In this document: positions 1-37,219 of the stretch, piece after piece | Position numbering within the stretch: the first letter of the stretch is position 1 | Layout of the letters: every line of letters starts with the position of its first letter | IMG/VR virus record: IMGVR_UViG_3300047463_000227 | Location: 1-37,219 of that record | From: a virus | Lineage: Duplodnaviria > Caudoviricetes | Length of the DNA: 37,219 nucleotides | Reading direction: 5' to 3' (one strand) | Notes under the pieces: model-generated | What the model was told of the DNA's origin: nothing | The model's input: the letters and a program-made list of their open reading frames with translations, nothing else | Database searches by the model: none | Translations under genes and position numbers: made by a program

Positions 1-88
1 CTCTCGTCTCGTCCCACGGGTCCACGTTCGGAAGCCCGAAGTAAACGCCGCCGCGCTCCACGAACAGTGCTGCGATGAGGCCCCTCAC
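1..88 (-). CDS. 5' end (runs off window) of a phage protein of the C5-DNA-methyltransferase-related 'VAALxV...DPWD..RDAR..PPC' family
   Basis: Manual translation from GTG at 88 gives MRGLIAALFVERGGVYFGLPNVDPWDETR, preceded by GGAGGAG. It resembles the N-terminus of a recalled phage family. The catalytic part is outside the window. Confidence 0.5.
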   Translation of the reverse strand, partial: MRGLIAALFVERGGVYFGLPNVDPWDETR

Positions 89-129
89 GGGCTCAGCTCC
101 TCCACGCGAATCTCTGCTCGGGGGTTCAT
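85..129 (-). pseudogene. 14-codon mini-ORF MNPRAEIRVEELSP, probable relic of a RusA resolvase C-terminus
   Basis: ATGA overlap with the DUF1064 stop and GTGA overlap with the next gene. NPRAEIRVEEL resembles the last strand of RusA-family proteins. Confidence 0.35.
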
Positions 130-515
130 GCGGCCTTCCTTATCGCCTTCATCGGACGCACCTTGGCGGGCTTCTTGCTGATTCGTAGCTCGTGGTCCCT
201 CTCAAGGGCGCGGAACAGCTTGGCCTTCAGTTTGAACTCGGCTGTCTCGTAGCCCTTCGCGTCGTCTGCTATTCGCAGGGCCTTGCCCGGCTCCCGGTAG
301 GTGAAGTCTGCAACGTAGGTGCAAATCAATTCGCCGTTCACCACCAGCGGGAAACGAACCTGGCGCTTGAGGTCGGAAATCTCCCCCCGATCCTGAAGCG
401 CCTTCAGGGCGCAGTAGTGCCGGGCCTCCGTCTTCGATGGAAACCGGATGCCGTCAACTACGGTCGCAACCGCGTTGTACTTATGTCGTCTGCCCCACTT
501 CACCCCTATGAACAC
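126..515 (-). CDS. DUF1064-family PD-(D/E)XK endonuclease (putative Holliday junction resolvase)
   Basis: KYNA..TVVDGIRFPSKTEA, RQVRFPL, TYVADFTY and DAKG..T..FKLKAKLF motifs. Confidence 0.85.
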   Translation of the reverse strand: MFIGVKWGRRHKYNAVATVVDGIRFPSKTEARHYCALKALQDRGEISDLKRQVRFPLVVNGELICTYVADFTYREPGKALRIADDAKGYETAEFKLKAKLFRALERDHELRISKKPAKVRPMKAIRKAA

Positions 516-530
516 CCCTTAGAGAGACGG

Positions 531-1196
531 CTACGGAGCCTGACCCAATGCGATAAGCATCTGGTCTCTGCCGTGCCAAAAGCGGATCACCTCGTGTGGC
601 TTGCGGCCGATCTCGTTCCACCCCTCTTCGAGGGAAACGCCCAGATCCATTGCCATGCCCTGTGCCGCGCCGAGGGCCATGAACCAAACCTTCATCCCCT
701 GGTGGTTGCGCGCGAACTGAAGAGCATTGGCCGTATGTGGAAAATTCTTGCCCTGCAACCACAGCTCTGCTGTCCGAGACGAGACGCCGGCCAGTGAGCC
801 AATGAGTCGGGCGCGACTCGGCACTCCAGAAAAGTGGAGATTGAGCGCCATCTTGAATGTCTCAACCATGAACCGATAATCGGGGCCGCTCTTATCGCGA
901 CGGCGCGAGGGCGGGAACTCGTCCTCAAGCGTTTGGGGATGCTTCAGCGCCATTTCGATTTCGGCGCGCACTGCGTCGCAATCCTCGAACCATTCCCCCT
1001 TCAAGCGGTAGCGCGTCAGTTGACGGTGTAGATGCGCCTCAACGTCTGGGCCGCCCGGTCGGTGCGCCAGCAACACCAGCTTTTCGGGGTGAGACGTTTG
1101 CAGCGAGCCAAGGCGCTCGCACACATCGCGACTAATCCCGATCTTGATCGGGCCGCCCGACTGTGCCTGGATAAAATAGACCCGAGACTCCATCAT
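531..1196 (-). CDS. GIY-YIG (T5orf172/MUG113-type) nuclease fused to a C-terminal HTH-like domain
   Basis: VYFIQ..IKIGIS..RL..LQT..E..LH..R..GEWF motifs. The C-terminal LAGVSSRTAELWLQGKNFP segment is HTH-like. Confidence 0.8.
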   Translation of the reverse strand: MMESRVYFIQAQSGGPIKIGISRDVCERLGSLQTSHPEKLVLLAHRPGGPDVEAHLHRQLTRYRLKGEWFEDCDAVRAEIEMALKHPQTLEDEFPPSRRRDKSGPDYRFMVETFKMALNLHFSGVPSRARLIGSLAGVSSRTAELWLQGKNFPHTANALQFARNHQGMKVWFMALGAAQGMAMDLGVSLEEGWNEIGRKPHEVIRFWHGRDQMLIALGQAP

Positions 1197-1831
1197 GCGA
1201 CCGCCATCTCCGCCAGCGCATCGAGCGCCGGAGCTAGCTTGTTGACCGCCTGCAACGCCTTCGCCTTGCGTGTGTCACTGATTTTCGCGACCACGACGCC
1301 GTGCGCGGCATAAACCTCGTTGGCGAATCCCGCATCGAAGAACGAGATAAGCTCGCCCATCAGGTAGCCGTCCGGCTGGCTGTACTCGTTCAGCCAGTTG
1401 TCGATGGTGTCGGCGTCCTTCCTCAAAGCCTGCGCCAGATGCAGCCGTGTAACTCCCGTGTTGGGATACAGGCGCTTCCTCAGCGCGTTCGAGAGACGCA
1501 TACGGAATTGATCGCGGCTCACGCCTGATCCTCCGTGTTCACCGAAGGTTTTCCCTGTCGCGGGTAAATTTTTTTGCACGCACATTGAGGCTCCATCGTT
1601 GGGACGATGAAGCCCGGCAATCACAAGCGCGATTTGGATCGAAGCGAAGTAGGCTTGCAGGTAGAGAGTCGTGGAACGGGCGAGGACTTCCGAGGCTTGG
1701 CGGCTATGGAAGTCAGCCCGGCGGGCAAGAGATTGTTTGGGGAAGGAAAGAACGTCGCCCCGGCGCAGATTGGTGACGTTGCCCGGGCGGTGGTGGCGAG
1801 CTTGCGGAAACGGGTAGACTAGTGCGTTCAT
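1193..1831 (-). CDS. HTH transcriptional regulator, CII-like by position
   Basis: HTH segment LHLAQALRKDADTIDNWLNEYSQPD. Start placed at the ATGA overlap (1831); an alternative ATG lies at 1585. Confidence 0.6.
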   Translation of the reverse strand: MNALVYPFPQARHHRPGNVTNLRRGDVLSFPKQSLARRADFHSRQASEVLARSTTLYLQAYFASIQIALVIAGLHRPNDGASMCVQKNLPATGKTFGEHGGSGVSRDQFRMRLSNALRKRLYPNTGVTRLHLAQALRKDADTIDNWLNEYSQPDGYLMGELISFFDAGFANEVYAAHGVVVAKISDTRKAKALQAVNKLAPALDALAEMAVA

Positions 1832-2040
1832 GCGGGCACCACGGCGCGGAAGAACGCGACCTTGAATGTCTGACCGCACTCGCAGCGGAACGGCGCGTGG
1901 CGGTTTACATCAGTGATAACGTCGTCCGGTGCATCGTGCAGCGTGTAGTCGCCTTGGATACATGCGCCGCCCTTGGACTGCGCTTCGACGCGCTCGCCGC
2001 AGTTAGGGCACTCCAGCCAGACAGAATCGAAGCAACCCAT
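1828..2040 (-). CDS. small zinc-ribbon protein
   Basis: CPNCG...CECG motifs, translationally coupled to neighbours. Confidence 0.7.
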   Translation of the reverse strand: MGCFDSVWLECPNCGERVEAQSKGGACIQGDYTLHDAPDDVITDVNRHAPFRCECGQTFKVAFFRAVVPA

Positions 2041-2286
2041 CTAGGCGCGCCTCACTCTTTTCATGGCGTCTGTGACTCGATCAAAGGCGTAATGGGAATC
2101 AAATTGGCGCTGGGCGAGGATGGTGCCGAGTTCGACCATGACCTTGTCGCAGATGATCGCCTGCCGGTGTGTCTCCGCCTTGCGCCAGCGTTCGTCCAGC
2201 CACGGGTGGGCGATATCGAAGTCAATCTCCGCATCTGTCCAGTGCGTGTTGACCGGACGGCGGTTGTCGAATTCCTCGCCGTTCAT
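2041..2286 (-). CDS. hypothetical protein (81 aa)
   Basis: Abuts the downstream gene, in operon orientation. Confidence 0.6.
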   Translation of the reverse strand: MNGEEFDNRRPVNTHWTDAEIDFDIAHPWLDERWRKAETHRQAIICDKVMVELGTILAQRQFDSHYAFDRVTDAMKRVRRA

Positions 2287-2492
2287 GCGAGTGCCCCGAA
2301 AAAGTGGAGAACCGGCGCAAGAGTCCGATCCTCCCTAGTTTCACAGGGAGGCTCACCGAAAGAAGTCCCCGACGACGAGGGAGGATTCGCCGCCGGGGTT
2401 GCAGAGCCCAGCCGCCAACTGGAAAGCGGCTCGCTCCACGGGCCACGGCAGGTAACGTCTGCCGGGGAACTCGAAATGAATGCCGGGCGCAT
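2283..2492 (-). other. structured segment downstream of cro (4 hairpins, tR1-like) overlaid by a coupled 69-codon ORF
   Basis: Hairpins at 2446-2464, 2410-2431, 2367-2398 and 2330-2351. The ORF has TGATG and ATGA overlaps at its ends. Confidence 0.45.
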
Positions 2493-2707
2493 CAGGCGGC
2501 CTCCGGGTACAGGTCCGGCCGCAGATCGTGCTTTGAAACCTTGGTCGCGCCCTCAATGGCGAGGACTTTGTCGGCCGGAGCCCTCTTGGCCTTGTTAAGC
2601 CAGTACCAAACGTGGGCTTGGGTGACGCCTTTGCCGAGTTTGCGCGCAAGAGCTGATTGCCCCCCCGCTTGGTTTACCGCAGCCCGTAGAGCCTGAAGTT
2701 CATCCAT
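2492..2707 (-). CDS. cro: Cro/YdaS-like repressor
   Basis: AGGQSALARKLG..VTQAHVWYWL..IEGAT.VSKHDLRPDLY, divergent from cI. Confidence 0.9.
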   Translation of the reverse strand: MDELQALRAAVNQAGGQSALARKLGKGVTQAHVWYWLNKAKRAPADKVLAIEGATKVSKHDLRPDLYPEAA

Positions 2708-2715
2708 GCCCCATG

Positions 2716-2757
2716 ATATACAAGTTTTCTTTTCAGTTAGTCAACAAGAAAACTTTT
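2716..2757 (-). promoter_or_regulatory. PR-like promoter with two 14-bp operators
   Basis: Minus-strand TTGACT (2744-2739)-N17-GTATAT (2721-2716). Operators are ACAAGTTTTCTTTT (2720-2733) and ACAAGAAAACTTTT (2744-2757). Confidence 0.75.
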
Positions 2758-2796
2758 GAAGCACCGCACCCCCTTTTTTTGTAGCCTTCAACCGCA

Positions 2797-3252
2797 ATGA
2801 GCATTGGGAAAAGAGTAGCCAAATGGCGGGCCGCGCGGGGCTGGTCTCAGACTGAACTCGCGGAGCGGCTTAACCTGGCCGGGGCCAAGAACGTCAGACA
2901 GGCTCATATCACGCAACTGGAGAGCGAAGAAACCCAAAGGCCGCGCTACCTCACGGCGCTGGCCCGGGTCCTCGGCCTGAATCTTCCCTACCTTGAGCAT
3001 GGCGAGGGACCCGAGGAAGCGGCTAGTGGCCCACTAGATCCCGCCCAAGATATACGGAGCGCAACCGAGGTCGCCACACGCGCCGTCGATTTCGCGTTAA
3101 GAGAACTTAAGCATTCCTTGTCCCCCCGGTTTCGAGAGGCACTGATCGCGGGGGCCGTAGAACACGAAATTGAATGGCGACGAACCGCGCGTGAGAATAG
3201 CCTAGCTGCTTTACCGCGTACCGCACGGCCCGCCAAAAAGCGGGGTCGTTAA
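2797..3252 (+). CDS. cI: CI-like repressor with a phage 434-type N-terminal HTH and no S24 peptidase domain
   Basis: SIGKRV..R..G.SQ.ELA...QLE..T.RPRYL..LA..LG parallels the 434 repressor N-domain. Divergent from cro. Confidence 0.85.
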   Translation: MSIGKRVAKWRAARGWSQTELAERLNLAGAKNVRQAHITQLESEETQRPRYLTALARVLGLNLPYLEHGEGPEEAASGPLDPAQDIRSATEVATRAVDFALRELKHSLSPRFREALIAGAVEHEIEWRRTARENSLAALPRTARPAKKRGR

Positions 3253-3276
3253 TATCCAAGAGTGTGTGACATTGGC

Positions 3277-3450
3277 CCGCCTGCGAAGGCGGCTTTGCAT
3301 TACCACTCATTAACCCCTCCCCCAATACCTTAGCCACGCCTGTACAGGCGGGCGGTCTGGCTGATTGCTGGGGCGAGGGGGCAATCCTCGCTGGCGGAAT
3401 GGTTAACACCATTCCGCCCCGCTCCCCTCCCGCGCTTGCATACATATGCA
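3277..3450. ncRNA. candidate structured non-coding element between cI and PL
   Basis: Five stems or palindromes: 3277-3292 (GCGA loop), 3337-3350, 3373-3391, 3393-3418 (11-bp perfect stem) and 3437-3450. No convincing ORF. Confidence 0.35.
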
Positions 3451-3605
3451 GCAAGGGTTGCGGCTAGACATGCTCCCACAACCGGCGCTTTAGGTCAAAG
3501 TCAATCGCCGCACTACGCACGCCGCCCCGTGCCTAGTCACCCCCCCCCACCGATTCCCGCCCCTGGCCGGTCGCGGCAGCTGTACATAAACACAAGCCCA
3601 AAATA

Positions 3606-3647
3606 ATAAGAATACTTGTTGACGCAATACAAATTTTCTTTTAGTGT
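3606..3647 (+). promoter_or_regulatory. PL-like sigma70 promoter with two operators
   Basis: TTGACG (3619-3624)-N17-TAGTGT (3642-3647). Operators are ATAAGAATACTTGT (3606-3619) and ACAAATTTTCTTTT (3629-3642). Confidence 0.8.
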
Positions 3648-3709
3648 TCTCCCCATCAGCTCGGGTCCTGTTCCACCCTGAGCAAGCATAGAGGGGAGCA
3701 CCAAACCAG

Positions 3710-3874
3710 ATGGCAACATACAAAGGCGAAACCAAACATGACCGCGTGCGCTTCTCGGTGCAGGAGCGTTTCCCCGATGGCTGGCACAGCATCAAGCTTT
3801 TCGCCCAGCGCGAGAACGCGGAGCACTTCGCGTCAACGCTGGTCGGCAATATCCGCATCATGCGGGTGGACTGA
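3710..3874 (+). CDS. hypothetical protein (54 aa), first gene of the PL operon
   Basis: Manual translation MATYKGETKHDRVRFSVQERF..., with GGGGAG upstream. Confidence 0.65.
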   Translation: MATYKGETKHDRVRFSVQERFPDGWHSIKLFAQRENAEHFASTLVGNIRIMRVD

Positions 3875-3877
3875 GCC

Positions 3878-4048
3878 ATGACCGACGACCCCAAGATGGC
3901 CGCCGTTCTGATGAACAAGCGCGCGAAGCGGGCGAAGGGCTGGAAGTCCTCGGCCGACTACGGGACAGATCGCAATCTGACCAAGGCTCGCGCTTCCGTC
4001 GATGAGTTCGTGGCGTGGATGAAGGCTCGCACGGAGGCTTGCGCGTGA
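3878..4048 (+). CDS. hypothetical protein (56 aa)
   Basis: Manual translation MTDDPKMAAVLMNKRAKRAKGW..., tightly packed with neighbours. Confidence 0.6.
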   Translation: MTDDPKMAAVLMNKRAKRAKGWKSSADYGTDRNLTKARASVDEFVAWMKARTEACA

Positions 4049-4224
4049 CACAGGGCTGGAGCGACCCGCGCGAACCGCAGGACCCGGACGGCGGCTATTA
4101 CCAGTCTCGCCCCGTCATTGATCCGTGCCCGTGCGGCTACTCAAAACGGGACTGCGCGGAGTTAAAGGACAAGCGCAGGACTGGCGGCTGGTGCAAGAGC
4201 CCTACATGGGAACCGAACCCATGA
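4045..4224 (+). CDS. small Cys-containing hypothetical protein
   Basis: GTGA overlap, GGAGG SD, CPCG...C...C. Confidence 0.55.
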   Translation: MTQGWSDPREPQDPDGGYYQSRPVIDPCPCGYSKRDCAELKDKRRTGGWCKSPTWEPNP

Positions 4225-4415
4225 GCGCCGGACGCCTCCGCAACCGCGCTCGCCGCATCCGCAATATTGCGGGGGTGCTCTATCTGCTGAAAGAGCACGC
4301 GCACGACGCGGGGCTATTGGATGCGGAACGCGAATTAGAGAACGCGGCCGATTACGCCTCATTCGCGGCGGCGGCATACGAGAAGCGCGCCGATAAGGTT
4401 TGGAGGGCCAGTTGA
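4221..4415 (+). CDS. hypothetical protein (64 aa)
   Basis: ATGA overlap, MSAGRLRNRARRIRNIAGVLYLL. Confidence 0.6.
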   Translation: MSAGRLRNRARRIRNIAGVLYLLKEHAHDAGLLDAERELENAADYASFAAAAYEKRADKVWRAS

Positions 4416-4645
4416 TGAACCTGCTCGAAATCATCCAAGAGGTCGGCCGCTCCGGTGTCGAGTGGGGGAAGGAATGGGAAACCGTGCCGGGCTATCTGAC
4501 GGTCCAGATCGACCGCGATACATGGCGCGAAATCCTGCGCCTGACGCCGCACGGCCACGCGGCTGGCACACTTGCCGGTTTGGACATCGACAGGTGCGCG
4601 CGGTGCGGCAAGGACATCCGCGACGACATTCACAGGGGACAATAG
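4415..4645 (+). CDS. hypothetical protein with H..CxxC..H possible metal site
   Basis: TGATG overlap, GGAGG SD. Confidence 0.6.
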   Translation: MNLLEIIQEVGRSGVEWGKEWETVPGYLTVQIDRDTWREILRLTPHGHAAGTLAGLDIDRCARCGKDIRDDIHRGQ

Positions 4646-4647
4646 CC

Positions 4648-4860
4648 ATGACGCTGCCCTACGCAAACTCTGCATCGCGCGGCGCCGGCCGAAGCGACCT
4701 GATCGACATTGCCGCCGAAATCAAGGGCGAAACCGACAAGGCATGGCGCCTGTTCGACGGAGATAGAACGGAGTGGGTGCCGAAATCTCAGGTTGAGGAC
4801 AATGGCGACGGAACATTCGCGATGCCGGAGTGGCTGGCCGTCGATAAAGGGTTCGTCTGA
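4648..4860 (+). CDS. conserved small phage protein
   Basis: ETDKAW...WVPKSQVE...MPEWLA.DKG motif, recalled from alphaproteobacterial phages. Confidence 0.75.
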   Translation: MTLPYANSASRGAGRSDLIDIAAEIKGETDKAWRLFDGDRTEWVPKSQVEDNGDGTFAMPEWLAVDKGFV

Positions 4861-4898
4861 AGCCGCCTAACCCACCCAGCAGATAGAGGGGATGAAAG

Positions 4899-5030
4899 AT
4901 GGCGACGCAGGCCGAGACGCGGGAAGCCTTCAAGGGTTTCGACAAGGATTTGAAGTGTCGCGACTTTCAATTCGAGGTCGGCAAGACCTACGAGCACCCT
5001 GGCCCCGTGGTGGCAGCATCCGCCCGGCAC
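4899..5030 (+). pseudogene. truncated DUF7666-like gene, read in frame into the next ORF
   Basis: [30 protein letters not shown] matches the recalled family N-terminus, but the expected C..GFHAC continuation and the rest of the gene are missing. Confidence 0.6.
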
Positions 5031-5078
5031 CCAATCCAGCCTTGGCTATGCGCCCTTCGCCACGGAAGGGAAAGAACC

Positions 5079-5321
5079 ATGAGCGCATTGCTTGACGAAC
5101 GAGTCCGCGCCGCTCTTGAGGCGCATTGGTCAACCCTCAACGGGTTCCTGGCTGAATGCGGGGCGGATTCCGAACTCGCCGAATACATCAAGGACGCCAT
5201 CGCAGGTAACTGCGACTCGCTCAACCAGATCGGCGGGCTTGTCGTTCGTCGTGAAGCAGAAGCCAACCGCGAACAGATCGAGCGGGAGGAACAGGCCGAG
5301 AAGGCAGGGGCCGGGCCATGA
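5079..5321 (+). CDS. hypothetical protein (80 aa)
   Basis: MSALLDERV..., with its own purine-rich leader. Confidence 0.6.
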
Positions 5322-5488
5322 CCGAGTACGTGTTCTTCCGCCAAGAGGGCGTGTTCTACATCGTGGACATTCCCGACGCCATGCTCATCGCCCACGGCGA
5401 GGACAAGGCAATCCGCGACAACGCGAATTGCAATCCCGGAACCGTTCAAGTGCAGGCGCTCGACGGGCGCGTTGTGTGGGCAGCATGA
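5318..5488 (+). CDS. hypothetical protein (56 aa)
   Basis: Manual translation [20 protein letters not shown]...[16 protein letters not shown], with ATGA overlaps on both sides. Confidence 0.65.
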
Positions 5489-5568
5489 AAACCCTTCACA
5501 CCCTCTGCTGGTGGCTGTTCATCGGCTTTCTTCTTCTGTGGTCAACCATACCGGGAGTTATCCAATGA
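5485..5568 (+). CDS. 27-aa single-TM peptide
   Basis: [27 protein letters not shown], with ATGA overlaps on both sides. Confidence 0.55.
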   Translation: MKTLHTLCWWLFIGFLLLWSTIPGVIQ

Positions 5569-5786
5569 GCCTTACCAGCATGAACGCGCACGGCATTGAT
5601 GCGCTTCGCCTGACGGCGGCGTGGCGGCAGAACGGGCGCTCGCTCAGCTTCAAAATGGAGCGCCAGGAATCGCCCGTCGAGTTCACCATCTTTGTCACGA
5701 GCGACGAGGAATTTGACCGGCTGCGCTTCACCATCCCGCGTGCTTCCGATTTCGTCGAAACCGACAAGCCAACCTCGGAGGTCTGA
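5565..5786 (+). CDS. hypothetical protein (73 aa)
   Basis: GGGAG SD, ATGA overlap. Confidence 0.6.
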   Translation: MSLTSMNAHGIDALRLTAAWRQNGRSLSFKMERQESPVEFTIFVTSDEEFDRLRFTIPRASDFVETDKPTSEV

Positions 5787-5788
5787 CC

Positions 5789-5944
5789 ATGAGCGAACAG
5801 ATGGAACGCGGCGGCGGGCTTACCGAGAAGCAGATTCGCTGGTGCAGGACAAATTTGCCGTCCTTCGACTTCGCATGGCGTCAGGTGAAGCAGGCAGACG
5901 AACACGCGGCGAAGGTCAAGCGCGACCTGGAGAAGGCGGCATGA
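5789..5944 (+). CDS. hypothetical protein (51 aa)
   Basis: GGAGG SD, MSEQMERGGGLTEKQIRWCR...EKAA. Confidence 0.6.
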   Translation: MSEQMERGGGLTEKQIRWCRTNLPSFDFAWRQVKQADEHAAKVKRDLEKAA

Positions 5945-5987
5945 CCCAACACGAGCAAGGGGGAGCGGTGACGCTGTGCGGGAAGCC

Positions 5988-6167
5988 ATGAGCGAGACGT
6001 CAGCCCAGACCGCAGCCGAGATTGCCGTGTGGCAGCTCGAGCAAGCCGTGGATGAGGTTTTGCGTCGCTGGCCGGTGGTGTCCGCCGATACGGCGCTGAT
6101 GACCGACCTTCACGCGCTCAGCGATTCCCTCCTCTCCAAACTCACCCCCAAGAAGGAAGCGGCCTGA
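5988..6167 (+). CDS. hypothetical protein (59 aa)
   Basis: Coupled through the 16-codon ORF 5941-5991, with a TGATG overlap to the nuclease gene. Confidence 0.55.
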   Translation: MSETSAQTAAEIAVWQLEQAVDEVLRRWPVVSADTALMTDLHALSDSLLSKLTPKKEAA

Positions 6168-6916
6168 TGGCTACCACCCACAAGCTCTACGGCGGCGACG
6201 TTGACCTGATCTTTGACGAGAAGAAGCACCTGTATTTTGTGCAGGACAATCCCATCGTCGGCGTCACCACGGTTTGCGGCGTGCTCAACAAGCCCGCCCT
6301 TGTCGGGTGGGCGGCCAACCAAGGCGCGGAATTTGCCCGCACGTTCCTCCAACCCGGCCAGTCGTTGAACGAGGCGCAGATCGACGCGCTTTGCTCTGGC
6401 ATCAAATCCGCCCATCGGAAGCGCACCACCGCCGCCGCCGATATCGGCACCACCGTTCACAGTTGGGCGGAGAACTACGCCAAGGGTGTGACGCTCGATG
6501 TGCCCGAGAACGAGCAGGCCAAGGCAGCGGTCGAATCCTTCCTGCAGTGGACCGAGATCCATGATGTGGTGTTCGAGGAGAGTGAGCGCAAGATTTTCTC
6601 CCGCCAGCACCGCTACGCCGGAACGGTTGACACCATCGCCACGGTCGATGGCAAGCGGCTGGTGATCGACTTCAAGACCTCCACGGGCCTGTGGGACGAG
6701 ATGCGGCTGCAGCTCGCCGCCTATCGGTTCGCCCTGGAGGAGGAAGGATTCGGGCCGTTCGAGGGCCGGATGATCCTGCGCTTCGCCAAGGACGGTTCCG
6801 GGTTCTACACCCACGACCTTGAAACAGCCCCGAAGGCTTACGAGCGAGACTGGCGCGGGTTCGCTGCCTGCCTCGAAGCCTACAAGGTGATGCAGGAAAT
6901 CAAACGCGCCGCTTAA
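6167..6916 (+). CDS. PD-(D/E)XK (Cas4/RecB-like) exonuclease
   Basis: VGVTT..KPALVGWAA, GTTVH, E..., YAGTVD, VIDFKTS and LQLAAY motifs. Confidence 0.9.
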   Translation: MATTHKLYGGDVDLIFDEKKHLYFVQDNPIVGVTTVCGVLNKPALVGWAANQGAEFARTFLQPGQSLNEAQIDALCSGIKSAHRKRTTAAADIGTTVHSWAENYAKGVTLDVPENEQAKAAVESFLQWTEIHDVVFEESERKIFSRQHRYAGTVDTIATVDGKRLVIDFKTSTGLWDEMRLQLAAYRFALEEEGFGPFEGRMILRFAKDGSGFYTHDLETAPKAYERDWRGFAACLEAYKVMQEIKRAA

Positions 6917-6933
6917 CCCAAGGAACCACAACC

Positions 6934-7398
6934 ATGCCCCAGATGCAAATTACCCCCTCGTTCGTGAACCCTCCCCGTCCGGGAAAGAAGATGGGCAGCG
7001 CCAAGCTCCCGGACAACTCCATCCTGTACTTCTACCCGGACAAGGTAAGCCTCACCCCCGGTCAGGCCGTCACGGTGGAGTACGCTGACAAGATGTTTGG
7101 CGACAAGCCCGCCAAGGTGATCGAGCGGGTTGTCCAGCCCAACGGCAGCAACGGGCACGCCGCCCCGGCCCCGAGCGGCGGCGGATACCAGCGCGCGGGC
7201 ACCGACAAGGAAACCGCCGAGCGAATCTATGTGTGCGGGATCATCAACGCAGCGGTTTCGGCCGGCAAGCTCGACCTGAGCACGGACGCGCTGATTTCCG
7301 CCACGGAAGCCGCCCGCGATGCCTGGGCCGCCACGTTCGGAGCGCCACGACCTGAAGCCGGCCAGCACCCCAACGGCGCATCCGACACGCCCTTCTGA
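6934..7398 (+). CDS. putative ssDNA-binding or annealing protein
   Basis: Beta-rich N-terminus and SSB-like acidic tail (SDTPF). Lies between the exonuclease and the UvsY-like gene. Confidence 0.5.
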   Translation: MPQMQITPSFVNPPRPGKKMGSAKLPDNSILYFYPDKVSLTPGQAVTVEYADKMFGDKPAKVIERVVQPNGSNGHAAPAPSGGGYQRAGTDKETAERIYVCGIINAAVSAGKLDLSTDALISATEAARDAWAATFGAPRPEAGQHPNGASDTPF

Positions 7399-7718
7399 TG
7401 ATCACAGACGACCAAGCAGAGAAGGCCGCCGACTGGCTGACGGCCAACGCCAAGGAAGCTGGGAAGCTTCGCGGGCTCCGCATTTACGCGGAGGAATACC
7501 GGAAGTCCCTCAAGGCGATCCTCATGGCGCACTCGTCGGCCAAATCGGCCGCTGACCGGGAGCAGGCGGCGTACTCGGACGAGAAGTACATCGCCCACCT
7601 CGGGGTCATTCGAGACGCCGTGACCGCCGACGAGGAAAACCGCGCCCTCCGGGAAGCAGCCGCCATGCGCATCGAAACGTGGCGCAGCCAGCGGGCGAAC
7701 GAGAGGGGCCGGCTCTAG
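7398..7718 (+). CDS. helical protein, UvsY-like recombination mediator family
   Basis: EEYRKSLKAILM..S.ADREQAAYS..Y...IETWRS..ANER pattern, in a recombination context. Confidence 0.55.
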   Translation: MITDDQAEKAADWLTANAKEAGKLRGLRIYAEEYRKSLKAILMAHSSAKSAADREQAAYSDEKYIAHLGVIRDAVTADEENRALREAAAMRIETWRSQRANERGRL

Positions 7719-7957
7719 TGCAAACCCTCAAGCCCAAGATGCCGAAGATCGAGCGGCCGGCGATCAAGCGGAACTCTGGTCTACGCGCCAAGGTATTCGA
7801 GCGCGATCAGGGCTTTTGCGTTGACTGCGGCAGGTTCTCCCCTCGCTGGCAGCATGACCACGACACCTCACTGGCAGTTGCTCAGCAAGTTGAGGACAAC
7901 CTGTGCGGCAGCACCCCGTTCGCTGCAAAATCACGGACCCTACGCTCGAAGGCGTAG
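7718..7957 (+). pseudogene. truncated HNH endonuclease
   Basis: LRAKVFERDQGFCVDCG..WQHDH is present, but the LCxxCH half of the motif is absent. Confidence 0.6.
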
Positions 7958-8070
7958 GAAATGTCTACACGCATTCGCTCGATACTGGGCAGCCAGTGAC
8001 CGTAGTCGCAAAGGCCGCGATACGAGACGGAGAATTGGTGCAGCTGTTCGTTAGCGACGGTCGGTTCTAG
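7903..8070 (+). pseudogene. 55-codon ORF that reads like the C-terminal fragment of a larger protein
   Basis: PVRCKITDPTLEGVGNVYTHSLDTGQPVTVVAKAAIRDGELVQLFVSDGRF, with an in-frame stop at 7891. GTG 7903 has GAGGA upstream. Confidence 0.4.
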
Positions 8071-8110
8071 GCGATGTCGCAAATGGCAGCTCAATCTGAC
8101 GTGCTGCCCC

Positions 8111-8503
8111 GTCGCGGTCATCTCCTATCTCGGCGCAAAACGACGCCATGCTAGCGCACACGCATCGTTCACCCTGCACTGCACATCCGTCACGGCGTCT
8201 GTGCCGGCAAATGCCCGCCAGATGAAAGCCATTGCAGATGCCGCCGCCTTCGATGACGACAGGACCGAACGCATCTTTAAGGAGCACATGAGGCTCCCCC
8301 CAGAACAATGGGAAGCGCGGCGCAACGGTGCCGTCTTCCTCTCGGCCAAGGAAGCCGCGGAATGTGGTTTGGCTCATTCGATTTCCGAGTTTTCCCCGCC
8401 GAGGGGCGAGAGGGTTTTCCACGCCGATAGGTCAGGCGCTCATATAATGGGAGAGGAGAAGATTCGCCAGAGCTGGCGCCTTACCGGCCGAATTGCGGCT
8501 TAA
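8111..8503 (+). pseudogene. C-terminal fragment of a ClpP-like (peptidase S14) protein
   Basis: In-frame VAVISYLGAKRRHASAHASFTLH...FLSAKEAAECGLAHSI. The N-terminal half and nucleophile Ser are absent, and there is no start codon upstream of the motif. Confidence 0.7.
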
Positions 8504-8603
8504 CCCGCCAGTTCTGGCGGACTAACGCCCCAGCATACTGGTCTTCTGGACCTTACCGAACGGGACGATACGCGGGGGAATCTGGCCGATCTTTTGGCCG
8601 ATC

Positions 8604-9125
8604 TTACCGGGCGGTAAGCTTGTCCAGTATCGCGGTCTTCTGGGTCGAACCTACCGAGGAGCCCAGCCAGTAATTGCAGACCTGGCCAAAGCCGATCTGG
8701 AGGGCGCCCAGCATGAACAGCAGAACGTCCTTGTAGTTGTCCGTGATCGTGATCGGTTTGGCGAGAATCAGGTACAGCGCCCCGAAATAGCCCATCGTCA
8801 CGATGACCGAGACGACCGGGGAACCCCAGGCAATGTTAGACTTGGCCTTGGCCAGCTCTATCGTCTGGTTGCGGGCGTTCTGGGTATCGGCCAGCAGGTT
8901 CTTCTGCCGCTCCGTCTCCGCGTCGATCACCTTGGTCTGGTACTGCAACAGCAGATTGGGGTCGGCCTTCAGGGCTTCAATCGCGTCCGGCCCCTTGCGG
9001 CCCGTCACTGTCTCGGCGATCTCGACGGCCTTCCTTGCGCCCTCCTCTGCCTTGTCGCCGCCGATCCATTTGGCGATGACCGGGGCCAGTTGAGCAAGGC
9101 CAAGGGCGATTGAGATGGGGTCCAT
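8604..9125 (-). CDS. holin-like membrane protein (3TM/GTA-holin type)
   Basis: C-terminal TM pair ending V.NYWLGSS.GS..K, next to the endolysin. Confidence 0.75.
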   Translation of the reverse strand: MDPISIALGLAQLAPVIAKWIGGDKAEEGARKAVEIAETVTGRKGPDAIEALKADPNLLLQYQTKVIDAETERQKNLLADTQNARNQTIELAKAKSNIAWGSPVVSVIVTMGYFGALYLILAKPITITDNYKDVLLFMLGALQIGFGQVCNYWLGSSVGSTQKTAILDKLTAR

Positions 9126-9442
9126 CAGCGTTCCTTCACATCATATTCCGCGTGTATGTGCTCATTAACCGTCCCCTCGCCTTCAAGGATCACGTCATAG
9201 TCCCGGCCGAGGGTTGCCTTGATGGCGGCCAGCACCTTCGCCTTTTCGGCGGCCGGTATGTGCTTCGAGCGGATGTCTACGGCGAGGCCCCTGTAGTGCA
9301 GGGAGCCTTCCTTGTGCTTCCCGTCCAGACAGGCGGTTATCGTGAACTCGCCGGTCTTTTCCATCAGGTAGTGAATCTTGGCGCAGGCTTCGAGGATTTC
9401 CGGCCGCACCCCGTTCATATCGACGCCGGGCTTGAGGTTCAT
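9125..9442 (-). CDS. endolysin, peptidase M15 family
   Basis: SLHYRGLAVD (H-x6-D) and HIH zinc ligands. Confidence 0.85.
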   Translation of the reverse strand: MNLKPGVDMNGVRPEILEACAKIHYLMEKTGEFTITACLDGKHKEGSLHYRGLAVDIRSKHIPAAEKAKVLAAIKATLGRDYDVILEGEGTVNEHIHAEYDVKER

Positions 9443-9630
9443 GGCTTGTCCTGTAGCTCAATGCGGGCGTAGTGGATCAGATCGGCCGCGTGCCTGAGCG
9501 CCTGCTGTGGCGTGATCTGCTTTCGGATGACCGAGTGATCCCCCGGCCCGAAGCACAGGTAGATGGGCTGGCCCCTTCCCCCGTGGCTTACGAAGACAAC
9601 CGCGTGGTCGGGGAGGATGGTGTCGGTCAC
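9439..9630 (-). CDS. hypothetical protein (63 aa)
   Basis: GTGA and ATGA overlaps within the lysis operon. Confidence 0.6.
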   Translation of the reverse strand: MTDTILPDHAVVFVSHGGRGQPIYLCFGPGDHSVIRKQITPQQALRHAADLIHYARIELQDKP

Positions 9631-9854
9631 TCGTCGCCCTCGACCGCCTCCAGCAGCCGCTTCTTAGTCCGCTCCAGCAGCCAGAGCACCGTGCCGCCGT
9701 CCGCGTAGCTGCTGGCGAAATACTCTGTGCCGTCGTTCTTGAAGGCGAGAATCACCACCCCCTCAAGGTCCATGCCCTTGGCGGCCTCAAGGATTCTCTC
9801 GGGCGGCAGGTCCAGCTTCGTGATCCCGCCGAACTCGATGACCTTCGCTGTCAT
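9627..9854 (-). CDS. conserved phage protein (75 aa)
   Basis: ITKLDLPPERILEAA..LEGVVI...YFASS..DGG.VLWLLER pattern. Confidence 0.75.
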   Translation of the reverse strand: MTAKVIEFGGITKLDLPPERILEAAKGMDLEGVVILAFKNDGTEYFASSYADGGTVLWLLERTKKRLLEAVEGDE

Positions 9855-10014
9855 TCACTCACCTGTCTTTGTGCTTGGCGAGACGGGGCGTATCGGGCCT
9901 AGACCGTTCGTATCGATTTTCCGAAACAAGAAAAATCGGTGCCCGTCAATCCAACATCCGTTGGCGTTGTGCGGGACAACATCAATGGGTTACGCGAGAG
10001 TCCGAAATGTCGCG

Positions 10015-10023
10015 TGTTAAAAT
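10015..10023 (+). promoter_or_regulatory. extended -10 promoter for the moron at 10085
   Basis: TG-t-TAAAAT, followed by a 5'UTR hairpin (10030-10051) and AAGGAG (10072-10077). Confidence 0.5.
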
Positions 10024-10084
10024 AGGCGTGTCGGGTGGGGAAACACCTGACGACCTGTTCTTTGAAATGTGAAGGAGACAGACA

Positions 10085-10402
10085 ATGACCAGCACTGAAA
10101 CCGTGCGCGAGAAAAGCCGCCGCGACATCGCTCACGAAATCGAACAGAAGCACTTCGGCCGCTGCCTCTGGCAGCACGTCGAGCCCCGCTACCGGCAGAT
10201 GGTTGTCGAATGTGTAGAGTTCGGTTCGGGCACCGGCACCGCTATCGTTGTGCGGCGCTACGAGACGGGCATCCCCCGACCCGGCCAGAACAAGCCATGG
10301 CCGGAACTCGCCGGGCACTACGTCTACCTGCCCGTGACGGACGACAACACCTGGGAAGGTCTCGACAAAGCCCTGACCGCCTTGGCGGCGAAGGCAGCCT
10401 AA
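10085..10402 (+). CDS. moron, hypothetical protein (105 aa), antisense to the late operon
   Basis: Strong SD, own promoter and terminator. Confidence 0.75.
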   Translation: MTSTETVREKSRRDIAHEIEQKHFGRCLWQHVEPRYRQMVVECVEFGSGTGTAIVVRRYETGIPRPGQNKPWPELAGHYVYLPVTDDNTWEGLDKALTALAAKAA

Positions 10403-10408
10403 CAACAC

Positions 10409-10444
10409 AGGGGACGCTCAGCGATGGGCGTCCCCTTTCTATTT
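10409..10444 (+). terminator. intrinsic terminator
   Basis: AGGGGACGCTCA-GCGA-TGGGCGTCCCCT followed by TTCTATTT. Confidence 0.75.
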
Positions 10445-10645
10445 AACCGCCCTCACCTTCCGCCATCTTCTATGCCGCTTCTTGTGAACACCGGGTCTTA
10501 GATCGAATCCCAGTGGATACCGTTTAGGTTTGAACGGCTCTCCCGGTGGATTCTTGTCTGATAGTTGAACGATGGAGCCGACATCGGAGCCGCCGAGACG
10601 GAAGTCGTCGGGATCGGGCTCCTCATTTGATTTGCGGCGCGGCAT
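10439..10645 (-). CDS. basic hypothetical protein (68 aa)
   Basis: Starts 2 nt after the phosphoesterase stop. Confidence 0.55.
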   Translation of the reverse strand: MPRRKSNEEPDPDDFRLGGSDVGSIVQLSDKNPPGEPFKPKRYPLGFDLRPGVHKKRHRRWRKVRAVK

Positions 10646-10646
10646 G

Positions 10647-11894
10647 TCACGACACGCCCCTGAGCATGTCGATTGAGCACGTAGACCGCGCCACCTCGCC
10701 GTACTCCGAGTGATGGACGATCATCTTCATATCCCGGCCCGACAAGTAACCGGAGCCGACCGCGTAGGCATCGCCCGCCGCTAGGGTGCGGAACTGCTCC
10801 ACCTTGCAGCCGTTGAACTCGGCCAGCGTGTCGTGGTGGTGGTGCCCGCGATAGAAATACCGATGGCGGGTCAGGCCCCAATCCTCGGCCCGCTCCGTCG
10901 CCATGATTCCGGGCAAATCCCGGTCCTTGGTCTGGTGCCCGTGGGTGATGCCGATCAGCACCTTGCCGTGGCGGACGTAATGCCGCTTGGTCGGCGCGTC
11001 GTGGATGATTACCCGGGGCTCGTCCTCGTACACGTTGGCGAGCATGATGCTCAGAGCCATCGAGAGAACGTCGTCGTGGTTGCCAATGGCGTTGACCACC
11101 TCCACCGTCTCATGCCGCGTCAGGGCGGTTTCGATGCACTGGCGGATGGCCGAGACGCCCACCCGGATAACCTTGGGCAGGCGGGTATCCATATCGAGCT
11201 TGTGGCCCGAGCGTGATGTGATGCCTTCGAGGTTGTCGGCGTGGAAGAAGTCCCCCAGGTTGGCGATCAGGCATCGCTTGGAGGACGGGGATTGCAGGAC
11301 AAGGTGAGAGACGGCCCCGCAAAGGTCCCGCTTGGCAATGGTCAGGTCGAAGTCGTTGCCGACCTCCTCGGCCCAGCAGTAAAGGCCGAAATGCGGATCA
11401 CCGAACGGGATCACGCTCATCAGCTTGTCGTTGTAGTCCCCGTCAGCCTTGCGGGGCTCGACCCTCGGCAGATCCTCCGCCATCTCGGCAAAGGCTTCTC
11501 GGATGATTTGCTGCTGGCGCTCCCAGTCAACCTGGGACTTGACCCATTGCCCGGCGACCTCGCCATCCTTGCCGTAATAGGTCGAAACACCCTTGACCAT
11601 GTACCCATCGGGAACCGGGTGGGTCAGGTCGTTTTCGGGGTCAAAGCCCTGCCGTGGGTCAATCTGCGGCTGATATTGCGACCAATCGGGCTCGAGGTTG
11701 TGAACCTTCTTGATCGACCGAAGCCGGCCCATGATTGATGTTTCGCCAAGCCCGAGAGTCTGGGCCGCGACGTAGATCGCCCCCTTGCCCGTCTTTCCTG
11801 TTCTGCCGATGGGCCGGTGTCCGGCCCTCAGTGCCTCATGTATTGCATCAATGGTCCGCTGCGCTTCCTCGGGTGAAAGAGGAGGTGTTGGCAT
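10647..11894 (-). CDS. calcineurin-like metallophosphoesterase with an N-terminal HTH-like region
   Basis: GDPH, LGDFFH, GNHD, THGH and GHHH motifs. Confidence 0.85.
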   Translation of the reverse strand: MPTPPLSPEEAQRTIDAIHEALRAGHRPIGRTGKTGKGAIYVAAQTLGLGETSIMGRLRSIKKVHNLEPDWSQYQPQIDPRQGFDPENDLTHPVPDGYMVKGVSTYYGKDGEVAGQWVKSQVDWERQQQIIREAFAEMAEDLPRVEPRKADGDYNDKLMSVIPFGDPHFGLYCWAEEVGNDFDLTIAKRDLCGAVSHLVLQSPSSKRCLIANLGDFFHADNLEGITSRSGHKLDMDTRLPKVIRVGVSAIRQCIETALTRHETVEVVNAIGNHDDVLSMALSIMLANVYEDEPRVIIHDAPTKRHYVRHGKVLIGITHGHQTKDRDLPGIMATERAEDWGLTRHRYFYRGHHHHDTLAEFNGCKVEQFRTLAAGDAYAVGSGYLSGRDMKMIVHHSEYGEVARSTCSIDMLRGVS

Positions 11895-12104
11895 TCACTT
11901 CACCATGAACGGCAGGAACTTGCCCAGCAGGGCTCCCACCGCGCCCGCCATGCCACCCACGAGCATGAGCGTTTTCCACCCGCCCTTCGCTTGCGAGAGC
12001 GTGTCCCGGATGGCGCGAACGTCCGTCTTGATCTCCGCAACGTCGTCCTTGACGACGCGCATCTCCGTCTCGAGGACGGCGACCTTCACCTCAACGTCGC
12101 TCAT
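11895..12104 (-). CDS. coiled-coil plus C-terminal TM protein (XhlA/holin-like)
   Basis: MSDVEVKVAVLETEM...AKGGWKTLMLVGGMAGAVGALLGKFLPF. Confidence 0.7.
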   Translation of the reverse strand: MSDVEVKVAVLETEMRVVKDDVAEIKTDVRAIRDTLSQAKGGWKTLMLVGGMAGAVGALLGKFLPFMVK

Positions 12105-12448
12105 AGCGGATGCTCCTGCACCTTGAACTGAGGCGCGATCCGCATGTTCTGACCGGACCCGGCAAGGCATCCCAGCGCCCTGTCCTCATGCGCGAAAATC
12201 ATGAGCAGGGTCAGCGTGCCGGTCTGCGTGTTGGCGTAGACCCGGATGGTGCGGATCGGGCTGCCCTCGGCAAGTTGCACATCCCATTCAATGAGAGGCT
12301 TTTCAGCGAAGCCGTCCCGCAGATGGGCCTCGGCCGCCTCAAGCGGGGCGCAATTCGTCTGACCCATTGCCAGAGAAGGGGTCAGGAGCAGGGCGAGGCA
12401 TACGCCGGAGCGTATAAAGGTCCGGTATGCGCTATGGCGTATAGTCAT
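12101..12448 (-). CDS. secreted protein with signal peptide and Cys pair
   Basis: VCLALLLTPSLAMG signal, then NC...YAN..TGTLT...C..GSG. Confidence 0.7.
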   Translation of the reverse strand: MTIRHSAYRTFIRSGVCLALLLTPSLAMGQTNCAPLEAAEAHLRDGFAEKPLIEWDVQLAEGSPIRTIRVYANTQTGTLTLLMIFAHEDRALGCLAGSGQNMRIAPQFKVQEHPL

Positions 12449-12825
12449 GTGCCGGCTCCCTGGACAAAGCAGAGCACGCCGCGAGAGGGCGTCCAGCAGA
12501 GCACCGCAGCGCCTAACGGGTTGTCCTTGCCCCGGATGATCTTGTCGTCGGGGATGGCGACCCAAAGCGGGAACTCGATGGGGAAGTCAGGCTTGGAGAC
12601 CAGCGCCTCGTATCCCTGCGCGCCAGACCGAACCCGTACCGTCCTGCAATCAGAAAGGTCGCAGCAGCTCGTGCCCGTGCCCGGCTGCTTCAGAGACCGG
12701 AACCAGTCCGAATATTGACCCGTGCTGTTCTCAGGCGGTGCGGCATTGACCGGCCCGGCCAGCAAGGCGCAGGCTATCAATGCCGATAGTCGGCCGGCGG
12801 GGGGACTCAAGGCGCTAAGGTTCAT
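12445..12825 (-). CDS. secreted Cys-rich protein
   Basis: Signal peptide, WFRSLKQP..SCC..SDC...W..IP...NP.G.AVLC...CF..G.GT, and AGGAG SD. Confidence 0.75.
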   Translation of the reverse strand: MNLSALSPPAGRLSALIACALLAGPVNAAPPENSTGQYSDWFRSLKQPGTGTSCCDLSDCRTVRVRSGAQGYEALVSKPDFPIEFPLWVAIPDDKIIRGKDNPLGAAVLCWTPSRGVLCFVQGAGT

Positions 12826-12898
12826 GCAGGTGTACTCCTGTTTCTGGCCGTGGTTACGACACGGCTGGACCCCGCCGGACGGGCGGGCAAAACTCTGA

Positions 12899-13495
12899 TT
12901 AGCCAACGCCCGATTGGAAACCGGACGGCACCGAATAGCTAAACGCGGTCGCCCCAAAATTCGCCGTGACGTTGAACCCGTTGTCGTTCTGGCTGGCGAG
13001 GGCGTAGAGAGTCCCGCTGACACTCGAGAACGCCTCGTTGGTGTCCGCAGCGGGGTCGCCAGACGCCTGCCATGTGCCGTTCAGTCGGAACCACACCTTC
13101 TGTGTGGTCGGGTTGTAGGCAATGCCGATGTTCGCACCATTGCCGTAAGCAGTGCCGTAGGCAGTGGACGAGCCACTGTTGACCTTGTTTCCGGTCGCCG
13201 CGTCATAGACCCAGGAGACGGAATCCGCGCCGCCAATCTGGTTCAGGTTGGTGCCGCTGGTGGCAACACCGACCCGGTACGTGCTTCCGCCCAGCGCCGT
13301 GTTGATGGTCAGCTCGAAATACGCCGGAACCGTGATAGCGGCGAGGGAGAGCGCCCCCGCCGATGCCGTGGAGCCGTATGTCTCCGTAAGATTGCCGTTG
13401 GACAGCGTGATGTTGCTGCCGATCTTCGCCGGGTCCCAGGTCGTGGGAACGAAGCCGCCGCCCGAGCCGAAACCGAGCATGACGTACCCGAACAT
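12899..13495 (-). CDS. SPRY/B30.2 (ConA-like) domain virion protein, putative receptor-binding
   Basis: TTWDP...ITLSNGNLT, YFE, IGIAY...VWFRLNGTWQ.SGDPA and ANFGATAFSYSVPSGF motifs. Confidence 0.8.
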   Translation of the reverse strand: MFGYVMLGFGSGGGFVPTTWDPAKIGSNITLSNGNLTETYGSTASAGALSLAAITVPAYFELTINTALGGSTYRVGVATSGTNLNQIGGADSVSWVYDAATGNKVNSGSSTAYGTAYGNGANIGIAYNPTTQKVWFRLNGTWQASGDPAADTNEAFSSVSGTLYALASQNDNGFNVTANFGATAFSYSVPSGFQSGVG

Positions 13496-13497
13496 GG

Positions 13498-14532
13498 TCA
13501 GGTGTCGTCCGAAGCGTTGGTGGTGAAGAAAAGCCGAATGCCAAGTAATTCAGCGTCGGCGTTCAGATTGTCGGCGGAGACGTTGCGCTTGATCCTGAAA
13601 AACACCTGATCTTCGGCGGCCGGGGTGCCCCCGATGGTAATAGCAGAACTCACCGGGCCAACGTGAAGGTCGCTTGTCGTGCTAAGGGATTGCGTGCTGG
13701 TCTGCTCAGTGCCAAATGCCGTATCAATGGCATCGCCATCAGACAGCGCCACACCCTGAAGCGCCCAGACGACGTTGCCGGTGCCGCTCCGTGCGGTCCA
13801 ATAGGGCTGGAAAGTCACCGTGCTCTCATTCCATGACTTCGGAAATGAAATGGCAAACTGTGCAAATTCCTGAGTGGTCGTGTCGAAGGCAAGCGCCTTG
13901 GTCATCACCTTGTTTGTCGTGGATTCCGCCGTGGTGGTACCCGGCCCATTGGTCGTTGCCGCATACATCGCAACCGAGGGAATCCAGATGGTCTCGAGCC
14001 CCTGCGCCCTGCCTGTCGCTGTTGAAAGCAGGTTGTTGCCCTCCACGGCCAGGACACCGGCAGAGGCCCGCGATATCGTCGTGTCCGAGGCGTTGCCCAC
14101 CTCAATCGTGGTGTGCCGGGTGACGGCCTGATTGATCGGGTTCAGCACCCGCATATTCGTGCCGTCGTAAGTCAGGAAGTGATCGCCAAGCAAAGCGCCG
14201 GGGAGCAGCGCCGTTGCTCCGTCGGATTCCACGATGGTCTTTGCGCCCAGAGAATTGAGGTTGATCGTCGGCGTGGTTGAGGTGTTGGCGTTGCCAAACC
14301 GCAGGATGACCATCATTCCTGACGTGTAGGCGGCCGGTGCGGGAGCGAGTGTGGCGGTGTAGGTGTCCGTACCGGACGTGGCGACCGCGAGGATGGCCCC
14401 CTTGGTCGCCGCCATTGCACTACGGATGGCGTTGTTGATGTTCGCGGCGGCGCAGTTCTCGGCAACGTCGATAGAGGCGATCTGCGTATTGCTCGCAGCC
14501 GTGGTGCTCCACTCGGGGACTGTCGCGGTCAT
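13498..14532 (-). CDS. tail fibre protein
   Basis: WSTTAASN...E.CA..NINNAIR..MA N-terminal anchor, NT...TINLNSLGAKTI fibre motif, Thr/Ser-rich. Confidence 0.8.
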   Translation of the reverse strand: MTATVPEWSTTAASNTQIASIDVAENCAAANINNAIRSAMAATKGAILAVATSGTDTYTATLAPAPAAYTSGMMVILRFGNANTSTTPTINLNSLGAKTIVESDGATALLPGALLGDHFLTYDGTNMRVLNPINQAVTRHTTIEVGNASDTTISRASAGVLAVEGNNLLSTATGRAQGLETIWIPSVAMYAATTNGPGTTTAESTTNKVMTKALAFDTTTQEFAQFAISFPKSWNESTVTFQPYWTARSGTGNVVWALQGVALSDGDAIDTAFGTEQTSTQSLSTTSDLHVGPVSSAITIGGTPAAEDQVFFRIKRNVSADNLNADAELLGIRLFFTTNASDDT

Positions 14533-14541
14533 GGAATCTCC

Positions 14542-14578
14542 AAAGAAAAACCCCGCGCCGTGGAATCACGGGCGGGGC
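14542..14578 (-). terminator. intrinsic terminator directly upstream of the tail fibre RBS
   Basis: GCCCCGCCCGTG-ATTC-CACGGCGCGGGGT-TTTTCTTT. Confidence 0.7.
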
Positions 14579-14595
14579 TGTGGTAGGCTTTGAGC

Positions 14596-14724
14596 GTGAA
14601 ACGTCAGCCGATATTCGGGGCCAACGCCGTGCCGTTCGTTATCCAGCTTGCGGCTGGACTTGCGGTTTATTCGTTTCTGACCATTATTGATTTTGGCGGG
14701 TTTGTGACACGCCTATTGTTCTAG
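14596..14724 (+). CDS. 42-aa membrane peptide moron (antisense)
   Basis: MKRQPIFGANAVPFVIQLAAGLAVYSFLTIIDFGGFVTRLLF. TGGAAT-N17-TAGGCT promoter lies 6 nt upstream of the GTG. Confidence 0.55.
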   Translation: MKRQPIFGANAVPFVIQLAAGLAVYSFLTIIDFGGFVTRLLF

Positions 14725-16349
14725 CGAAACAAGCCCGAAGAGTTTTCGACAGGCGGAAGGAGCAGGCCACCAAACTGTCCGCCCCCGAACAGAAGGGGCC
14801 GGACTTGTCGCGGTAACTCCTTCAAACTGGCCGGCGTTGGCACCACGCCGCCATTGCGGACAAGCTCAGATACCCTATTGACGTTGCCGGCCGTCGCGGC
14901 TGTGGCTGCACGCCTAGCCCCCTCTCCCGCGAGCATGACGGCCCCGGCCGTAACCGGGTCAAAGGCGGCGGCCGTTCCAAGGTGAAATCCGCCGCTAACA
15001 ACGCCTCGGGGCGCAAGTTTGCCGACGTAGCGAAGCAGATTGTCGATTGGGCCACCGACCGCCGCTTTCTTAATGGCTTCCTGTTCCGCTTCCGAGAAGC
15101 CTCTCATCTTGTTTTTGTTCAGTGCCAGCGCCCGGAACTCCGTCCGCAACGCATTCTCGTATCCCGACCCTGAGAACTGGCCGGCGCGAATCTTGGCGCG
15201 ATCAACCAGATTATCGATCAATTCTCCCTTTCTGGTGCGAGACCACAAATCCCGCGCCTTGACCAGGGCATCGACGCCGGCCTTATCGCCGGCCACGAGC
15301 GAAAAATCTTCTGGCTTAAGATGGGAAATGAAGTCGTCAAATTTCTCCTTCATCATAGAACCAAGGAAACGCTCCTTCGAACTCATCTTGTTGCCGGCTG
15401 GAATGTCCAGCTTTTGTCGGAGAATCTCCGCTTCCTCGAGAGTGATCCGCGATCCCTTGGCCTCTATCAGACGATTGAGCGCGGTATGCGCCTCCTTGGT
15501 CAGATCCTTATCAATGCCGTACTTTTTCATATCGGCGGCCAGCTCATCGACAAAATCGACAAACCGATTGCGGCCTATCACGACGCCGGCATCTTCGGCC
15601 TGCTTGTATGCGGCATTTGCTGATAGCTTCAGATCCTCGGCGGACGGCACGGCCTTTCCGGCCGCGCGTTGTGCCATCTTTGCACCAATCGCCCCCGTCG
15701 CCGCGCCAGTCAACGCCCCCGTCGCCGCGCCGCCAGCCGCGTTTTCGAGGCGGTTTTGCAATCCGCCTTCACCTGAACCAAAGCCATAAGCCCCGCCGTA
15801 AAGAGCGCCTTCCGCCGCGCCGCGACCAATCATTGATGCGTAAGTCGGCTTTGCCGCATTCAAGAATGTAGCCCCGGCCCTCGACATAAGGCCGCCCAAT
15901 CCAAGACCGCCCGCCAATTCCGCCGCAGTCGAAGCAATCGGGTTTTCCTCGGCGTAAGCCTTCATACCCTCGCGCTGCGCCGACAGGCGGCGATCATAGG
16001 CGTCCCCCGCCGCATTCTTGACATCGGCCCAGTTCGGCATCTGGCCGGCTTTCACACTACCGACGATTGACTTTAGAGCGCCGCCTGTAGCTGCGCCGGC
16101 CGCCCCGACTTCGTCAGCAAGCCCGAACGTAGCCCCCTGCTTTAGAAAATCGGTCAAGCCGACGTTGTTAGTGCCGGGCTTAAGTTCCGGCGCGGGCTGC
16201 GCGGAAGCCGGCTTAAAGCCGATCTTGGCGTCGAACTGGTCGCGCGGCATATCGCTATAGAATTTCTTGTGCAGCGCATCGGCTAATGCGGCGTCGCTCA
16301 TGTCCCCGTATTGGGGATACTGCTGCCGGATGTCGGCAAGGGTCGCCAT
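14721..16349 (-). CDS. internal virion / DNA ejection protein (542 aa)
   Basis: IRQQYPQY.DMSD..LADALH.KFYSD N-terminal motif, QGATFGLADE, Ala/Gly-rich, last of three genes in the ejection block. Confidence 0.75.
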   Translation of the reverse strand: MATLADIRQQYPQYGDMSDAALADALHKKFYSDMPRDQFDAKIGFKPASAQPAPELKPGTNNVGLTDFLKQGATFGLADEVGAAGAATGGALKSIVGSVKAGQMPNWADVKNAAGDAYDRRLSAQREGMKAYAEENPIASTAAELAGGLGLGGLMSRAGATFLNAAKPTYASMIGRGAAEGALYGGAYGFGSGEGGLQNRLENAAGGAATGALTGAATGAIGAKMAQRAAGKAVPSAEDLKLSANAAYKQAEDAGVVIGRNRFVDFVDELAADMKKYGIDKDLTKEAHTALNRLIEAKGSRITLEEAEILRQKLDIPAGNKMSSKERFLGSMMKEKFDDFISHLKPEDFSLVAGDKAGVDALVKARDLWSRTRKGELIDNLVDRAKIRAGQFSGSGYENALRTEFRALALNKNKMRGFSEAEQEAIKKAAVGGPIDNLLRYVGKLAPRGVVSGGFHLGTAAAFDPVTAGAVMLAGEGARRAATAATAGNVNRVSELVRNGGVVPTPASLKELPRQVRPLLFGGGQFGGLLLPPVENSSGLFR

Positions 16350-17611
16350 CAGCGAAGCCCCAGCGGGTCCGGGGTGGCCGGTGCCGGCGTTTGCGGCGCA
16401 ATCCTGACAGACGCCCGCGCCCTGCCCGCCTCCACGACCTCGCGCAGATCCTTGAGCGCCGCGCGCATGTCTTTTTCGCTCAGACCGAGATTGATGCGAG
16501 CAATTGCGGCCGTAGCCTTCGCGCCCTCGGTCTCGGTGATCTGGCCGCCACCCTTCAGCTTCTCGAAGGCTTCCAGGAACGCGCCGCCCTTGATCTGCTC
16601 AACCCGCTGGCCGAGATCAAACATGGGGGTGCCAGCAACGCGGGTCAGAGGAGAAGTCAGGCCGGTTGACCATTTCAGATAGGGGTGCTTTTCCACACCC
16701 TCGATGTTCTTCAACATCTGATCGGCGGATGCGATAGCGCCTGGAGCCGCCGCAGCCTGTTCGCCTTCTGCTCCGCCCAGCGCCTTATCGCGGGCAGGCG
16801 TGCGGTTGTCCTTGGGGATTATGTTGGTCGTCTGACCGCTCGGCGTGACGAGGGCCGTGCCCGTGCCCGTGTCTACGGTTTTAACGGGAGGGGTGAAGGA
16901 AAAGCCCGGCGGGAACTGCACGGGGCGCGCTGCCGCGCCGCGATTGGAAAGCTGCGCGAGGATCGGATTTCCCTTTTCATCCACACCGGGAATCGGCGTC
17001 AGGCCGTATTGTTCTGCCGCGCCTGCGGAATGCTTCACCGCGAGGAACTCCGTGAACGAGCCCGTGTATCCGTTCTTTTTGGCGAACTCAAACTCTTGGA
17101 TGGTCGCGGTCGGGTCTTTCCCGGCGATGTTTTTGGCGACAAGCGCCGAGAACTGATCGGGGAATGCAGCCGCGTAGGATTTCAGCGCCGCCATATCCTG
17201 ACCGGGGAACATCTGCGCGACAGGCGGCTGCATGTTGGCCGCAGCCTGCGGGGTGGGGCCATTCCTGTCATTGCCGGCCATAGCAAATTGTGCGCTCGGG
17301 ACGGCAAACATCTCCTCTATGGCCTTCGCCTGGGCGGTGCGCTGCTCCTGCTTGCGCTTCGCCTCCTCGAGCTGGGTCTGCGCCATCTGCTGCTGAAGCG
17401 CGGCGGATTTCATCGCTGCCGCATTGGTAAGCGACCCCTGATAGTTCTTGGCGAAGCCGCCGAACCCTTCGGCAAGGCCCTTTGCCATGCCGCCGGGCTG
17501 CAACGACGGTGCGCCGCCGGCCATGAGCCCTTGCGCCAGAGCCATGAGGCCCGCATAGCCCGCCTGCTGGCGGTCGTCGGCGGTAAGCATCGGATTGTTG
17601 GCGAACAGCAT
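16349..17611 (-). CDS. internal virion / DNA ejection protein (420 aa)
   Basis: AFLEAFEKLKGGGQITETEGAKATAAIAR motif and DPLGLR C-terminus. Confidence 0.75.
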   Translation of the reverse strand: MLFANNPMLTADDRQQAGYAGLMALAQGLMAGGAPSLQPGGMAKGLAEGFGGFAKNYQGSLTNAAAMKSAALQQQMAQTQLEEAKRKQEQRTAQAKAIEEMFAVPSAQFAMAGNDRNGPTPQAAANMQPPVAQMFPGQDMAALKSYAAAFPDQFSALVAKNIAGKDPTATIQEFEFAKKNGYTGSFTEFLAVKHSAGAAEQYGLTPIPGVDEKGNPILAQLSNRGAAARPVQFPPGFSFTPPVKTVDTGTGTALVTPSGQTTNIIPKDNRTPARDKALGGAEGEQAAAAPGAIASADQMLKNIEGVEKHPYLKWSTGLTSPLTRVAGTPMFDLGQRVEQIKGGAFLEAFEKLKGGGQITETEGAKATAAIARINLGLSEKDMRAALKDLREVVEAGRARASVRIAPQTPAPATPDPLGLR

Positions 17612-17614
17612 GGC

Positions 17615-18415
17615 TTAGACCCCGAACACGTTGCCGAATGCGCCGTTCTTGCCGAACAGCATTCCCGCCGTACCCGCAGCGCCCAATCCCAAACCGCCAT
17701 ACGCGGCAAGGTTGTTGCCGAATACCGGCTGTTGCGATGTGCTCGATCCGCCGTACTGCCCACCCGCCACGATGGGCATATAGCGCGCCAGCTTTTCGTA
17801 GTCCTTGTTCTGGTCGAAGTTGAAGCGGGCAATCTGGTCCTGAAGCTCCGCCCCGGCCAACCCTTCGCGCTGCGCCCCGACCTGCAGAAGCTTGGACATA
17901 TCGCCATAGTCCGTCTCGGCAAGCTGCGGGGCGTACTGCGCCGCCTGCTGCATCGCGCCGCGTTCCTGGCTGTAGTTCTGGAAGGCCAGCGGGGCGAGTG
18001 CTTCCGACAATGCCGAGGCCGTGGCGTATTGGTGCTGAGGCGTGCCGTAGTTGTTGGTCGAGGCGAACTGCGCGTCCATCTTGGGACGGATCTGGTTATA
18101 GACGCGATCCGCCATCGCCCCGAAATACGGGTTGCCGGCAGAAAGGAAATCCCCCTGCATCGTCGCGCCTGTCAGGTTCTTGGCCTGCGCGTTGAGAGGC
18201 GAGCCGGCCGCCGCCCGGTTCTCGATCCGCTGCAATCCCGTCTCAGTCTGATTGGAGAACGGGACCACGGTCGAATTGGGGAAGTATTGCGGCTTGTCGC
18301 TGTTGAAGGCGTCTTTCGCCTTGTTAAACCCGAACTCGAGGAACGGCTGCTGAGCCGACCACGGCTGCGAGTTCTGCTGCGTCGTTACGATGTTGGCGGG
18401 CTTTGACGATCCCAT
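17615..18415 (-). CDS. internal virion / ejection (pilot-like) protein
   Basis: MGSSKP..TTQ..PWSAQQPFL N-terminus, NPYF, Gln/Ala-rich, Gly-rich hydrophobic C-terminus. Confidence 0.7.
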   Translation of the reverse strand: MGSSKPANIVTTQQNSQPWSAQQPFLEFGFNKAKDAFNSDKPQYFPNSTVVPFSNQTETGLQRIENRAAAGSPLNAQAKNLTGATMQGDFLSAGNPYFGAMADRVYNQIRPKMDAQFASTNNYGTPQHQYATASALSEALAPLAFQNYSQERGAMQQAAQYAPQLAETDYGDMSKLLQVGAQREGLAGAELQDQIARFNFDQNKDYEKLARYMPIVAGGQYGGSSTSQQPVFGNNLAAYGGLGLGAAGTAGMLFGKNGAFGNVFGV

Positions 18416-18819
18416 AGCTTCTTTTCCAGTTCGACGTGGGTCCAACGGTAGTCTTTGAGAATCCGCCGCCAGCCGGGACGCGCCGTGACTTTCATCAGCG
18501 TGCATCCCTGAGCCGCTGCCCAGGTCTCGATGGTGTTCAGGTGCTCGATCCACTCATCACGGTCCTGACCCGTGACGATGGGCAGGGTGCAGACCCTGCG
18601 GTTCGGGTAGTTCAGAATCTCGGTGCAGCACGCCAGCAGCACGTCGTTGCCCCGATAGGCAATCCAGAGCTGCCAGCCGCCCGTCTCCAGGTACTTCCTG
18701 ACATCTTCAGCCCCGAAACAGGGCTCCCCCCGCTTCAGTGCCTCGGCTATCAACTTCTCGACATACGGCCACACCGCCCCCAATCGAGAGGACGGCACGC
18801 CGCTGAACTGGACGGTCAA
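18385..18819 (-). CDS. GNAT-fold virion assembly protein (P22 gp14/T7 gp13-like position)
   Basis: VWPYV...QLW...TEI..YP..R...G..W...IE.WA..QGC......RPGW.R.L pattern, just before the ejection genes. Confidence 0.7.
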   Translation of the reverse strand: MTVQFSGVPSSRLGAVWPYVEKLIAEALKRGEPCFGAEDVRKYLETGGWQLWIAYRGNDVLLACCTEILNYPNRRVCTLPIVTGQDRDEWIEHLNTIETWAAAQGCTLMKVTARPGWRRILKDYRWTHVELEKKLWDRQSPPTS

Positions 18820-18855
18820 TGGACAAAAGCCCCCGGTTGTGCTAGGGATATAGTC

Positions 18856-19176
18856 ATGCGTGTATTGATTGCGGGCCTCGCGGCCCTGTTATTCGCCGGT
18901 CCCGCTATGGCGGAGCCGATCCCGGCCGACGTGCTCGAAACCATGCGGTCCTCGTGCATGAGGAACCACGGCCAGAAGCCCGGTGGACCCACGTACTGCA
19001 CTTGCATGGCAGTCGAGACCGCCAAGAACATCAGCCTCCAACAGCTCGCCACGATTGAAGGCGAAATCACCGCTGCGGTGGGGCGCGGCATGAGCCCCCA
19101 GCAGGCGGGGGCCAGCATCTCCGAGTTTCAGGTTATCGAGCGGACCTGTCAGCGCGCTTCGGCACAACGGCCTTAA
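18856..19176 (+). CDS. secreted four-Cys protein, antisense moron
   Basis: Signal peptide MRVLIAGLAALLFAGPAMA and C..YCTC..C. TGGACA-N17-TAGGGA promoter at 18820-18848. Confidence 0.75.
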   Translation: MRVLIAGLAALLFAGPAMAEPIPADVLETMRSSCMRNHGQKPGGPTYCTCMAVETAKNISLQQLATIEGEITAAVGRGMSPQQAGASISEFQVIERTCQRASAQRP

Positions 19177-20200
19177 GCCAACCCGCCGCGTAGCACAGCG
19201 GCTCCAGAACCGCCCGCTCCGCCGCTCCGATCCAATCCCGCTTGCCGCGCTTCTGCTTCCAGATGTCGGCCGTCCGGTGACGGGCGATGTGCTCGAGCGT
19301 CTTTCGCAGCCAGACCGGCCCGTTTTCCCTGTAGGCCCTTTCTATCAGAGGGCGGAAAATCGCGTGATAGCCCCGCTGGTACTCAGGGGCCAGATCGCGG
19401 GACTGAGCAAGCCAGAGCTTCTGTCTGAATGAGCCAAAACCGTAGGCCCGGCACATGGCGGTGCAGACGATCTTAGAACTGCCACCGCCAGAGTCGCCGG
19501 AGCCAAGATCCGACATACCGTAGCTGGACGGCGTGCCAAGCGCCCCGTAACCGGCGACCGTGCCATCTGCTGTCGTGGACATTGCGCCGCCCGTGCCGGG
19601 GGAAATGCCGCCGAGACCGGAGCCGCCAATCGCGGGCTCCAGCGTCATCGGGCCTTCGTACTGAGGGCTGGGCGCAAGCCCGAAGTCGCCGGAAATCATG
19701 CCTGCCATCGCGCTATCCGACATCGGATCGAAGCCCTGGCCGACCTGACCGCCCAGCAGCCCGCCGGCTACGGCACCCAACGGCCCGGCCAGCGCAAGTC
19801 CCGCAAGAGAGCCCAGCGCCGACCCGCCCGCACGGCCGGGGCCGTGGCCACCAGCCATGCCGCCACCAAACGACCCGAACATTCCAGCGACTGGCCCGGC
19901 AATGGTACTTGCCAGCGCGCCGCCTAAACCGGATGCGACTGTTCCGCGATCTGGCGTGAGATCGGCAAGGCTGACATTCCCCATGCCCCGCCCGCCATCG
20001 TTTGGCGCTGAGAAGCCGCGATCCCCGCCGCCCGTTTCCGGCGCTCCGAGGGTCGTCGAACGTGACACCGCCGCCTGCTGCTGTATCTCGGGCGATGCTT
20101 CGGGGCGAACGCTCGGGATAAGCCCCTGCTGCGGCATCTGGGCGAGGACAAAGCGATTGCCGTCCCACCTGTGATAATCGCGGGGCATCCCGTACAGCAT
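19133..20200 (-). CDS. Gly-rich virion-associated protein with a C-terminal 'KIVCT' domain
   Basis: Glycine-zipper region, then GGGSSKIVCTAM..YGFGSFR..W...YQRGYH.IF.PL. Confidence 0.7.
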   Translation of the reverse strand: MLYGMPRDYHRWDGNRFVLAQMPQQGLIPSVRPEASPEIQQQAAVSRSTTLGAPETGGGDRGFSAPNDGGRGMGNVSLADLTPDRGTVASGLGGALASTIAGPVAGMFGSFGGGMAGGHGPGRAGGSALGSLAGLALAGPLGAVAGGLLGGQVGQGFDPMSDSAMAGMISGDFGLAPSPQYEGPMTLEPAIGGSGLGGISPGTGGAMSTTADGTVAGYGALGTPSSYGMSDLGSGDSGGGSSKIVCTAMCRAYGFGSFRQKLWLAQSRDLAPEYQRGYHAIFRPLIERAYRENGPVWLRKTLEHIARHRTADIWKQKRGKRDWIGAAERAVLEPLCYAAGWLKAVVPKRADRSAR

Positions 20201-20203
20201 GGC

Positions 20204-20854
20204 TTACTCCACGTGCTTCCAAGTCTTCCGATTGACCACATCCGAAACCTTGGTCTGCGCTACGCCGTATATCCACGCGAGTTTCTGCTGTGTTAGTCCG
20301 CCGCTCCGGTAGAGAGATCGGATTGCGCGAACATCGCTTTCCTTAAGCGTGGCCATGCCGGAACGCTCGCCGCGAGCCTGCCGACCCTTGGTGTCCCTAT
20401 CCCGCACGTTGTCCGCTGGCGTACCCAAGAACAGGTGGGTCGGATTCACGCAGAGCCGATTGTCGCACTTGTGGCAGACGAGCATTCCTGCGGGAACGCC
20501 GCCTTTGGCAAACAAGTACGAATACTTGTGCGCCGGATGCTGCACATTCTTGATCTTGAAGCGTCCGTAGCCGCCGACTGGTTCGCGCCAACCCAGCCAG
20601 GTCCAGCATCCATCGACCGACGACTTATCAACGAGAGCCCAAAAATCCGCCTCTCTGTTTGCGGGGCGCCCCTCTGCTTCATGAAGCAGGCAGCCACACG
20701 ACTTGATGCCACCGTTCTTCAGGTGGCTTGCCGTGACGACCGTTTCGCCGCCGCAATCACAGCGACAACGCCACAGCCTTTTGCCGTGAGCGTTACTACC
20801 GGCCGGCGCGATGGCGGTCAGGCGATTAAATTTGAGGCCGAGAAGTTGAAGCAT
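20204..20854 (-). CDS. free-standing HNH homing endonuclease
   Basis: G.KFNRLT..W.CRCDCG..SCGC, CWTW.G..GYG..AH...VCHKCDNRLCVNPTHLFLGT..DN..D, and a C-terminal HTH. Confidence 0.9.
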   Translation of the reverse strand: MLQLLGLKFNRLTAIAPAGSNAHGKRLWRCRCDCGGETVVTASHLKNGGIKSCGCLLHEAEGRPANREADFWALVDKSSVDGCWTWLGWREPVGGYGRFKIKNVQHPAHKYSYLFAKGGVPAGMLVCHKCDNRLCVNPTHLFLGTPADNVRDRDTKGRQARGERSGMATLKESDVRAIRSLYRSGGLTQQKLAWIYGVAQTKVSDVVNRKTWKHVE

Positions 20855-21225
20855 GCAAGTAAAATGGCTCCGAGTATCGCGAGGCGGAACGTCTTGTCCG
20901 TCTGCGCGTTGTTGGCGTGCGTCACGGTCCATGACCCGTTGTTCATGTTCGCTGCCGTCACGTAGGTCGTTGCAAGGGCCGCCGCCGCGTTCGCCGTCAT
21001 CGGCATGAAGCCGACATAGGAGAACGCCGTCAGCCTGGGGTCGGTTAGTGTCGTGCTCGCCGCGTTCGCGGTGAGGGTGAAGTCTGCGTCCGCCACGCGG
21101 TAAACCGCGTTCAGCTTGCCCGCGTTGATCCGGTTGACCACCGAGGCAATCGCGCGGGCGAAGGTTCTGACACCGGCCCAGCTATCCTGTCCGATGTCGG
21201 TAGGCGAGTTCAGGAACAGCGGCAT
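20818..21225 (-). CDS. small tail structural protein
   Basis: GKLNA...TLTANAASTTLTDPR...PMTANAAA...THANNAQTDKTF, in the tail operon. Confidence 0.7.
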   Translation of the reverse strand: MPLFLNSPTDIGQDSWAGVRTFARAIASVVNRINAGKLNAVYRVADADFTLTANAASTTLTDPRLTAFSYVGFMPMTANAAAALATTYVTAANMNNGSWTVTHANNAQTDKTFRLAILGAILLACFNFSASNLIA

Positions 21226-21228
21226 GGG

Positions 21229-22191
21229 TCAGTATTCCCCGCCGCCGAGCAGGCCGCCGGTCGCCGCCGTGGCAACGGGAGCCGCTATTCCATACTTCCG
21301 CATGATCTCGATGATGCTGGGGTCGAAGACGACGTAATTGCTTGTTCCGCTTCCCGCTCCGCGTGAGCCTTGGTCTAGGTAGCGGATGCCGGGGATGCCG
21401 GATTGTTGCATTAGGTCTGCGGCAGCACTTGAGTTGCGTCCTCCCATTGGATGATTATTTTTAGAGATTGCCTCGTAGAGTTCTTTCCCGTTTTTGGCGT
21501 CGTATGGGTAAAGGACTAAGGCATCATTTAGTTTCTTGGTTATTTCGGCCTGCCCGCTCAGCGGCTTATCCCAATCCAGAAACCTCTGCGGGTCTGCGTG
21601 CAGGTTGACCTCATACATGCGGCCGGGGCCCTTGCCGGTCAGCGCGTCGAAGTTGTTAACAACGTCCTGCCACAGCTTGCCATCGCTGTACTTCGTCGTG
21701 GCTCGCATGTTGGCATCAGCGGCGGATATTGCGGCGAGACGATCCCCGCCGTATTGATCAAGCAGTTTTTTTGCCGCGTCTATGCGGTCGGCCCCGAGAT
21801 AAAGGGGCTGTCCAGCCGCCTTGTAACTCCGCGCCACCCCCTCATTCTCCGCGAAGTACAGCCCGTGTCCGTAAGCCTGCGCGCCCTCTCCTGTTCCTAT
21901 CTTTCCAAGGTCGAACCTGTCGAAATCGTGCGGGCTGCCGTGATACGCCCTGATCGGGCTCGCCACCCTCCTGATCGGGTCGGTGCTCATCATCATGGCT
22001 ACAGGACTATCTAGGAACGCCTGGACCGCCCCCCTGTCGTTCAGGGGCTTGCCCTGCGCCGCCTGTCCCGCCTGCGCGATCTGCGCTGCGGCCGATGGCA
22101 TACCCAATAACCCGGCCAATCCCGGCCATTTATCGTAAGCAGCAAGAAGGCCGCGACCGTATTCGGCGGCATCGCCAAAAAGTCCGGGCAT
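21229..22191 (-). CDS. stand-alone ADP-ribosyltransferase-like protein (polyvalent-protein ART family)
   Basis: AYHGSPHDFDRF..IGTGEGAQAYGHGLYFAE...GIPGIRYLD..SR...NYVVFD, with a TGATG overlap. Confidence 0.7.
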   Translation of the reverse strand: MPGLFGDAAEYGRGLLAAYDKWPGLAGLLGMPSAAAQIAQAGQAAQGKPLNDRGAVQAFLDSPVAMMMSTDPIRRVASPIRAYHGSPHDFDRFDLGKIGTGEGAQAYGHGLYFAENEGVARSYKAAGQPLYLGADRIDAAKKLLDQYGGDRLAAISAADANMRATTKYSDGKLWQDVVNNFDALTGKGPGRMYEVNLHADPQRFLDWDKPLSGQAEITKKLNDALVLYPYDAKNGKELYEAISKNNHPMGGRNSSAAADLMQQSGIPGIRYLDQGSRGAGSGTSNYVVFDPSIIEIMRKYGIAAPVATAATGGLLGGGEY

Positions 22192-23687
22192 CAGCGATTG
22201 CCTTCCTGCCTCAACCGCGCCTCGCAGCCCCACAGGTGCGACCAGCTACCGCCAGCCGCTATCGAGATTCTGGCCCTTGCGTTACGGGCCGCGATCCGCT
22301 GCGGCGCGAAACCGTCAGACCCCACGCTCGTCGCCGTGGTGTAGGTCACGCTGCTTGAAAACTGATCCCGATATCCAACCGCGGCGGTAATGGTCCCACC
22401 GTCCACCAGCGGCCTGACGCCGCCGATAAACACCCGCATTCCATCCGTGCCGTCGATTTCCGCCGTGTCTACCGTGGCCGCTACCGCAGAGCCGGCGAAG
22501 TTCGCCAGGTTGTGCGACGTGTTGAACGCCGAGAGGATCAGGCGTCCGCCCGTCCACACCCGGCTATCAAGCGAATAGGGCAGCGTGTCGATGTTGTAGC
22601 CAAGCGCATCAAGCTGCTCGATGTTGGTGGACTGACTCAGCGACCGGAAGATCAGCTCGCAAACATGGTCGGTGCTTTTCGACCACCAGCCCGTCTCCCA
22701 GTTATAGCAAAGCAGCCTGTTCGGGTTGCCGTTGCTCGCAGAGGCGTTCGGGTATGCCCAAAACACGTTTTTGTTAATCGGATCGGCCGCCGCATAGATG
22801 CGGTGAAAGTTCGTCTGGTCCAGGTCCGAATAGAACGTCTTATCGACCTTATTCGCCCCAATCGCTACCGATCTTGAGCCATCGAAGGCATAGAATCCGT
22901 CTTCTCCCAGGTAGAAGGCCAGCGGCCCGACGTTCACCACGCTATTCGGTGCCGGCGTTCCTCTCGCCCGCTCGATTTCGCGGAAAGCGAAGATATCCGG
23001 CGGACCCACGTACTCAATTCGATAGATCGCCGTGTCCATGAACACGGCACCCTGGGCACCACCAATCGCACCAAGGACAGTCTGGACGTGGCCGCCCGCG
23101 AGGTTGCTGTTAGAGCCCGATTGCGCCGCCGCCGCCGCTGCGGTTGCCAGTGTCGGCCAGCTTGTCGGATCGTTGATACCGGACCAGTGAAGCCCGTTTG
23201 CCGCCGTGCTCAGGTTCCCCACCATGAGAAACCCGGGCTCTATCCACGCTACATGCGCCCCCTTGGGGGCGGATGCAGAAAGATCGGCAAAGGCCGAAGA
23301 TGAATCGAGCGTCCAACTCTGAATGTTATTTGTGTAATTGGTCGCAATGACCCGTTCCTGCGCCTGACAGAAGCGCCACGTCGCATCCGCCGCCGTCGCA
23401 TAAGTGGTGCCGGATACATTCGAGAATGCACCCGAAACCAGCCGGTAAAGCTTCGTTGCATCCCCGCCAAACGTCGTCACCGTGCTGGCAAGCGAACGGC
23501 CCGAGAATGCCCCCTGACACCGCGCCGAGAGTGGCGTGGTGGACAGCGCCGACAGGCTCAAGAGCGGGCCATAGCTCTTGTCAGATCGCGGGATCACCCC
23601 GCTTGCTTCCGTGCTCCCCGGATTCGCGTGTGCGGGAAGGTCCGGCAACCATTCGGCGGCCGGGACCTTTACAACCTGCATCGGCAT
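22191..23687 (-). CDS. tail nozzle/hub protein (P22 gp10-like)
   Basis: EWLPD N-terminus, WSGINDPTSW, FYLGEDGFYAFDG...IG..KVD, beta-propeller-like, located after the adaptor. Confidence 0.8.
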   Translation of the reverse strand: MPMQVVKVPAAEWLPDLPAHANPGSTEASGVIPRSDKSYGPLLSLSALSTTPLSARCQGAFSGRSLASTVTTFGGDATKLYRLVSGAFSNVSGTTYATAADATWRFCQAQERVIATNYTNNIQSWTLDSSSAFADLSASAPKGAHVAWIEPGFLMVGNLSTAANGLHWSGINDPTSWPTLATAAAAAAQSGSNSNLAGGHVQTVLGAIGGAQGAVFMDTAIYRIEYVGPPDIFAFREIERARGTPAPNSVVNVGPLAFYLGEDGFYAFDGSRSVAIGANKVDKTFYSDLDQTNFHRIYAAADPINKNVFWAYPNASASNGNPNRLLCYNWETGWWSKSTDHVCELIFRSLSQSTNIEQLDALGYNIDTLPYSLDSRVWTGGRLILSAFNTSHNLANFAGSAVAATVDTAEIDGTDGMRVFIGGVRPLVDGGTITAAVGYRDQFSSSVTYTTATSVGSDGFAPQRIAARNARARISIAAGGSWSHLWGCEARLRQEGNR

Positions 23688-24314
23688 TTAGAATGCCGTG
23701 GGCCTGAAGCGCCACGTCGAGAGGCGTTCGGCGTCGTCGCCTCTCAGGGTGGCCAGCGCCTCGAGTTCGGTTTCCTTCCAGTCCTCCGCCTGCTCACGGT
23801 CCTTGATGACGTTCTTATAGAGATACCAGGTCGCACGGGAGCGGATCAGTTCTTCTCCGTCCGTGGTCCAGCAGTTGGTGTCCGTGGTGGCGGACAGGGT
23901 GGCCTGTCGCGTGGTTCCCGAGACCACGATGACCCGGGCCGCGTTCGGTATGGGGTAGAGCCTGAGTTGCTGCCGGTAATAGGTGTAATCGGTCGGATCG
24001 CCCGGGGTGTTGGTCGAACTGGAAACTTCGTCGATATAGGCGAAATCGCGCTTCTCCAGCGTGTAATGGGTTGAGCCCACCGTGATCCGCACGGAATCAA
24101 TGTTGCTCAGGCCCGGGATGCTCGAGTTATCCGCCGAGCCGTAGTATTCCTGGCTGATCGAGGTCGAGAGCGTGAACTGGTTTTCATTGAAGTAAAACGG
24201 CTTGCGCTCGTAGTAGGCGACCGCAGACTTGATCGCCTTCTGGATCTGTGTCGTCAGGTCGGCGCGGGCCAGTTCGTCCGCAATGCGGTCGGCCATCGTC
24301 CCAAACGTGCTCAT
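23688..24314 (-). CDS. head-tail adaptor protein
   Basis: MSTFGTM.DRIADEL.R.DL...G.P..Y....LRLYPIP...TNCW pattern and position. Confidence 0.8.
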   Translation of the reverse strand: MSTFGTMADRIADELARADLTTQIQKAIKSAVAYYERKPFYFNENQFTLSTSISQEYYGSADNSSIPGLSNIDSVRITVGSTHYTLEKRDFAYIDEVSSSTNTPGDPTDYTYYRQQLRLYPIPNAARVIVVSGTTRQATLSATTDTNCWTTDGEELIRSRATWYLYKNVIKDREQAEDWKETELEALATLRGDDAERLSTWRFRPTAF

Positions 24315-24509
24315 TTACGCGGCCTTCTTCGGGCAGCGGTTGACGTGCAGGTGCAGACCGCGCGGGTAGACTTTTCCGCAATGAGGGCAGGCGTGTTTGT
24401 CGCGTGGCTCGAGTTCAAGCACCGCAACCGGGCCTCTCGGGGGCTCAGAAACAGAAAGAGCGACCACCGGGGCCGCCCTCTGTGCCTCGTATATCTGGCG
24501 TCGTCTCAT
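24315..24509 (-). CDS. small C2HC zinc-finger protein
   Basis: CPHCGK...LHLHVNRC. Confidence 0.65.
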   Translation of the reverse strand: MRRRQIYEAQRAAPVVALSVSEPPRGPVAVLELEPRDKHACPHCGKVYPRGLHLHVNRCPKKAA

Positions 24510-25267
24510 TGCCCGTTCCTCAGATCAGCCGCCCGGATGCGGGACATTCTTGCCCGCTCGGCAATCCATTCCTGTGCAAACGCCACGTCGCGGTAATTCT
24601 CGAACCACGGCCCGCCGACCGAGTAATGAACGGCCTTCGGCGGCAGAATCCGGGGCGACACGCCCTCTATCCAGTTCCACTCGGCCGGCAGTTCCCCGAC
24701 CGCTTCATCGGGTAGCCAGCCGAAGGCGTGCAGCCACGAACCGGGCTTGTGATTCACCGCGTCAACGTCCAGATCCCTGTTCAGGGGATGGTCGAGGTTG
24801 AACAGCATCAGGCTCGACCAGTTTTTGCGGTAATAGCGGGTCTGCTCGACCCCATCCATTTTCAGCGTTTCATCCGGGATGTGCTCATGCTGCACGCACA
24901 TCAGCGCATATTCGGGGTCGGCCAGATCGAACAGATGCGCCAGGTTGGCGCGGAACAGGAAATCGCAGTCAACGAACAGCGCCCAGCCCGAGATACCGAG
25001 CTTCCTTGCGTACTCAGGCACAAGAAACCGCGAGTGAGAGAACTGCGTCGAGAACGGCCGCCCGTCCCTCTCATCCACGTACTGACCCGATTCAGAAATC
25101 CGCCAGGGCCGATCAAACAGCCCCATATCCCTCAGCGGCTTGTGCTTCAGCGGGTGGATGGAGACCGCCTCCGACGACCTCACCACCATCGAATAGCGGC
25201 ATACCCGATAAGCCTCGTCCTCCCGGTCGTCGTAACCGATGAAAACGTGCAGCGTTTTGTCCGTCAC
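24506..25267 (-). CDS. GT-A glycosyltransferase (GT8/CDI-like)
   Basis: VFIGYD.RE..AY.VC, STQFS.SRFLVP, ALFVDCD (DxD), KMDG..Q..Y.RKNWSS.MLFN and HY..GGPWF motifs. Confidence 0.9.
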   Translation of the reverse strand: MTDKTLHVFIGYDDREDEAYRVCRYSMVVRSSEAVSIHPLKHKPLRDMGLFDRPWRISESGQYVDERDGRPFSTQFSHSRFLVPEYARKLGISGWALFVDCDFLFRANLAHLFDLADPEYALMCVQHEHIPDETLKMDGVEQTRYYRKNWSSLMLFNLDHPLNRDLDVDAVNHKPGSWLHAFGWLPDEAVGELPAEWNWIEGVSPRILPPKAVHYSVGGPWFENYRDVAFAQEWIAERARMSRIRAADLRNGQ

Positions 25268-26199
25268 GCGGTCAATCTCTCCAGTTCAGGCTTCAGGTTG
25301 TCGAACGTGTCGGGCGTCCACAGGATACGCTGATGCGGCTGAAACCACGGCGGATCGCGCCCGATTTCAAACCCCAGCCTTTCGAGCCATTCCCGCTTGG
25401 TCGTCTTGTGTTCGTCGCAAATCATGTTGCAGAGCAGGAACGGCACCCTCGGATTGAGGGAAGCCAGAACCGCAAACCCGCCGCAGACCATCAGATTCAG
25501 ATCGGCCGTTTCGTACAGCGCCGCCCGCTTGATGATATCGACGCTTGCCCCTTGGGACAGTTCCCCATCCCAGGGGCCGTGATTGCCGCTCAGCAGCGCC
25601 TCGGTGTCGGGGACCGTTACAACCCGGTATCCCTTGCCCTCGAGGTACTGCCTGACCTTCTGCCACTCAGCGAAATTGCTGTTCCGCGCCGGCTGCATAT
25701 CGGACTGGCGCAGCGTGATGACCGCGAGCTTCTGCCCCGCTTTTTTCTTCCGGGCCGACCAATCAAGGGCGATCCGTGGCACGCGGATATTCTGGACATC
25801 TATGCCGGCATTCGAGAGCCGGAACAGGATGTCCATGTGATAGTTTGTTGCCCTGCTCTCCAGCGACCAGTTGAGCGGGAAAATCTCCGTATTCCCCAGC
25901 TTGCCCGCTATGGCCGCCGCATCATCCCTGGACTTGAGCCTCGCCGCTTTGACAAAGCCCGGGAACAGGGCTGCAAGGCTGATCGTGATCGCCTCGAGCC
26001 GCAGCCGCTTGCGCTCTATCGGAAGCTTCTTGTCCTTGGGCGATATCCACCTGAAGCCGTCCGGCGTGTTGGCCGGCACGATATAGAGCGCGATTTCCCT
26101 GTGCCCCTCCCGCACCGCGTATGCCTGCGCCGCCGTCAGCAAAACCGCCGCGTCAAAGGTCAGCGGGCAATGCTCCAGATCGTAGAAGACCGAAAGCAC
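25264..26199 (-). CDS. putative GT-B fold glycosyltransferase
   Basis: VITLRQ....ARNSN..EW, VVTVPDT and RAALYE.ADLNL...GG motifs. Sits between two GTs. Confidence 0.6.
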   Translation of the reverse strand: MLSVFYDLEHCPLTFDAAVLLTAAQAYAVREGHREIALYIVPANTPDGFRWISPKDKKLPIERKRLRLEAITISLAALFPGFVKAARLKSRDDAAAIAGKLGNTEIFPLNWSLESRATNYHMDILFRLSNAGIDVQNIRVPRIALDWSARKKKAGQKLAVITLRQSDMQPARNSNFAEWQKVRQYLEGKGYRVVTVPDTEALLSGNHGPWDGELSQGASVDIIKRAALYETADLNLMVCGGFAVLASLNPRVPFLLCNMICDEHKTTKREWLERLGFEIGRDPPWFQPHQRILWTPDTFDNLKPELERLTA

Positions 26200-27608
26200 T
26201 ATTCCGCAGCCTCCGCAATCTTCGGCAGCAGAGACGCCTTAACGCTATCGAATGCCGGTTTCCAGTCCTCGCCCTTCTGATGGTGAAGGGTGACGGAGCC
26301 GTACCACGGCATCCGGTTGCCTTCCCCGCCGCAGTACCTCCACGCCTTCTGTGTCGGCGTCAGGCAATGGGTCGGAACGCCAAGCGCCCCGGCCATGTGA
26401 ACCGCCGTCTGGCAGATGGTGACGACCGAATCACAGGCCTTCACGAACGCGGCGAACTCATCGAGATCGGCGTTGGGCATATCCCAATGCGTGAGGCCAA
26501 TTTCCTTGGCGTGCCGCGCCGCGTCCTTGCCATACTGCAGCGATACCTTGGTCCCCGGCAGGGCGTTGACCAGTTCAGCGAACATCGCACGCGGCGGGTT
26601 TCGCAACCGCTCATGGGTCTTGGCCGATCCGCCCTTCCACGCGATCCCGATATACGGTCCCGGCCCGAGGGCTTCCATGCGCGCCCGATACCCCGCGACC
26701 TTCACCGGATCGGCCTTCAGATAAGGCGTGCCCGGGCAGTCTGCCGGTTTCTTCCTGTAGCGCATGGGCAGGCTGGCCAGCCGCTCCCACGCGTCGATCT
26801 TGTGACCCGCCGTCATCAACTCCTGCTCGGTCCCGTAACACGGGATGCCGAACGACCGGCGGAACAACTCGAGCATCCGGGGCGAGAACTCCGCCACCAC
26901 CGCATCAACGTCCTTCAGAACGTCAGGGACGCATGAGGCGAACAGGATCTCGTCGCCAAGCCCCTGCTCTGGGACGATGGCGAGGCATTTCACCCGCTGG
27001 CCCTTCCAGCGCGGGATATCTCCGAAGTCCCGAACGTGATAACCGGGGATCTTGTGCCGGTTGTCGTAGTGCTTCCAGCCCTCTACCCAATTACCCAATT
27101 CCAGGTGGCACAGTGCCACGGTGTTGATCGCGTGGACGAACCCGGGCTCCAGTTCCAGAGCCTTCAGGCCCAGATCAAGGCCCTTCTGCGGGTTGCCTGC
27201 GTTGATGTACGTCCCCGCCAAACCGGAATAGGCCCGGCCCAGCAGCGTCGTGAATATCTGTTTCTTCTCGCCCGCCGCCGTCTTCAGTTCGTCGGTCAGA
27301 AGCCTGATGGCTTCCTCAAAGGCAAACCGCGCCGAGTCCGTCTGCTGGACCATGCGGAGCGTGGTGCCTAGCTGAATCCATATCTCCCCCGCCTTGGGTG
27401 CTACCTGCACCGCTCGGGACAGCAGGGCTATGGCAACCCCCGGCAGATCGATCTGGGCAAAGCGTGTGCCCAGCCCGTAAAGCGCGTCCGGCCGGTCGGG
27501 GTAGTCCGCCGCCATCTTGTCCCACATATCCTCGGCCATCTTCATGGCCTCGGGATCGCCGGAACTGAATAGCTGTTCCGCCCGCTCGACGAGTTGTCGG
27601 TAACTCAA
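26199..27608 (-). CDS. TPR plus GT-B glycosyltransferase (FlmG/FlbA-like, GT9-related)
   Basis: N-terminal TPRs, then EGW..Y..R, W.G, EQGLGDEILFAS, IGIAWKGG, SLQYG, D.V.T...VHMAGALG.P and WRY...PWY.SV motifs. Confidence 0.85.
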   Translation of the reverse strand: MSYRQLVERAEQLFSSGDPEAMKMAEDMWDKMAADYPDRPDALYGLGTRFAQIDLPGVAIALLSRAVQVAPKAGEIWIQLGTTLRMVQQTDSARFAFEEAIRLLTDELKTAAGEKKQIFTTLLGRAYSGLAGTYINAGNPQKGLDLGLKALELEPGFVHAINTVALCHLELGNWVEGWKHYDNRHKIPGYHVRDFGDIPRWKGQRVKCLAIVPEQGLGDEILFASCVPDVLKDVDAVVAEFSPRMLELFRRSFGIPCYGTEQELMTAGHKIDAWERLASLPMRYRKKPADCPGTPYLKADPVKVAGYRARMEALGPGPYIGIAWKGGSAKTHERLRNPPRAMFAELVNALPGTKVSLQYGKDAARHAKEIGLTHWDMPNADLDEFAAFVKACDSVVTICQTAVHMAGALGVPTHCLTPTQKAWRYCGGEGNRMPWYGSVTLHHQKGEDWKPAFDSVKASLLPKIAEAAE

Positions 27609-27640
27609 AAAAAGAAGGGGGCGAGTTTCCCCGCCCCCTC
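27607..27640 (-). terminator. intrinsic terminator after the capsid/decoration genes
   Basis: GAGGGGGCGGG-GAAA-CTCGCCCCCTT followed by CTTTTTTT. Confidence 0.85.
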
Positions 27641-27654
27641 TCCTGGCTGATTGA

Positions 27655-28089
27655 TCAGCTCTGACCGTTGGCCACGTACTGAATCATGTAGTCAATCGAG
27701 AACGATTCCGTCCACGATCCACTCGATGCAGTCATGTAGACATCGGCCCCGGCGTTCACGTCCGTATCCGAGATGGACACGACCGAGCCGACGCCGGTCT
27801 TGGGGTTGAAGAGAACCGTCGCGGTCGCGGACAACGTGCCCGTGCCGAACGTGGTCTCCGTTCCGCCGCCCTTCATGCCCAGCTTGTAGACCAGGCCCGC
27901 AGCGGCGGAGGTGGTGCCCTTAACCCAGATATCGGTGACGCGGACCTTGTTCGGCAGCTTCGCGAGAAGCAGGATGTCCGAAATGGTGCGCGAGATCGAG
28001 TTCAGCGAGCCAAAGATCACGTTGACGCCAGTGTGAACCAGCCGGGGAGGCTGGAGCCACTGAGAGGCTGTGATGGTTGCGATTGCCAT
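27655..28089 (-). CDS. capsid decoration/cement protein
   Basis: Immediately after the MCP, GAGGAGG SD, beta-rich, KLP...VTD motif, 34/144 residues Ser or Thr. Confidence 0.7.
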   Translation of the reverse strand: MAIATITASQWLQPPRLVHTGVNVIFGSLNSISRTISDILLLAKLPNKVRVTDIWVKGTTSAAAGLVYKLGMKGGGTETTFGTGTLSATATVLFNPKTGVGSVVSISDTDVNAGADVYMTASSGSWTESFSIDYMIQYVANGQS

Positions 28090-28103
28090 GTGTCAGCCTC
28101 CTC

Positions 28104-29171
28104 TTACGGCGCTACGGCGCGAGTGGACAGAACGATGGTCCCGAAGTCGATGCTGTTAAACACCGATTTCTTGAGACCCGCGATCATGCCGCCCGAGACG
28201 CCGAGCTGGTTGCCGTAGTCGAACAGTTCCTCGTACCAGTTGGGAGTGTCCGACTCCTTGGTGTTCTGGCCGAACGCCATCAGGGCCGCCTGTGCGCCGC
28301 ACAGGATTGCCCGGCGGGTGTTCGCCGTCACCGAGGGAACGCGCGTGGATTCGTGGAGAATCACGCCGTTATAGACGCCCAACGCACCCGAGAAGATCGG
28401 ATTCGTCGATTCGCCCGTCTGCCCGCCCATCACGCGGGCCTTCTGCGCGTCGTACCAGGTGATGCGGTTCGCCGTCGCATCGGTGCGGAGCGAATGCACC
28501 TGATACGGATGGAGGAACATCACATAGTAGTCATCGCCGCCCGACTTGATCGGCCGGATGAGCGGGGTGCTCACCTTGGCCGTCGTCACCGCACGGTCGA
28601 TGAACTCGAGACGCATGTTGTCGCTGACCGTCAGCGAGGCTTCCGAAGCCTCGTCGCCGTCACCGAACAGATGCCGGGTGTTGCCCGACGTTGTGCTCGG
28701 CGCGATGGTCGCCTGCAGGCCGGTATAGCGAACGTCGCTAACCCCGGTATTGCCGGCGATCTGGTTGAAGAACCAGGTATCGATGCGGTCGGCCCACCAG
28801 TCGGACAGGCCATCCATCGCTTCCTCGCGCACCGAGAACGGAACGCGCTGCTCCGACATCTTGCCGCCAGAGCGGACAGCATGACGGAGCTGGTCGATGA
28901 AGATGTTGTCCGAGTAGGTGGTCAGGGCCTCTTCGTTGCCCTCCAGGGTCGCATCGCCCTGAATGCCATCGCCCGAGAGCTGCATACGCAGCCCGCAGGT
29001 AACGCGGTCGCCAGCGGATTTGCTGGTCTCGTCCTTGATGTAGACGAGGCTGGAAGTCGTCTTGCCCATGAACTTGGAAACGTAGGTACGCTTCAAAGCC
29101 TCACGGATAAGTTTGCGGCTCCACAGCTTCACCGCCAAGGGGTGATTCACCCCATAGTCAGTTGTTGCCAT
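28104..29171 (-). CDS. major capsid protein, N4-gp56/DUF4043 family
   Basis: VKLWS, GD.VT.GL.MQL.G.G..GD..LEGNEE.L, IDQLRHAV, G.MSEQR, YVMFLHPYQ..SLR and E..DYGN motifs. Confidence 0.95.
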   Translation of the reverse strand: MATTDYGVNHPLAVKLWSRKLIREALKRTYVSKFMGKTTSSLVYIKDETSKSAGDRVTCGLRMQLSGDGIQGDATLEGNEEALTTYSDNIFIDQLRHAVRSGGKMSEQRVPFSVREEAMDGLSDWWADRIDTWFFNQIAGNTGVSDVRYTGLQATIAPSTTSGNTRHLFGDGDEASEASLTVSDNMRLEFIDRAVTTAKVSTPLIRPIKSGGDDYYVMFLHPYQVHSLRTDATANRITWYDAQKARVMGGQTGESTNPIFSGALGVYNGVILHESTRVPSVTANTRRAILCGAQAALMAFGQNTKESDTPNWYEELFDYGNQLGVSGGMIAGLKKSVFNSIDFGTIVLSTRAVAP

Positions 29172-29210
29172 TGGATTGCCTCAGTGGATTGAGAAAGGAA
29201 AGGGCTTGAT

Positions 29211-29306
29211 GTCTCCGTGACGCTGGAGACGGCGCTTTCCGCCACTGACGCGGGCGAAGGACGAAGCCTGATGACGTTCAGGCGAAACGAACGCGCATAA
29301 AGCGCG
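29211..29306 (-). promoter_or_regulatory. capsid-gene leader with three RCGUCA-loop hairpins
   Basis: Minus strand: GCCTGA-ACGTCA-TCAGGC, TTCGCC-CGCGTCAGT-GGCGGAA and GTCTCC-AGCGTCAC-GGAGAC, plus CGCGC-TTTAT-GCGCG. Confidence 0.6.
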
Positions 29307-29330
29307 GGTAGGCGTGTCAGGTGATCGCGG

Positions 29331-30188
29331 CTATTTCTTCCCGCGCATCACCTTCTCAAAGTGCTTGTCGAACTCGTCGTCGCTCATATCGAGCAACGCT
29401 TCCGGCGATAGCGCGGCAGGAGACTGCCCGCCCTTGCCGGATAGCGATTTGGCGGCCTCGGCACCCTTCTGCAGCGTCTCGATCTGCTCGGACGCCTTGG
29501 GCTTGGCCTTGTAGCCCCGGAACTTGGCAAGCTCATAGGCCCGCTTTGCCGGGTTCTCGCCGTTCTGCATGGCGTTCCAGGCGATACCCATCGCCTCGCG
29601 GTTCATGATCTGCTGGCGCTCGGCCAGGTCGTGGACCCCATACATCTGAAGCTCCTGATCCCGCTGGGATCTCAGGTGCTCCATCGCCTCGAAATAGTCC
29701 GGCGTGGTCTTGGTGAAGTCCCGCTCGCTCGCCACGACCGTCAGGCGGAACCGCTCCTCGGTCTGGCGCTGCTGGTCGGCCTGCTCCTGCCTTGCCGCCT
29801 TCTCGCGAAGGGCCGCAACTTCCTGCGAGGTGTAGTTCAGATGCCCCACAGGGTCGGCGTTCACGTCAGGGATGGCAGCCTTGGCCTTCTCGGCCTCGAT
29901 CTGCTCCTTGAACCGGCGGAACTCGGCAAGCTCCGATTCCAACTGCTGCCGCTTGCGCCGTTCTTCGTGCAGGGCAGCGTGCGGGACAAAGCCCGGCTTG
30001 GGCCGTTCGGTGTCCTGCGGCTGCACAACAGGCTTTTCGGCCTGCTGTTCCCTCATCCCACCCTCCGGCGCTGAATCACCCTGCTTTTCAGCGGGTGTGG
30101 CCGGCTCCTGCCCGGGGGATTTTTCCCCACCGGATTCAAAGAACGCGCTTTCTTCCGGCGTCTCCGCCGCTAGTGCATCACTCATCAT
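29331..30188 (-). CDS. capsid scaffolding protein
   Basis: Acidic N-terminus, VPHAALHEER..R coiled coil, L.DMSDDEF C-terminal helix, between portal and MCP. Confidence 0.85.
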   Translation of the reverse strand: MMSDALAAETPEESAFFESGGEKSPGQEPATPAEKQGDSAPEGGMREQQAEKPVVQPQDTERPKPGFVPHAALHEERRKRQQLESELAEFRRFKEQIEAEKAKAAIPDVNADPVGHLNYTSQEVAALREKAARQEQADQQRQTEERFRLTVVASERDFTKTTPDYFEAMEHLRSQRDQELQMYGVHDLAERQQIMNREAMGIAWNAMQNGENPAKRAYELAKFRGYKAKPKASEQIETLQKGAEAAKSLSGKGGQSPAALSPEALLDMSDDEFDKHFEKVMRGKK

Positions 30189-30231
30189 TCACCTGAAACC
30201 CGGGAACGGCCGGGCACCGCAAGCCGTGTGG

Positions 30232-32340
30232 CTATTTCGTCGCAGCCGAGCGGCTCTTTGCCGCCCGCCTCTTCAACTTGATGTCCTCGGTTGCCTTCGC
30301 GCGGGCTATTTCGGCATTCTGGTCTGCCGCCTCCCGGGCCAGAACAGCGTCGTTATCGGCCCTTGCGCGATTGATCTGCAATTCGGCCGAGAGTTCCGCC
30401 TGTTTAAGCTGTATCTCAGCACTAAGCTTCTGCTGGCTGAGCATGATTTCGCCCTCCAGCTTCTGTTTCCCAAGCAGGGCGTCGGCCGTGGCCTTCTCGC
30501 GCTCAAGCTGCATCTTCTGCTGCATGTTCTGGGCTTCCAGAGCCATGCGGGCCTTCTCAATCTCGAGCTTCTGCGTCTCGGCCACAACCTGCGGATCGGG
30601 CGGCTGCTCGACCGGCGTCGAGATGATGTTCCGCGCCTTCTGCACGAAGCTATCGGGCAACGGCGAATAGGCCAGAATCTCGCTCCACATCTGCGGCGGG
30701 ACCGGCAGCTTGGAAATCATCGGCATCATCTGGCTGATGATCGCCCAGGTCTTTTCCTTCTGGTTCGGGCTGTTCGGCGCGTCGTCAACCACTACGTCAT
30801 ACTTGGCAATGTTGGGCTGACGGACCAGCGGCACATACTGCGGATTACCGTTCTGCCCGGTGATTTTGATCAACCGCCCGTCGCTGATGTACTCCTGAAT
30901 GAAGTGCAGCAGCAGGCGGCCCTGTTCCTTGCGGTAGCGTCTCAGGCTGTCAAACAGCGTGGCGAGGATGGTCAGCCCGGCCTGCTTGCGCTGATACTCA
31001 AGCACGCCCGCCTGCTCGCGGTCAGCCATGCCCAACAGCTCGAGATTGACACCCGAGACATCCCGGATGCTCTCGACCGCGAAGGCCATCATGCGATCAA
31101 TACCCTGCGGATAGGGTGCCGGCGGCTTGGGCTGGATGCTGCCCTTGGCAAGAGCCCCAGGGTTCAGCCACGCAATCCCGTCAGGCTCGGCCCAGCGCTC
31201 CTCGAACTTGCGGACGTTGGCAACCGCCCCCGTCTCTACCATCACGCCGCCTTTCGCGTTCGTGTTGATGATGTGGAGGATCTGGCTGAAGAACTTGTTT
31301 GCCCAACGCTGCGGGTCCTTCATGCCACGGACAAGGCCGTACCAGGTGCCGGCGTTGCGGTCGCGCTTGCCGGTGATAGCCTTGTACGTGAATGAATACT
31401 TGCACGGACTTGGGCCGCTCTCGAGCAGCGTGTCGCCGCAGATGAACGCCCGCATATAGACCTTGCGGCGCTGGCGGACGGCCTTGATCGGCATTCCGAG
31501 CTTCTCGGCCCGCTCGCTTATCGTCGCAAACTCCTCCTGCGTGTACTCCTGCAGGCTGTTGCTCGTCGGGTCCATGACCACAAGGACGGTCTGGCGCTCA
31601 ATCCACTGGTACTCGAAGACCCGGTAATATTTGCCCTGGTCAGCGCCCCCGCCCTTCGATTCCTCGGTATAGGTGGTCTTGGGGTCAACGACCTGCGGAT
31701 CGCCGGGTTCGTCCTCGCTGAACTCGTCGCCCGCAATCGCGCTGCACTGGTCAACCTTGTCCGGCCACTGGTTCTCGAACTCGTCGGCCGGCATCTTGAT
31801 CTCGCGGCCAACCCATTTCGCATCCGACAGATTGCGCTTCTTGGCCGTGTGGTCCCAAAACATTTCGAGGGGATCGACGCGGTCAATCCTGACCTCGCCT
31901 TCCACGTCCTCGTCGTAGTCCATGCGGGTTTCGGTCCAGCCCATCCCGCAGATCGACACATCCGTGAAGGCGTCGGATTCTTCGTCCTCCGCGTCGCAGT
32001 TGTCGCGCACGCACTTGGCTGCGTTGGTCAGAATCTCATTGATCGCCGCGTCCCCTTGCTCCCGGGGAATGTACTGGACCTCTTGACGATTGGAGACTTC
32101 AGAGCCCGCAACCGCGTCAATAATCGTGCCAAGGCGGTTGAACGTGATGACCGGGCGCAGGCTGTCGCGCAGAACCTGCTTGTCCTCATCCGACCATTGC
32201 TCGCCGGCTACGAAGTCATAGTCCTCGCGGGCGGCCTTGCGCCATGTGTCCGAGTGGGCCTTGGCCAGCCGGCGGAAGCGTTTGGCTTCCGAGACAATCT
32301 CGGCTTCCTCGTCGGCGGGCGTCTCTAGGCTGTCATCCAT
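30232..32340 (-). CDS. portal protein (P22-like)
   Basis: DYDF..G.QW...RP.ITFN, YGLVR.MKDPQRWAN.FFS, C-terminal coiled-coil barrel. Confidence 0.95.
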   Translation of the reverse strand: MDDSLETPADEEAEIVSEAKRFRRLAKAHSDTWRKAAREDYDFVAGEQWSDEDKQVLRDSLRPVITFNRLGTIIDAVAGSEVSNRQEVQYIPREQGDAAINEILTNAAKCVRDNCDAEDEESDAFTDVSICGMGWTETRMDYDEDVEGEVRIDRVDPLEMFWDHTAKKRNLSDAKWVGREIKMPADEFENQWPDKVDQCSAIAGDEFSEDEPGDPQVVDPKTTYTEESKGGGADQGKYYRVFEYQWIERQTVLVVMDPTSNSLQEYTQEEFATISERAEKLGMPIKAVRQRRKVYMRAFICGDTLLESGPSPCKYSFTYKAITGKRDRNAGTWYGLVRGMKDPQRWANKFFSQILHIINTNAKGGVMVETGAVANVRKFEERWAEPDGIAWLNPGALAKGSIQPKPPAPYPQGIDRMMAFAVESIRDVSGVNLELLGMADREQAGVLEYQRKQAGLTILATLFDSLRRYRKEQGRLLLHFIQEYISDGRLIKITGQNGNPQYVPLVRQPNIAKYDVVVDDAPNSPNQKEKTWAIISQMMPMISKLPVPPQMWSEILAYSPLPDSFVQKARNIISTPVEQPPDPQVVAETQKLEIEKARMALEAQNMQQKMQLEREKATADALLGKQKLEGEIMLSQQKLSAEIQLKQAELSAELQINRARADNDAVLAREAADQNAEIARAKATEDIKLKRRAAKSRSAATK

Positions 32341-33746
32341 GAGCGGCCAGTCCGATGGCGGCGCTTGTAGCGGTCAGATTCATGTGCTTCCCGTCTCTCA
32401 AGCCCGCCGGCAAAGGTCAGAATGAACGCATCGGCCAGGTCAGGAGACCTAAGCCCGCGCTTTTTAAGTTCGTCCTTGGGCTCGACCAGAATCTTGCCCG
32501 ACGATGTGAAGCTGTAGAGCGGCGCTGTCAGTTCGCTGATCAACGCCTCGTCACGAACAATCCGGCACTCGCGGGCGCGGAACCAGTCGCGCACCCGAAA
32601 CCAAAGCTCATCACGCAAGCGCATGAACCGCTCGGACGCCGCCGGGCTCTCCGCGACGTTGACGCCCCTGACCGGAAGCCCCAGCTCGTTGAGCCTGTCA
32701 ACCACACCGGCACCCAAGCCGATCACGTCAACAAGGATCTCGGCGGGCAGCAGATCCTTGGCGGTCTGCTCGACAAATCGGTATTCATCCATCACCAGAC
32801 CGGCCACTTGCATGGTGTCCTTGCCGCGCCACCACTTGACGGGCTCGCTGACCGTGTTGCCCTGACGCTTGGCCAGGGCTGTCCGGTCATCGCCATATCT
32901 TGCAACGTCCACACCCCACACAGGCCGGAATGCTTCATTCGGCTCTATGTTGCGGCCAATCGCGGGAAGAACCGTGTCGAGCGGGATTACCGTCTCGTCT
33001 TCCTGCGTCGGGAACTCGCCTAAGACGCGAATCTTGTAGGCGTTCGAGTCCTTGCCGTACTTGGCAATGATGTCGTCGATGTGGCCCCGTGCTGCGGGAA
33101 CATCCTCGGACGATACGCGAAAGGTCTTCCAGCGATGCCTTAGCGAGTGGTGAGAGTCGTAGAAATAGCCCGATAGCTTGGTCGGGTTGCCGCACATAAG
33201 CTGTTTAGCGCCGGGCGTCGATAGAGCGCCCATCGCAACCTCAACGATGCCATCGGCAATGCCAGAGGCTTCCTCGAGCACAAACAGCAGGTTTTTGGCG
33301 TGAAAGCCCTGTAATGCCTCGGTGTTGTGTTCTGCGGCAGTTCTTGCAACGGCAAAGCATTGCGGTGCCGCTTTTAAGTGTAGGCGTTCGCCTGTTATTT
33401 CGATCTGATCCCTGAGCAGTTCCGGCAGCTTGCCGTGCCATTGGCGAAGCTCGGGCCACACAACGTCTCTGAGCTGGTCCTGACTGTTGGCGGTGATCGG
33501 GATCTTGAACTCCCGCCGCGTCAGCATGAACCAGAGGACGACCCATGCCTCGAGGGTGGTCTTGCCTACACCGTGACCGGCGCGGATGCTAACGCGGTCG
33601 TGCTCACCTATCGCTTTTAGGGCTTCTGCCTGCCAGGGATACGGGCTGGCGTTTAGTACGTCAGTGACGAACAGGAGCGGATTCGTCCCGCTCTCCATCC
33701 ACGCCGCCTGCCACGACGGGGCCGCTTGCGCTAATGCGCTTCTCAT
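32325..33746 (-). CDS. terL: terminase large subunit
   Basis: PWQ, Walker A GHGVGKT, Walker B VLEEASG, GNPT, nuclease GVDVARYGDD and SPDLADA. Confidence 0.95.
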   Translation of the reverse strand: MRSALAQAAPSWQAAWMESGTNPLLFVTDVLNASPYPWQAEALKAIGEHDRVSIRAGHGVGKTTLEAWVVLWFMLTRREFKIPITANSQDQLRDVVWPELRQWHGKLPELLRDQIEITGERLHLKAAPQCFAVARTAAEHNTEALQGFHAKNLLFVLEEASGIADGIVEVAMGALSTPGAKQLMCGNPTKLSGYFYDSHHSLRHRWKTFRVSSEDVPAARGHIDDIIAKYGKDSNAYKIRVLGEFPTQEDETVIPLDTVLPAIGRNIEPNEAFRPVWGVDVARYGDDRTALAKRQGNTVSEPVKWWRGKDTMQVAGLVMDEYRFVEQTAKDLLPAEILVDVIGLGAGVVDRLNELGLPVRGVNVAESPAASERFMRLRDELWFRVRDWFRARECRIVRDEALISELTAPLYSFTSSGKILVEPKDELKKRGLRSPDLADAFILTFAGGLERREAHESDRYKRRHRTGRSWMTA

Positions 33747-33993
33747 CTATGGCCTTGAGGATTTCAAGGAATGTCTCGCCAACATTGGCGTTTAGGTTCA
33801 CGTCCTTGGGCAGCAGCGAGGCAACTACCTTGACGTAGCTTTCCGGAGCCTTCTCAAGCGCTGCGTCGAGGGCGGACTTGCCATGCTGACGCCAGTGGCG
33901 CTCCAGGTCATTTAGAAACGCCTGTGTGATCTTGTCGCGCGATCCGCGCGGGCGACCCTTGGGGTTGCCTGTCTGTCCGGGCTTGAATGTCAT
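33661..33993 (-). CDS. terS: terminase small subunit (DUF5681 N-terminus)
   Basis: FKPGQTGNPKGRPRGSR, YVKVVASLLPK, upstream of terL. Confidence 0.85.
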   Translation of the reverse strand: MTFKPGQTGNPKGRPRGSRDKITQAFLNDLERHWRQHGKSALDAALEKAPESYVKVVASLLPKDVNLNANVGETFLEILKAIDEKRISASGPVVAGGVDGERDESAPVRH

Positions 33994-34029
33994 GGCCGTA
34001 TTGAATCCCCGCTGGTCCGACGCTTTGGG

Positions 34030-34575
34030 TCAAGACAGGTCGTTACAGCGGGCGAATTGGTTGAAGTTCTTAACTGCGGCGGCATTGTAGGCGGCAGCGG
34101 CCTCAATCTCGGTCTCGAAGCACCCGAGATATTTCTTGCGCCCCATGATGTAGATCAGCGCGCGCCAAGGACGCCGGCCCTCTATTCGATAGACACCCTT
34201 AAATTTGGAGGAACACCCGCCCGTTTTTCGTTTTTTTGCATTCTGAATGTTCTGTCGATTGTCGCAGAACCGCAGATTGCAGCGGCGATTGTCAAGCGCG
34301 TTCCCATTGATGTGGTCCACCATGATGCCCGCCGGGGCGCTCATAATGAGCCTGTGCAGCCTGATCGTTTCCTTGCCGCCGCCGATTTCCGAGGTGCGGC
34401 GCGCGTAAACCCTGCCGTCGGGCTTGACGTGGGCTTGCCACTTCCAACGGCAGACCAAGGCCACGTCTTCCGGGGAAATGATCGTCGAGTAGCCCTTTGT
34501 TAGGGGCACGGATACGCCCGCTCCCGCTTGTTCCTCAAGGGATACGGTATGCGTGTCGGTCTGCGGGCGATTCAT
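34030..34575 (-). CDS. HNH-AP2 homing endonuclease
   Basis: LHRLIM....VDHINGNALDNRRCNLR, SSKFKGV...WRA.I....YLG.F.TE.EAA.AYN.AA. Confidence 0.9.
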   Translation of the reverse strand: MNRPQTDTHTVSLEEQAGAGVSVPLTKGYSTIISPEDVALVCRWKWQAHVKPDGRVYARRTSEIGGGKETIRLHRLIMSAPAGIMVDHINGNALDNRRCNLRFCDNRQNIQNAKKRKTGGCSSKFKGVYRIEGRRPWRALIYIMGRKKYLGCFETEIEAAAAYNAAAVKNFNQFARCNDLS

Positions 34576-34598
34576 GGATAATTTGCCGCGCGAACGCT

Positions 34599-35081
34599 TC
34601 ACGCAGCCTGACGGAAATCTACAACTTTCCCGGCTGATTTGCGCCAACGAATGTGCGCCAAGGACTTCTGTTGTCTTGCAATGGCATAGGCGCACAATTC
34701 AGCAAGAGCCTTGAAATACTCACGTTGCAATGTGCGGATCGGCGTGTCGAGTTCATAGCTGATCTGCTTCCATTGTTTGCGTTCGGCGCGTTTCCAGACC
34801 GTGTGCCGCTGGATCTCGGTGAGTTGAGCGCCGCCAATCAGGACGAGAGCGAAATCAAGGCGGGTTATCGCGGCCCTCGATAGTGCGTGGACCGCCCGCC
34901 CCTTGCTGGCCGCTTCCTGACCGTAGTTTTCCCACCAATCGCGCACGGGCTTGGGCTGGGCAGATTGGTAGCCGGCGGGCTTGCACCCCGCTCCAGGCAT
35001 CACACGGAGGGTCAGCGCCGCATCCCGGAACAGCAGCTCGAGATATTTGGACCAGTTCTTGCGGGCTCGTCTCACGTCCAT
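34599..35081 (-). CDS. DUF6362-like late-gene regulator (Q/sigma-region-4-like)
   Basis: AA.TLR.MP...P.GY, AITRLD, VW.RA...WK.I...L, located before the packaging genes. Confidence 0.7.
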   Translation of the reverse strand: MDVRRARKNWSKYLELLFRDAALTLRVMPGAGCKPAGYQSAQPKPVRDWWENYGQEAASKGRAVHALSRAAITRLDFALVLIGGAQLTEIQRHTVWKRAERKQWKQISYELDTPIRTLQREYFKALAELCAYAIARQQKSLAHIRWRKSAGKVVDFRQAA

Positions 35082-35131
35082 ACACCCAAATTATCGGGGC
35101 CGGCCCTAATCGGACCAGCCCCGAAACACAA

Positions 35132-35383
35132 CTATTCTTCGTCGTCACCGACGCCGATCTGTGGGCGTGGCGTCGCCAGATATTCAATCTTCATGGCGTC
35201 CAAGGCGCGCTTAGACAGGGTATCAACCTGCCGAGCCTCCTGAATCGAGATTTCGCCGCGTCTAAATTGTCGCAACGCCTGGACGCATATCTTTCTGATT
35301 CCAGCCGCGTCCTTGACCAGCGCAGCCGTTGGCGGCGGAAGGACGGTTACGCTTGCGTTCTCTACGACGCTTAGTTTGGGCAT
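35132..35383 (-). CDS. hypothetical protein (83 aa)
   Basis: AGGAG SD, F.RGEIS..EA motif. Confidence 0.65.
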   Translation of the reverse strand: MPKLSVVENASVTVLPPPTAALVKDAAGIRKICVQALRQFRRGEISIQEARQVDTLSKRALDAMKIEYLATPRPQIGVGDDEE

Positions 35384-35816
35384 GTTTTATCTCCTGTTGC
35401 AAAAGGTCCAATATTCTCTCAGCGATCTCTTGGTCGTTTAGGCACCAACGGCATTCACGGCAGATCGCGTCTCCGTCGCCGCTTAAGCACTCCGGGTTTA
35501 ATTCACCGCACCAGGCGCAATCGGCGCGCGCATATTTTGCAAACACGCCATCAAACCTGTGTTTGCAGTATGTATCTAAGACCCAAAATGGGACTGGCGG
35601 GCCACCGCCCGAATACGGCAAATGCGCCAGAAAAGCGCCCGAATGAGCCGATCTTCCTCCCCACGAAAAAATTTCATCGGCACGGCATGACGCGTTGTGT
35701 GTTTTGCCGAGCGGCGCAGAACAAGGGGTCGATTCAGCGTGTTCTAGCGCCTTCCAAAAGGCGTATAAGCTGAAATCTCGCCAGCGGCGGGCGAGGCGCA
35801 GAAGTTCCACTGGCAT
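35262..35816 (-). CDS. possible Cys-rich (CxxC..CxxC) hypothetical protein
   Basis: Open frame in an AT-richer segment. It overlaps the next gene by about 120 nt and the start is uncertain. Confidence 0.3.
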   Translation of the reverse strand: MPVELLRLARRWRDFSLYAFWKALEHAESTPCSAPLGKTHNASCRADEIFSWGGRSAHSGAFLAHLPYSGGGPPVPFWVLDTYCKHRFDGVFAKYARADCAWCGELNPECLSGDGDAICRECRWCLNDQEIAERILDLLQQEIKHAQTKRRRERKRNRPSAANGCAGQGRGWNQKDMRPGVATI

Positions 35817-35907
35817 ATATTTATATTTTGCCGCTGTATTCCTCACGCCGCCCCCATCAGATGCTTGTGAACTTCGCAACCCATTGAAAATATGCATTTT
35901 TTAGCTG

Positions 35908-35942
35908 TTGACATCGTCAGCCTAGTTCCGTAATCTAGGAAC
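35908..35942 (+). promoter_or_regulatory. strong sigma70 promoter with an inverted repeat over the -10
   Basis: TTGACA (35908-35913)-N17-TAATCT (35931-35936), and GTTCC-N8-GGAAC at 35925-35942. Confidence 0.8.
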
Positions 35943-35995
35943 CATAGGGCGCGGCCATCGGGGCCAGCCACATAGGGTCGAAAGGACCGATTGAG

Positions 35996-36166
35996 ATGAC
36001 CAAAATACAGATGAAACCGGAAACCATCGAACGGCGCACCCGTGAACGCGCGGCCCGCCAGCTTCTCAATCGCTACATCCGCATTGGCCGACTGCAGCAA
36101 AAGGCCAAGGACGACCCCCACGGGCCATGGGCCGAATTGCTCGCCATCGAAACCCAAGCCGCCTAA
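35996..36166 (+). CDS. small hypothetical protein (56 aa), anti-defence candidate
   Basis: AAGGA SD, MTKIQMKPETIERRTRERAARQLLNRYIRIGRLQQKAKDDPHGPWAELLAIETQAA. Confidence 0.65.
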   Translation: MTKIQMKPETIERRTRERAARQLLNRYIRIGRLQQKAKDDPHGPWAELLAIETQAA

Positions 36167-36175
36167 CCGGGAGAT

Positions 36176-36364
36176 ATGAAGATGACCCCGCGCCAGACCC
36201 TCAACGCTCACGCCGATGCCATCGACGCGGCCATCGCAGCCCTCAAGCGCGACGCGGCCGAAATCTCCCGCACCCTCTCCAAGCCTGATGTTGACTGGCG
36301 AGACGTGACGGCGTGCAATCACATGCGGGCCGCCGCCGACGCCTACCTTGAGATGCGCGGATGA
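36176..36364 (+). CDS. small hypothetical protein (62 aa), anti-defence candidate
   Basis: GGGAG SD, helical, DVDW.DV motif. Confidence 0.7.
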   Translation: MKMTPRQTLNAHADAIDAAIAALKRDAAEISRTLSKPDVDWRDVTACNHMRAAADAYLEMRG

Positions 36365-36564
36365 CCCCAGCCGCTCTACGAACCTACGGCGAGGCTCTTT
36401 TCGGGCCTCGCTGGCAGACCGACCTAGCCCGTGCGCTGGAAGTCTCCGACCGCACCATCCGCTATTGGCTGTCCGGTAAGAAGCCGATACCGGACGGCGC
36501 GGAACAGGATATCCAGCGCCTTGCAGCCAAACGGCAGAAGATGCTGCGCCAGTTGTCACGGTAA
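36361..36564 (+). CDS. small HTH regulator, Aca-like
   Basis: MTPAAL...GEALFGPRWQTDLARALEVSDRTIRYWLSGKKPIP, last gene of the operon. Confidence 0.85.
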   Translation: MTPAALRTYGEALFGPRWQTDLARALEVSDRTIRYWLSGKKPIPDGAEQDIQRLAAKRQKMLRQLSR

Positions 36565-36605
36565 CAACCCCTTCGGCACTTCACAGTGGGGCTCGCCGGG
36601 CTTGG

Positions 36606-37219
36606 TCACTGACCTGAAGCCTCTCGGGCGCGTGTCTCCGCCGTGCTCACATAGAGCGGCTTGGGGCGCGGTGCGGAAAACTCTTGGGCCTTGGGCGACG
36701 CTACCGGCCTGACGGGCATTGCCGGCGGGCGGGTCGCCTTGCGCCAGTCGGTTTCGTCCTTGTTGGATTTGCCGTGATTGCAGCGCCCGCAAAGGACTTG
36801 AAGGTTGTTCGGGTCCAGCGCCAGCTTGGGGAATTTCGAGCGCGGCTTGATGTGGTCTACCTGGATGATGGCCCCGGAAGCGGCATCCGTACCGCAGCAC
36901 ATGCACTTGCCGCCGTAGCGTCTCAGCGTGTCATAGCGGAGTTGCAGCCATTCCTTGCTGTCGAAGAACGGATCGCCAGCGGATAAGCGATTGGAAATCT
37001 GGTCGAATGACGAAGCAAGGGCGTCGCCGATCTTCTGGGGTTCGGCCTCAAAGTCACGGTTCACCCGCGCAATCAGCCCGGCATAGAGCGTGTCAACCTC
37101 CGAATCGGTCATGGTTGCCAGCACCCGGGCAATTCGCGTGGCCCGACGAAACCGTGCCTGCTCGGCGGTGATGTCCGAGACATCGTGCGTATCACCATCA
37201 AGATCCCGGTACTCGGTCA
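36606..37219 (-). CDS. HNH endonuclease (start probably 1 nt beyond the window)
   Basis: EW..LRY..L..YG..C.CCG...VDHIKPRS..P.L.LD.NNLQVLC..CN.GKSN. The frame is open to the window edge, which ends in TG. Confidence 0.85.
   Translation of the reverse strand, partial: TEYRDLDGDTHDVSDITAEQARFRRATRIARVLATMTDSEVDTLYAGLIARVNRDFEAEPQKIGDALASSFDQISNRLSAGDPFFDSKEWLQLRYDTLRRYGGKCMCCGTDAASGAIIQVDHIKPRSKFPKLALDPNNLQVLCGRCNHGKSNKDETDWRKATRPPAMPVRPVASPKAQEFSAPRPKPLYVSTAETRAREASGQ

Follow-up and report, generated by a model that had tools for sequence, protein, structure and literature searches.

Phage counter-defence genes are found chiefly through aca genes and the motifs that go with them, and the definition of the Aca class, together with further operators, is given in the accessible parts of PMC9410906 and PMC12658196. 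Aca2 (DUF1870 / PF08965), known from the acrIF8-aca2 operon of phage ZF40, is encoded by the last gene of a small operon that has an operator in its promoter and hairpins in its leader. According to the available part of PMC8633003, the GTTC half-site of this operator is read in the Aca2-DNA structure by Arg39, Tyr34 and Arg30. The Aca1 and Aca10 operons likewise place an operator in the promoter, followed by a bulged hairpin right after the predicted transcription start and then by the start codon, and carry copies of the motif between genes and before neighbouring operons (available sections of PMC13551039). In those same sections the architecture is common to Aca1, Aca2, Aca10 and Aca12, and RNA binding is shown for Aca1 and Aca2, and not for Aca10 or Aca12. 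Aca9 is a small HTH protein whose gene follows small genes on plasmids and phages of Klebsiella (PMC7648647, accessible part). As a caution, the HTH-like AcrIE9/10a found in acr loci is not a specific repressor, as stated in the accessible part of PMC12248084.

The locus described here resembles these systems in its layout and belongs to phage record IMGVR_UViG_3300047463_000227. The window, meaning the whole stretch of DNA that was analysed, covers the virus record in full (37,219 bases) and is 86% complete. Its terminase, portal, major head and ejection-type genes lie on the minus strand and a divergent cro/cI-like pair is found near 2500-3250, so the phage is likely temperate. The sequencing runs that contain the stretch are aquatic or freshwater metagenomes, and most of the window is covered at 99% or more in run X6 from lake water; no RNA data set was among the runs listed. 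The phage carries three HNH nuclease genes (20204-20932, 34030-34695 and 36606-37217), one of which is the HNH-AP2 gene before the terminase genes.

The cassette is made up of three small genes on the plus strand, ORF1 (35996-36166, 56 aa), ORF2 (36182-36364, 60 aa; first called at 36176-36364, 62 aa) and an HTH gene for a predicted autorepressor (36361-36564, 67 aa, phrog_3626), as listed with their sizes and orientation in the preliminary description. The cassette is also antisense to its neighbours, as had been noted there: an HNH nuclease gene (36606-37217) on one side and a DUF6362 gene (34599-35081), followed by HNH-AP2, DUF5681 and terminase genes, on the other, with both flanking genes on the minus strand. 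Two antisense ORFs of 238 aa (35843-36559) and 211 aa (35262-35897) were treated as shadows, having a third-position GC of 0.59 and 0.52 against 0.71-0.82 in the cassette genes, and the 211-aa ORF had no family match in Pfam or PHROGs.

We regard it as probable that this is an optional phage cassette in which an Aca2-related HTH protein represses its own operon, and in which ORF1 and ORF2 serve counter-defence or host takeover in an early burst. In the proposed course of events, host RNA polymerase would fire the promoter on naked incoming DNA, and ORF1, ORF2 and the translationally coupled HTH protein would be made in a short early burst. HTH dimers would then accumulate and block the promoter at a palindrome over the -10, where GTTCC, if Aca2 is taken as the model, would be read by Arg31, Arg34, Tyr35 and Lys40. 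At high copy number, HTH protein bound to hairpin 1 of the leader, or hairpin 2 stabilised over the ribosome site, may dampen translation. What the sequence comparisons reported below establish is the arrangement of the genes, an operator and a leader common to the family, the exchange of cargo genes and the lack of the surrounding block in a relative.

Promoter, operator and leader of the cassette

A predicted sigma-70-type promoter is located at 35908-35936 on the plus strand and consists of TTGACA (35908-35913), a 17-nt spacer and TAATCT (35931-35936). It had been called near-consensus, which fits the perfect -35 and is overstated for the -10, since TAATCT matches the consensus at only three of six positions and a consensus scan of 33000-37219 found no promoter, that of the window falling below threshold. 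In metagenome contig L070, which carries a related cassette, the -35 is the same and the -10 at the same place reads TAATAT.

The inverted repeat GTTCC-N8-GGAAC lies over the -10 at 35925-35942, where it had been reported before, and is the predicted operator, a variant that agrees with the family consensus TGTCC-N8-GGACA at 6 of 10 positions. Perfect 5-bp repeats are common by chance, being present in 27% of the 40-nt stretches drawn at random from the window and in 2.6% at spacer 8; we count the repeat as real because it is conserved across relatives, and not because of its own rarity. In the window, the full repeat has a single occurrence, and relaxing the pattern adds no more than two further places. 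This distribution argues against a different reading of the locus, in which the HTH protein acts in a Cro-like manner on other phage promoters, and the repeat and the hairpins serve another factor or just mRNA stability.

The cassette promoter was also compared with the presumed targets of the phage repressor. The motif ACAAG-W4-CTTKT, which was read from the cro-cI gap and serves here as the putative CI operator, is found only at 2720, 2744, 3606 and 3629 of the window (8 strand matches against 1.3 expected). These four pseudo-palindrome copies (2720-2757 and 3606-3642) are placed around the cro/cI-like pair and are likely CI operators. If this motif is indeed the operator, the claim that the cassette promoter has no CI operator holds, and from this we infer that the promoter could fire on incoming DNA.

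Between the operator and the start codon lies a conserved two-hairpin leader (35948-35988), which was absent from the preliminary description. Hairpin 1 (35948-35969, plus strand) is a bulged stem with an ATCGG loop and a candidate RNA site for the HTH protein, and hairpin 2 (35976-35988, plus strand) closes over the Shine-Dalgarno of ORF1. The fold of the window leader has a z of about -2, and Rfam gave no match for the leader of L001 or L070. A covariance model built from 36 leaders returned 44 matches in 58 sources, 8 of them new, with one match in the window. The new matches include internal copies in L054, L057 and L065, upstream of the HTH gene and before internal genes, and one at a divergent operon (L034:2803-2850, minus strand); copies before internal genes or neighbouring operons are likewise reported for Aca2 motifs in the available sections of PMC13551039. 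L054 contains two full operator-promoters.

All seven pairs of hairpin 1 could be formed in 37 of the 44 leaders, compared with a control mean of 7.7 and a maximum of 16, and hairpin 2 in 37 of the 44, compared with a mean of 19.6 and a maximum of 28. Both figures come from a best-register fit and are raw counts over leaders, kinship included, with a control in which the halves were swapped under the same fit. Furthermore, several stem positions are G-C in some leaders and C-G in others, and a compensated change distinguishes the window from L070. RNAalifold returned 0 pairs when given a MAFFT alignment and 2 pairs when given the model alignment, on which a pair count came to 63% paired against 54% when shuffled; consensus folding failed, and the paired share was lowered, because leaders with 5-nt and 6-nt loops are out of register.

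The loop reads ATCGG in 5 of the 44 leaders, including that of the window, and ATTGG in 4 of the 44. An ATTGG-loop repeat in the Aca2 promoter probe is presumably the RNA site of Aca2. The probe carries this repeat downstream, as given in the accessible part of PMC9410881. We consider it doubtful that the leader overlaps the published Aca2 motif sets. The proposed RNA-level control by the HTH protein stands at about an even chance.

The HTH family and its kinship to Aca2

The window HTH protein matched phrog_3626 (E 3e-16) and phrog_12690 (E 5e-15), neither of which has a function given. It reached the cut-off of no Pfam family, with sub-threshold HTH matches to Cro, MerR, HTH_3 and YdaS. No literature on phrog_3626, phrog_12690 or GPRWQ was found in a search of mostly open-access journals. 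Relatives of the protein were present in 60 viral contigs, 33 phage records and 718 plasmid records. A profile of 30 family sequences had Aca2 or YdiL for all of its top five PDB matches (E 2e-5 to 2e-3), more specifically the Aca2 structures 7ezy, 8w35, 7vjo and 7b5j at E 2e-5 to 6e-5, and Aca1 was absent from its PDB matches at E up to 1.

The kinship extends to the recognition residues, with Ser28, Arg30, Tyr34 and Trp35 of Aca2 corresponding to Ser29, Arg31, Tyr35 and Trp36 of the window protein, and Arg39 of Aca2 to Lys40. The half-site GTTC is common to the window operator and that of Aca2 (PMC8633003, available part). In contrast, Aca2 has 115-125 aa, whereas the window protein has 67 aa and is without the C-terminal dimerisation domain, the match spanning Aca2 residues ~18-74 only. 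Its PF08965 score of 19 bits lies below the cut-off of 23.8, and its operator is spaced as GTTC-N10-GAAC, unlike the GTTC-N8-GAAC of the Aca2 probe (PMC9410881, accessible part). The cassette would work in the manner of acr-aca2, but score, length and operator spacing place the window HTH protein outside the Aca2 family. The 10-nt spacing would fit a different dimer in a protein without the Aca2 C-terminal domain (PMC8434428, accessible part). A homodimer prediction for the HTH protein scored 0.32, below the mark of 0.42, and speaks neither way. The protein thus offers a one-domain test case of whether dual DNA/RNA control by Aca2-type HTH proteins needs the C-terminal domain of Aca2.

Further differences separate the family from the described Aca proteins. 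The motif EAL[YF]GPRW is specific to the family of the window protein, unlike Aca2, and the Aca1 and Aca10 operators differ from that of the family in the probe sequences. An identity with Aca9 was considered and rejected, the listed Aca9 homologues being without the GPRW motif by inspection (PMC7648647, supplement 12, within the accessible material). Accessions of the Klebsiella members of the family were absent from the 13 supplements of that paper searched for Aca9.

Members of phrog_12690 differ from the window protein by an extra N-terminal domain of ~100 aa. At L071:3692-4207, L072:2701-3219 and L007:2180-2740, the HTH is fused behind this domain, which ends in a FWLGYY-like stretch. A three-sequence profile matched two Cas11c-sized chains of the 'CT1133 family', 9jhb_B and 7kha_K, no better than at E 0.9. 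Possibly, this is a Cas11-like domain on mobile elements.

Operator and recognition helix across the family

Among the 49 loci left after dereplication, 27 have TGTCC-N8-GGACA at 9 or more of its 10 positions in the 1 kb upstream, compared with 0 of 47 downstream controls. As the motif had been derived from the same loci on which it was scored, the test was reversed, so that the DNA motif was searched first and the HTH gene second. In a scan of the viral contigs for the operator together with hairpin 1, an HTH gene lay downstream in 11 of 11 matches; six of these were outside the protein-found set, two of the six being near-identical. The family thereby adds a handle at the level of DNA, one that points at cargo with almost no annotation. 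Some relatives (L006, L074, L026 and L059) have no such promoter or leader.

Most relatives have Arg in place of Tyr35, together with TGTCC. Of 69 loci, 41 have an operator that we could place; the others, with the two Klebsiella plasmid loci among them, lie outside the count of residue-to-base agreement. In all 5 loci whose helix Trp follows a residue other than Arg (Tyr twice, Gly, Asn and Ala), operator position 2 is T..A, against 0 of 36 with Arg; where Gln stands one residue earlier, position 5 is G..C in 6 of 7, against 0 of 34. Adjusted for kinship, these counts reduce to 1-4 and 2 independent pairs, which is not significant on a poorly resolved tree. The operator letters appear to vary with the residues of the recognition helix in the way expected from the Aca2-DNA structure, at a level short of significance. 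Independent support is given by the available part of PMC8633003, where Tyr34 of Aca2 contacts the T of GTTC, the base position that varies with the aligned residue here. The Gln trait at position 5 is not explained by this structure, because Gln33 there contacts only the backbone (same part of PMC8633003). With single operator bases seeming to change along with single residues of the recognition helix, the family amounts to a natural series. On large Klebsiella plasmids (L002:2968-3228 and L003:2968-3228), the helix differs (DGRRIRQW) and the promoter carries GTACC-N8-GGTAC, beside a DNA cytosine methyltransferase gene.

These results also bear on the reading of the HTH protein as a Cro-like regulator of other phage promoters. 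Its weak matches to Cro, MerR and HTH_3 would fit such a role, as would the position of some relatives inside long gene runs without a leader (L074). The success of the DNA motif in predicting an HTH gene in 11 of 11 cases, and operator letters that follow the HTH residues, argue against it, and we consider it very improbable. Aca-like autorepression is instead well supported by the variable neighbours of the HTH gene, the family-wide operator, the residue-to-base agreement, Aca2 as the nearest solved relative, the exchange of the first gene and the empty site. The earlier proposal of autorepression at the promoter repeat is thereby strengthened by computation, in particular by the family-wide operator, the reverse scan (11/11) and the kinship to Aca2, and repression of its own operon by the HTH protein at the level of DNA is very likely.

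Cargo genes and the accessory block

Across 44 loci, 71 ORFs accompanying the HTH gene fell into 56 groups, 43 of them singletons, by our own gene calls. The gene directly before the HTH gene belongs to 37 different groups in the 44 loci. This guilt-by-association search bears out the layout described before as acr-aca-like, in which the HTH gene ends short operons with highly variable small upstream genes; invariant neighbours, which the preliminary description held to speak against it, were not found by the comparison. The cargo proteins have a median size of 80 aa, with 29 of 72 acidic and 22 of 72 basic.

The same variability weighs on a further alternative, already named in the preliminary description, that ORF2 (or ORF1) and the HTH protein form a toxin-antitoxin pair in reversed order, as HigBA does. 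ORF2 and the HTH gene overlap by ATGA and are kept together in L070, and the HTH protein has weak similarity to YdaS (below cut-off) and to HigA-2 (E 0.011), all of which such a pair would account for. The HTH gene, however, has no fixed cognate partner, and one antitoxin could not neutralise the products of 37 unrelated gene groups. ORF2 had no toxin-family match in the family scans, Pfam and PHROGs among them. We therefore judge a toxin-antitoxin pair to be very unlikely.

The exchange of cargo can be followed directly in L070. Its promoter and leader are 79% identical to those of the window over 94 nt, and ORF2 and the HTH gene 83% over 404 nt, while the slot of ORF1 is taken by an unrelated 87-aa gene with sharp borders, one at the ATG and the other ~9 nt short of the stop codon. 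This replacement gene has no true relative among the viral contigs. Codon differences between the window and L070 lean toward silent ones, with 17 silent against 8 changed in ORF2 and 17 against 13 in the HTH gene. Outside the cassette, the two have just 61 nt and 35 nt in common, and the cassette of L070 occupies the same position as in the window, before the packaging genes.

ORF1, the occupant of this exchangeable slot in the window, encodes a basic protein (pI 10.5) predicted to form a long and a short helix. A protein search returned ORF1 alone, tblastn against phages gave matches at E 7 only, and the Atlas was blank; a viral match in L068 was spurious, as it sits within an unrelated 1846-aa ORF. 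ORF2 is a predicted helical hairpin. Its true start is more likely 36182 than 36176, since GGAG lies 8 nt before the former and only 2 nt before the latter, and since relatives are called at 60 aa. It belongs to a rare family of three 90% clusters. No relatives of ORF2 were found in viral contigs, phages or plasmids, a profile search of the full library returned only P0011 and four repeat-like proteins, and the fold search gave nothing by Foldseek at E up to 0.001 and a blank in the Atlas. A supposed likeness of ORF2 to small proteins beside DUF3489 genes gained no support from a PHROG scan, and a match in genome contig L069 was a 19-residue chance match. This Thermoguttaceae contig also contains a 1253-aa ORF (L069:6307-10068, minus strand) that looks by eye like a Cas13-type protein.

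Neither ORF1 nor ORF2 showed similarity to known Acr proteins in family and relative searches, with the model of ORF2 also included in the fold search, and the functions suggested for both are read from position alone. Across the family, no Acr or anti-defence family was found among 69 cargo proteins in Pfam and PHROGs, or among 74 in NCBIfam. The cassette of Aca2 contains a known acr gene, whereas none was found in the cargo of the window family, and we withhold the strict Aca label from the window protein because no verified acr neighbour was found. The few annotated cargo proteins are a GNAT acetyltransferase, a DnaJ-domain protein and a hexapeptide-repeat protein. AcrVA5 is a small GNAT anti-CRISPR. 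In Edwardsiella phage EPP-1, a 103-aa GNAT acetyltransferase (L004:2169-2480) is the sole cargo, and no AcrVA5 match appeared for it.

Among plasmid loci, one relative of the HTH gene lies beside genes for a DNA methyltransferase and a restriction protein. A plasmid cargo protein (L071:3271-3681), encoded near a DEAD/DEAH helicase, has AcrIF23 as its only PDB match, a weak one (E 0.041); distant AcrIF23 homologues and such helicases occur in Aca operons (available sections of PMC13551039). This protein and a second cargo protein (L072:2041-2631), which is without a PDB match, have an LxGxEKQIAWA-like stretch in common.

The nature of the cargo decides between our reading and one in which the cassette is equally autoregulated and its cargo is of the moron type, made by the prophage to serve the fitness of the lysogen, the exclusion of superinfecting phages or host physiology. 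A moron role would be in line with a cargo that has no known Acr and whose few annotations are of the GNAT, DnaJ-domain and hexapeptide-repeat kind, with the cro/cI switch, through which the cassette could act in lysogeny, and with structural homologues of Aca2 that exist outside acr loci (accessible part of PMC8434428). Yet small, fast-turnover, unannotated cargo under dual control resembles anti-defence operons (available sections of PMC13551039), and on large plasmids the family stands beside a DNA methyltransferase and a restriction gene, or an AcrIF23-like gene and a DEAD/DEAH helicase. On balance, we hold a moron-type cargo to be rather unlikely. For counter-defence cargo as such, the chances are evenly divided, and a true anti-CRISPR in the window is unlikely.

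In its widest form, our reading would make these loci a new and widespread Aca-class family of environmental phages and large plasmids, in which a minimal Aca2-type HTH protein with its own operator, a readable residue-to-base code and an RNA leader controls counter-defence genes that can be exchanged. The signature in the DNA would by itself mark at least 56 small-protein groups, nearly all uncharacterised and including ORF1 and ORF2, as defence inhibitors beyond the known Acr set. We consider this possible, at somewhat less than an even chance. In other phages, dozens of different unknown genes stand behind the same control parts and may be new anti-defence tools; if the cargo is not counter-defence, the finding shrinks to a tidy new autorepressor family.

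The cassette sits within a block of 1544 nt (35077-36620), which in a close relative is replaced by 230 other bases. More specifically, contigs of runs X17 and X18, both from one study, join 35076 to 36621 across these 230 bases. The X18 contig differs from the flanking HNH gene at 27 positions in ~600 nt, and only 39 nt could be matched on the other side. In run X12, from a second study, a divergence or loose end was seen at the same point, 36621. Due to the empty-site contigs of X17 and X18 and the divergence of X12 at the same point, the block is likely accessory. Upstream of the cassette promoter, it also holds an 83-aa orphan ORF (35132-35383, minus strand) and, within 35132-35900, ~500 nt of apparently non-coding DNA.
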